This document shows, piece by piece, positions 1-64,000 of a stretch of DNA of 64,000 nt. Position 1 is the stretch's first letter; every line of letters begins with the position of its first letter. The DNA comes from Lytechinus pictus (lineage: Eukaryota), in contig NC_087246.1 of assembly GCF_037042905.1 (NCBI RefSeq), positions 2,728,001-2,792,000 of the forward strand, written 5' to 3'. Below the pieces are notes generated by a model. It saw only the letters and a program-made list of their open reading frames with translations. It had not been told where the DNA came from and did no database searches. Position numbers and translations under genes: made by a program.

Positions 1-3000
1 ATTCTGAGTCTCAACTAAGAGTCAAACAAAAATACAGAAAATTATCTATCAGAAAGAAATACAACTGGCAATGATTGACAAAAAAAAAGATAGAAAATGA
101 TACCAACCTCTCAAATACTTGGAGTAGTACAGAAGAGTATATGAATAATGACTGTAACTAGCATATATCATCAGCTATGACATGTGTCCACAACACTAAC
201 ATCGGTCATTAATATACATACTGAATACAAATAGCTAAATGGCATGCAAAGTTGGGGCAATGGGAAAGGTGGAGATACCAGATGAGAAAATTATAGATAT
301 ATGAAAGGAGAGGGAAGAGGACAGATCAGAGAAAGACATTTCTGCCTAACATATAGGCCTACATCTATATAAAATAAATATTCTAGACATGTTGGGATTT
401 ATTAGACATGTAAGTGATACTCTTTCGATTTATGTTTGTAGTAAAAAAAGACATCTATACGCATAGTTTTGTGTGTTTGTACGTATATGTGTGTGCGTGA
501 TGTCTGTGCCTCAGAGAGAAAGACAGACAGACGCAATATATTAAAACAAAACGCAGACGGACAGTACACGTAGTTTTTATCACAAACGTGCCTGAAATTT
601 AAAACAAAGATTTAAAAAAGTAACAACTAATCAAGTTCTACGTATCACAGGGTAAGTATAACTAAGCACAGGAATATTTGGAAAACAAATATATAGAGAT
701 CGAGAGAGCATTACATCACCAAATACATTTTTAAGTATTGGTAGATTAAACAAACTACCAAAGAAAAAAATGTAACAACTTACTGGACGGCTTTTTAATT
801 TACTTCTACATAAACAATATATAAAAATGACATATAACATACAAATAATATTGGGAGACGAAATAAATTCAAAACCCATGAACATTGATCATACAAATTA
901 GACATTTTCATTATACTTTATACACTTAAAAAATTTAACAAAATATTTTTTCAAAGGGAACATCAATATTTTTGTTGGGTTGAATGATTCCACATGCTGT
1001 CTGAAGTGTGCGTTGTGTCAACATGAATACCGATGCAACATGATTTTTTTTTAAAGAAATAATGTTCAATTCAACAAATATTCATGCTCCTTTTTAACCT
1101 CAAGTTAAACTCAACCTTTTTAATACCCGTGTTAAGAAAACGAGATAAAACACGTTCTTTTTTAAAAGTTGTAACATCGACTAGTCCATGCATTCTTACC
1201 AACATTGTACGCTCGGAGGTACATGGTACAAAGGGATGAATAAATCTAGGGGGTGACATATTTTCACTGAAACAAAATCAAGTTAACAAAGGATTTTATG
1301 TAAAAACAAAGCGAAAAAATTGGTGCTCTATCCAGGTTGAACAAATTGGGGATCTGTTTTTCAATTAACATGACTCTGCTACGATTTTTTATGAATAAAT
1401 CGAAGAACGTTTACAATGGTGTGGTGCGTGCGACTGAAATACAGAGGTGTGAAATATGTATAGAAATGTACATTAATAACTGTAAGAACAGAAACGATAT
1501 CAACTTCTCATGCAAACCAATAGTCGTCGCTTTTATGGCGATTTGAAAATTTGAACAAAAATAAAGATGAAGTAATGGAAGGTGATTCAAACATTATTCT
1601 AATATTCTAATAAGAATAATTTGGGGAAATCAATCTATTTTTGAGATTTTTTTCCAGCTGACGACAATTAGAGTCACATTTGATTTCATAGAAATAAGAG
1701 TGTATGACAAAGTGGAATGTAGGTATCTATCATACCGGCTCCTGGGGGGTCGAATAACCTCAGGCTACAAGGCATACACTCAGAATGTCTGTCTAAATTT
1801 GCATCCATACGAAGTCTTGTATCTGTAAACGATTAATTTGGTCTCATTCTACCCAGGTATTGGTAGAAAATAATGCATGTTTCATCGCTACCATCCTTGA
1901 GGAAATCAATTTCCTATCTATAATTCAAAATATATCACTGTCCGTCAAATTGTAAACATTTGTTTCTTTGCCTTCGTGATTAAAAAACAAAATCGCATAC
2001 ACCTTCGCGCATGTAACTATTCGACAGAATGTTTTTTTTTACTACTTGAATCAATTGGAATCGATGAAGTTTCTTCTTGATTTCATAAAGAAAAACATGA
2101 CCTCCGTAACGGAATGAGGAAAAATTGATATCCACAATTTTCGCTTTGGACATACACAGAAAAGCAAGCTTAATGTTCATTATTCTGAATTTGAACATAT
2201 TTGGACATACTTATCATAGGCTGAATTAACTATCGTATAGATGCACACTTAAACGACATTCTGTAAAGAACTTACGGATTAAAGGTATATTCGGTTTGCA
2301 AACGCTCCACCAATCGTCATATTCGATTCCTGGTATGGCGGGAAAAAACGGGAGATAGTAATTGTATGATTCGGTTAATTACGTCATGATTATACATTAG
2401 CAATTAATATTCATCTAAATATTGGAAAGTTTCAACTGATCAATGAAGATATTTAATCTCAGTTGAATGAATAAGCATTATCATAATTTATCGTGTCATA
2501 CTTGAATACCTCCGATATTCGATAATCCATGGTACGTTCTTATTTTACTTTTTTTCTCTCAGGATGATATTCTCACAAGGGAAAAAAATTGAAGTAATCA
2601 CAATGAGAAGCTTGTCAGGTAAATTTAATTTCTTCAGCTTAGATTATTTAATGCTGTTGTATATGATATAGATTACATAAAATATATATTTTTCAACTGA
2701 TTGAAACAAATTACAATAATAATTGACATGATAATAATTGAAAACATAGATCGATAAAAATGTAAAGAGAGATTAACGTGGACTTTCCTCAATATTGAAT
2801 TATCTCTTAACATGTTTTTCCATCAAATATATTTTGATATCAAGCAAATCAAAGATAACTAATGTTCTATTATAAATGTCGAAGACAATAACAGCAGAAC
2901 TAAACTACGGTGTTTTTAATGCACATCATCCCCGTCCAAAAGTATAAAACTATTCGAAAAATTCTCCCTAAGCTAATGTATGTATGGTGTATTGCAAGTC

Positions 3001-4837
3001 ATCAATAGACACACATCACGGTGGCTTGCAAAATTGTTTTTATTTATGTAACATTCAATCTGATGATGCTCTATTAAACTAAAATAATGTCGTAGCACAA
3101 TGATTAGTTATACTGCATAAAGCATGCTGAGGGTAATGACGGGGTCACTAAGATGTTTTTTAAGCAAAGTATTAAAAACGACGTTAGTAACTTATCAAAA
3201 GCCAAAATGTAAGCCCAAAGATTACCTGAAATTTCAACAAAATATGACTGTAACAACTTACTTCCATCATAACACAAATCTCGCTCTAAGAATTTTTTTT
3301 CATCAATCGGAATAAGTGCATATTTTAACTAAAGCTTGTTATGAAAATTATCAAGAAGTGAATTTTCTTAATAATTTTCATATTCCAGTCATTCTTAAAG
3401 TCGCACATAAATAAAAACAAATTTTGAAACATCCCCATACTTTTTACAGCTACTACATGATATCACAGGTGCGTTACATTACTTTCACGATTTCCGTGAT
3501 GAAACTAAAAATTTCTTTGTCAAAGAAGTACATTTTTATATTGGTATGATTCATTTGCATCAAATTAGAACACTTCGATTCGCTTTGGAATACTATACAT
3601 GTAATTGTTTGAATGGAAAACTTGTATGATTGCTATGAGGCCAACATTTTGATTAAAATTATAACATAATAGCCTACACGTAAAGGACAGTAGATTCGAA
3701 AATATTGCTAATTTTGGTATTGAATCAATAAAGAAAATAGGTTCGAGTTTTGTTCTGGTTCTCTTTCGAGTGATAAAAAAACATTTACACTACTTTAACA
3801 GTTATGGTTTTAGGAGACATGAACATAAAATTAGAAGAAATATAAAATACATCAAAGGAAGTAGTAGAAATGTAGGCCAGTACCGAATTCCGTTGGTTTA
3901 TTTTATTTTTGCTGAGGTAGAAATGACCCCTTGATATTACCCCAATAATGCGGCCCCCTTGAGATTGTATGCATTTACTATCTACTAAAGACAAGCCTGT
4001 CACCAGCTGTCGGTTTATTTGAACTCTATATGACTTAATGGTATTGTGGACAAGGCGGCCACATCATAGTATATCAATGGGTCATGACAGACTTCACACC
4101 AATGGCAAATGATTGACCGAGATTCTTGCATCTCCACAGTGGAATCTCCCATAAGTATCTCCAAGGAACAGAGTTTGAGGGGAAATGGTTAAGGCTGGTC
4201 AATTTTAATGAGGCAATTCGAAAAGGATTACATTCCACTGCTCACAAAGATTACTTTTAGATGGAGTGATATTCAGTTATTTATAACTTCAAAATGGCTG
4301 TCTTGTTCTCGCAGTGGATTATTACGGATCCTATAAATTGTATATCAGATTTATTAAAAAGACCGTTATTTTTACATCTACTGTGGATGTTCCACTACAC
4401 TGAATTAATAAACAAAAACACCCCATCCGATTGACTTGTTGATTATTTTATTAAAGTTCTCATTGATTGTGATTTCCTACACCACCACCACCAGCACAAT
4501 CACCACCAATTATGCATCATCTCAAATGCGATGAAATAGTGAAGATATATGATATGAATGAAACCATTATTATCTTTTTTCCCCATACGGTATAGCTAAT
4601 GAGATGCCGAAGTGATCGCCCATTTCAAAGGAAACCTTGCTAAAAGAACAGGTGGTGAATAAAACTATCTCCGAGAAAAGGTCGATATACCTGTACAATA
4701 ATAGTAATAAAAAGTATGAAGAACAATACCTATATATACATGTATATATCATCAGAACTTTCAATATTGAGAGCTTGTTTTTTTTCATTTATCAAAGATC
4801 CTCGACTGATTGATTTAGGACTCCTTTAAAATATCCA

Positions 4838-4999
4838 GGGGGATGTTTCACAAAGATTAAAGGGCGACTTAGAGTCGCACTTAAGTGCTGACGCATATAT
4901 GCAACGATATGACCAATGTGGTCATGCCTTTTATACCGCAAGCAACTAGACATTTAAGTGCGACTCTAAGTCATACTTAAATCGTTGTGAACCACCCCC
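4838..4999. mobile_element. Short palindromic MITE (PIF/Harbinger-like)
   Basis: Ends GGGGGATGTTTCACAAAG / CGTTGTGAACCACCCCC; internal inverted arms GACTTAGAGTCGCACTTAA / TTAAGTGCGACTCTAAGTC; superfamily assignment inferred from termini. Confidence 0.65.
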
Positions 5000-6636
5000 G
5001 GGTAAATGAATAGCAACTCCCCCTCTAAAATAAATTTATGGAAAACTTTCCCATATCCTGTACCGCGCGGTTGGAAACTTGTAAACGACCTTTATACTTC
5101 CGATAGTGTCCCAAGAAATTGTGTAGATGTTCTGCACCAATTTGAGAAAGTACCATCAATGCATTGGTTCCAAACAAATACCTCGCCTGGATCCTTAAGT
5201 CAATTTCGCTCATTCGGTCGTGACATTTTGACAATACACCTTCGAATAAACACTCAAATTGCCATGCCAAATTGTAGCAGAAGTTCTGACAGAAATGGCT
5301 ATGAAGTTGATGAGAGTATGTAAAACTAAAAGTGAATTAGGCATAAGTATACCTTGCGACATAGACTGATAGAGATAAAGAGTTGACGCAAATGGATGAG
5401 ATTTGTTTTGTCTGGGATCAGAGACGTATGTCTGTCTTTTCGTCAAACATTTAAACAATATGGAAACCTACATCTAAATATAGTGCAGCAAGGTGATATG
5501 TACAGCGAATATAGGAGAAAAACCTTAAGATCACTATACCTTCACGTAAAAGAGGTATTCCTATAGATTCTACAATATTTATTCACATAAATTCTGATTG
5601 AAAGGGCAGACAGTTATCTATAAAAATTATATTGCATTGATTACACAAAATCAAGAAGACAGCTTAAGTGAACCTTCTTAATCAACTGCTTATTGCTTAT
5701 ATTGTTTACCGTATAGATGCAGTGAGTTTTTAGTGCTCCTTGAGGTCAACTGTGAGCTTAGCATTTCGGATGTGGGATTGATATTGGTATTTCCTGTTGA
5801 CCTTAATACAATTACAGGACAATAGAACACTTTCATGCTTCATAAAATGTATATTACACATTCATGTTAATGTTGAGCTTCGATGTGAATAGAAATAGAC
5901 AACTATTTTTTTAGGAATGGTTAATAAATAACTTACAACAGATTATTAAGAATAATACATTTTGGAAACGTATTCTCTAATTAACTGTGTGTTATCAAAT
6001 AGCTAGTTTTAAAATATAGCTTTAGAGATTACTATTAGAAATATAGAGAATAAATTAGCCTATTATTTTACTTGTGCAAACTAAAACGCACTTGAGAGGA
6101 AAAGTACATGTTTTGCTGATTGGTGACATGACATATGAATGTAAATAGTGAAAAGGTGTGTGATAATTGAAAGTGGACACATATTACCAGACTACACTGC
6201 CAATAATGTTGCATTGTGGGCTAGAAACCTGGCCGCATAGGAGTAGTTAAGGACTTGAGATGGGGCCATAAAGGCTGCTGTTACGTATGCCCTTTAAAAC
6301 GACTGTTTTCTTGAATCGGTGTCAAAATATGCAATTATTGGGCGTGTTTCTGATATTAAAGTTAACTTATTGACACTCTTCTACAACTTGTTTTATGATC
6401 TCAATATATACATACATGTATCCTCTTGTATTTTTCAGACCGCTTATGACGGAGTCTTAATCAAGACGAAAGCTAAAGCTAAGAATGGTTTCCTTTGTCG
6501 TCGTTTGAGTTGACCCTCATCTTATAATATATATATATATATATATATATGTGAAGTTATACATGTACAACAGCTTTGGCAACTCTTTTATTTAAATATT
6601 GTGTGAAAGAAAGGGATGAAGACAACAATGGTAGGC

Positions 6637-6683
<47 letters not shown>

Positions 6684-6686
<3 letters not shown>

Positions 6687-7503
6687 TGCGTCCCACAAAA
6701 AACGAAACCGAGATTTAGCGATGATTTATTATAACTTAATCATAAATACAATAGACAAATGACCTATCAATGTAAAGCTTAGAATCTACCCTTTCATCTG
6801 ATATTACTTAGATTATTCCTCATTCAAGCATGAGTGAGCAAAAACAATTTGAAGAAAGGTTACCAAAAACTCATTTGGCGGGGGGTATCGGAATTTCAAA
6901 AAGAAAATCACATGCCTAAGAAGTTCAATATCTGCTCTTTTATTTCATACCTTAATCATAAAAAATGGTCAAGAAGTAAGAAAGTTATGGTCCCTCGAAA
7001 CAATGCTTGTATTTCCATAATTTCATTAAATAAACGTGTTTTCACCGGTTTCCCACAGAAGCTATCGCACGGTTAACAAAAGACTTAATGCATGGCTGAT
7101 CGTCAACAAAACGGAGTGTCGAGTGAGTTTGAACGCTAGCCTGTTAAACCTTTTCATTTTATGAAATTAATGAAATTCAAGCCTTTTTTCAAATAACCAG
7201 AACTTTGTTATTTCTTGACCATTTTCTAAAATTGAGGTATCAAATTAAAGAACAGATATTGAACCTTTTAAAAATGTGGTTTTCTTTTTTAAACCCAGAT
7301 ACAACCCGCCAAATGAATTTTTGGTATCCCCTTTTCAAATTGTTTTTGCTCACTCATGCGTGAATGAGAAATAATCTAAGTAATTTCAGATGAAAGAGGA
7401 GATTCTAAGCTTTACAATGGTAGGTCATTTGTCTATTGTTTTTGTGATTAAGTTATGATAAATCATCGATAAATCTCGGTTTCGTTTTTTGTGGGACGCA
7501 CTG
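6684..7503. mobile_element. Non-autonomous Tc1/mariner-type MITE with long (about 300 bp) TIRs inserted in (TA)n
   Basis: Starts TA|CAGTGCGTCCCACAAAAAACGAAACCGAGATTTA, ends TAAATCTCGGTTTCGTTTTTGTGGGACGCACTG|TA; inverted similarity extends about 300 bp; flanked by TA microsatellite. Confidence 0.85.
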
Positions 7504-10500
7504 TATATATATACATATATATATGTGTGTGTGTGTGCTTGTGTGTTATTATTATTATAATCATCATCATTATTATTATTACTATTATCATTATTATACT
7601 TGTTGTTGCTGTTGCTTTCATTATTATTATGAAAGAAGGTCTCAAAATAAACAAATATATTTCATACACGTACACCCTCCCTTAATACCCCTCCCCACAC
7701 ATACCATATCAGCCTTACACTCGCATCCACACAACTTCACCATCCTATCATAAACTTTATATGAGGAATTATGATATATTGTTATTTTACCTAGACTATG
7801 TACAAACGATTATGTAGGTCAATAATATCAGTGAATGTTAAAACAATCCAGAACGAACAGGAGCCATCGATTTACTGATGTCACCACAGTTTATTTTCAA
7901 TTAATCACTTCTTAATGAGAAGCGATTAGGTTCTCCTGGTGTAAAGGGAATCCAGGAATCAAGGGAAATTAGATTTAATTGAGTAAATAGCCAGGTTTTT
8001 CGTTCAGCATCTCCCTGAGCAGTTCATTGATGAACCTGTTAACTCCTATCATATCCTAATCTCCAAGAGTAGACTTGCTCAAGTCTATATCGACCAAAAA
8101 TATATTCACGTTTTGTGTGTGTGTATGTGTTTATTTTTTCTTTTACTAGAGATATCGGTTTTCGAACTCATCTTTATTTCCTGAACTTTATTTATAAAGT
8201 GGAAATAAAAAAAATATTTTTTTTTCGTTACAAGTCTGTTTCGATGCCCAAAACCAATCATTAGCGCTCTTGAATTTCATTATAATTTTTATCATCTGAT
8301 TATTGGTTGTTGGTATACTTCAAGGATCGCGAAGCCTTTGAGAGCTAAACTCAATGAATTGCAAATTTCAAATTGATGGCTACAATAAATTGCAAATAGA
8401 TATTTTGAACAACCTTTGGAAATAGATATAGATTATCTCTTAATAAAACTTAACACCTTTCCAGTTACAGGGTTTTAAAGGAAATAATTTAATGATGGAG
8501 AAGAGAGGACAGCAAGTGGACGTTTTGCTTTACTACTTTTTTTTTATTTTTTACTTTTTATCGATTCTGATAATGTACTGTTTATATAATAATTGTGAAT
8601 ATTTTTTCATGATAGAATGTCGTGGGTAGCAATCTAATCCAGTAATGGATGAGAGACTAATGAATTTGGGACAGTTCACTGTACACGTAGTATAGGGTTC
8701 ACTATCACTATATGGCAGGCTCTCCGCGAATACTTCGTTTGGTACCAAGAGCAAACTTGGCACTGGCGTTGTTAAAACTAATGAGGACGGGTCGGCAAAA
8801 ACCATTAACAACGAATTCCATCAGTTGTTTTTCTATTTCTATGAGATAGATAACGAAGGGCTGTAATAGGTTTAGCAGATCTTTATCTTAAATGAATCAA
8901 ATAGTCAGATGTTGTATGATTGTATCCTGTACAAATCCGGCAGAAGGCATTCAGCATCAGAATCCCAAGTTGTTTACATTTCTTATGATTACGCTATATG
9001 CAATTGTGGTATCCTTTAATTGGTATAAAGGTATGACATAATTTCTTGTAGCAACAATTTCCTAAAGATTAAAACCAATACCTTAAGGGAAATTATTATA
9101 TGCATACTGTTATCTTATAGAATTTAAAAATTAACTCGGAATTGAGCTCAGGAATGACTGATCAGGTATTTCAAAATATCTAAAATCACAAAGATTACAT
9201 GGTAGGGACTACAAATAACTTTTGCAAGCACATATCAACATAATGAAATGGAATATACCTAAACAAGAAATATATCCCGATGGTTAACATAATTATAATT
9301 TTAAATTATTTTGTAAGTGAAAGTAATATTGTATCTCGCAACCACGCAATACCTCAACTTTAACTTTCACATGTGTGCGGGGTATTCGAGTCAGAGTGTT
9401 ACGTGCGAATGTGTGTGTTTCTTGTGGGAGTGGGTGTGTGCGTGTTGTTTACGAGGGCGTCGTTAAAAATTATAATTTGAGTACTTATCTTTAAGTAACA
9501 CGTTGCCCTTCGTTACTATCCATACGACATGATATTATTTTGTTGGTTTATTTGCATATATACGGATCAGAACCCATCATGTTTTCCACATGGAATCCCA
9601 ATGAAAGAACTTTGACATGTATATTTTGTTGTTGTTAATGGTAGCTCCTCTTACTCTACATGACTTTTTATGTTGTTTTTTATTTATTCATTGCTATTTC
9701 TGTAATTAATCTAACACGAATAACTAAAAACTGGAAGCAAAATATGTGCATATACCATATATACCCGCAATCTACACGACGATAACATTGAAATAAATGG
9801 TTAGAAACGGTAATGTGAAAAGAAAATTCCCACGGGCCTGTGAGAGGCCTAGATGAACTGAAAAGGAAAATCAATTTTGAGGTGATTCAGAAGTGCATAT
9901 TGTGCTTAATCGCGCACAAGTACGGATCGAAACTGGACGCAACGAGGGAGGAGATAACAGGTAGCGGGCCGACAAAACCTGTTCCTTTGGATGAGAATCA
10001 AATCAATTGAATCATCATGTACTTATTTGCTCTTGGTCTCAGTACATGTAGAACTAGATGTAAAAGGCGATTGCTCAAGTCTTGAGCATCGTGAAGGTTA
10101 TTAGCCTGGTCAGACTGAGACACCATGATAAACAAAAATAATGGAACCAGAAAGATGAATCGTGTTGTGTTTTAAATTTGGTATATTTCTTTATTAAAGA
10201 AATCAAGGTGGATTTAATGTGAAAATTCTTGAACCGTGAGCACTAAATATCATTAATAATAGTATCCAAGTGATTTATGTTTGATAATTCATTGATATAG
10301 GTTTGCAGGGGAGTCATCTTCAGTTCTGAAAAAACTGCTTCACAAAAACTCCTAAAGTTTTGCAAATATCATTCTCAATCAAAATACTGTTGCTCACTAC
10401 AGCCCATATACTCCGAAAGATGTTTAATGGTATAGCGCAAAATATATTCATGGACAGCACGGTCGTGATCTATTCAATGAACATATGAGAATTTGAAAAT

Positions 10501-11759
10501 GGACCACTAGTTATTATTCCTTATTAAATACCCCAAAATATAAATACAAGCGGTCTTATTTTCAAGAGGGTAGGAATCACCCTATCTTGAAACCATGAAA
10601 CCATCCTATATACCCATTCAAGCCTAATCACGCTAATCGAATTAACCTCATTTCACTTGATATTCTGCAATCTTGTTCAGGAAATTAATTACTTTGATTT
10701 AGGGCTTATTTCCCGCAGACTACAGAGAAAGTATGATAATGATCAAATAATATCAGTCCATATAAAATCGATAAACTCTCTTTCAGGTCTTTAACTACAG
10801 TAGAATCAAAATAGTTTACTTATTTATATAATAAATATTTGGTACTTACATTATATTCAAACATCATCAGACCTATACAATTTTCTTGGCACTTTAATTC
10901 TTAAATGCTCGAGGGAATGACCATCATTTGATTTTGGTTCCACTTTTTTTTTACCCTGTTCCTTCTCCATCATGAAGTTATATCAAGTAGTATGTACATA
11001 TTATTCTTCGGGAAAAAATTACTCTAATAAAAATAAATCTATCTTCAATGTCATTCTAGCACATATGTCATAAAATTTCATACATTATGTATATTTTTTC
11101 AAGTATTGTAAACATATCTATTTTCAAGAAATTAATTTGACAGGTAAATTGTCATGCAAAATAAATTTAACTGTTTTCTTTTAATATTTTCAAATTTTAT
11201 TGTAATGTACAAATATTTTGTAGAACCTGTGCATGCAGATTTAGGTATTCTTCTTGTTTCTATGTGTAAGCCTTCCAAGGATATAGACAATGACAATGAC
11301 ATTATCATGTAGGCCTAATCCATAATATATTTGACAACCCATTTATATGAATAATTTATTCATAAAGCATTCGTAAAATATATGATGAAAAGTAAAATAA
11401 TTATGCTGTTTGAATGATCGAACGGTCGAATAATTGCCTTGATTCCTGCCTGCGGATGGAAAAGTGTCAAGAAGCTCATCAGTTGTGAAAATGACCTTCG
11501 ACATATTTAACTTCCATACGTGTAGACTTGCCATTACACTATTAATCTTGATGCTCAACATGCTTGCTAATATTCTGATGCAAACCAATCTGCTCAATAT
11601 TGATACTACATTGAACTTCATTTATATCGTAATTTTATGTATTTTGTGCACTTTTGTGGATTTTGATGTATTTTGAATTTATAATGTCTATTCTCTTCAA
11701 GTTCTTTCCATTTCTTTTCTGTTTGTTTTACAGAAAAACGTGTCATATAACATGCTTTT

Positions 11760-12990
11760 TCATTCTTCCAGTACGGTTTTATGATGGAAGACACATTGGA
11801 TGAAACGTTTACTCCAAATAATTATAATACCATAACGAATATTTTGAATGAAAACAAATTTGTAAACGAATATTTCGAAATATTTTCAATGCAAAATATG
11901 ATAAAATATTGTCAAATAACATATCGCACAAATTTGAATTAATTGGTATCACTGAAACTTGGTTGTGTGACACTTTGTCGGTAAACATGTATAACCTAGA
12001 TAATTTTACCTTTTTGCATGAAAGTCGAAAAAAAAAGGAATTGGTTTATATATCAATAAGTCACTAAGCTATATGGTGACATATGTGGATAATTTTTTTT
12101 TTACATTTTATACAGTTTTTCACTATATCCAATCATAGAAAGCCCGGCACGTATAACATCATCATTACAGCAACCATATGAGTTCGGGATCCTTGATAAG
12201 TGAAGTGATTACCTGCCAATATTTAGAACACTTAATTCGAGCTCTATCCTAAATAAGGAAGACAATATTCAACTTTAACTAATGAACGTGTTATATCTGA
12301 GTCGAACTTGCAGTTATTTTCCTCAAAATTAAGTGAATTATAACGGAATATTTACAGAAGTGAAGCTATTAATTGTGGTTATGGAAATGTTATGAGTAAA
12401 ATGAATGAATGTTTTCCTTTTAAATCTACTGGCACTAGAACATATAATAGAAAACACTGGATTACTCGAGAATTACTCAAGCTATGTAAAAAAAGGTCTA
12501 GATTATACAATAAATATCTTCATAAACCATCAAACATAAATGAAAAAGTTATTAATAATTTCATAATTATGTATCACCGAAACTAAGACAGGCAAAAAAA
12601 ATTCTATCGAAGGTTTGTAGACGTAAAAAACAATTTTAAATCTACTTGGAATTCGATTAATGTATTGTTGAAAACAAATATTAAAAAATCACTGATTATT
12701 GATACCCTCAGTCTTGAAAATAGTAAATTACCTCATGTAGTCCAATGCCTTTAACAATTTCTTTGTAAATATTGGTGAAAAATTATTGGAAAACCAAACA
12801 CGTACATGTTGTAATTCCTTTAAATCATACTTGAACAGTCTTAATAACCACACAGCTTTTTTAAACCTACTAGCACATCTGAAATTCTGAAAATTGTCCA
12901 TGATATGAAGAATGAAACTAGTGCCGGAATTGATTCTATAAATATTAAGTTTATTAAACGTGTAACTTGTTTTATCAGTGAACCATTTTT
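11760..12990 (+). mobile_element. Highly decayed CR1/L2-group LINE fragment (endonuclease and linker)
   Basis: Broken frames encode FELIGITETWL (APE motif), KHWITRELLKLCKKRSRLY, NAFNNFFVNIG, NETSAGIDSINIKFIK; boundaries approximate. Confidence 0.7.
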
Positions 12991-15900
12991 TCAAATTCAA
13001 ATTCAATTCGGTTATATTAAACAATACTCATCAAAAAGTCCGAAGACTAACAATGTGAGTTTACGTTTTTTTAAATACATTACAGAGGAACATGCAGTGA
13101 CCATTAAAGAAAAAAAATACATTATGTTTAAAATGCGATAATAGTATAAAAAGAAATAGAATGAGCAGATGCATGTAATAAGACGGTTTGTGCAAAACCT
13201 TTAACCAAAGATTGATTACTGGAGGAGTATCATATGACTTGAAGGCTGCTCAGGTTAATATTTGGTATCGTTTATGTTTAAATGTTTCTAATTGTAGATT
13301 TTATCTTTGTAGGGAATCATCATTGACAAGCCCATATGTTTTGTTTTATTCCCCCACTTATGTGCAATCATTTGTGAAACATACATCGTATAGATCTTTT
13401 GATGTTTTTAACACAAGAGTAAATGAAATGAAATAAATACATAACTTTTGAAACATGGCGGTATTGGACCTTGCTTTAAACTTGTCCATCTTTGAAAAAA
13501 GATAATGGTACAACTTGTTTTCAAAAGAGCGGAATATTGTTTGCAGTTAAGAAGTAAAAAATGATATGTGTGTGTGAGTAACACGTAACGGTATTTTATT
13601 CTGATGGAGAAAAATGGGAGACTCATCCGATTAACGATACAGTATACCCGGAATGCTCATTAATGAACTATCACGTATGATTTATTCATGAAGTATAGCC
13701 CATTCATAATGTCAGGTGTAGTGTAATGATTTCCAGGCAAACATATGAATAAAAATACAAAGATGTTGACGACCTTACTAATTTTGTCATTTACACCGTG
13801 AAAAATACGGGCTAATTAAATTTGATCTAATTAAAAGGTATGCTAAATTGGCGTGAATAACTTAAGGGAAACAAGTGATACAATTAGATAATGAGATAAG
13901 TTTAGCAACTGTGGACAACTGTATATCGCTGAGAGTGTGTATCACCATGATAACAGATTATATATGGAGGTGCCTTGGCCGAGTGATTTCATTTTAAAAT
14001 ATAACACCTATACACAGTTGAACACAGGTAATAATGGAAACAAAATTCACAGCATGTACTACAGATTAAAATACGAGCGTGATGAGCATGGTCTTCAAGA
14101 GGTCAGATTCATTTCAATTCAGTTTTACTCTTTTTCAATTTAAAATGGTTTCAGGCTTGCTGTCTATTTTCTTGAATTATTAAATTTCTTCTGTATAAAA
14201 TGACGTTGAGCCATAAAACTCTGGGAGCTCCATAATTTCTGACAAAGATTATTACTTGTGAAAAGTAAAAATGACTGTTTTTGTAGCACCATGATGAATT
14301 CAGTAAATATTCAGCTTGAAATTGTTTCCCTTGTCCAATATTGTTACCGTTTAGGTTTTTTGGCTCTTCAACAAGTCTCAATTCCTAATTGATCTCAGAT
14401 TGTTTGGCTCTTTGAATTACATCTTCGTTCAAAGTAAGAATATTTATCCCGAATTATCTTGAGATTCAACCTCAATCATGACGACAGTGGTAACGTGAGC
14501 TTGAAAATGAAAAGCTGAAACCTCGTTCAGACTATACCACACATCGTCGTTTCTTAGTCTGATAGGATTAGTAGCATATTTTGGCGTGGGTGTCTTGTGT
14601 AGAAATGGCGCATAAAGGCGAAAACTCGATTGTATATTCTACAGGCGATCAAAATACCGCCTGAAAATCAATTTTTGATTATGTAAGTAAATAAAGATAT
14701 CTTATATACTTTATCCTATTTTCTAAACCACTTCCATCTAACTGTATTGCAAACCAAATCTCCGTTGTACAATATAATTTTGAATTTTGTATGTCCTGTT
14801 GACTATAATTATGTTTGCTCGACAGGTTTGGTAGAACATTTCCCATCGTCTGGATGAGCTACTAAGAGATTGGGGAACTCCAAATCAATAAACTTCGAAT
14901 TTAAGCACTGACTTAACTGCATTCGGGGAATGCTCCTTTCTCTTCCGAGTGTCCCATACAGCCGAAACCAGGTTATTAACACAAGAAATGCCAGCAAACG
15001 AGAATGACTGCATTAAACCACACACAAGGAAAGAAACGTAGGTACTTTATAGCTCCATGGTTATAGTAGTTTTACTCAAGCATATACTTATTATTGACGT
15101 AGAGCGTCATCATCAAAGTCAATTATTAATCACTATCCAATTTTTGGTAGTGTTTTTTCTCGCTTTTTCTCTTTTTTCTTCACTGCTTGTACAATTAGAG
15201 GGGATGGTCACGTACGCCTTGTCCCCTAGCACCGCCTGTGAATGTATTACAATAAACTACAAACTTTCCTTAGGAGCAACGCTTGCCAATGACCCTATCT
15301 TTCATCTCCCATTATGTCATTACAAACTGATGCAACAAGAAATGTGTGTCGTTTAAGTTTGTATGATCTACTATAATTGTTTCCCTGTCACGTTGTATCA
15401 TCCACTACGAATACTCCAGTCAAGAACAGACCTGAACTTTTACAAAGGTCTCCGCCAATATTACATGTGAATTATAAAATATTGTGCTAATCAGAACATT
15501 ATGATTTTTTGCATGCGTTTTCATAATCAGTGTCAGTTAAAGCAATTGTATAAAAGTCATATTTTGAATTATACATTTGCAATCTGAATGTTTATTGTTT
15601 TGATTATTCACAAGTTGGAAACTGTGGTTGGCTGTATCAATTTATGTTTATGGGTGTGGGGCTGTGCGTATCTATTTGCTTGGATTTTCCAATTTTCAAA
15701 GCGTAAACCACGTTTATCATCATTCTGAATGCAATTCAAATTTAGCACTTGGCCAAGCAATTCCATTCCATCTCAAAATTCACTGAGTTCAAATTTGCTC
15801 ATTATTCAGGGATCAGTAGCTCTATGAGCAAAATAAAAAATTGATGGTGCCATATATGGTGTATCAAATTCCTAACAAGTTGTGAGCGAGCAAAGTGAGT

Positions 15901-16310
15901 GAACAAACATTTTTATCTAATTAATATAAAAATCTTATATTGTGATAGATTTGGCATAAAAGACAGAAATTACTTAAAATTTCCACCCCTTTTGCTTTCC
16001 ATTTCTATCTTGTCATCCCTCTTTTTGTCTTAAAAATTGTGGGAGGCCCAAGCCCCCCCCCCCCCCCCCTGTACGCCAGTGCTAAGACTGCAGGTTGGTA
16101 TAAAGATAGGAATATCTTTTATAAATTTGCGTGGTAGATGCTAGAAAACTGCGGGACAATAAAATTGTCCAAAATCCAATACTTCACTCAATACCCTAAA
16201 CACTTAAATGTCAATCATATCACTATTTAAGGGTCAATTACGGGCCACGTTCTCAATATGTTTGATTAACTCTTTTCTTGCGATATATAAAAATGTAGCT
16301 ACTCTTTTAA

Positions 16311-16924
16311 AGGACAAGTCCACCCCAACGAAAAGTTGATTTGAATAGGAAGGGAAAAATCAAGCAAGCGTAACACTGAAAATTTCATCTAAATCGGATG
16401 TAAAATAAGGAAGTTGTAACTTTTTAAAGTTTCGCTTAATTTCACAAAACAGTTATGTGCACATCCTTGTCGGTATGCAAATGAGGAGACTGATGAAATC
16501 ACCAACTCACTATTTCTTTTGTATTTCATGATAGGAAATATGAAGTATTTTCATTTTCACCTGGTTGTCATGTGAAACAAAGTTTTATTCCTCCCTGAAC
16601 ATGTGAAATCACCATTGTTCTAACATTGTGTAGGTCATTCGAGTCGGTCATTATTGTCAAATCTGTAAAGATTGAAATATTGCATTAGTACAACAATAAA
16701 ATACAAAAGATATAGTGAGTGGGGGACATCATGGACTCTCTCATTTGCATATCACTGAATTGTGCTTACAACTGTTTTGTGAAAATGAGCGAAAATTCTA
16801 AATGTCATAACTTTCTCATTTTACATGCGATTTTAAAGAAATTTTCAATATTAGACTTGTTACAGTATTAGACTTGTTAGATTTTTTCTATTGATTCAAA
16901 TCAACATTTTTCTGGACATGACCT
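16311..16924. mobile_element. TTAA-flanked MITE (Kolobok/T2-type), copy 1
   Basis: TTAA|AGGACAAGTCCACCCC ... GGACATGACCT|TTAA; long imperfect TIRs; same family as 34318-34896. Confidence 0.8.
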
Positions 16925-19484
16925 TTAAATAGTGATTGGCATTTCAATTTTCAGATTGGACATACCCACAGAAATAACCATGCATAAATCACACACAGAC
17001 TTCTCACACATGCAGTTCTCTTAATTACAGTATGGATATATTATAACCATGATGACCATGACGTCATTCAAATAAATGCCATTGGTCACCTGACTTCATA
17101 AATACTCGCCAGGGGGGAGATGGGGTGACCCTACAGGAAGAGAACCAGGAGAAGCAGGGGGTAAGGATTTACGTCATTGGTTGTTAAGTGACCTGTGCCA
17201 TTCTTTGATCAAGATTAGCGACACACCTTAACCGATAAGCTGACGGGAATTATTATTTCATGACAGTAAAAGAGGAGATACTTTCAATTTCTGTGAAATC
17301 TAATCTAAACCATGACACACTGCACGTATGTTTCGCTGTTTTAGTTTAAGTTATCTTTACCCCCCCCCCCCTCCAATGTACTGATGAAACATAATATCGC
17401 AGAAAAAATTCCGACTGCGAAAATCGAAGAAAATAAAGAACACATGTCATGATTTCAGGTTAGGTCGGCAAAGGTCAATAAATACACTTAACAGAGAATA
17501 ATATTATGGATCAGTTAGTATTTATCTGTCCATTCTAAATTATTTCGTAGTATAAAAATATTCTACACAGATCCCCTTAAAAATTGAAATTTTTAAGAAT
17601 TAATTGAAAAGTAAGCATCATTAAAAATTCACTGAAAATTATGATCGCCGTTGGTTAGTTAGGAATATGTAACTAATACAACCCTTTTAATTTCGAAAAA
17701 AAAAATCCAAAAATATTTTCTATATACAAGATTCGCATGATTGTATATATGTGCATCGATATACTCACTGTCCCATTGAACGTGCATGGCATGAAATGGG
17801 AGAGTAGCAACAGAGAATAGAATGATTCATGTACATTCTTTCATGTATGTAGACATGCTGCCATAAATATGGATTTTGGCAAGATAACAGCATTTTAAAG
17901 ATTCAGATTCCCTGGTGACATTTAGTCGTAAAACCTCTATCAATTGAAAATTCAATTTGATATGGAAGGCGATTCATCAAAGACTATAATGCTCTCATAT
18001 AGTGGATCATTTCTTAAACTGTGCAATAAGTTCATCCGCAAAATACAGTTTCCTCCAATTCCTCTTTTCAGTCAAAGAATCATTGAGCAATGTACTAAAA
18101 GCAGAAATAAATATCGTTTTATCCATCGTATTGCTATTACTGCATTTCCTGACGTATAAAGCTGCCTTTAGTTTGTTTCCCATTTTAAGGAACTGATTGT
18201 CTTTAATGTTTTGTGAAAAATGCTAGCTTCTTTGCATGGAGTAAGAGATGCTTTACGGAACAAGATGTGGGCTTTCCTGACATTTCCTCAATTTCCTGGC
18301 CTTGAAACTGAAATGAGCATACACAACGACGACAGTAATACACTCTTTCTTCACAGAACCATATTGTAGTAGATCCATGGCAGAACAAACTTCATTTTGT
18401 CAAACTAATGTCATAAAAATCAAGAACATGGGGTAGCGTTCCGCCTTATACCCAATTCGATCCGGTTATAGTTTTTACTTGGTTCTCCTATATAGCAACT
18501 GCTCGGAGTAACCCGTCTTATATCGCAAAATCTTTAATAAGGTTTATGGAGCGATTGCAAACTGGGATGTTAAAGCTTTGATGCATCAAATAATATAGCA
18601 AGGAAAACTTTCAAGGACAAGGAAATTGAATATATATTTTTCTTCGCCATGTTCGCAATATATTCCCCTAGGGGGTGGAGATTGTGCATCCCGCCTCCGC
18701 CAAGTCGAACAGTATGTCACATTAAGTAACATAGAAGGAATAACCATTAATAAGGATCAGAAAGATCAACTATGCCTTCTACGACACTTCTGCGAAAGAT
18801 TACAGTTGTCTTAGCGAAGTCCATAATGCACTTCGCCATGCACCTGATACAACACGTTATGAAAATAAATTGCAATTAAGTCTTGCCTGCATGAGTTCTG
18901 TTTATTTTAAGAAGCAGCATGTGATGTAGCCTCCATGAGATGTAGGTGATGGAATCATCTGATAGATAAGCGTCACGTATACTATGTGGCATGGGATTTC
19001 AAATTAAAGTTTTCACGAAATACTTTATATCAAAATGTGGTCATTTATCGCATACAAAGTGTATAGTGTATTGTGATTATTAAGTGACATCAGACCATAT
19101 TCCTCACCTAAAAGACAAACCATTATAAAATGAAACACACAAGGAAAATTGTCTAGTTAGCTAAATGTTCACCCTATAGCATGTATGGGGTAAATAGTTA
19201 TACCATTTACTTTAAGGAAGGTGCACATTTGAAACTTTTGAATTAAAAAAGATACATGCACTATGCAAAAAGAATGGGCAACTCCGGGTGGAAACAAGAT
19301 TAATATTGTACAATTATGCACAATTTTTTTCTTAGCATAGGGTAGAAGATTGCACCCAAATAGCATTAAGGGTGCTTATTTAATAACTTTCTCTTAGTCT
19401 TTTACTTGGATACTCTGATTTGGCGGTATTACCAGTTACTCTATACTACGCATTGCATTCTACAGAAAAGGCAATGTTTAGAAT

Positions 19485-20130
19485 ACTGCCTGTGATGACA
19501 AAGATTGATTATTAATTTCCGTCAGTTGTGGAAGTATTATCGAGAAATGTTGCTTCAATAACCTATATGGAATCAGATCAAGGGTGCAAGACTTATTCGA
19601 ACAATTCTGGACCTGGCGGACCAGCTTCTAAACTTCACTCTCCGTCAAGAACCGAAAATAACCCAGCTTAGGAAACGAATCATTCAGGGAGGTTTCTAGG
19701 ACACTGGTGTTATCATGACCGATATCTCGATCATAAATGCACTGACGAATGTCCTTCACTTTCTTTGTGAAATAACTGCAGACAGTTGAAGCAAAGGTAG
19801 ATGGAGATTCATATTCTGACGATCCCGTTGTTCAGCAGTTTATTCAAAGTCCTAAACATATCTCTCGGGATGCTGTCCTGGAGAAAATCATTGAAGTAAT
19901 TTTGTTTGTTCGTTTGTTTGTTTTTTAGTTTAATCTAACAGAACATTCATAGTCCTTTGCATTGTAATAAACAACTTTTGCAGCAGAGAGAGCAGGCTCT
20001 GTTTTGAATCCTCTCTGGTTGTTTTGAATTTAAGTTTACGCCATTTCCTCTTGTATCGCCTAAGGTCACGTCTAGCTTCAGCAAACCAGAGTGCACTACT
20101 CAGGACGATGTTGAGTCACGAGCTTAATGT
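19485..20130 (-). mobile_element. Decayed L2-type LINE fragment
   Basis: Minus-strand frames encode EARRDLRRYKRKWRK, YFTKKVKDIR, FRFLTESEV, NKSCTLDLIPYRLLKQHFSIILPQLTEINNQSL (L2 pre-RT linker), with stops. Confidence 0.7.
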
Positions 20131-23100
20131 GGTAAATACTTTGACTACAATGAAAAATACGAATAAATTGTATCATTGAATTCATTATCATTGATCTGAT
20201 TAAATTGACATTCTTTTGGAATACAGTATGGGCATATCAAATCTGCTTCTTCAGATGATTAAAATAAACATGTTTGGTGTATTACTCGAGAACCGTGACA
20301 TTTCAGACGTTTGTGTTTTTTTCTCATTGTTTTGAAGCAGGATGTAGACTTCATTATAAAAGTAATCAAGATTAAGTGTAATAATATGACAATGCTCCAA
20401 ATAATATAAGTTCAGCCACAGTGAAATTGATAAATTGATAAATCACAATATCGCTATGACAAATTAAATCAATCAAAGTCCACTAATCTAAAAAAAAAAA
20501 AAAAGAATTGAAGATAATTGCTAACGTATAAAGACTGAGACAGAAATATAAATTTTGGTGTTAAGAGTTAAATCAGTCAAGTTATGAATCAACAAAACAA
20601 TGAAATAATTTAATTGATGTCAACTAATAACCAATAAACAACTCCTCTTCCACGACGATCATCCTTTCGAAGAACACTAATTAAATTAATAAAAGAAAAG
20701 CCAAGCGGACATAGTTCCCCAATGGTTACTCTTTACGAGCCATGTTTCAGTGAGGCAAAACAAAAACATCAATGTTCATCTTGATTGCATAATCACAGAG
20801 ATAATAATATGGATATACTTTAACTGACCTATCATTCCAATTATAAATTCACAACATACCCTTGAGTTTGAAATATAAGGCCACTGGATATAGATGGGTT
20901 GTTGTCTCGTCGAGTGTAATGACCATCATACCAACCCCGTCGAAGAAGACCATAATCTTCCTGCACACTTTGTACATCTGAAGGGACTTTCATTTAATAC
21001 TAGAAGAAAGAATTCTCAAAGCAAAGTCAGGGTCACAGACTGCGGATGTTTCTTGATATCAAATGAAAACTCGAGACGAGTCATAACATACCCGTGACAT
21101 TCGGGAAATGTGGCACTCTTTCTGACCTCATCAGCTCAGTTACGTATGCATTCCTTCCTTCGTGAATATATTTTCTACGACAGTTAGATAACGTATGCTT
21201 TTCGTGAAATTCCAGAAATTACCTGTATGTGCATATCCATCATACAGAATAATAAAAAAATAATAATGGTTGCGGTGATGTGTTGGTAATGTTAACGCTG
21301 ACTGGTTTTATTGCCGATTGTAGAAGTGGTACTTAAAGAGATGACGTAGTTGTAGAAGTAGCAGCATTAGTAGATGAAGCAGTATGTTAGCAGTTAAGTG
21401 TTTCTTTTTTTTCCTCTTTCTCGTAGTAAGTCTTCATCATCGTATACTAATATAATATATTCTGCAATGTAAAAGTACATCGTTGAAATAGATACATGCG
21501 GAGGGCCATTATAGGGACTGGGGCTTATATATAATTTCACCTGATTGATATGTGCACAAAACCTTTATACGACGTCAAATATTTTATCTGCAAACTAACA
21601 GAACAGGAAAAAGAAAATCAAATTTGATGTTCTTTTTAAAATAATTAAATGGAAAATTACATCAATAAATGTCTAAAATATAAAAACATGTCAACTTACG
21701 TTACGTATTGCTGTGTTTAATGTCGATAACGAAATTACAAGTGATATTATAGCTTTACACAAAAAGTGAATTTGTTAAATCAAATTCGAATCTTACGCGA
21801 TTTTTATCATGATATTAAGCATAGACATACTGTTTGTAGATTTTGTAAACGTGAGTATACCTTCAACTTGCCGTTATTGTAATCATTTTGCTAAATGGTT
21901 CAACAAGACTCGATGATTTTACCGTTCGGTGTACGATCAACGGCTGTTCCAAGCAGTGTTAAAATACCTACCAAAATATCTACACGTCCTTGTATATACT
22001 ATATAAAGTATCCGATTCGAAACAAAAATATAATACGAAATCATAACAGCACTCCTAAATCGTTCGTATAATAGGTGATTTGTTATTCTTTCAGATTTTG
22101 TATAGTGTATTGTATCAGCAGAATCTGTGCTTGGGATTCTACATGGAGTGATTGAAGTATTAGCATAGACATTTACTAATTTTCACTCTCCTGCATTGCA
22201 CTACAGGCATGACAGGGTCTATGGAATGATCCATACATTTGATTGTTCCTGAAAAGAAATCAGGCCTATTCTTAATAAAGAAATGTGAGGTGTATTACTC
22301 ACATCTCGCCAACATACTCTTGCGTGCCAAACTATTCTAAACTCATCAAAATACACAGTAGCAAAAAAAGAAATGCTACAAACCGTACCAACAGAGTATG
22401 CTTCCCTGGTTTATATATATTCTTTCTAGAAAGAAAATTACTGAATATGTTTCTTGATTTCGCAAAACTATGTCATGCCCACGCCTTTCTAAAAATTCGG
22501 TGCACGTTATAACATATCCATTAGGATTTTTTTTTAAGTGGAATTGATTGAAGTGGCAATTCCTATCCACATTGTCTGTTCCAATTCTGCAAAATGTAAA
22601 AATTAAAAAAAATCGTTATGACCTGAATGAAATGTTTAACTTATCTGAAAGATAGATTTCAACGATTCATGTCATGACATCTAACCAACTCCACTAGACA
22701 TGCTAGAATTATCAACTGAAAATGTGGAGGAGAGGAATCTTGTCTGGGAATGTATTCCCCTAACTGCGAGAAGCACATCAATATAATACTCGAAATAAGT
22801 GTTCAATTTGATTTGTCATGATCTAAAATCAAGATGCTACAGTGTTGTGATATATTGGGCCTATATCATTCGACCAATCGTATGAAATTATGACTGTCGT
22901 AGGACTACGTTATTGGAGGTCATGCAAAAATGTCGGCTAGATAATCATTTACGAGGCAACGTAATACGGTTTAGTGCTCAAATCACAGTCATTAATCCTA
23001 TTTACAACAAAAACATGAGTATGCAAAGCAATTCTCCATGGAGTATTTTTTTATACTCAACCTATCATTAAAAATGTGCATTCAGAGAATATGATTATTT

Positions 23101-23725
23101 AATTTTCCGTATATTTCCTCCAACTTGATGTTCTTAGAATACATTTCTAAATGGCAAGGAAAAGAAAGACAAATAAGGAAACACATCTGAAAATATGCCC
23201 GGTACTACATAAATATGTATATAAAATATTATAAAAATTGATGTGCAAATAACATACGGATATCACCGATTCAACAGAGGTGCAAAAACTCTCTTATACA
23301 TAGGCCAACAATTGTAAAATGCCTGCAACGCATTCAAGGATACGCTTTGCTTTCATACTAGTATACAATAACGATTCAAGCATTGTTAAATTGTATTTGT
23401 GGTATTGTTGGAGGTATTTGTGTCTAACTGAACCATCTGTTCTAATATACGTACAAGGTGAAAGGAAATCTGTTGAAACAATTCCCGGAGATATGAACAG
23501 GAGTTGAAATTTACAAACAGGTTTATATCATCAGGGTTTCGTAGCACAAAATATTAGCCATGAACATGATGAATCTTACGATTAATATTACCGGTGAACG
23601 CAACGATCGAGTATACCGACTTTCTGTACAAAAGGCTTTTTATATCTCAGCCCTGGATATTTCTTCCCTGGGACCACGTAATAGGGTATTCTGGCAATAT
23701 ATATTTATTTATATGTATGTATATG

Positions 23726-23758
<33 letters not shown>

Positions 23759-23761
<3 letters not shown>

Positions 23762-23903
23762 CAAATGATGCAACCTGTTTTGGATAATAAAATCATCCCT
23801 GAAGAAGGTCTATGACCGAAAATTTGGAAGATTATGTCTCCTCACGGCGTTTCTATTAAGTCTTCTTTTGTTTCTATTATGACGCCGACGCAGAACTCTT
23901 TTA
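23759..23903 (+). mobile_element. Probable Penelope-like retroelement terminal-repeat remnant embedded between (TA)n tracts
   Basis: About 145-bp island between TA microsatellites that contains a minimal hammerhead motif of the kind known from Penelope-like elements; no coding sequence. Confidence 0.5.
23791..23833 (+). ncRNA. Minimal type I hammerhead ribozyme
   Basis: Stem I AATCATCC (23791-98) / GGAAGATT (23826-33), 7 of 8 bp; core CTGAAGA (23799-805); stem II GGTC-TAT-GACC; GAAA (23818-21); palindromic AATT stem III; NUH site UUU ending at 23825. Confidence 0.65.
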
Positions 23904-23909
23904 TATGTA

Positions 23910-23955
<46 letters not shown>

Positions 23956-23958
<3 letters not shown>

Positions 23959-24926
23959 TGCGTATCAAAAAAAGTTTACACTTTGAAAAAGCCCTGGAAA
24001 TTAAAAAATGTACATGTAGGTAATTTTTTCACATGTAATCTTGGGTTTGGGTCTCATCTATCTAATGAAAGTAAAAGTTTTGACAGAATGTTACACTTGA
24101 GTGAGCTCTGTCCATTTTTGTAAAGCTCGCAGAAATCTGTTTGCGCAGAAATGCTCGTTTTCACGCTGTGTCAATGGGAAAGGGCGAAATCAAACTTACC
24201 CTGCGAAACATTTCTCATACATTTCACTTGCACTTTTAGTCAATTGAAATAAAACGGATACATTCAAGCATTTTGTAACAATTTTGCCACCCAAATCGAA
24301 ATTTCAACACTTAGTAAGCACAACCTTTACCCTTTTTGTGCCAGCTGGCTCTGAGAACATGACTGAATCTGAACAAAAGTTTATATCAGACATCTCCAGC
24401 ATTTTTTCACTAAGTTTGTATCATTTGAAGTGGGTTTACATTTCATTTTTCATTCAATACTTGTTTCACCACACTTTTCCCAAGCTTGACAATGATTAGC
24501 AAAATGAAAATCAAGCCTAAGCCATTTCATGTAAATCACAGCTCAGTGTAAAGCAAATATCGTCACGATGGCCTCGGTGTGTGGGGGAGTGGGGTGGGTC
24601 GCAGTGCACTCTTCGAATTGTTTTTGGCAAGAAAACAAGTTAAAAAAGGGTAAAAGATATCTTCAAATCAATTTTACACGTGTTCTTCATGATTAAGGTC
24701 TACTTTTATTCGCATAACTATTTCAAAGTTCTGCGCAAATCAATTTTACTAACTTTTCAAAAGTAAGTGGTGCTAACTCAAGCGAAAATATTTTTCGACA
24801 GTTATATCGTCATTTGCTTAAATGGATCTGTACCAATGTTAAAATGTTGAAAAATCTTCAGGATATTACAAATATTTAATTTTACAGGATTTTTTCTAAG
24901 TGTAAACTTTTTTTGGATACGCACTG
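23956..24926. mobile_element. Non-autonomous Tc1/mariner-type element in (TA)n
   Basis: TA|CAGTGCGTATCAAAAAAAGTTTACACTT ... AAGTGTAAACTTTTTTTGGATACGCACTG|TA. Confidence 0.85.
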
Positions 24927-27329
24927 TATATATATATATATATATATATACAAGTGCGCTTATCTGTCTTTAAAACGACTTCATGTTTTTGTTTGTCTTG
25001 TTTCTCAACGAATAGCCCAACTGTCAAACCAAAATCAATATTTGAAAAGAAGCACGAGTGACAATGTTTTTAAACTGGTAATGTAAACACTACCACGCTG
25101 GATGCAAATAAACCCTTTGAAAACGATGCACTCGTCGGTCCTTGTCTGTCAAACCTCAATTTTGACAGCGCTTACTTTCTTTTAAAATGTGCCTTCTGAC
25201 AAACTTTTGAAATCAACTTTCGAAAAAAAATATAGAAGAGGGAAATACATTGTCGCAGGTTTCCGTAGTTAATCCAGTCACTGTTTTATCTGGATTAGTC
25301 TTGGGCAGGTAGATCTCATTAGCAGATCATGTTAATCGCTTCATTTAAACCTCAATGAGTTTCGTATTTTGTGTTTTTAAGTGCATTATTTGTGATTATC
25401 ATAACTAAATCTAACGGGCCTATCTACGATGCAAATTGCTGCTACTTTCCTAAGTGAGAAAAGGAACAAATGTGAATTAAAAACAATCAAATCCAACCAC
25501 AATCATTAAAAAACACAAAGTTATACTCCTTTCAAAAGAGATAAAACACTAATGTTGTAGAGAAATCACAGGCATGACGTCATTAATCTAATAGCAAACA
25601 GCAAAATCATTCATGTGAAGATGTTCATACGCGATGAAAACTACAAAAATGGATAAAGAGATGATTATTTTTAATGCTATCAGTGAATTGCATCCAAGTG
25701 ACAAAAATGGTTCTGGTAAAGCTGATGCTGTCTTACCTCGTACTTGAAGGGTAATATCCAGAAATATGAAAAGGGCACATATATTTTTCCAACCCATGGT
25801 TTCCGAATAGCTCAGGTGTCAACGATAACTATAAAGTAACCCAGGTGTCAATTCTACAAAGTGTTAAGTAACTCAAAACGTCAACGTATAAGACATGGAA
25901 GCCTGCAGATAACGCAACTAGATTCAAATCTCGGGACAAAACTCCTCGCTTCACCATGGGCTTTACCATCGCTGGCCGCTTACAGTCATCCAATCACAAA
26001 CATCTCGTCATATTGTCGAACGAATCCTCCATTTGCTCTTCGACATCGCACTGACATGGCTGAGTGCGAACAAGTGATTGAAAAAGTAAACTTCGGACGA
26101 GGAATGAAAACGCGCGCCGATGCTGCCAATATTACACGGGGTAGAGTAATACACAAGAAAGGCGCGTAGATGAGACTTTGCCGACCATTCACAGGAACCA
26201 GACGAACTTGCCCGAGTGGTTAATGCGATCTGAAGGCGTTGGGCCTTGGCGACCTATGCCGTGCATGCATGTACTATCTACCTAAGACATGGGTCATCGT
26301 GTAACAATACAGTAGAATAGTTTGATATAGTGTGATGATACATCTGGATTACCGAGCTGATGTGAAACCACAGTCTGAGCAAAAGCTCTAACGACTTAAT
26401 TACTTTACCGATATTTTTTTGAGGGTAGGCTTACCTGCTTCACACTTGTATTTTCATTCATATTACTGAGTAAAGTGGGCACACCATGTGGCATAAGCCC
26501 TTTACAAATCACCCATTTATTTATTAACAAGATGTTCAATTTATTGTCAGTGCACAGTGATTTAGCTAAAGTAAAGTTTACATTCGTGTCATTGTTATTA
26601 ACAGATTAAAGGAAAGGAAATTCAAATTTGCAAAATAGCATGATTCCTTGAAAATACTCAACAATGAAACATTTCAAAAGCAGGAACAAACCAAGACAAA
26701 AAGTCATTTCACGACTAATTCTAATTTTGTCTTCTGACAGTCATGATATAGACCGACACAGAGTGAGCTGGACCATAGTTCATGCTTAAGAATGCGATTA
26801 CCTCCTTTTTATTCAATCGATGTCATAAAGTATAATAAAGATTTGTTAAGCATAGTTTACAGCCTATGATAAAAAATTAATGCTATTATGTACAGTACTA
26901 TCTGTAAATGATATTGAAAAGGGAATATAATGTTTTAATTTGTCATCTATTTTGGGGCAATTAAAGTACTTTTAGGGAACACGATGGAACTAATACTCCT
27001 AAGATTCAAACTTGTTATGACATGTGAATTAAACTAATGTTAAACAATAGTCAATAAGAAATCGATTTCACGTATGTATAAGCGATCAGCATCCATCTGT
27101 CCAGGAAAGTGTGCGTTTCATCTCAAACAGACAAACGAAAAACTCTTGCACTTTAAGTAAGACGCATCCCATCTCCAAATCCTTTCCATCGTGAGTGGTG
27201 CCCTTAAGAGAGATACAAAGTTTGCCAACATCTTTAAAATCATTATAGTGTAATATATATTTTTCATAACTTTATGAAACATTATTTGCTTCAATGTGTC
27301 TTCATTGTTCCTGGTGCTCGCATACACTG

Positions 27330-28568
27330 TTTAACGAGATATATAATCCTGTTGTACTAAAACCTCCCGTTTTCAAATCAATATACAACAAATATATTTC
27401 CTCGCAATTCGAGTTATTATTGTTTTATGTAGTGACATATTCTTCTTTTTCATGACTACTTAAAGTGATTGCCCTATTTTAAGGTCTTAATATAAAACAT
27501 TTCCTGTCCATGCTAACGTTCGCATTAGTGGATTGGTGAGATTTGTGCTCTTCATGAACTCCTAAAATCAGTCCTTAAAATGTCAATTTTTCTGATCTGA
27601 ATATCAAAGTCATTTGGTTAGTGAAATACGTAGAGTCTTAGTGAATTCCTACAAACAAGCCTTAAAATGCCCCTCTTCCGGTCTGAATTTCCTAAATTTT
27701 TAGCTCGCACTTCGCGCTAGCAGTATTTGATTAGTGAGATGCGTATGATAATCATGATAACAATTACTTCAAAAAGTGCTTCATGTGTTTAAATGTAATT
27801 CTAACAAAATCAGCAAGCGCTTGGCACTCGCATTAGATGACTATGGTGAGATATGTATACTCTTAGTGGATTCCTAAAAACATAGTCCTTAAAATATCTA
27901 TGTTTGGGGTCAATATATACAAAAAATTCAGCTTGCGCTTCGCGCTCGCGTCATTTGGTTAGTGAAATACGTACGGCCTTAGGGAATTCCTACAAACAAG
28001 CCTTAGAATGCCTCTCTTCAGGTCTGAATTTCCTAAATTTTCAGCTAGCGCTTCGCGCTAGCAGTATTTCATTAGTAAGATGCGTATGATAATCATGATT
28101 ACAATGACTACAAAAGGTGCTTCATGACTGTGTTTAGATGTAATTCTAACAAAATCAGCAAATGATGGCACTAGCATTAGATAACTATGGTGTGATATTT
28201 ATACTCTTAATGGATTCTAAAATATAGTCCTTAAAATTTCCCTGTTTAGGGTCAATATATACAAATATTTTAGCTTGCGCTTCGCGCTCGCATTGTTTGT
28301 TTAGCGAGACAGTTATTATCATGATTACAAAAAATTTGATTACAAAAAATGTCCCTTTTTAGCTCTGAATATCAAAAATTTTCGGCTCGCGCTTCGCGCT
28401 TGCACTATTTAATCAGTGAGATACATATCCGTTTAATGGCACAGCATGTCCTTCAAATATCTCTATTAGGTCAGTATACCTGACAACTGAGCGCGCTTCG
28501 CGCGCTCCCTAAGTGACTTGAAATTTTTGCTGGTGCCCCCCAATGCCGTGACCCACGGTACGCCACTG
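27330..28568. repeat. Composite interspersed repeat with recurring GCGCTTCGCGCTCGC motifs and an internal ~341-bp tandem duplication
   Basis: 27611-27951 and 27952-~28292 are clearly homologous copies; the motif recurs roughly every 110 bp; ends in GTACGCCACTG, similar to the related remnant ending near 16080; left boundary approximate. Confidence 0.7.
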
Positions 28569-29040
28569 TGTGTTTTGTTTTTTTGTTTTTTTGTTGATAT
28601 TGTTTTCTGCTTGTTTATTTTTTTCCTAACCAAAATCACATTCATTTTGGAGTGAAAACGTAATTTTTTCCAAACCAGCTCCCCCTCTTCAAAAATCGTC
28701 CCAAGGCCCCTGCTCCAAAAGAACAAACGAGGTTTTATAATGTGCAAGAGTGTGATATAAAAAATAGATCTGCTCTTCCTTGAGGAGAGAACACTAGCTG
28801 TCAACAGGGTACCGGACTCGGGATGCTGAATCTGTTTTTAATGTCAAACGCGGTCTTAGACTGGGATATGATCAAGTTTCCCAACGTATACTCAGACGGG
28901 TAAAACAGAGCTTGGAGTGAACCAACTGCGTATCTGTAAGAGCTTGAAGAAATCGAGAGATCTTGGAATCATAGAGGCATGCCCTCACGCACATAATTAT
29001 ATTCTTTAAATACAATATAGCAACTTTCACACATCATCTT

Positions 29041-29086
29041 TAATAATGATAATAATACATGAGATTTGTATAGCGCACTTTCCATC
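29041..29086 (-). mobile_element. Detached 3' tail of the L2 element at 32035-34131
   Basis: Reverse complement reads GATGGAAAGTGCGCTATACAAAT...TATTATTATCATTATTA, an L2-type tail that continues the AAGCGCCTTGA sequence at about 32031-32041. Confidence 0.65.
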
Positions 29087-32034
29087 TTTATTAGATTCTA
29101 CAAAGCCCATTACACTGGGTGCTCTTTACAGACCCCCTAAAGATGATAAATTCATTGAATCACTCTCTGACACTTTAGAAAAATTTAAAAAAGATGAGGA
29201 AATTATAGTCTTAGGGGACATGAATATTTGCCTTTCGAAAAAGTCTCCCTTATCCCAGAAATATGAGAATATACTTAATCTAAGTGGTTTAAGCCAACTT
29301 GTAAAGCTGCCCACACGTACAACTCAGACATCTTCCTCCCTGATAGATCACATATTATGTAGTCAAGTAGAGCATATTAGTCAAAGTGGTGTTATTGACC
29401 TAGGTATAAGTGATCATTTATTAATTTATTGTTCAAGAAAGATTGTTAGGCCCGTATTTGGGCACCACTGAACTGTATCCATCAGGAGATTAAAAGGTTA
29501 TAATGTAGATGATTTCAACTTAAAGTTATCCCGATCAGACTGGTCCAAGGTAACTGAATATAACGATGTAAATATGGCTTGGGCAACTTTTAAATCTATA
29601 TTCTTATCAATTATAGATATAAGCGCACCTCTGAAAGAGGTAAGAATTAAGCAATCAACTGAAAAAGGATGAACCATGAAATTATTGTTTTAATTAAAGA
29701 GAGAAATGTAGCTTATAAAAGTATGAAAAGGAATATTGGCAATTTAGACCTTGAAAGAAAATATAAAGTTTTAAGGAATTTAGTTCAAAGGAAGGTAAGA
29801 AGTGCCAAAAACGAATACTTTTAAGAACAAATCGAAGAAAACAAACATGACTCTAGACAATTGTGGAAGAATTTGAAAGGTTTAGGTCTAAAAAGTAAAG
29901 GGAAATCTGATCAAAAAACGGTTATCAATGTGCAAGGTGAATTAAGTCATGATAAGGCTAATATTGCAAATGAGTTTAATCGTTACTTTACGACTGTGGC
30001 CGACAAGCTAGTTTGTAAATTACCAGTAAATACAAACAAATTTCATGCAGAAAGTGACCAATTTCAAAAGTTTTATGAAGAAAAGGGTATTTCAAAAGGT
30101 AGTTTTCACTTTTCCCCTGTTACAGAAAAATTTGTTTTAGGTGAACTAAATAAGTTGAAAATATCAAAAAGTACTGGTCTAGATATGATACCTGCAAGAT
30201 TTTTAAAAGATGGGGCAAGAAATTTGTACAAACCTTTGAATTATGTTATTAATTTATCTCTTATGTCTTCTACCTTTCCTGATGATATGAAATTTGCAAA
30301 AGTTACCCCGCTACATAAAAAGAAAGATAAAACTGACGTTAGTAATTATAGGCCTATAAGTGTATTAAGTGTAGTGTCAAAAATCTTGGAAAATCTGTTC
30401 ATGCTCAAGTGGAGAAATACTTTCAAGAAACCAAGCTAATATATAAATTTCAGTCCGGCTTTCGTAACGGATATTCCACTGAAACTTGTTTAATACATTT
30501 AACAGATTTTATCAGGAACGAAATTTCACATGGGCGCATGGTTGGAATGGTTCTCCTAGACTTACAAAAAGCCTTTGATACTGTAAATCATAACATACTT
30601 TTAAAGAAATTAGAAGTGATGGGTTTAGACTCTGCTTGTGTGACATGGTTTAGATCATATTTATCTAACCGTCATCAATATAGTTACCATGCAGACGGTT
30701 CTTTCTGATTCACTGCCTATTAAATGCGGAGTCCCTCAAGGAAGCATTTTAGGCCCCATTCTTTTTATGTCTTACATCAATGATATGTGTACTTGTATAA
30801 ACGAATCTAAATTAATTTTATATGCTGATGATAGTGTCTTGCTATATTCAGATACAAATCCCAAGATAATTGATAAAAAACTTAGTGCAGATCTGGCAAA
30901 TTGCATTGAATGGATGTCTGACAACAAGCTTAGTTTACACGTTGGGAAAACAGAAAGCATTTTGTTTTGTTCGAAACGAAAGTTAAGATATACACACGAT
31001 TTCAAGGTTTCATACAATAATCAGGTAATTGACAGAAAAGATTCAGTGAAATATTTGGGAATTAATTTAACAAGTAACCTATCATGGACGGGTTTGGTAG
31101 ACTCAATCGTCAAAAAGGCAAATTCACGCTTGAAATTTTTGTATAGATATCAAACCTGTTTGAATATGAAGTCTAGACGTATTTTATGCTTTGCTTTAAT
31201 ACAATGTCTATTCGACTATGCTAATGCGGCTTGGTACGGTAGTCTGGGTGTTACGGATAAGAAAAAGCTAAGAATAATTCAAAATAAAATTGTGAGATAC
31301 ATAAATGTTTTAGGACCAAGAGCACATGTCGGATGTAAAGAACTTGAAATGCAGGATTACTTCATGTAGATCACAGATCACAACAATTAGTATTACACCA
31401 CGTGCATAAAATATTCTATTCGGATACATTAGATCATTATATAGCAAATAATTGCACCCGTGTATCAAATATCCATAGGTACGGTACTCGAAATAGTAAT
31501 TTTAATTTTGTATTACCAAAACGTGAAGGACATATAGGGAACACTTTTTATTTTAATGGCATCCAATCTTGGAATGCTCTTCCCAATCAAGTAAAAGCAG
31601 TTAAAGTATTTTCTCAATTTAAGAGTGCATTAAAGAAGCACCTAAAACTGGAATCTACCCGAGAGCAATATAACCAGTAAAAATCACACATTTTGTACAG
31701 TTGGTTTCTAGTATTGTAGATAATGTAGGGTATGTTGAAATATAATCTTGTTTCATATATTAGGAGGATTGTTGTTTGCTTCAGATGTTTGCATATTATT
31801 TGACTGATGGATATGTATGTATGTATTTTATTATTTTTTTTTTAAACCACATTCCAGTACTTGTCGTAGTTTATACTTTTTGTTACAATATGTTAATGTT
31901 TTATACTAACTATAGGACCCCATTGGAAATAAGCCTTTCGGCTTTCATGTGCTATCCTGTCAAGGTATTCTTCAATTTTATTGTAATCTCTTGTGATATT
32001 CTTGACGAATAAAATCAATCAATCAATCAATCAA
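29087..32034 (+). mobile_element. 5'-truncated CR1/L2-group (Crack/Daphne-like) LINE; APE C-terminus plus RT, with frameshifts and stops
   Basis: ORF pieces encode LYRPP, LGDMNI, LIDHILC, ISDHLLIY (APE), NYRPISVL, FQSGFR, LDLQKAFDTVNH, GVPQGSILGP, LYADD (RT); ends AATAAA then (ATCA)n tail. Confidence 0.9.
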
Positions 32035-34131
32035 GGCGCTTCAGAGCAGAACAACAAAAACTATTTACATTTAATACATGTCTGAACAATAAGTCAATGT
32101 CTATCAAAAAACACTCTTATACAGGTATGTTTTCAGGTTGCCCTTGAAGGTGGCCACTGAAGTCTGGGTTTTTAACTCTGTGGGAGATAATTCCATAGGC
32201 TAGGCCCTGCATGAGCAAAGGCCCGTTCCCCGCATGATTTCTTAGCAACTTGAATTTGTAAGAGATTACATGATGAGGATCGTAAATTTCTTGAGGGTTG
32301 GTAATTATGCATCAAAGATCCATTGTAACTGGGGAAAGTACCATTGACTATATGAAAAATCAAAAGAAGGATTTTAAAGACTATATGTTCCTTCAGGGGC
32401 AACCAGTAAAGAGTTTTCAAAATAGGGGAGATGTTGCTGCGCTTGCTATATAGTTACAATACTCGCAGCTGCATTTGCAACCTTTGCCATTTTCCAAGTT
32501 GAGAATCTGGTAAGTTGTAAAGGATGCTATTACCAAAATCGAATCGTGAAGAAATGAGTGAATGTACCAGTTTCTCTGTTGCTGAGCGAGTGAGATATTT
32601 TTTTAACTGATCTGCAAATGCTTGTAATCAATCTGGTTGGACATGGACATGTGAGAATAAAAAATAACTCCAAGATTGCGACATGATTTTGAGAAGGGGA
32701 TGTCATTGCCTGAGAAAGAAATTGAATCGATGTTGAATTTGTTAAGTTGAAACTTTGAGCCAAAAACTAAAAACTCACATTTACTATGGTTTAAAAGTAA
32801 CGAGTTTGACTTCAACCAAGTGTCCATGTCCATTATGCATCTTTCAAGATTACACAGGGCTTGTGTGGCACTAGTTTGATTGGGTGAAAACGATACAAAA
32901 ATCGTAATATCATCTGCATATAAATGATAGTGAACAGAGTGACATTTAAAAATATCTTGAAGCCCTGTCAAATAAATGGAAAACAAAGAGGGCCCTCCAA
33001 CAAAGCCCTGGGGGACGCCGCATACCAGTGGCCTAGATGAAGAGGTAACACCATTTATGAGGACTGACTGTGAATGGAATGAGAGATAAGATTTCAGCCA
33101 TTGTAGGCAATGGTAGGGCCTTGCCCTGAACACCTAAACTAGTCAGTGTTAATAAGTAGGGTGTGGTCTACGGTGTCAAATGCGGCCGACAGATCTAGGA
33201 GCGCCATTGCTGTGACAGATCCACTGTCCATTTTATGTAAGACAAAACTAGAAACATTAGTGAGGAGCGTCTCGACACTGTGATGATCGAGGTCGGTAGG
33301 CAGACTGAAACGGGTCAAATAAATAATGTTCTAACAAATAAATGTTCTGTTAAATCTAGTCCATCATTAAATGTTTTTAAAAGGAGATATAAAACCCAAC
33401 TTCTCAGTAAATATTCAAATAATGTATGATCAGTTTTTTTTTGGTTTTTTTTTTTGTATTTTCCCCTTTTGTTCAATGTTTATGTCTGGTATTCAGTATT
33501 TATTACATCATGTATTTTACAATATCATATATATATATATATATTCAGTTTCCAGATTTTGTAAAGGTGGCAGCGCTAATAAGGCTTTCCCTTTCTAGTT
33601 GCCTCCTCATTCATTTATAAATCATGTACTTTATTCAACTGTTTCCCAGATTTTATCATTGTAATATCTGCAATTTTCCCATGTAATTTATGTAAACTTT
33701 GTATGTGCCTTGTATTTGTTTTTATGATGAATGGAATAAATGCTATCAAATCAAATGAAATAATCTATGATAATCTTGAACAAAAAAAAAGGAAGATTAC
33801 TAACTGGTCGGTAATTTTTGAGTGATTCACAATCTAAAGATTTTGTTTTCAATAAAGGACGAATAAGGGCCGTTATCAAAGCTAATGGGACAGTGGCCTC
33901 AGCTATCCTTCTGTTTACAATATCAGAAATTATTGGAGCGAAAGTAGAGGCACAATTAATCTTTAAAAGAATGGTAGGGATTGTATCTAATGGGCAAGAT
34001 TTTGGAGGCAGTTTACGAAGATTAAGGATCTCATCTGCAGAGGTATGTTCAAAAGTATCCAACATGGAGGTGGTGACAGGTTCAGGATTTGGGTAAACAA
34101 AATTAGGACTCAAACTATGACGAATATTCAT
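32035..34131 (-). mobile_element. Decayed L2 LINE (RT region), interrupted by two other LINE insertions
   Basis: KSCPLDTIPT, NYRPVSNLPF, LLDLSAAFDTVDH, CGVPQGFVGGP, HLYADD, LYWLPLKEHIVFKILLL, GERAFAHAGPSLWN. Confidence 0.85.
33351..33760 (+). mobile_element. 3' end fragment of another LINE inserted into the L2 element
   Basis: Last codons SSPSLNVFKRRYKTQLLSKYSN, AT-rich 3' UTR, AATAAA and (TCAAA)n tail; L2 RT sequence resumes on both sides. Confidence 0.6.
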
Positions 34132-34317
34132 TTGTTTGTCTCTTAGATTATAAGGCCTTATCTAACGAAAACAATATAATAAAAACATTAAAGTGAGATG
34201 ATAAGATAAATTTTGATTGGCGCGTTTATTCTTTTAATGAGAGCACCGTTAAAAAAAACAATGACGGGTTTAGAGTCTCTCCCAGTAGTAAGTGATTATC
34301 ATCTAACATTCATTTAA

Positions 34318-34896
34318 AAGACAAGTCTACCCAAACAAAAAGTTTATTTGAATAAAAAAGAGAAAAATAATTACAAGCATTACACTTAAAATTTCATTAA
34401 AATCGGAAGTAAAATAAGAAAGTTATTACATTTTGAAGTTTTGCTTAATTTCACAAAAAAGTTGTATGCACATCCTGGTCGGTATATGCAAATGAGGAGA
34501 CTGATGACGCCATCCACTATTTCTTTTGTACTTTATTATATGAAATATATACTAATTTTCTCCTCATTGTCAAGTGAAACAATTGATTCATCCCTGATCA
34601 TGTGGAATTAGCATTAATACGATGTTTCAGTCAATTTGGACCGTACCTCAAATCTGTAAAATATGAAATAATTTATAATTCAACCAATAAAAAACAAAAA
34701 GAAAATAGTGAGTGGAGGGAGGACATCATCGGCTGTCTCATTTGCATGTCACTGAATCGTGCATATCACTGTTTTGTGAAAAATAAGCGAAATGTCATAA
34801 TTTTCTTTATTTTACATCCGATGTTGATAAAAATTTCAGCGTTATGCTAGTTTGATTTTTCTCTATTAAATTATCTTTCAGGGGTGGACTTGACCT
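34318..34896. mobile_element. TTAA-flanked MITE (Kolobok/T2-type), copy 2
   Basis: TTAA|AAGACAAGTCTACCC ... GGGGTGGACTTGACCT|TTAA; homologous along its length to 16311-16924. Confidence 0.8.
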
Positions 34897-35822
34897 TTAA
34901 AAACTTGATTTGTTCTTATGATTTTTCCTTTTTAGCAGCCAAAATGCATTGGTTCTATGATGTCTTGTAACATTAAGCAGCCTGGACCTAACATTTTTAT
35001 TTTGTGAAGTAAAGAAAACTTATTGGATATTCTTCGCTGGTAGTTTTTCGTGTGAAGTGATTCGAACACTGTTCGCTCCATGCCCGCTGCTTCCTATAAG
35101 TGTGAAAATTTGACGAGTTGCAGACAGCTGACGATATGGCGATTTCTATTGCGGACGTAAACGAGAGTCGCGACTTCAAGATTGAATCCACGTCGTTGGA
35201 CAGCTATTTTATTGTCAAGCAAAGTAGATGAAGTGGTGGATACCATTCAATGTCACTATACACTGCGTTCTGATTCCGACAAGACCAATATTTCACATTT
35301 ACACTTAATTTAGGCATTTACGATCCAAATTTGCTTAATTTAGGTTCTCAAGAATAATCTTGAATCCAGAATTTCTTGCATCCAAAATTAAAAAAGTTAT
35401 ATCATTATCTGCCCAGGGTGGGTAATACCTAAATACATAAATGAAATGTATGTTAAGTCATATCCAGTGGTGTAAACCAAGGGTTGGAAAACAGTGAAGA
35501 TCGTCGACAGAAGGATTGAATAGTCGCGAGAGGGGTGGAAGCGAGTGAGCAAATATGTCACCCTTTTAAACAAAATCTAATTCGTGACAGATAATATCCA
35601 GGAAATATTTCGCGGATTAGAGTTAAGCTCAAGACGTAAAATGTCATGTTTGTCTAATATTGTAAAAATCCAATCAGAGCCACAATATACAGGAGCCGTG
35701 GAACGGTTTCGAAAGTGTGTGTGCGGGTGTGTGTGTGTATGTGTGGATGGGTTTGTGTGTATGCGGAGGGGGTGGGTTAACCACCTACAAAATCACAATC
35801 AGATGGTCATTCGTAAGGTTTA

Positions 35823-37460
35823 TACTTACTTACTGCCCGCTATGCCTCCATTGTCATGTAGGGCAGCAACGAATGTCCTCCACTTCTGTCGGTCCTGGGC
35901 CAAGATCTGTACAGTTCTCCAGGAGTGCCTTAGGTTTTTTAGTTCTCCCTCTACTGTTCTGCGCCATGTGATCTTGGGCCACCCCTTTTTCTTCTCCCTT
36001 CAGGGGTCCAGTGGAGAGCTACATGGTCCAATCCATTTCCATCGTCTTCTGAGGATTACGGTTCCCATGTTCTCTTGTTTACATCGCGTAAGTAGTTCTT
36101 CATTTGTGATTTTATTTGGCCAGAAAATTTGAAGAACTTTTCTGAGGCTTTTTGTATGAAAGACTGACAGTTTATGGAGGTCTTTCTCCGTCATTCTCCA
36201 GCACTCAGATCCATATAGTAGGGTGGAGAGGACACAGCTTTGTTATTGTGCTATACTACTGCTTTATTCAGACGGTTTCTGATGTCATTTTCTGCCCCAC
36301 CATCACTTGTGACAACGCTACTTGAACATTTTTCCCATTCACTTGTATTGGTAACGGATTTGTGTTATTCAATGTCATTATCTCTGTTTTGTTTTCGTTG
36401 ATTTTAAGGCCAACTTGTTGGGCATATTCACTCAGCCGTGTCGTCTTTGTTTGCATATGCTGGTGTGTATGTGAAAATAAGGCAAGATCATCGGCATAGT
36501 CGAGGTCTTCCAGGGTGGAAAATATGGACCATCTGATACCTCTCTGGTGATCTTCGGTAGTTCTTCTCATTACCCAGTCAATGGTGATTATGAAGAGGAT
36601 TGCAGACATGACACATCCCTGTCTAACTCCTGATTTTACTTCAAATTTTATGTCACTATTTCCCACGTTGCATGTAAAGTTAGAGTAAAAGCTCTTAATA
36701 ATTTGGACAATGTCCTTTGGTATCCTATATATGAACGAAGTATTCGCCACAAGCTCTGTCTATGGATGCTGTCGAATGCCTTGTCAAAATCGACAAAGTT
36801 GATATACATTTGTCTCTGCCATTCTGTGCATTGTTCTATGATGTTACGCAGTGAGAATATATTTTGATCTATGCATCCTCTTCCTCTGCGGAATCCTGCT
36901 TGCTCTTCTCTGAGATGCTGGTCTACTACACTTATAGGGTTCACAATTATCTTCGAAAAAATCTTACTAGGAATCGATAAGAGGGTGATTCCACGCCAGT
37001 TATCATGGTTATTGCAGTTTCTCAGGTTCCCTTTCTTTGGAATTTTGACAATACCTTGTGACCAGTCATCTGGAATTTGTTTTTTACTCCACACTGTTTT
37101 AAATAGTGGTTCGAAAATTTCTGCTGCAGCCTCTGGGTGTGCTTTGGATAATTCTGCGTTTAAGTTGCCATGTCCAGGAGATTTACCATTTCTCAAAGAT
37201 TTAATGGCAGATACTATTTCCCATTTAGATGGAGGGTCAATGTTTATGTTGAGATCCTCTTCTGCCTCTTGGATGTCTGCATCGGTTAATGATGGCGGTC
37301 TATTCAGTACTTCACTGAAATGCTCTGCCCATCTAGCATCTATTTCTGCTTCTGTTGTAAGAATATTTCCTTGTTTACTAAGAATTGGTGCATCTGTTGC
37401 TCCTTTGTTCCTTCCACTGATTATATTGGTAAGTTTATACACTTTTCTTTGTTCTTTATT
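35823..37460 (-). mobile_element. 5'-truncated RTE-clade LINE, frameshifted
   Basis: NWRGITLLSIPSK, QAGFRRGRGCIDQ, FVDFDKAFDSI, SGVRQGCVMS, LEDLDYADDLAL; 3' end GTTGCTGCCCTACATG...GGGCAG followed by (TAAG)n. Confidence 0.9.
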
Positions 37461-38610
37461 TCTTAGGTTTATACACGCTTATTAATAAAGTGGCGGTGAA
37501 TCGGCCCCTGATAAAGGCCTTCAAAGTGAGCCATACTGATCGCTGGTGAATAAAAATAAAACGGTGGTATATGAAGAGTCTACCGCTGATGGCGCCGGTA
37601 TATATCGATGTCGACACTCCTTTCACGCGCTGGACTGCCAGGTAGTACACGGACGATTCCAACATGGAGCTATTAACACAATAGCTCCATGGCTCCAGTA
37701 AGAAATTGTACTCGAACATGTAGGACTTTAAACATGTTCAATGTTATTTTTTTCTAACCATTAAGGGAAACATTAATACATTTTCTGAAGTAGATTTCTA
37801 ATTGAAATCGGATACTGCAACAATGCCACTAGCTCGCACTAGCTATGCTTCGGTTGTATCATTTATTGTCATGCCTGATAATTTTACGTTCAATTTGTAG
37901 CATTCTTTACTAAAGAAACACCATAAAAAGTAGGGACAATCCTGTCTATAGAAGAAAAAATTACAAGTAAATCATATTGTGGTACTGTGGAACTTTTTTG
38001 TGAAAAAAATGGAATTGAAACTTGGAAACACCTGTTGGGCTATCGTTTTGTGTGTGGGTTTTTGTGAATGGAAGTCTTGTGTACACTCCGGTATACCGAC
38101 GCCATATTCCCACGAAAATATGTGAATGGATTCTAGTTCACCATCCCCCCCCCCCCCTTTCATTCATTCCACCCAAACATTGATTTTATAAAAACGTGTT
38201 TAAAATGTGTCAATATCTACATCTGATCATGTATTTTTCATCTTGTTAGACAGCCTCCCCCCCCCCACACACACATACACCCTGTTGTTGTTGTTGTATT
38301 TAAGCCACTGCTCAATCCGATATATTTCGTGCCATCTGCTCTTTATACTTATCAAATCAATAACACACCGAATAAATAATTCGATAATAGACGTCATAAT
38401 GGGAAAATTTGTTAAAATCATACACAATGGCGACGCTATGGAAAGCGTAAGTTGTTTTTGGCCATTGCCACGAAACACCTCCCTTTGATATGTATGCTGC
38501 AATACCCCCTTCCATCTCAAGTTTCCTGATTCTGCCACTAATCTTGTTGAGAATTATCTGCAAGCCATATGTAAGCAGTAGCAGGCTGGTTGGTGTTTCA
38601 TTTATAAAGT

Positions 38611-38746
38611 ATGGCGTGGTTGATGTGTGTTATGCTAATTGGTGCTCTTTATTCGATTGTTTGGATTGTACTCTTCATTTTTCCGGAATTAATCCACAAA
38701 ACAAAGCAAAATCAGATTCGTGGCAAGTTAATCGCACATCGAGGAG
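38611..38746 (+). CDS. GDPD1: GDPD1-like exon 1
   Basis: ATG; MAWLMCVMLIGALYSIVWIVLFIFPELIHK...LIAHRG; donor GTTGGT, phase 1. Confidence 0.88.
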
Positions 38747-41700
38747 GTTGGTATACAATCAGCTATATTTATATTTATTTACATTTCTTGTCTAATGATG
38801 TTAGAGAATAAGCTTATCGTTTTTCAGTATTTTCTTTCGCTAATTAAACCATCAAAACAATTTATCACGGTTTAATGAAATGTCAATTTTTCCCTCCAAC
38901 AAACGTATCTACCTCTTGGAACGCTTTATAGGTTTATACGTAGTTTCTCATGCTTTTGATTAGTTCCTTAATATTAATGGGCATTTCGTTGGTTTAAGTT
39001 TGTACATGTTGATGATGAATTGACTCAATTTTTTTTGCCAGCGAACACTTTATTCCTCGAAATAACTCCCTGTATAATCGGCATGTGCGCCTCGAGCTCT
39101 GTATCTATTGGATTAGGTTTGATTGCATTTTCCGAAAAAATAACGTAAGCAATTAAGGCTTAAATTGTTCGTTTCAGATTATAAACTTTAATTTCAGTTT
39201 GGACTCCACACCCGCATTATTTGCTTATTAACATACATATCATATTCATGATTAATGAACTTTATCAAGTCAATACATAAAATGTTTCATCTAGCGCTTC
39301 ACGCTCGCATTATTATTTTTTTTTCATGATACAAAATGTGCTTGAAATGTACAGTTTCCGGGTCAGTATAATAAAAAAATTTAGCACACCGTTTGCGCTC
39401 GCAAAATTTGTATATAATTTTTTTAAGCTTGCTTGCTTGATTCGCTCTCTCGCAAAATAAGTTAATTACATGAGTGGAGATCTGCACATGTGAACGAGGG
39501 TCGCGTACTAGTCCTCTTTACCTGACACATTATACGTAAGCAAAAATCTGGCTCTCATGATTTCAAATTTGCCTGCCCCTAAGAAACCATGAATATGTCC
39601 CTTAATTGCATACCCTATACCGGTAACCAATTTAGCACCTTAGTTGAGAGTGACAAGTTGTAGATTGACGCCTTACCAAAAGACGATATTCCGCGGTGGA
39701 ATTCGAACATTCGACCATCTGATTACAAGACGACAGTCAGGACCACTGAACCACTAATTTATTGGGGCGCTATAATTCATGATAATATCACACTGATCAT
39801 GTTGTGTGATCATTTGTTTTTACACATCACCACGAATGAATATCGTTTGTTTCTTTTGATTTAGTATTAGTCATTATGACAAATGCTCTCTTAAAAATTG
39901 CTTATCAAATTTGGTGAATGCGTCTGATCAAAAATGGGGTGAAAAAAATAAAAAATAAATTATTGATTTGCACGAAACTTGCGATCAATTGCAAGTCAAC
40001 CTTGTGTCCCAAATCAACCATTCGGCAAATAATTGCAAATTCATAATCGATTGCTGGTCTTCTTCTCACAAGCAGTAAAAATCAATTTGCTCTATAGCTA
40101 CCCATATGTCAATAGTAAATAAGAAACATAATTTGCAATCGAATGCAAATATTTCTTGCAACATCCAAAAAGGGTTGCATATTTTGTTATTTATTTTTAG
40201 TTTTCTTGGTTCTGTGGAACACACATTTATAGAACAAATAATCCCTTAAATAAGACAATTTTGTTTCCTTTTTTACTCCATGTGTTATTCATAATTATTA
40301 ATACATTTGTTACTATATGGTTACAGGTGCAGGGGAAGAACTGGAAAATACCCTTACAGCATTTAAACGGTAAATCCTCCAATGATATTTAATAATATCT
40401 TAGATGGGGATATTAATTATGATGCATGTATACCTGAAATGTTTCCCTGGGAGTGGAGGATGTGAACTGTAATCGGCACAACTGAACTGAGTGACTGAAT
40501 CTGAACAAACAATGTTATGTCTTAATTTTCACAAATGTCCTTCCTCAAATTATATATTGTATATATATATAAATGTCCATATCAAGATTCAAAGTATATT
40601 TTATTTAATTTCGCAGCCATTGGCTAAATAGTCATTGAATTCACAATTAAAAAAAAACATTTTAGTTGCATTGTGCTTAGCCTGGCGGAAATCATCGGAT
40701 ATCGATGGATAGCGCCATCTCCACACTAAACTCAACCAAGCACATGAACAAGAATAACAATTTCACCTAAAATAATAATACCAATTCCTAATTTACCTGA
40801 ACAATTCCAATTTACAATACCACTTTCAATTAACAATAGTAGTAACAAATCACAATATCAACTGAAAATGTAAACAAAGCAATACTAACAGAACAACAAA
40901 AATAATAACAATAATAATAATAGTGCGGAAGATGTCAATTATTGTGGCATGTGAAATAGAGAAGAAGTTATTCTGATGTCACAGGAAAGAGCAAACGAGG
41001 GAAGTGGTTATAATAAGAATAATAATCATCATCATCGATCTTCATCAAAATTGCTTATTCTCCAAACAAAATAAATCATCTCCCTTTGCATACTGAAACA
41101 CACTTTGTCTTTGACTTTTTATTTGCATCACACTATATGCATGTATATATGTATAATATATTACTTTCCCCCAAATCACATGAAGTGCTGCAGAGAAGGA
41201 TGTCGATATGCTGGAGCTGGATTGCTATTTGACGAGGGATAGTCACGTGGTAGTGTCACACGACCCACATTTACTCACCCTGACCGGTGAAGATGTCTAC
41301 ATTCATGACATAGATTACAAGGTACACACATGTAAGGGTATTCCATGGTACATATGCAGCTGGTATAATCAAATTTTTGCTGAGATGAAGCAAAAACGTT
41401 TTGTTAAAGAAATAAATGATATGCAAATTTATTGCACAGAATTCATGTTTTACATTGGAACAAAAAAAATTTGATAAATACTATCATGTTCAAATTTATG
41501 CAGATCTTATTTCTAAACTCATAAATAAGGCTACTTTTTCCTTGTAAACAAATTTAATAACAGATAAAGTAGCAAACGGCATCTAACTTTCAGTCTAATA
41601 TTAAGGGCTAATTAGATAAAGAAAAATGGTTTCTCGCAGCGGATATTCTATTGTGAAAATGAAATAAAAGTCAAATAGAACTTGTAACATTGTGTCTGTA

Positions 41701-44700
41701 CACTAGGTTTTTTTTTTTTTATAAGAACTCTTACCTAGAAAATATGTAATCGGATAATGATGCTCTATTATTTATTTCATGCAAATTTTCATTCCTTAGG
41801 ATCTTCCATGCCTAAAACCTGTTTTGGAACTGGATTTTGCAAAAGGCAAGTTTTCATTTAGAGTAAGAAACAAGAGAAATCTGCCTGCCGAATTGTAAAT
41901 TGATTTTTCTAAGCATCTTGATTTTTGCCTATGACTATACCAATAAAATTTTAAAATATGCATTCATCGACAAAAAAGAACAAGAGCAAAAACAAGAAGA
42001 ATGAGTACAACAACCATGATGAAGAAGACGAATGAAGAAGAAGAAAGAGGAAAGAAGAATCGAACTAGAAGAACAAGAACTACTAACATGACAAAGAAGA
42101 AGAAAGAAGAAGAGGAGAAGACGAAAAAGAAGAAAAATCGGTAGAAAAGAAACAAAGCGATGAAGAAGAAGGGAATATAAAGAGAAAGAGAAGACCTAGA
42201 TAAAGATACCCAATAATAACAGGATTGAGCCTAAAATAGCTTTGAAAGTTAAGTTTACTTTAACAACCTAAACTGGACAGTTAGATGTCTAGTTCATTCA
42301 TCACCATTTCTAAAAAGAACAAATGAGTTTAAGTTCAATTTAAAAAAAGATCTTTAAAATTTTTATCTGGTGTAATCCTTCAGGTCAGACATGTTGCGGG
42401 AATCCCAATGACAGGAACATTCCATTGCTTCGAGAGGTCTTTGAACAATGTCCAGGGGTGCCAATTAATCTTGATGTCGGGACAGACAATGATGCCCTCA
42501 TTGATAAGGTTAAGAACTATAGAAACAAATTTGAAACGATTAATTGCATGAATATTCTTGATTCATCATGAATATACATTTATTATGGATTGAGGAAGGG
42601 AGGTTGGATAGGATAGATAGATAGATAGATTGATTGATTGATTGACAGATAGACTGACTGACTGATTGATTGTTAAAGTTATTGGTCAAAGGAATGGGTG
42701 ATTCATTTTCATTAATTTAATGCAGAATTTATAGTTATTTATATTCCTTTAATATATTGATATATAACAAGGAATTATTCTTTGATTGATTGGTTGAAGG
42801 AATGATCAGTTATTTAGTTGATTGATTTATTGATCAATTGACTGGTTGATTAATAACTTGGTTGAAGTTGACTCCATGCACAATATACAGCAGCTATACA
42901 TATCTTTATGGTATTGTTGCTGATGTATTTCCAAACCGAAGTCCTATTAAAATAATTCATAAATTCGGTGGACAGGCTTATATTGGGGTGAAAAGTACAG
43001 ATACCTTATATGTGAATTGCCATGTGCTCGTATAGAATAAATGACTTGCAAAAATAACATGAATCAAAACATATCTCTTTTACAGGCTCATTATCAAAAA
43101 AACGTTTGTAAAGGAATGTATATTTTTATTGATAAATGTGTCTCATCATTTGCAGGTGATCAAAATGGTGATTGAATTCAAGAGAGAGGACATCACTATA
43201 CTTGGCAACACCAATGAAAACATGACGCGAAAGCTTCATGCAAAGGTAAATTACTATAGTTTTACAAAGTATCACATCACATTAAAATATAACATTGCAC
43301 TTGTTAGTTGTAACATTTATGGTAGTGTGACCTTAATTCGCGCGTACCCTAATTTTGCGCACGGGCGAAAACCTCAATATCTAATTAATATCTTGAAAAA
43401 CTGATATCACCAACAGAAAGAGCGACTTAAAATTACCCAGTATAGTAATTTTCTTGAAGGTAAGGTCTCTCTATTAATGAAAATATTGGCAAAACATCGG
43501 CAAATTTTGTTACCTTTTGCGTCCGCTCCGAGAAAATCCGACCTTCTCGACAAGTGTCAAGAGTTCGCCAATTTGCAAGCGGAATTCTCCAAATAAGTAA
43601 GTAAAATGTGATACCAACCGAATTTATGGCATTTTAACTTCCATTTGATACAATTATGTTATCTATGTCTGCTTGATTTCTTTTCTAAAGCCTTGCAAAA
43701 CGATCGTGCGCAAATTAAGGTCACACTTTTTTATGACACTTTTTCAGCCGAGCGCGCACTAGTCGATCGCCGTGGAATTTTGAGATCGCGATACCAGCGA
43801 AACCCTTGACCTACTTTATAATTCTGTCAAGCGAATTTGACTTTAGGATCTTGCCTTCCGTTTGGTATTCATGATTTTGATAAATTTTGTGTAAGCTGTG
43901 AGAAATTTTTGATTGAAAATCAACTTCACGATTATTTTTTAAACGTTCGGAAATTATGGTCACCCCATCATATGTATATTTATTTTAATTACAATATGAT
44001 TTTTTTTTCAAATAAATAAACTTTAACTTCAACATCATGATCAAGCTACCTGGGTTGAATGCAGCACGATGAATTCCTACCCCAAGGTTTATTATAGAGC
44101 AACGAAGTGGTCTTCAACATTTCTTCAAAATATGCTCCACAGTATTCTTGTCTACACTTGGCACTATAGGCTATACAATATTCAATTCCACAATTTCAAT
44201 TGCTAGCACCAAATTCACCAAAAACACAAAGTGCATTTTCAAATACAGTCACTCTCTGCTTTGACTGACAATCAGATAAAATAATGTCATTGATTCAGAA
44301 TTATTATTCATTTTGTTACAGGCTCCTGAACTACTATTATTCTTCAGTGAGCAAAGTTTCTATCGTCTGCTGAAAGTTTTCTACCTTGGCCTTATCCCGT
44401 TTGTTAGTTTCAAGGAGAGTTTCTTAGAGATACCACTTGGATCGGTTCTAAAAGATGCGTAAGTAATCTGATGTTTTCTTTCATTTCCTGAAATTTCTTA
44501 CAGAAATACTGACGAATTATGATAATTACAATAATAATTTATGACAGTTGTGATGAATCAGAATCAAGTTTTAAGTTGATCTATCCAACATTGTAGATAT
44601 TGTGACAACATAAACGGGACGGACATTCATGGGAGACAAGAAAATATAATTCCTATAGCAACTACCAATAGAAGAGGGCTACATTCAGCACACTCAAATG

Positions 44701-46458
44701 TACAACCCCTTCACTTTGGTGGATACATTTTGTTTGAATTAGTTCAATACATTGAGAATTTTCCAGTGTAATCACTTAATGAAAGGCACTACAAACAAGG
44801 ATTGAGAACAGAGCATTTTGTAATCAATAAATGGAAACCCGCTTTTCATTTATGGTTTTAAGACCCTTGACACAATTATTTTATGTCTTGCATTATTTGA
44901 AGAGATACATTTCTAATATTGTCAGCATATCTTGCAATACTTGATACCACCGAATATGAAACCTTTTTTTAGATTTGTTTATATCCATAATGCAAGTGCC
45001 AGGTGACGAAACAGTTAAATGCGGATAATGTATACTACTACCTCAATAAACACTCCCCCCCCCCCCCCCGTCCTTGAAAATAACCCCATTGAGATTCATT
45101 GATCTACACTATTCACAAATCATGAAAAAGAGTTCACCTGCACATACGAAAAATGATTCCCCCATAAGACTTCAAAATTTTCAGTTGCTGGGGATGTGAC
45201 GGTAAATCATTCAAATCTACCATTATTATTTGGTTTGGAGGTTATTCATACTGGGATGATTATTTAAAAAGTCACTTACACAGTAAAAATGCTATTCAAA
45301 ATTTCCATAAGGCGATGTTACATATATATATGAACCTTAAACAAGTGTATGAAATATTAAACAACAAAGTTCAATTTTTAATATTTTTAATTCCCAATAA
45401 CTTAAACATGGTTGTTTAAACTGTTAAACACCTACTGTAAATTCATAAACAGCTTTGTATACAATTTTAAACAGCATTTTTATCATGTATTCCTCTATTG
45501 AGCGGGTCGTGTGGTCCAGTGGTAAGAGCATTGGACTCATAATCGCAAGGTTGTGAATTCGTATCCCAACTCTGCCATTGTCTCCACTTTGATAAAAAGG
45601 CCCGAGAGTAATATCTGTCGTCTATGAGGTCAGCCACTATGACTGATTAACCTAGACGTAAAATGTTTCCTAGGTAATTGGTTATATACCAGCTTGGCAT
45701 TTACCAGCAAAATGCTGTCCTGCCGAGTTCCTGCGGGAGTTACCATAAACAGAAACAGAAACAGAATATTCTTCATTTATACTTCATAGAAAGTACAATA
45801 CATTTAAATCCTAACATATATTTTTTTGCTTCCTGTCTGTCTTTCTGAAAAAGCGGTATGAAAAACTGGATATTTACCACCTTTCCCCGAATTTATGATG
45901 CTGTGGTTTTGAATCCTCTTTTGATCTTCCATTTACATCGTCGAGGAATAAAGGTATTATGATTAACCCTATCATTATCACAAATGATTATCATTTCTAA
46001 TCTTTGTTATCATCATCTTCATAATTATCATTATTACAATTATTATATCTATTATTATCATTATTACCAGTGTTTACCACTATTATTAATACCATTAGTA
46101 TTATTAATATTATCATTATTANNNNNNNNNNNNNNNNNNNNNNNNNNNNNNNNNNNNNNNNNNNNNNNNNNNNNNNNNNNNNNNNNNNNNNNNNNNNNNN
46201 NNNNNNNNNNNNNNNNNNNNNNNNNNNNNNNNNNNNNNNNNNNNNNNNNNNNNNACTATCATCATCATTGTGATTATAATTTTTGCAATAATGACATATT
46301 AAATGTCATTATTATTTTTTTTTACTTCCTCAAAGGTTTTCATGTGGGTGCTGAACACAGAGGAACAATGGGAACAGGGCTTTGCATACGGTGCTGATGC
46401 AGTGATCACGGACTATCCATCAAAACTAAGAGACTATACCAACAAGAAGAAGTTGTGA
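38611..46458 (+). CDS. GDPD1: Lysophospholipase D GDPD1/GDPD3-like glycerophosphodiester phosphodiesterase, 9 coding exons, 936 nt, 311 aa
   Basis: join(38611-38746,40327-40369,41186-41321,41800-41845,42384-42508,43156-43245,44322-44458,45854-45953,46336-46458); all phases consistent; N-terminal hydrophobic helix, IAHRGGAGEELENT, DMLELD, VVSHD, IPLLREVF, VFMWVLN, GADAVITDYPSKL. Confidence 0.93.
39490..39754 (-). mobile_element. Decayed tRNA-derived SINE in GDPD intron 1
   Basis: Minus strand: A box GTGGTTCAGTGG, B box GTTCGAATTCC, then core TTTGGTAAGGCGTCAATCTACA...GGTGCTAAATTGGTTACC that is also seen at about 59273-59400; 3' boundary approximate. Confidence 0.7.
40327..40369 (+). CDS. GDPD1: GDPD1-like exon 2
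   Basis: TTACAG acceptor; GAGEELENTLTAFK; donor GTAAAT, phase 2. Confidence 0.9.
41186..41321 (+). CDS. GDPD1: GDPD1-like exon 3
   Basis: AAEKDVDMLELDCYLTRDSHVVVSHDPHL...IDYK; AAG acceptor, GTACAC donor. Confidence 0.9.
41800..41845 (+). CDS. GDPD1: GDPD1-like exon 4 (GC donor)
   Basis: CCTTAG acceptor; DLPCLKPVLELDFAK; donor AG|GCAAGT gives the phase required by exon 5. Confidence 0.85.
41965..42195. repeat. (GAA)-rich low-complexity tract
   Basis: Purine-rich degenerate GAA repeats in GDPD intron 4. Confidence 0.8.
42384..42508 (+). CDS. GDPD1: GDPD1-like exon 5
   Basis: QTCCGNPNDRNIPLLREVFEQCPGVPINLDVGTDNDALIDK; CAG acceptor, GTTAAG donor. Confidence 0.9.
42541..42672 (+). repeat. Interspersed ~70-bp unit plus GATA/GATT/GACT microsatellite, copy 1
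   Basis: TAATTGCATGAATATTCTTGA(T/C)TCATCATGAATATACATTTATTATGGATTGAGG is near-identical to the sequence starting at 60568. Confidence 0.8.
43156..43245 (+). CDS. GDPD1: GDPD1-like exon 6
   Basis: VIKMVIEFKREDITILGNTNENMTRKLHAK; TGCAG acceptor, GTAAAT donor. Confidence 0.9.
43325..43726. mobile_element. MITE with inverted termini in GDPD intron 6
   Basis: GTGTGACCTTAATTCGCGC ... GCGCAAATTAAGGTCACAC. Confidence 0.6.
44322..44458 (+). CDS. GDPD1: GDPD1-like exon 7
   Basis: APELLLFFSEQSFYRLLKVFYLGLIPFVSFKESFLEIPLGSVLKD; TACAG acceptor, GTAAGT donor. Confidence 0.9.
45500..45766 (+). mobile_element. tRNA-derived SINE with (ACAGAA)n tail in GDPD intron 7
   Basis: A box TGGTCCAGTGG, loop CTCATAA, B-box-like AATTCGTATCC, unique body, tail ACAGAAACAGAAACAGAA; TATTC(C/T)TC on both flanks resembles a TSD. 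Confidence 0.8.
45854..45953 (+). CDS. GDPD1: GDPD1-like exon 8
   Basis: Polypyrimidine tract then AAG acceptor; GMKNWIFTTFPRIYDAVVLNPLLIFHLHRRGIK; GTATTA donor; acceptor position inferred from phase and an in-frame stop just upstream. Confidence 0.8.
46122..46254. other. Assembly gap (133 N) inside an ATT/ATC-rich low-complexity tract of GDPD intron 8
   Basis: Run of N. Confidence 0.99.
46336..46458 (+). CDS. GDPD1: GDPD1-like exon 9 (terminal)
   Basis: VFMWVLNTEEQWEQGFAYGADAVITDYPSKLRDYTNKKKL-stop; AATAAA at 46589. Confidence 0.9.
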   Translation, partial: VFMWVLNTEEQWEQGFAYGADAVITDYPSKLRDYTNKKKL

Positions 46459-46775
46459 AAGAATGAGAAATATTCCAATCCAAAAAAATGTATGAAGAGG
46501 CATGTTCTGGATGTTCATGGTGTTAGCCAAAGGAAGATACGATTTTCTTCCAAAGATGTCCCCGGAACTGATAAGATGGTACAATGTTAATAAAGTTAAC
46601 ATTCATGAGGAATAACGATGAAAGTGCAAGCACTGAAAGAAATTACTAAATATTAATACTTTATTCTCCTTGAAAGAAAACTTTTTAATTGCCTGAAGAT
46701 TAAAATGAGGGAAATACTCATAATTGTATAATTCCATTTACCATAAATTTTCATTTGCAAACTACAAACTATTAT

Positions 46776-47271
46776 AGGGGAAGTTCACCTGACAAAAGGT
46801 TTATTTTAAAAAAAATAGCAGAAAAATTAGTAAAATATATTGGCAAAGGTGTGAGGAAATTCCATCAGACTTAAAAAATTACTAGAATTGTAAAGATTTG
46901 ATTTGTGACGTCATATGCGAGCAGCTTTCCTATATACTGTTTAGTAAACAATCAATGGAATGTAATTTTCTGAGAAAATTGAAAATGTTTTTTATTGTAC
47001 CTTCAGTATATAAATACACGTATTATTTCATACCCGCTCCTAAAAAGAAAATTAAAAAATAAGTCATCACGAACCAGTAAAAAATGAAATTTATGCATTT
47101 TATATTACATAACATATGGGGCAGCTGCTCGTTTATGACGTCACAAATCAAAAAATTGAAATTCTAATAACTTTGTAATCTTTAATGGATTTTCCTCAAA
47201 CCTTCACCAATATTTTTATTACTTTTTCAGCTTTTTTTACAACAAAGTTTTTGGCAGGGTGAACTTCCCCT
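46776..47271. mobile_element. Kolobok/T2-type MITE, second family, between the two gene 3' ends
   Basis: TTAT|AGGGGAAGTTCACC ... GGGTGAACTTCCCCT|TTAA; long imperfect TIRs, each containing TGACGTCA (46906 and 47136). Confidence 0.8.
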
Positions 47272-48555
47272 TTAATAAACTTGTAAAAGAGGTTTTTTTT
47301 TTTTTATCAGGCAATTGCTTTAAAAATACAAAATGACCTAAAAATATGGGTTGAACCAGCAGCTGCATTAAGCTAAAAGGAATGTAGCCCCCATAAAATA
47401 TTCATTTTTTTTTTTGAAGGATGTTGTGGAAAAATACACATTTCAAAATGCTGTAACTTGATAAGTTTAATCTGATTTTGATGAAATTTTGTTATGTTGT
47501 TTGTTTCACTTCAATATTTATATTCATATCTACTGGACTGGGGAGTGAGGTGTACCTTGTTTTAAACCAGTAACTAATAAATACTTTGTCAAAGATGATG
47601 GGTTGACACATGATTTTATCTTCTTTGTTTAATGAGTCACTTTCGAAATACATTTATCTTGGAGATACAGGTTCAACATTTTTATTATTCACATTAAAAA
47701 TGAATTTGTAAAACAAATGGTTACATTACAAAATAAAAAAATTAAATACATTAAATACATGATTTCTAAAGATATCTATACAACCATTAAAATACAAATG
47801 AATGACTCATTCAAATAAAAACAAAAAATAAATCTGTAGAAAATATTCAGGAATACATCAATGGAATGACAATTTTTTTTGATGACACTAAAGAAATGTC
47901 ATCTTGATGATCTTAATGTTATTAACATTAGTTAATAGATTTTAAGGCAATGTCACACATCAGTTAATACCTAGGTCACATGACATACAAGAACATGGGA
48001 GTGCTATGTTTTTACAGATATTAACTAGTCAGATTTTTTTTTAATCTGGGTCAATCTTAATCTTCATAAAAAAATCAAACCTCAGACATTACTCACCCAC
48101 TCAGTCACCCACACACCCACCCACTCACTCACTCACTTACTTGAGTTTACTTGGTCGTTGAGACTAAGGTCCATTTGGTCTATCATGATTAGCATTGTAC
48201 AATCGTAGCAAGAATACTGTATGAATGGTGCAGAAATGAATTGTGTAGTGATCATATGATCTTGGGTTGACATACAGGCCCCAAACATGGAAATAGTACA
48301 TCTCTGTACAAATTATGTGGTCTGTTGAGTAAAAAATGATCTAAATCTTGAGAGATCAGGTTTGATGAGAGGTTAATAAAAACTAGATTGAACCCAGTAG
48401 GAATTCCCAAAATCGATGAAATGCTCAAACATTTTAAATGGTATATTAAAAAATAGCAAATCATGGTGAACAGAGGACGACGAAAACTGCCATTTCATTC
48501 AGTTTCGGTCGGTTTTTTTGTTGTTGATGTTTTTGCTTTCAAGGTTTTATATATC

Positions 48556-48599
<44 letters not shown>

Positions 48600-48648
48600 T
48601 CTCTTGCTGAATTGGGTATATCAATTTGACCTAGTATTTTGTATGTGT

Positions 48649-48822
48649 TTAGGTTACCCAGACATCTTTTTGATACCTATGATTCTCTTCCATGGTTCTA
48701 AGATATTTTAATGCATCATCTTCTGACATGGATCCTTTGTCCTTGATGATTGTTAGCAAGGCCTCATGAACATCCGAAGCCATATGCGTGGCGTCACCAC
48801 AAACGTACATATGTGCTCCTCC
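48649..48822 (-). CDS. Diflavin reductase terminal exon
   Basis: GGAHMYVCGDATHMASDVHEALLTII...RYQKDVWVT-stop. Confidence 0.92.
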   Translation of the reverse strand, partial: GGAHMYVCGDATHMASDVHEALLTIIKDKGSMSEDDALKYLRTMEENHRYQKDVWVT

Positions 48823-51800
48823 CTTGAATAAAATATACAAATAATGAACTAGGTAAGTAATGATATAATAGACATTCATACATTTCATCTAGATGTATCA
48901 ACCTTAATAAGTTGATCAATGCCCTCCAATATCCATCTGGCTTATCTATGTGACCTATTTTAATAATTGATAATCATCCCTTCTTATGAAATTGAGATAA
49001 GATTTTTGTTTAAAACCAATTTACGCTCAGATATATAGGTCTATCAATACTTGCTTCATTGTAGATTTTATTTCAATTAGAAATAGAGTAACACAGCATG
49101 TGTAATAATTTGTACCTCTGTTTTACAGGAGAAAGACTTTTTAAGCAAATTTACTTTCAGATGATCTTATAAGTATATGCAGTAGGATACTGATTTCACA
49201 TTCCTCAGAAGGGATTTAAGGTCATTGGTCTTCTGACTGCTTATTTTCAAGCATTCAAGCTTTCTTCTTCTTCCTGTTACTGCAGGCAAACTCCTCAATT
49301 GGGATATAATTGCTGCAGGCGTGTGTGGCTAGTGATGAATTTGAATTAATGGTGTGCCCCCCGGATGAAAGTAGACATTTGAATTTTGTTTAGCCTTGTC
49401 TTAAAACCATCGACCGATTTAGCTTCACGTATGTCTACTGGTAGCAGATTCCATTCTGCCATAGTCCTCAGAAGGAAGGAGTACTTGAAGCAATCTTTTT
49501 TTGTTGTTGGTCGGGAGAAAGAGATTGACGATGATTTCCGTGTCCTGACAGAATTTTGAGAGGGAGTTGTTAAGTATCGACCTACGTTGATTGAAGCACT
49601 GTGATTTACAGATTTATATAAAAGTGTAAGTCTTGAGATGGCTCTTCTATCTTCGAGAGATTTCCATTCAAGTGACTTCAGCATCTGGGAAACACTACTG
49701 GTTCTCCTGTGATCTTTACAGACGAATCTAGCTGCTCTTCGTTGAACTGCTTCTAGTCTACTGATCTGGTCTTTCGTGTATGGGTCCCACACAGAAGCAC
49801 AGTACTCCAACTTTGGACGTACTAACACTTTATAGGCTGTTTCTTTTACATTACGGGGGCAACTATACAAGTTTCTTCGAAGGAGGCCTAAAACCCTATT
49901 CGCTTTGAATATGGTAGTATTAACATGATCCGACCAGGTTAATTTGCTATTTATCTCGACACCTAAGTAATTGTGACTTGTGACAACGTTTAGTCGTTTC
50001 CCATTCATATCATAGGTGGTTAGAAGGGGTTTCCTTTTATGAGTGACGTGCATGACATGACACTTATCGGTGTTAAATCTCATTTGCCATGTAGCTTCCC
50101 AGTTACACAGGGTATTTATGTCCTGTTGTAGAACTTTCCCATCATCCTGTGATTTTATCTCACGGTAAAGTATACAGTCATCTGCAAACAGTCGAACATG
50201 TGACTGTATATCTTTGGGAAGATCGTTGACGTACAGTAAGAATAGCAAAGGCCCTAAAACTGTACCTTGAGGGACGCCCGATCTTACAGGAACAGAGGCT
50301 GATGCTTCGCCTTCTAGTACTACCCTCTGAGACCGTTTAGTAAGGAAGTTTCTTATCCATATTTGGAGGGGTCCTGTGATGCCTGATTGGTTCAGCTTTA
50401 GAAGAAGTCTCTGGTGAGGGACGGTGTCAAAGGCCTTGCTGAAGTCAGTTATGATAACATCTACTTGGCCCTGGTGATTCAAAGTCTCGGCCAGGTCGTT
50501 GACAGTTTCAGCAAGTTGGGTTTCACAGGAGTGACCTTTCCGGAAGCCATGTTGTTCTTTATTTAATATCCCATGTTTCTCGAGGTGATTCATAATGTTT
50601 GAGTGGATGATATGTTCTAACAATTTACATGGAATAGACGTCAACGAAACAGGTCTATAGTTGCTAGCTTCGGAGCGATCCCTCTTTTTGAATATGGGAG
50701 AGATATTTGCCCTTAACCAGTCCTCAGGAAGTTCTCCAGTATCTATTGACTTTTGGTAGATCTGTTGTAAAATTGGAGCAATGCTGTCTGCACATTCCTT
50801 TAGAACTGATGGTAGGATTCCATCTGGGCCTGGTGCCTTTTGTGGTTTAAGTTCTTTCAAGAGTTTTACAATTCCCTGGCTTGTTATCACAATTTGACTG
50901 ATACATGTAGATGGACAAGAAGAAGTTATATGTGTAGGTAGGTTGTGACAGTCCTCTTGAGTGAACACAGACTCGAACTGGCAGTTGAGGACATTTGCCC
51001 TGTCCTGCGGAGTTACGGCAATACTTCTTGAAGTGTTCAGAGAGGCTACTCCAGTAGAACACTGTCTTAAGCTCTTTATGAATTTCCAGAAGGACTTCTT
51101 GTTTTCTGTAGTTAAATTTTTCCCCATATCATGTAGATACACACTGCGTGCTTTCACATTCCTCAGAAGGGATTTAAGGTCATTGGTCTTCTGACTGCTT
51201 ATTTTCAAGCATTCAAGCTTTCCTTCTTATAAGGTAATATTGAGTTGCAAGATGATGTATTGTTCCAGTGAAATAAGATAAGAGCTTTGCAAGAATACAT
51301 GTTATATTTCATGAAAGTTGATATATAACCCCTATTCCTTTATGAGATGAAAACTATAAACAGCACCTACTGCAGAGCAACCTGGAGATTAGATCTGAAT
51401 GCACGAAAAATATAAACACATGATTGCACTTGCACGATTGCTCTCAAACTACAATTTGACTTAAAAACAGAACTTTAATTATTTACAGTATAATTCAATA
51501 AAAATACAATACCTAGGTGGTAATTTCATATTTTTTGTACAAGCTTAGAGGGAAAAGTGGGGCCCTCACCAGCCAAACCCACCGCCCCCCCCCCCCCAGC
51601 TCTGTGGCTCATGCAAAGGGCAAAATAGAAGACCAGAGACACACACACACATATAAAGTAAAAGATATTCCAAATGGAGAGAAGAGGAGATATATCTGAT
51701 GTATCAGTACCTGTATCATATTCCAAATCATCAGGGTATCTTGTTGAATGAGATGCTGAACATAAACCTTTTTCTCTTGATCCCGGGAGAAAGCAGTACG

Positions 51801-54800
51801 AAGTTTTAGGTGACCATCAACCACCATTTTCTCTATTAATAAACAACAATAAACAATGTCCAGTAATGTGAAAAAACTGGGGACTTTATCATACAGCACC
51901 AGAACATGATAGTCCCATCATAAGAGACGCTTGTCTTGAAAGAAGTATAATGACTAGAGAACAAAAGAAAGATCAAGGTTATGATTGCTAGATGAAGTAG
52001 AAGAAATGTGAAATACCTTACAGCAAAATACTCAGCTGTCAAGTAGTGAATATGCATAAAACTTACATTGATATACTATGTAGCTTATATATTTCCCATT
52101 TGTCAATATCACTATTAGCTATGGTCTGGGTCTATAGGTGTAACTGGACAAAATCCCTGAGAGGATAGCTCCATGAGTTAAAATTGCCCAAAGAATTTAT
52201 TTTTAACTCTCACCCAGTGAAAACTCCCTCTTGTATTTGTCTTTCCAGGGATCACTTGGGGAAACTCATTTGAAAAGCAAATTCTAAGTTACCATGGGAG
52301 TTATTTTCTGGAGGAGTTGAACAAGAGCGAAAGCATTATGACAATACCTTAGATATTTACTAATTATTACATACCTAGTTCCTTTTTGTAGAGAAAATCT
52401 TTAGCATTGTGTCTGCAACCAAAATAAAGCAGATTCATTCCGCTTGCACCTAAATGAACTGTAGGCATATGCCAATGGGATAAATGAACAGAAAAGAACA
52501 ATGATATCATACAGATTATACCCACGAGTGAGAGCAGAAAAGAATAAATGTCAAAAAGTACCTTCCAAAAGAGACGGTTTAGAAGTTATCGAGTGTGGGA
52601 AACACTACTAATGACAAAACTGAATCATTGTTTTCTTTGTTAAATGATGTGAACCTATTTCACTTTAAAAACATAAAGGGATATACAGTAAACTGATGAC
52701 TGATAGTTCCGATTGGTTTTGACATTTCAAAAGTAAAATTATGGGTAAGGCAAACTAAATGCCTGGAGTTCATGTTTTACAAACAAGTCTGACTAAAAGT
52801 CATGCTTAAGCGAAAATGTGCACACAATATAGAAAACATGATATTCAATACACAACTGGAAAATTTGAAGTGTGATTTTTATAGAGATTAGTAGGATACC
52901 TCTTGATCATATGTTTGCTCTTATTTGTTGTCAAACAATCATTGGATTAAGATCCATTTCATCATCTTATAGTTTTTATCAACTCAAGCAATGCACAGAA
53001 GAAAATGTATATACATAAAGTGTTGAAGAAATAGAACCTGCTTCTTAAGTTTCCTTCTGTTTGTTGTTATTGATATTTGTAGTCCCCTCTTTACTTCTGT
53101 TCAAGTGTACCATAATGTTATAACTGATAAAATAGTTTTTTGTATCTAATCTGTAAATTCTTTTTTTCCTGTTCAGAGTTGTGATCAAGTGTTACATGGA
53201 CTTTTTAGATGGATTTTCAATAAAAACAAACTGTATAAACTTTTTATCAGAAGATAGTTCATTGAATAGTAACATTGAAGAGCAAAGTGTACTATCCTCT
53301 GCCCTTACCTGCCCCCACCCGCTCTAAATAAAAAAAAAATAAAAACAGGATAAAATTCATTGGAGAGATCAGGGCCCCGTTGCATTAAAGTTACCACTAT
53401 GGTAACTTTGCCATCCAATGGTAACTTGCATGGAATCCTTGATTTTGATTGGCTGTTGATCAGGGTTACCATGGTAGTTACCATTGGATGACAAAGTTAA
53501 TATAATAGTACCTTTTATGCGAAGGGGCCCAAAACTGAATCATCATACCTCTCTCTTGAATAAACGCCCTGAATGGAGCTATACCCGTTCCTGGTCCTAT
53601 CATGATAATGTCTTTTGTCCTATCTTTGGGTAATCGGAAGTCTGGACTTGGACTGATGAAGACAGGACAAAGGTCATGGAGGTCAAGCCTATCCTGGAGG
53701 AAGGTTGTTGCCACGCCAACTCTAGGACGCCCTCTGTTGGAGTAGCGGATGATAGCTGCTGTTACACAAATCCTGTTTGAATCCTGCTCAAGAAAGGACA
53801 CAATTCATTTTCACTTCACTTGGTTACAATTACTTCTTATAACCGTAATCTGCTTTCCTTCACCTTTCCTGTTCAAAATCAATCGGGGATTAAAGTTATA
53901 CATTTGAGAGAAATTTTGACACAAGTCTTAAAATCATGGTTGATATCACTATATCTTTCTGGATCTAGAAGTAGTAAGTTCTAATATACCAAACATTTCA
54001 CAATCTTTGTGAAGTTATCTTGGCTCAAATATGAATATGCTGATGATCTAAAAACACAGAGAACCACACATGGACATGTCTAAAATCATTATTTGGGAAA
54101 AATCAGAAAAATGCCCCACATTTTGGGCAAATACTGACTTTCTACCAAAATTGTTTGGTACATACATTTCACTCATACATAGAAATACCTAGATGGTCAG
54201 TGTGCCAGATTCTCTTTGAACTTCTACAGTTGGAATTTATATTTAAAATAATGAGTGTTAAAGAACATGTTGACAGAGTATAATTCTAAATTTCATTCGA
54301 CCCATATCATGATATAACACTGTCTATTATGAGATATATTGCTGTTCAACCATATGTCTGTGTGCTGGAAGTAACCAGGTACAATATACATGTATGAACT
54401 CACCAAGATAGGGGAGGATGAGATAGAGTAATAGCGAGGCTGAAGGGGCCTTAGATTTGCCAGGAGCTCTTCTTGACAAAGCTTCACAGGGTAATCTTCA
54501 AGAACATCACCAACCTCAGCTACTTCCATGTAACCTGAGAGGGCTTGGTTTGACCTTGAGGTCTTTACAAATAAAAGGCAGAAGAGAAATTAAATTGAAG
54601 TTTTTTATTTCATTAAAAAACAAAAAAGTCTGTAATTTTATCAACCTATTTGATTGTTTGATTATAGTATTTAATTTAATATTGTTATAAGTAACAATAT
54701 GCATATTTATATCTTCAATAAAAAGTCGATGCAAAGATATGATAAAATCTATATTTTTTTCTTACATCTTTTGATACACTGTAATTTTGGAGAGAAAATA

Positions 54801-57800
54801 ATAAAAAAAATACTCCATTGTGCAAATGACATAGATTTATACATCAATAATCAGAAATAGCAGTGAAGATTAAATGGGTATTGTCTCAATAAAATGCCCC
54901 CTCCCCATCATCATCAGGCAATGGAATGAGATCATGTTCATTCCGATATGGGCCTCACATATGTCTCTTAAACTTTAAACAATCTCATTCTATCATCTAA
55001 TAACAATCCATTATATGTTGCAGATTTTATCTCCATACCGAGTTATATTTGAAGTCAGAACAAATTCATGATAATGTGCAGTTACAGTGTACTGCAGGAC
55101 TATATTTTGCTCATCCAAAAGCCATGATGCCATACATATTTTCAAGAAATATAAATTGCAAAATAATCTTCACTTGAAACTTCAATTCCACTGATGTTTT
55201 GGTGTAACTCTAACGCTGCCCTTCGTCATACAGGAATGCTATTTCTTTAATACTAGCATCATCTCTCAAAAGAAATTTTGGGGGTAATTTTGCTCAATTC
55301 AAATAAACTAAATAACTAGAATTATATATTAAAAGTAAAACACCTATAGAGTTTATTCAGTGTGAATCTGCTATTGCTTACCCCATTCTTCATGAGGATT
55401 TCCAAGTTTTCCTTCACAGTACCATCAGCATGTCTTAGCAGACATTGTAGCAATGACACTCTAATATTTTTAAGATCATAATAATTTTGTAGACTCTCTC
55501 TTAAGGTCACATTGCTCTCTGAAAATGAGAAAAATAAACTTGTTATAGGGAACAGCAAACAAAGAAACAATAAGCCAAGTAATTCAAAATTATATTTTGG
55601 TATTATCTACAATACTTAAAATCTAGTTTCCATACATTATATGTCGCTATGTCCGAAATTTTAAGAAAAGCTTTCATACTGCCAAAATACAACCTACATT
55701 ATCAAAACTATGCATAATTTAGATCTATGTGAAAGATAAAATTAGGAACAAGACATTGGAAAATTCTTTTTTTTTTAGTTATTGCTTTCACATCAAATTT
55801 TAATTTTTTTTTATATCATTGATTACTTCCCAATAAAAATCATTTTGAAACAGAACATTCAACACAATTCAGAGGAAAAGGAGAATGAAATGGTAGATGG
55901 CATAGACAAAGTGTTAACAACATCTGAGAATCACAGCACCAACATTTCTCTATTTTTACCCTTTATATTGTAATAATAGTGTATTTTTATCACTGTATCT
56001 ATACAATTTCTATACAACTCTGAAGATCTGTTATTTATGACTTTCCAAATGAAATCATTTTTATTTTCCCCCATGTTTCTTGTCAATTTTTGTAGACAGG
56101 TCCACATTTTACAATATATGCCCACAAAAAGTGCCTTAGGCATTTCTGTTAATGCTGACTTTTCTATTGTTTTCAGGTACTAGTAATTGAACAGTGCTGA
56201 ATCCAAAAACGCTGTTTGCCAACTTGATAAAGTTTTTTAGATGTCATCATGACTTTGAAAGTATATGGATCTAGTTCAGGAAACTTGGGCATAAGAATAA
56301 TCAAGTATCACTGATCGTCTTGCGTGAGTTTAAGGTCACATGATCAAGGTCAAAGGTCATTTAGGGTCAATGAACTTTGACCAGATTAGGGTTATTCTTT
56401 AAAATGTCACAAATTTGACTGGAACATGTGTTCGGGTGCTAAGTCAGTTACACAGGGATATATCATGTACCACAAGAAAGGGTCACCAGTCGTGTATGAA
56501 GTTGATTGTAAATTACAAACAGCTTTATGAAACACCCACCTGTATCTAGACTCTAAGAAAACCTACAAACCTCCTTACAAGTATACTCAAAAGAAGTGGT
56601 TTCGCGGATCCACTAATGAATCAACAACAGTACAAAGTTTCAGAGCTGCATGCATTTATACTAAACAGGCAGTCAAATGTTCAAAACAAAAACCTTCCTG
56701 GACAATCAGAAGCACAGTACTCTATAGATCCTGAAATGACAACTGTAGGGTATCTTCCGATCATTCAGACCCCGACATAGATACCTTATACACACTGTCA
56801 TCGAAAAAATACTACACGAAACTAAGGATATGAATCAGACATATCTGGTACTCAAAGCCTTGTATCCAAAGTTGATCGAATTAAAGTGGTCAGTTCCCAG
56901 AATATGAGCGTATCCTCATAGCACATCTTAGAGGATTTCACATTAGTACAATTTCACATTGAGTCGTTGGCCAGCACATGCAAGACTCTGGCTTGACTGA
57001 TCTGTGGATTGAGAATGACTTTTTGGGATCTAATGCAGCACAGCATGTCATGGGAGGAAATACATATGTACAAGCTATCAGAGTTCACAGACTTACATAC
57101 CAAGCTCTGTGGCTGCGGCTTCTTTCTTGATTCTATGGATACTTAGAAGATTGTGATCAAGAGTTGAAGAAAACACTACATGAAATATGCAAGTCAGCAA
57201 CTTTGAATTAACAGAAGCACTGCAAATTCTCTCTTCGTAGCATTTCTGCCAACAGATTAAAGCATTCTGGTTTGAACTATTAAAAGAAAAACGACCCAAC
57301 TGCACAGGTTTGGCTTCAGTACATGGATATGATGAACATTCTATTAATTTTCTTAGCAACCTACATATTTCTTCTTTTCATAGGATGCTCCCCTTCTTAA
57401 TGTTTGATCATACCCACCATGCCAGATTGGCTACTGTATACATATGGCTGAAATTCATTGGCTTCAATCAGAAATCCTTCAAGAATTCAAGAATGACAAC
57501 TTTGTTGTGAAAGAATCAAAGAGAAAGTTCTATCAGGTAGACCCTGGACACAGCCAGGAATGGCTGAATGGTACTGGGATGAAGAGTGGCAATATTGTTG
57601 GCATAACTAGAACAGTGACAGCATTGGACACCTGAGAATGCGCAGTTGTTGATTATGATGACTGATTCATAGAACGACGATGTCCACAATGAGCTCATGC
57701 CATCACACAAATCCTGTGACAATCTAGAAGACAAAATAATTTCTGCTTTTCAAAAATCAAATTTCTTCAGTAAGGATGTGGTTCCTCCTGACCTGAAGAA

Positions 57801-60800
57801 TGTCATAACAAAGGATGTAACATCTGGGAGCTGAGAGCATCAGTCATTCCTTGCTTAAATGGAGAGAAGCTTGGTGTAGAATCAGGCCCATGCAAGTCAT
57901 AGAAAGAAGGTCAATTCCTGCACCAGAAAAGTGGTCAAGCTTTCTGTCTCTTTGTGAGAACAAAGCAAATCTGGAAGCCTTCCTTTCCAATGAATTCATG
58001 ACAAAGGCGTCAGCTATCACACCACAAACACTTGCAGTAGTGGGAGGTTTTGCTGAATTAATAGAAATCCAGTGCACTGATACAGAAGTTGGTACTTCAA
58101 TCATGGGGAAGTGGACACTTTGTCTAGTCCTCCATGCTATTCAATCCAGTGCCCAGATTGCAGTTGTTGCAGCACATGATACTGCTACTGATTGCATATT
58201 TTGACAAGATGAGATGTAAAGAAATTTGTATGAAGGCTGGAACTTCAAAGAAGCAGAAACGCATTCCAGTCTACACTATTCATCAGGGACTATCATTACA
58301 AGGTAATAAATAATAAATAATATAATACCTTATATCTCATTATTTATTAAATCCACAGTATCATAATTACATACTTATACCCAATTTTAATTGTTCTGTT
58401 GGGTTTGAGAGACAATTTAGAAGGCAGTAACGATGCAATTAAAATGGTGGCCATTTGATGCATTAAAATGGTGGCCATTTTTGTTTTTGCCGATTTGAGG
58501 ATTTTAACAGCAAATTTGAGGTTGAAAAACAGCACATTTGAACTCAGCACCCTTGAAATATGCTAAAATGCTTCTTAAATCAGCATTAACAAGATTTGTG
58601 TATTAAGGCATTCTGCTTTCCTGTCTATTATGCAAACACAGACTAAATCACTGCCCCTATCCTCATGAATTTTTTTTATTTATTTCTCATTGAAATTAAC
58701 AGCTACAAGTATAAGCTTCATACCTTTAGGTTGATAAGCTGATGACGGAACAGAACATGTATCTTCTCCATTCAACCCACTGGCCCGTAAAACCCATTGC
58801 ACGTCTTCAATCCTATTGGTAGGATAGATACCCACAGCATCACCAGCCTCATATACCAGTTCACTGCCCTCTATTGAAAATTCACAGTGAATTGTTTCCT
58901 TGTCTGAGGTGGCATCACAATAAGTAAGTGCCTTCTTAATCTACATACAAGAGAATCACAAACAAAGGTTATTAATACCTATAATATTTTAATGGACTTT
59001 AACAAGTTAAGTCTTAAATTATACTAAGTCTTATTAACAGTAAGTGAAACTCTGTCTGGAGCCCATTTCATAAAGACTTGCAAATATGGTAACTTTGCCA
59101 TTATTGCGTCCTTTATTGTCTTATGATACCTTTGCCATTGTTGCGTCCTTTATTGTCTTATGTTAACTTTGCCATTATTGTGTCCTTTATTTATTGTCTT
59201 ATGTTAACTATGCAATTATTGGGTCCTTTATTGTCTTATGATAACTTCGCCTTTACTGTGTCCTTTATTGCAACCTTTGGCAAGGCGTCAATCCACATTT
59301 TGACATTCTCCATTCAGGTCTTGAATAGGTACCAGTAGGATGCGAAAGCCTATATATGTAGGATGCCTAGCACTTGAGTCTTGGTAGCATTTGTGGAATA
59401 ACTCCAGAAATGTTATGCTAAATTATTTATCACAAGTTGCTTGCGTATACAGTATGAATTAACTTTTTCATGGATCGAGTATGTCTAACAACCTTTGGTT
59501 GCTGCTATGTCTGACAACTCTCTCTTTAGCTTCCAAGTCAAACACAACCTATGTTTTCAAAATACACTTAAAATTTGAATATAATAATACTACAGGTCTG
59601 AAGTAATTTTGTGGAAATTGTGATGATAGGAATGGAGTTTCTTACAAGAAGAGTTGCCATGAATGGTTTGAGGCGATGAAAACCATCTTCATCCATAAGA
59701 AGGGGAGACAAATAATCCTCTTTGACAACCAGATTGATGCTATTGTTAAGAAGGTAATCCTGAATATTGTCCATCCAATCATTAATAACAGTCCAGTCCT
59801 CCATGTCAACATTGGCTATTGGAATGAAAGGACAGGCTCCTAGCTCACAAAACCTGTAAAAATCAAATCATGAAATGATGAAATGAAATGGAAATGATTT
59901 TAATGGGAACATTTTTAAAAATTAGAATTTAAGTCAAATTTGGTATTTGAGATCAAAATATAAAAGGGTGTGTTTATTAACAAGCCTTAAATCTACATTA
60001 AATATCTTTAAGGGAAATGTCACTTTTCTATATGGCACAAAATATGGCAAAAATGACAGGGAGACCAAGTTGTTAGGGAAGATTTGTTAGGGAAGATTGC
60101 TTAGGGAATCATAATGAAATAGTTTTGGTGCAGTGTTTCTTTGTTGATGTTGTTTGTAATTACACAATCAATGTAGTTAAGAATATAGCAAGATGCTAAG
60201 GGAGTGCTACTGAGGGGATACTATCGAAGCACTAACCAGCCTCACATCATTCACAGCATCTTATACCCCCATCTTTGTCTTCTTCCTAATGACCGAGAAA
60301 CAAGAAACTGTGTTCTATTGTTTCTGAGGTCTTACAAAACTGAAGTGTGTGTGTAAGAAAACCCTGGCCCTTACCTCAATAAGACTTACCTTTCATAGAC
60401 TGTTCGTCCAGCTCTGCAGAAGTGAGGGTAATTGGTGTCCCCAAGGGCTAAGACAGAGTACTGGAGGTGAGTCAGATCAAACTTGGTAGACATGAAGGAA
60501 TTGTACCAATCCATCGTAGAACTGGGAGGAACACCTACAAAAAAGGAAACAACTAATTTTAAACAAATAATTGCATGAATATTCTTGACTCATCATGAAT
60601 ATACATTTATTATGGATTGAGGTAGAGGGAGGTTGGATAGATTAGATAGACGGACGGACGGACAGACGGACGGACGGACAGACAGACGTACAGACAGACA
60701 GACAGACAGACAGACAGATAGATAGATAATAGATAGATATTGATAGACGTAATGTAAACTGATTTTAAAAAGAACCTAGGACCAGTCTTACAAAGTGTTG

Positions 60801-62026
60801 CAATAGATTATTAAATCTCAAAGTGTGATTATAAAATAGATAATATTTTTAGATCAATTGCAATTTGAATGTAATTGAAAACCATTTGGAATATGGGGCC
60901 CAGGTTTCCCAGGCTTAATCAACTTTAATACCCAGTTCAAAGCTTCAAACTCAGAAGGAAATTTGAAAGCTTATCAATCACCAAATCTCCATACTCTTTA
61001 CATATAAAAACCAAGAACATGTACATAGCTCTAGAATGTTGCTTTCCACCATAGAATGGAATACTATTTGTTGGTGAAAAGTTAAACATTTTACTTGTAG
61101 AGTTTTCCATCAAAAACCTGTGATATTCTTCTGATCACTATATCTCTCAAGGTAACAGCTTTAACCACAGAGTCTCATTTAATATTTTATCATTATCTTC
61201 CATCTTATGGCTGCAGTTGGTCAATTGAAGCAAAACATGTATGCATGTATATAGTTCTATTGTTAAAGCTTATTACCATCTCCACTGGTTGAGATGATGA
61301 CCAAGATGAGTTGTTCATCTTCTAGCCTGAGATGCTTCCAATCTTTGGCATTTAAAAGCCTAGGCTGCAGTTGACAGAGACCAACGTCATCAGCAGATGC
61401 AGCAATATTTATAAGCCTGCTCAAGAAACATCATACATCCAATGTTTATTATTGATTCATTTGTTAAACTACTCCTTTATTATTTTCCAGATTCATTAGC
61501 TATTTTTATTTTTCATTCACTGATTGTATAACTTATGGATTTAATCAGATTCAAACCTTCTCTTTTCATATCAAATCTACACAATACATTCTTCAAAAGC
61601 TTATTTCATCATTAATTCACAAATTTATTTTTCTCATGTAAACCTGTAGGAGAACATCAAATATTGTTGTAACAGGTATGCATGCTCTGTATAGCCCACC
61701 CACCATTTCTGGAACAACAGTCCTAAACAGTTAAGATGATGACACAGCGAACACTTTGCTCCGCTGGGCCTATACCCATGCAGTCAATAAGAGAAAGTTT
61801 TCTCTAAAAATCTCAAATCCATCCCTGAAGGTCAAGACATGACACCCAAAAAAAAACACAGAAAATATCTCATTTAAAACTTACCTTTTAAAGAGAATAT
61901 TAGCAACTTCTTCACTGAAACCATATTCTGTACCATAGAAAACAAGAATCTGTTTTCCTGCAGCGCAGTGTGGATGCTGTCTTCCATTGTTGGTGTCACA
62001 ATCATGAATGTCATCTTCTTCTTGAC
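48649..62026 (-). CDS. Diflavin NADPH oxidoreductase (flavodoxin, FAD-binding and NADPH-binding domains), CysJ/sulfite-reductase-flavoprotein-like; 5'-incomplete, 11 exons in window
   Basis: complement(join(48649-48822,51711-51832,52375-52458,53549-53783,54404-54562,55382-55518,58724-58940,59646-59853,60390-60534,61277-61416,61885-62026)); all GT-AG and phase-consistent, no internal stops seen; YGTEYGFS, STSGDG, LGDTNYPHFC, YEAGDAVGIYP, RYYSISSS, MIGPGTGIAPFRAF, YFGCR, AFSRDQEKKVYVQH, YVCGD, RYQKDVWVT. Confidence 0.92.
49265..51151 (-). mobile_element. Young 5'-truncated CR1/Jockey-group LINE with uninterrupted RT ORF, in the last intron of the reductase
   Basis: About 600 codons without a stop: KAPGPDGI, NYRPVSLTS, QHGFRKGHSCETQL, DFSKAFDTVPH, SGVPQGTVLGP, LFADD; short 3' UTR and (GAA)n tail; flanked by identical 71-bp repeats 49194-49264 and 51152-51222. 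Confidence 0.93.
51711..51832 (-). CDS. Diflavin reductase exon (NADPH-binding)
   Basis: KMVVDGHLKLRTAFSRDQEKKVYVQHLIQQDTLMIWNMIQ. Confidence 0.92.
52375..52458 (-). CDS. Diflavin reductase exon (NADPH-binding)
   Basis: HLGASGMNLLYFGCRHNAKDFLYKKEL. Confidence 0.9.
53372..53530. mobile_element. Short palindromic MITE (PIF/Harbinger-like) close to a reductase splice donor
   Basis: GGGCCCCGTTGCATTAAAG ... CTTTTATGCGAAGGGGCCC; internal arms AACTTTGCCATCCAATGGTAACT / AGTTACCATTGGATGACAAAGTT. Confidence 0.7.
53549..53783 (-). CDS. Diflavin reductase exon (FAD/NADPH-binding)
   Basis: DSNRICVTAAIIRY...GVATTFLQDRL...DFRLPKDRTKDIIMIGPGTGIAPFRAFIQER. Confidence 0.92.
54404..54562 (-). CDS. Diflavin reductase exon (FAD-binding RxYS motif)
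   Basis: TSRSNQALSGYMEVAEVGDVLEDYP...LRPLQPRYYSISSSPIL. Confidence 0.9.
55382..55518 (-). CDS. Diflavin reductase exon (connecting domain)
   Basis: SNVTLRESLQNYYDLKNIRVSLLQCLL...ILMKNG. Confidence 0.88.
56093..58627 (+). mobile_element. Decayed Academ DNA transposon (transposase plus XPG-like domain remnants)
   Basis: Termini TAGACAGG / CCTGTCTA with degenerate subterminal inverted similarity (TGTTAATGCTGA, GTGCTGA); broken frames TTVGYLPIIQ, ALYPKLIELKW, GQHMQDSGL, HRLTYQALW, RMLPFLMFDHTHHAR, FVVKESKRKFYQVDP..SQEWLNGTG, WSSFLSLCENKANL, LVLHA..AAHDT; family recognised from memory of motifs; right end may extend to 58645. Confidence 0.7.
58724..58940 (-). CDS. Diflavin reductase exon (FAD-binding)
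   Basis: IKKALTYCDATSDKETIHCEFSIEGSELVYEAGDAVGIYPTN...YQPK. Confidence 0.9.
59088..59270. repeat. 37-bp minisatellite, about 5 copies
   Basis: Unit GNTAACTTTGCCATTATTGYGTCCTTTATTGTCTTAT; follows a MITE-like end CTGGAGCCCATTTCATAAAG at 59056. Confidence 0.85.
59273..59400 (+). mobile_element. SINE core fragment
   Basis: CCTTTGGCAAGGCGTCAATCCACA...CAGGTCTTGAATAGGTACCAGTAGGA, homologous to the core of the SINE at 39490-39754. Confidence 0.55.
59646..59853 (-). CDS. Diflavin reductase exon (flavodoxin end and hinge)
   Basis: FCELGACPFIPIANVDMEDWTVINDWMDN...GFHRLKPFMATLL. Confidence 0.9.
60390..60534 (-). CDS. Diflavin reductase exon (flavodoxin domain)
   Basis: VPPSSTMDWYNSFMSTKFDLTHLQYSVLALGDTNYPHFCRAGRTVYE. 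Confidence 0.9.
60568..60750 (+). repeat. Interspersed ~70-bp unit plus GACG/GACA/GATA microsatellite, copy 2
   Basis: Near-identical to 42541-42610. Confidence 0.8.
61277..61416 (-). CDS. Diflavin reductase exon (flavodoxin domain)
   Basis: LINIAASADDVGLCQLQPRLLNAKDWKHLRLEDEQLILVIISTSGD. Confidence 0.88.
61885..62026 (-). CDS. Diflavin reductase exon (first in window)
   Basis: TGATAG acceptor; QEEDDIHDC...KQILVFYGTEYGFSEEVANILFK; GTAAGT donor. Confidence 0.85.
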
Positions 62027-62259
62027 CTATCACAAATGAGTCAATGATCCTAATGAAGCACCAAAGTTTATGCACTTTATTCTTAAGCCTGCATTCAGAA
62101 GCATCCAAAAGTATCCATTGGTATAGGTAAATTCATGCATTGCATTGTTATCTCCCCCCCCCCCCTCCTCCAATTCCTACACAGATAGAGCAGTGTACAT
62201 GGAAGAATAAATGTTGAGCTTATTCCTTGAAAGAAAATTGAAACTAAATGGATTCCTGA

Positions 62260-62404
62260 CTCGGAGTATCCGAACAAGTTCACCACCTTGAGGTTCGGGT
62301 CGGTGTACCTCAAGCAATGTTCGTGCAGGCTCCACTCCACTACCGCTACACTACGCTCCACCTACCCGAACATCAAGCCCGTGAACTCGCTCTGATACTC
62401 CGAG
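62260..62404. mobile_element. 145-bp MITE with TIRs and a possible 3-bp TSD
   Basis: TGA|CTCGGAGTATCCGAACAAGTTCAC ... GTGAACTCGCTCTGATACTCCGAG|TGA. Confidence 0.7.
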
Positions 62405-62946
62405 TGACAAAGGTGGGATTTATGGGGGGGGGGAATATAAAATTCATGCAACATCACGATCTTTAAAAACAATTAAAACTAATATTCTTACTTTACACAA
62501 AGTTTCACTTCTTTTCCATTCTATCAGTCTCAAAATTGGTGATTTAGAGCCGACATGGAGTTCCTCACACGTATTAATAATTCGCTGACGATTTCAAAAC
62601 ATTGCATGCGCGGGGGTTAAGCTCTGACCTCAAAAAAATGAAAAGTTCTGTTGCGATACCTCTCCTTTTAAAATTCAAAACAAAATGGCCGATCGAGACC
62701 GAGATTATTTTTTTTTAGAGGTTCCAGTCTGTGCCTCGATGTCAGGATTTGTGTGTCACGATAGACCTTCATCGTTCATCCAAGTAATCGCGGTAAGTGC
62801 ATAATTCCTGTTTCCACATTTTATTAAGATTACTATTGAGACCCAAATCTACCCCAGTGTCTCCCTCGTTTTGCACGGTCGACTCCTGGGCTCCGACCCG
62901 CTTCGCGGGCCGAGCTCCCTGGCCTTGGTTAGGTTAAGGTCGAACG

Positions 62947-63002
62947 TAACCCATGGCGCTCCCGCCCGGGCAGCGCAGGGCGTTCGGGAGCTCCCTGGGT
63001 TA
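62947..63002. mobile_element. 56-bp minimal TIR element (A) flanked by the 9-bp repeat GGTCGAACG
   Basis: TAACCCATGGCGCTCCCG ... CGGGAGCTCCCTGGGTTA (18-bp TIR, 2 mismatches). Confidence 0.7.
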
Positions 63003-63011
63003 GGTCGAACG

Positions 63012-63466
63012 TAGACCAAAAGCTTCAGTCTCTGTTATGTTGGTCGTTCAGCTGAACTCCGTTGGCTTCACTCACCAAATACAGAGACCGAAGTTCTAGC
63101 GCGATCTGTACAGGGGACTCACTGGCCATATGTTTATGTACTTAAGAGAGCTGAGAGGATAAAACGGGGAAGTGAATTTGCGCGACAGCCAAGGTAAGTC
63201 ACTGTTTTTGTTCCTTTTAACTTGATTTTTCTCTGTTTTTTGGCAATTAATGCCAAGAGGGAATATTAATTTGCATTTTGGTCGCGTTAATTTTCAAAAA
63301 TTTTATTCATTAAAGACAAAAATTGAAGAGCCCCGACGGGGGGATTTTGCATTGCAAGTCCCCTAATGGTGGCTGCACGCTAGCGAGCCGTCTGTGTATG
63401 AGGAGAAATAAAAAAAATTAAAAAATGTTTAAAAACTCCTCGAAACAGACGGCTGCCAGCTGTCTA
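63012..63466 (+). mobile_element. Non-autonomous TAG...CTA element (B), AcademH-like, flanked by the 9-bp repeat
   Basis: TAGAC...GTCTA termini; separate subterminal hairpin at each end; GGTCGAACG on both sides. Confidence 0.75.
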
Positions 63467-63475
63467 GGTCGAACG

Positions 63476-63920
63476 TAGACAGCTGGCAGCCGTCTGTTTT
63501 GAGGAGTTTTTTAACATTTTTTTTTTTAAAGTTCTCCTCATACACAGACGGCTCGCTAGCGTGCAGCCACCATTAGGGGACTTGCAATGCAAAATCCCCC
63601 CGTCGGGGCTCTTCAATTTTTGTCTTTAATCAATAAACATTTTGAAAATTAATGCGACCAAAATGCAAATTGATATTCCCTCTTGGCATTAATTGCCAAG
63701 AAACGGTGAAAAATCGAGTTAAAAGGAACAAAAACAGTGACTTACCTCGGCTGTCGCGCAAATTCACTTCCCCGTTTTATCCGATCTTAAGTACATAAAC
63801 ATATGGCCATTGAGTCCCCTGTACAGATCGCGCTAGAACTTCGGTCTCTGTATTTGGTGAGTGAAGCCAACGGAGTTCAGCTGAACAACCAACATAACAG
63901 AGACCGAAGCTTTTGGTCTA
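63476..63920 (-). mobile_element. Second, inverted and slightly diverged copy of element B (B')
   Basis: Reverse complement of 63012-63466 with scattered substitutions and indels; GGTCGAACG on both sides. Confidence 0.75.
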
Positions 63921-64000
63921 GGTCGAACGTTGCGTTGCTTTTGCCGCGCCGAAAAATCTCCCAAAAAGTTCCGTCTCCTTGCCTGATTTGAGCAACAGAA

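What the first reader, a model, noticed from the sequence alone, without database searches (positions are those of the whole stretch)
62938..63929. Repeat-spacer-like transposon stack: one 9-mer (GGTCGAACG) repeated four times, separating three TA-terminated elements
Seen directly: GGTCGAACG occurs in the same orientation at 62938-46, 63003-11, 63467-75 and 63921-29. Between the copies lie element A (56 bp, TAACC...GGTTA), element B (455 bp, TAGAC...GTCTA) and an inverted, diverged copy B' (445 bp). The 9-mer keeps its orientation while B flips, so it belongs to the target site and not to the element. Inference: each new insertion landed exactly next to a previous element end and re-duplicated the same 9 bp. 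This builds an array with the logic of CRISPR spacer acquisition (one new repeat per insertion) and may record insertion history. From memory, TAG..CTA termini with 9-bp TSDs and tandem insertion are reported for AcademH-type elements, so the family may be known; the end-guided retargeting mechanism is the point to follow up. A possible degenerate fourth unit lies at 62877-62937 (GGTCGAC...GAGCTCCCTGG).
Basis: partly seen in the sequence, partly recalled or inferred. Interest (0 to 1): 0.85.

Follow-up and report, generated by a model that had tools for sequence, protein, structure and literature searches.

The report
Transposons stacked in one target site
Three small jumping genes landed one after another in exactly the same 9-base target, each copying it once more; this happens often in this genome, mostly for a reason already known from the fruit-fly P element, so it is a clear example and not a new mechanism.

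Summary
GGTCGAACG occurs four times on one strand (0.06 expected) and separates A (56 bp), B (455 bp) and B' (445 bp, inverted). B is a young non-autonomous DNA transposon with about 3,800 copies, TAGAC...GTCTA ends and locus-specific 9-bp target duplications, so the 9-mer is target sequence. B and B' are independent insertions. Stacking is recurrent: 43 of 67 B-B junctions within 30 bp lie exactly 9 bp apart, in both direct and inverted arrangements, with the same 9-mer at every position. A-B (12/25) and A-A (3/6) junctions behave alike. A special end-guided mechanism is largely unnecessary. B prefers a palindromic target, GCWN|GGNNNNNCC|NWGC, and its own ...TCTA end restores part of the flank, so each insertion leaves two good targets. 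A motif built from solo sites predicts 38-53% reuse of the same 9 bp; 64% is observed. Both principles are published for the P element. One point stays open: stacked 9-mers match the motif no better than solo ones, and new copies cluster within about 100 bp of resident copies. AcademH membership could not be tested. Other first-stage notes (s1-317572, s1-317579) reported such stacks elsewhere in this genome.

The parts
62627..62936 (+). Remnant (3' arm) of an old, long A-type element. Its end lies 1-6 bp before the stack.
   Evidence: About 70% identity to the ~210-bp terminal arms of 614-bp and 529-bp A-type elements. The alignment shows that GCACGGTCGACTCCTGGG is family sequence.
62938..62946 (+). 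Copy 1 of the 9-bp target GGTCGAACG
62947..63002 (.). Element A: a 56-bp palindromic micro-element with TAACCC...GGGTTA ends, a deletion derivative of the long A-type family
   Evidence: At least 62 similar elements of 42-66 bp with perfect 16-bp ends. Long relatives have their own 9-bp TSDs. Aligned to the family.
63003..63011 (+). Copy 2 of GGTCGAACG
63012..63466 (+). Element B: a non-autonomous DNA transposon with TAGAC...GTCTA ends, 2.7% from the family consensus
   Evidence: 2,166 first-look candidates, best copies 93-98% identical. Perfect locus-specific 9-bp TSDs. Divergence.
63467..63475 (+). Copy 3 of GGTCGAACG, between the two 3' ends (tail-to-tail junction)
63476..63920 (-). Element B': a second, independent B copy in inverted orientation, 2.7% from the consensus
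   Evidence: It shares only one non-consensus base with B, and that base is a common family variant (22 of 67 copies).
63921..63929 (+). Copy 4 of GGTCGAACG, followed by unique flank TTGCGTTG

Best explanation
This is a stack made by repeated, independent insertion of non-autonomous cut-and-paste DNA transposons into one staggered-cut target. Families A and B both make 9-bp target-site duplications. The transposase that moves B prefers a 17-bp palindromic target, G C W N | G G N N N N N C C | N W G C. Insertion keeps the 9-bp core on both sides and keeps one selected flank. The element's own terminus (...T-C-T-A) puts C at -3 and A/T at -2 back in place. Each insertion therefore leaves two sites that are again good targets, and the next element that lands nearby usually takes exactly the same 9 bp and duplicates it once more. 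Shown here: the locus-specific TSDs, the independence of B and B', the genome-wide spike at a 9-bp gap in all orientations, the motif, and its predictive power. Inferred: that a single transposase, or closely related ones, act on A and B, and that the motif reflects transposase-DNA contacts. A second component favours insertion within about 100 bp of resident copies independently of the motif. It is seen but not explained.
For: TSDs differ at every locus and are perfect in 67 of 83 full-length copies. B-B junction gaps: direct 17 of 34 at 9 bp, tail-to-tail 6 of 9, head-to-head 20 of 29. All three positions of inverted pairs carry the same 9-mer, and stacks reach four 9-mers or more. B and B' share 1 non-consensus base against 18 and 14 private ones. 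Partners at the same locus are no closer than random pairs, 4.1% against 3.6%. Target motif from an unselected sample: G(-4) 66%, C(-3) 76%, W(-2) 86%, G(+1) 56%. The leave-one-out motif predicts 53% of nearby second insertions at the same 9 bp. A conservative motif without TA-ending flanks predicts 38%. Observed is 43 of 67, or 64%. Regenerated sites score a mean likelihood ratio of 161 against a background of 0.88, and the window's empty site scores 143, top 0.07%. B also inserts at gap 3-4 inside A ends (CTG|GGTTA), where the motif predicts a half-site. Precedents are PMC2577343 and PMC5932611.
Against: The motif under-predicts the spike, with a residual odds factor of about 1.7-3. Stacked 9-mers match the motif no better than solo TSDs: core score 1.91 +/- 0.41 against 1.32, and G(+1) 0.61 against 0.56. 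A genome-wide motif-proportional model predicts 3.6 and 0.84. Pairs within 10-61 bp are about 55-fold over random, while kb-scale clustering is only about 5-fold. The motif rests on only 25 sites and assumes independent positions. A's own target motif was not measured.
Confidence: 0.72

Rival explanations
1. Active end-guided targeting. Transposase bound to the end of a resident copy tethers the incoming transposition complex. New copies are recruited to resident ends, and the local motif only fine-tunes the position.
For: Stacked 9-mers are no better motif matches than solo ones, which fits a motif-blind draw. Head-to-head pair density is about 55-fold over random within 61 bp and falls about 4-fold by 150-180 bp. 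A residual excess of 1.7-3-fold in odds remains at the exact position.
Against: Density is flat from 10 to 61 bp, with no gradient towards the end. The motif alone predicts 38-53% reuse. Flanks of resident copies are about 6-fold richer in good motif sites than background, and micro-hotspots of about 100 bp would give the same pattern. Stacks also join families with different termini (A with B), which requires cross-recognition of ends.
Confidence: 0.2
2. Local rearrangement and not insertion. Candidates are unequal crossing-over between TSDs, rolling-circle concatemers, or palindrome formation that duplicated a resident B.
For: Direct tandems with one TSD in the junction can arise by unequal exchange. 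One B-26 bp-B composite is present at 6 loci, so some dimers do propagate as units.
Against: B' is inverted. B and B' share only one common-variant base and each is 2.7% from the consensus. A is a different family. 26 inverted pairs at other loci have the same layout. The flanks are not palindromic.
Confidence: 0.03
3. The 9-mer belongs to the elements, or it is a fixed sequence-specific target as for Dada or R1, or the array is an assembly artefact.
For: None beyond the local repetition.
Against: None of the other loci examined has GGTCGAACG at a B end. No tRNA or small-RNA gene is present; there are only sub-threshold hairpin matches. The same architecture, each time with a different 9-mer, occurs at more than 50 loci. 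A contig from another individual shows a B-9 nt-B junction.
Confidence: 0.02

Closest known systems
P-element staggered-cut palindromic target motif, restored by the terminal nucleotides of the inverted repeats (Linheiro and Bergman 2008, PMC2577343)
   Same: The palindromic motif extends beyond the TSD. The strongest positions lie just outside the TSD. The element's terminal 3 nt put back the flank of the motif after insertion. Orientation is random.
   Different: The TSD is 9 bp, not 8, and the motif spans 17 bp, not 14. Only C(-3) and W(-2) are restored, while G(-4) is not. In P, hotspots match the motif better than single-hit sites, and that was not seen here.
TE double insertion giving tandem dimers with the TSD in the junction (McGurk and Barbash 2018, PMC5932611)
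   Same: The junction holds exactly one TSD-length copy of the target. The explanation is that an insertion preserves its target while creating a new one. Dimers form during bursts of a young family.
   Different: Here inverted pairs (26) are at least as common as direct ones (17), stacks reach three or more elements and mix families, and the data come from a fixed reference genome of an echinoderm, not from population data.
[quoted passage not shown] 2016, PMC4779613) and CRISPR spacer acquisition
   Same: One new repeat is added per integration, and the repeat is duplicated target sequence.
   Different: There is no polarity, no leader, no fixed repeat sequence across loci, and no evidence of any use of the array. 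The enzyme here is inferred to be a cut-and-paste DDE-type transposase and not Cas1.
AcademH DNA transposons (Kojima 2020; TSD length as cited in PMC10045372)
   Same: 9-bp TSDs. The genome holds multi-copy RecQ-like helicase frames.
   Different: No autonomous copy with TAGAC ends was retrieved. Mutator-like elements also make 9-bp TSDs. The defining paper is not held in the library.
Bacterial IS elements that target their own inverted repeats (for example IS30 and IS911; from my own knowledge, not checked here)
   Same: New copies insert at or next to the ends of resident copies.
   Different: Those cases involve demonstrated transposase binding to the resident end. Here that is only the rival hypothesis.

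Membership tests
Non-autonomous DNA transposon (MITE-like) | Fixed termini with inverted repeats, a constant-length TSD that differs between loci, high copy number, no coding capacity | tested here: met
   B has TAGAC...GTCTA ends, a 9-bp TSD perfect in 67 of 83 copies, about 3,800 anchored 5' ends and no ORF of note. A has 16-bp or longer TIRs, and long relatives have 9-bp TSDs.
Double insertion at one target site (McGurk and Barbash model) | The junction between elements holds exactly one TSD-length copy of the target, identical to the outer TSDs | tested here: met
   Window: four identical 9-mers. Other loci.
Double insertion at one target site (McGurk and Barbash model) | The partners are independent transposition events | tested here: met
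   B and B' share 1 common-variant base against 18 and 14 private differences. Same-locus pairs are no closer than random pairs.
Double insertion at one target site (McGurk and Barbash model) | Multiply hit sites match the preferred motif better than singly hit sites | tested here: not met
   Core score 1.91 +/- 0.41 against 1.32, and G(+1) 0.61 against 0.56. The predicted values were 3.6 and 0.84. Sample sizes are small (40 stacks, 24 solo sites).
Staggered-cut palindromic target motif restored by element termini (P-element model) | A palindromic motif extends beyond the TSD | tested here: met
   GCWN|GGNNNNNCC|NWGC, 6.5 bits in total, strongest at -4 and -3.
Staggered-cut palindromic target motif restored by element termini (P-element model) | The terminal nucleotides of the element recreate the motif flank | tested here: met
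   Both B ends read ...TCTA next to the TSD, giving C at -3 and T at -2, although -4 is T and not G. Regenerated sites score a mean likelihood ratio of 161.
AcademH superfamily | TSD of 9 or 10 bp | tested here: met
   9 bp. The TSD range is as cited in PMC10045372.
AcademH superfamily | An autonomous copy with the same termini that encodes an Academ-type transposase plus a helicase | not testable with these tools
RecQ-like multi-copy frames exist but are not linked to TAGAC ends. Scan notes s1-324989 and s1-317485 are unchecked leads.
CRISPR-like chronological array | Polarised addition at one end, so that order records history | tested here: not met
   All four junctions keep likelihood ratios of 32-1,151 as targets. 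Orientation classes of 17 direct, 6 tail-to-tail and 20 head-to-head are compatible with random orientation.
Sequence-specific transposon (Dada or R1 type) | The same target sequence at all copies | tested here: not met
   Every locus has a different 9-mer. No small-RNA gene lies at the site.

The most novel reading that the evidence does not exclude
Resident element ends actively recruit incoming copies. Transposase tethering within about 100 bp would make this family build stacks by a eukaryotic counterpart of bacterial IS end-targeting, with the sequence motif only setting the final position.
Probability: 0.2. Interest if true: 0.6.

Novelty: new member of a known kind. Interest (0 to 1): 0.3.

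Why it matters
The locus is a clear natural example, outside Drosophila, of two published principles working together: element ends that rebuild their own target motif, and repeated insertion at one site. It occurs at high frequency, in both orientations and across families. Such stacks are the proposed raw material for transposon-derived satellites. The inverted pairs form hairpin-prone structures of about 450 bp. The unexplained short-range clustering gives a concrete, testable question about how this poorly known group of elements with 9-bp TSDs chooses its targets.

Tried and rejected
(1) A four-unit reconstruction of the empty site (likelihood ratio 1,654) is withdrawn. One search shows that the supposed left flank TTTGCAC and the GGTCGAC are sequence of the long A-type family.

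(2) Third occurrences of the TSD in L009 and L007 are chance. One lies in low-complexity sequence and the other has no TA ends. That leaves 1 confirmed stack (L017) in the sample of 27 loci that were not chosen for their context.

(3) L002 and L065 share a TSD but only 14-23 bp of flank. They are not paralogous segments, so they do not show an intermediate state.

(4) The RecQ_Zn_bind search (PF16124) found only 2 loci. TIGR00614 found multi-copy RecQ-like frames, but their DNA could not be cut out to check the termini.

(5) Read laying on four runs was inconclusive. Short-read contigs from thousands of other copies swamp the locus and the table is truncated, so no allele with fewer units could be sought.

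(6) The AcademH paper is not held under its DOI or its PMC id.

(7) Rfam matches at 63357-63582 are all below the gathering scores. They are generic hairpin hits to the B/B' inverted repeat.

(8) A genome-wide model in which stacks form in proportion to motif score is rejected.

Full report
**Observation**

The sequence is as described. GGTCGAACG occurs four times in the 64-kb window, all on the + strand, at 62938, 63003, 63467 and 63921. The chance expectation is 0.06, and none of 100 shuffles reached four. Between the copies lie three elements:
- A, 62947-63002, 56 bp, TAACC...GGTTA;
- B, 63012-63466, 455 bp, TAGAC...GTCTA;
- B', 63476-63920, 445 bp, the reverse complement of B at 93.4% identity.

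No other copy of A or B lies in the window.

**What B is**

The window comes from an 812-Mb genome (C2:2,728,001-2,792,000). Unchecked scan notes call it the sea urchin Lytechinus pictus. B is a high-copy element of about 448 bp. The first look found 2,166 candidates, and the best 40 are 93-98% identical. About 3,800 5' ends carry the 11-nt anchor TAGACCAAAAG (4,331 hits against 508 control hits).

In the fetched loci every copy is flanked by a perfect 9-bp direct repeat that differs from locus to locus. Of 83 non-redundant full-length copies, 67 have perfect TSDs. None of the other loci examined has GGTCGAACG.

The family is young, with a median of 1.8% divergence from the majority consensus of 67 copies. 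B has only 5-bp terminal inverted repeats and no gene.

**What A is**

A belongs to a family of palindromic micro-elements. At least 62 copies of 42-66 bp have perfect 16-bp ends. They are the joined termini of longer elements of 529-614 bp with inverted arms of about 210 bp. Those long elements have 9-bp TSDs of their own: GTGGAAATG and GCTCCATAT are perfect, and one more matches at 8 of 9.

**Independent insertions**

B and B' are each 2.7% from the consensus. They share a single non-consensus base, which is itself a common variant (22 of 67 copies), against 18 and 14 private differences. Across 14 pairs found at one locus, partners are no more alike than random pairs (4.1% against 3.6%). 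Together with the inversion of B' and the different family of A, this excludes unequal crossing-over, rolling-circle concatemers and palindrome formation for this locus.

**Recurrence**

I searched the genome for two B ends separated by 0-30 arbitrary bases, using exact 11-nt anchors.

| Arrangement | Junctions | At exactly 9 bp | Other gaps |
|---|---|---|---|
| Direct | 34 | 17 | one 26-bp composite present 6 times; 11 singles |
| Tail-to-tail | 9 loci | 6 | 5, 19, 23 |
| Head-to-head | 29 loci | 20 | 9 spread over 12-28 |

Counting the 26-bp composite once, 43 of 67 junctions (64%) are at exactly 9 bp. In the loci I fetched, inverted pairs carry the same 9-mer at all three positions. Stacks reach four copies of the 9-mer (L035: 455 + 840 + 447 bp), and several continue beyond the fetched DNA. 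Partners include other size classes (about 116, 195, 840, 1087 and 1435 bp), all with cta[TSD]tag junctions. The 840-bp family shares only B's first 82 bp.

- A-to-B junctions: 12 of 25 at 9 bp.
- A-A junctions: 3 of 6 at 9 bp.

The window's architecture is therefore one of more than 50 such loci. That, and the 5% difference between B and B', also argues against an assembly artefact.

**Mechanism: the exact position**

I built a target motif from the 25 perfect-TSD copies of the sample fetched. That sample was chosen by similarity to B and not by context. The motif is clearly palindromic: G at -4 (66%), C at -3 (76%), A or T at -2 (86%), G at TSD positions 1 and 2 (56% and 42%), and the mirror image on the other side. 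It carries 6.5 bits in all.

Both ends of B read ...TCTA next to the TSD. After insertion, the resident end therefore supplies C(-3) and W(-2), while the 9-bp core and the outer flank are retained.

I then asked where a second insertion within -9 to +21 bp of a resident end should land. The motif used for each copy was built with that copy's own site left out.

| Model or data | Share on exactly the same 9 bp |
|---|---|
| Leave-one-out motif | 53% (median 59%) |
| Conservative motif, all TA-ending flanks excluded | 38% |
| Observed | 64% |

The conservative motif guards against hidden neighbouring elements and is biased against the end mimic.

On an absolute scale the window background has a mean likelihood ratio of 0.88, and regenerated sites average 161 (median 25). 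The window's reconstructed empty site, taggttaa|GGTCGAACG|ttgcgttg, scores 143, in the top 0.07% of window positions. The four present junctions still score 32 to 1,151.

The motif also explains a second mode in A-to-B junctions. Five cases at gap 3-4 place B's TSD on CTG|GGTTA inside the A end.

This is the principle published for the P element. [quoted passage not shown] **What the motif does not explain**

1. The observed spike exceeds the prediction by a factor of about 1.7-3 in odds.

2. If stacks formed in proportion to motif quality across the genome, stacked 9-mers should be much better motif matches than solo TSDs. The predicted core score is 3.6 (95% interval 2.4-4.4) and the predicted G at +1 is 0.84. 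Observed values are 1.91 +/- 0.41 and 0.61, close to the solo values of 1.32 and 0.56.

3. A two-step model fits. In it something first draws a second insertion to the neighbourhood, and the motif then picks the position locally. It predicts a core score of 1.6-2.2 and G(+1) of 0.59-0.67.

4. Head-to-head pair density per gap length:

| Gap | Pairs per gap length | Call |
|---|---|---|
| exactly 9 | 20 | 10 |
| other gaps 0-30 | 0.30 | 10 |
| 31-61 | 0.23 | 32 |
| 150-180 | 0.065 | 52 |
| random placement | 0.0045 | computed from 31 |

For comparison, among the first 100 anchor positions printed for C1, 12 of 99 neighbour distances are under 3 kb, against 1.8 expected. That is my hand count, and it corresponds to kb-scale clustering of only about 5-fold.

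There is thus a motif-independent draw with a range of about 100 bp or less. It is flat between 10 and 61 bp and shows no gradient towards the end. Part of it may come from flanks that are about 6-fold richer in good motif sites than background. The rest could be tethering to transposase on resident ends or small accessible hotspots, and my data do not separate these. Local re-insertion of the resident copy itself is unlikely, because stack partners are not close relatives.

**The fourth unit**

Window 62627-62922 aligns at about 70% with the terminal arm of the long A-type elements. In the multiple alignment GCACGGTCGACTCCTGGGCTCC matches family sequence: GCACACTGAGCGTCTGGGCTCC in the 614-bp copies and ACACGGTAAGCTTCTGGGCTCC in the 529-bp copy.

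GGTCGAC at 62877 is therefore not a decayed copy of the 9-mer. The 'unit' is the end of an old long A-type element that stops 1-6 bp before the stack. I had briefly scored a four-unit empty site and I withdraw it.

**Superfamily**

The 9-bp TSD fits AcademH, whose TSDs are 9-10 bp according to PMC10045372. Mutator-like elements also make 9-bp TSDs (my own knowledge). The AcademH paper is not held.

The genome has multi-copy RecQ-like frames with a shared two-part layout, some carrying stops (C2:8.454 Mb, C5:27.21 Mb, C5:55.955 Mb, C18:16.255 Mb), and one intron-free 452-aa frame at C10:32.262 Mb. Scan notes mention helicase-carrying elements with TAGAC ends in this genome. These notes are unchecked leads.

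**Other checks**

- There is no tRNA or small-RNA gene at the target. The Rfam matches are sub-threshold hairpin hits on the B/B' junction.
- Short-read contigs from four runs could not resolve the locus. One contig from another individual shows a B 3' end, 9 other letters (ATTATTGAT) and a B 5' end, which is a stack at another locus.

**The CRISPR analogy**

The arithmetic of one new repeat per insertion is the same. However, orientation classes are compatible with random orientation, every junction remains a target, the repeat differs at every locus, and nothing suggests that the array is read. The order of elements therefore need not record the order of insertion.

**Verdict**

The finding is real and well resolved, and it is mostly explained by known principles. 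I rate it a new member of a known kind, with interest of about 0.3. The one open point worth following is the short-range, motif-independent clustering. Two first-stage notes on other DNA of this genome, s1-317572 and s1-317579, describe the same stacks and 'end-mimicking targets'. I reached both points from my own calls (8-10 and 25-27) before I read those notes.

Noticed in passing
window 49346-51208 (-), 36648-37442 (-), 30689-31369 (+): ORFs of 620, 264 and 226 aa with reverse-transcriptase domains (RVT_1, E = 2e-36, 6e-13 and 6e-15). These are retrotransposon copies or fragments.
   Followed up: partly
G000 C1:17778696, C8:34241806, C11:7071893, C13:5384588, C28:982001, C28:1132670: A B-26 bp-B direct composite with an identical or nearly identical 26-bp spacer (GATCTACAATGTAGATGTAGCATGAC) occurs at six loci. 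A dimer appears to have been moved or duplicated as one unit.
   Followed up: no
L003 (G000 C18:8205162-8208609) and L004 (C5:18884523-18887970): The two 3.4-kb loci are 99.9% identical over their whole length although they lie on different contigs. This is either a very recent segmental duplication or assembly redundancy.
   Followed up: no
G000 C2:8454203-8456615, C5:27209141-27211604, C5:55955091-55957430, C18:16255124-16256734, C10:32262302-32263228: Multi-copy RecQ-like helicase frames with the same two-part layout, some with stop codons, plus one intron-free 452-aa frame. They are candidates for helicase-carrying transposons, not linked to B here.
   Followed up: partly
G000 C3:42598920, C3:46498647, C12:2544340: Three A-to-B junctions have a 14-bp gap that reads as 9 nt followed by TAGTC or TAGCC. 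This may be a 5-bp remnant of another TAG-ended element, or an excision footprint, between the two elements.
   Followed up: no
window 63357-63582: The tail-to-tail B/B' pair draws sub-threshold matches to several miRNA-precursor models, simply because it is a long hairpin. If transcribed, the pair would fold into a hairpin of about 450 bp.
   Followed up: no
L032:665-1511, L035:672-1511, L079:1521-2359, L068:77-1511: A family of about 840 bp (one copy 1,435 bp) shares only the first 82 bp with B, ends in ...CCTGTCTA, and carries a 62-aa open frame (KRHEKYTLPMFNWVEHDKNG...) kept in three copies that are 98-99% identical. It was not searched against protein families.
   Followed up: no
G000 C15:30588339-30588362: A 24-bp sequence, TAACCCAGGGAGCTCCCTGGGTTA, is the smallest A-type unit seen. 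It consists of nothing but two abutting termini.
   Followed up: no
L017 (G000 C1:12691267-12694714), locus positions 869-1957: A stack of at least three elements on the 9-mer GCTCCATAT: an element ending in CTA, then a 614-bp A-type element, then B.
   Followed up: partly
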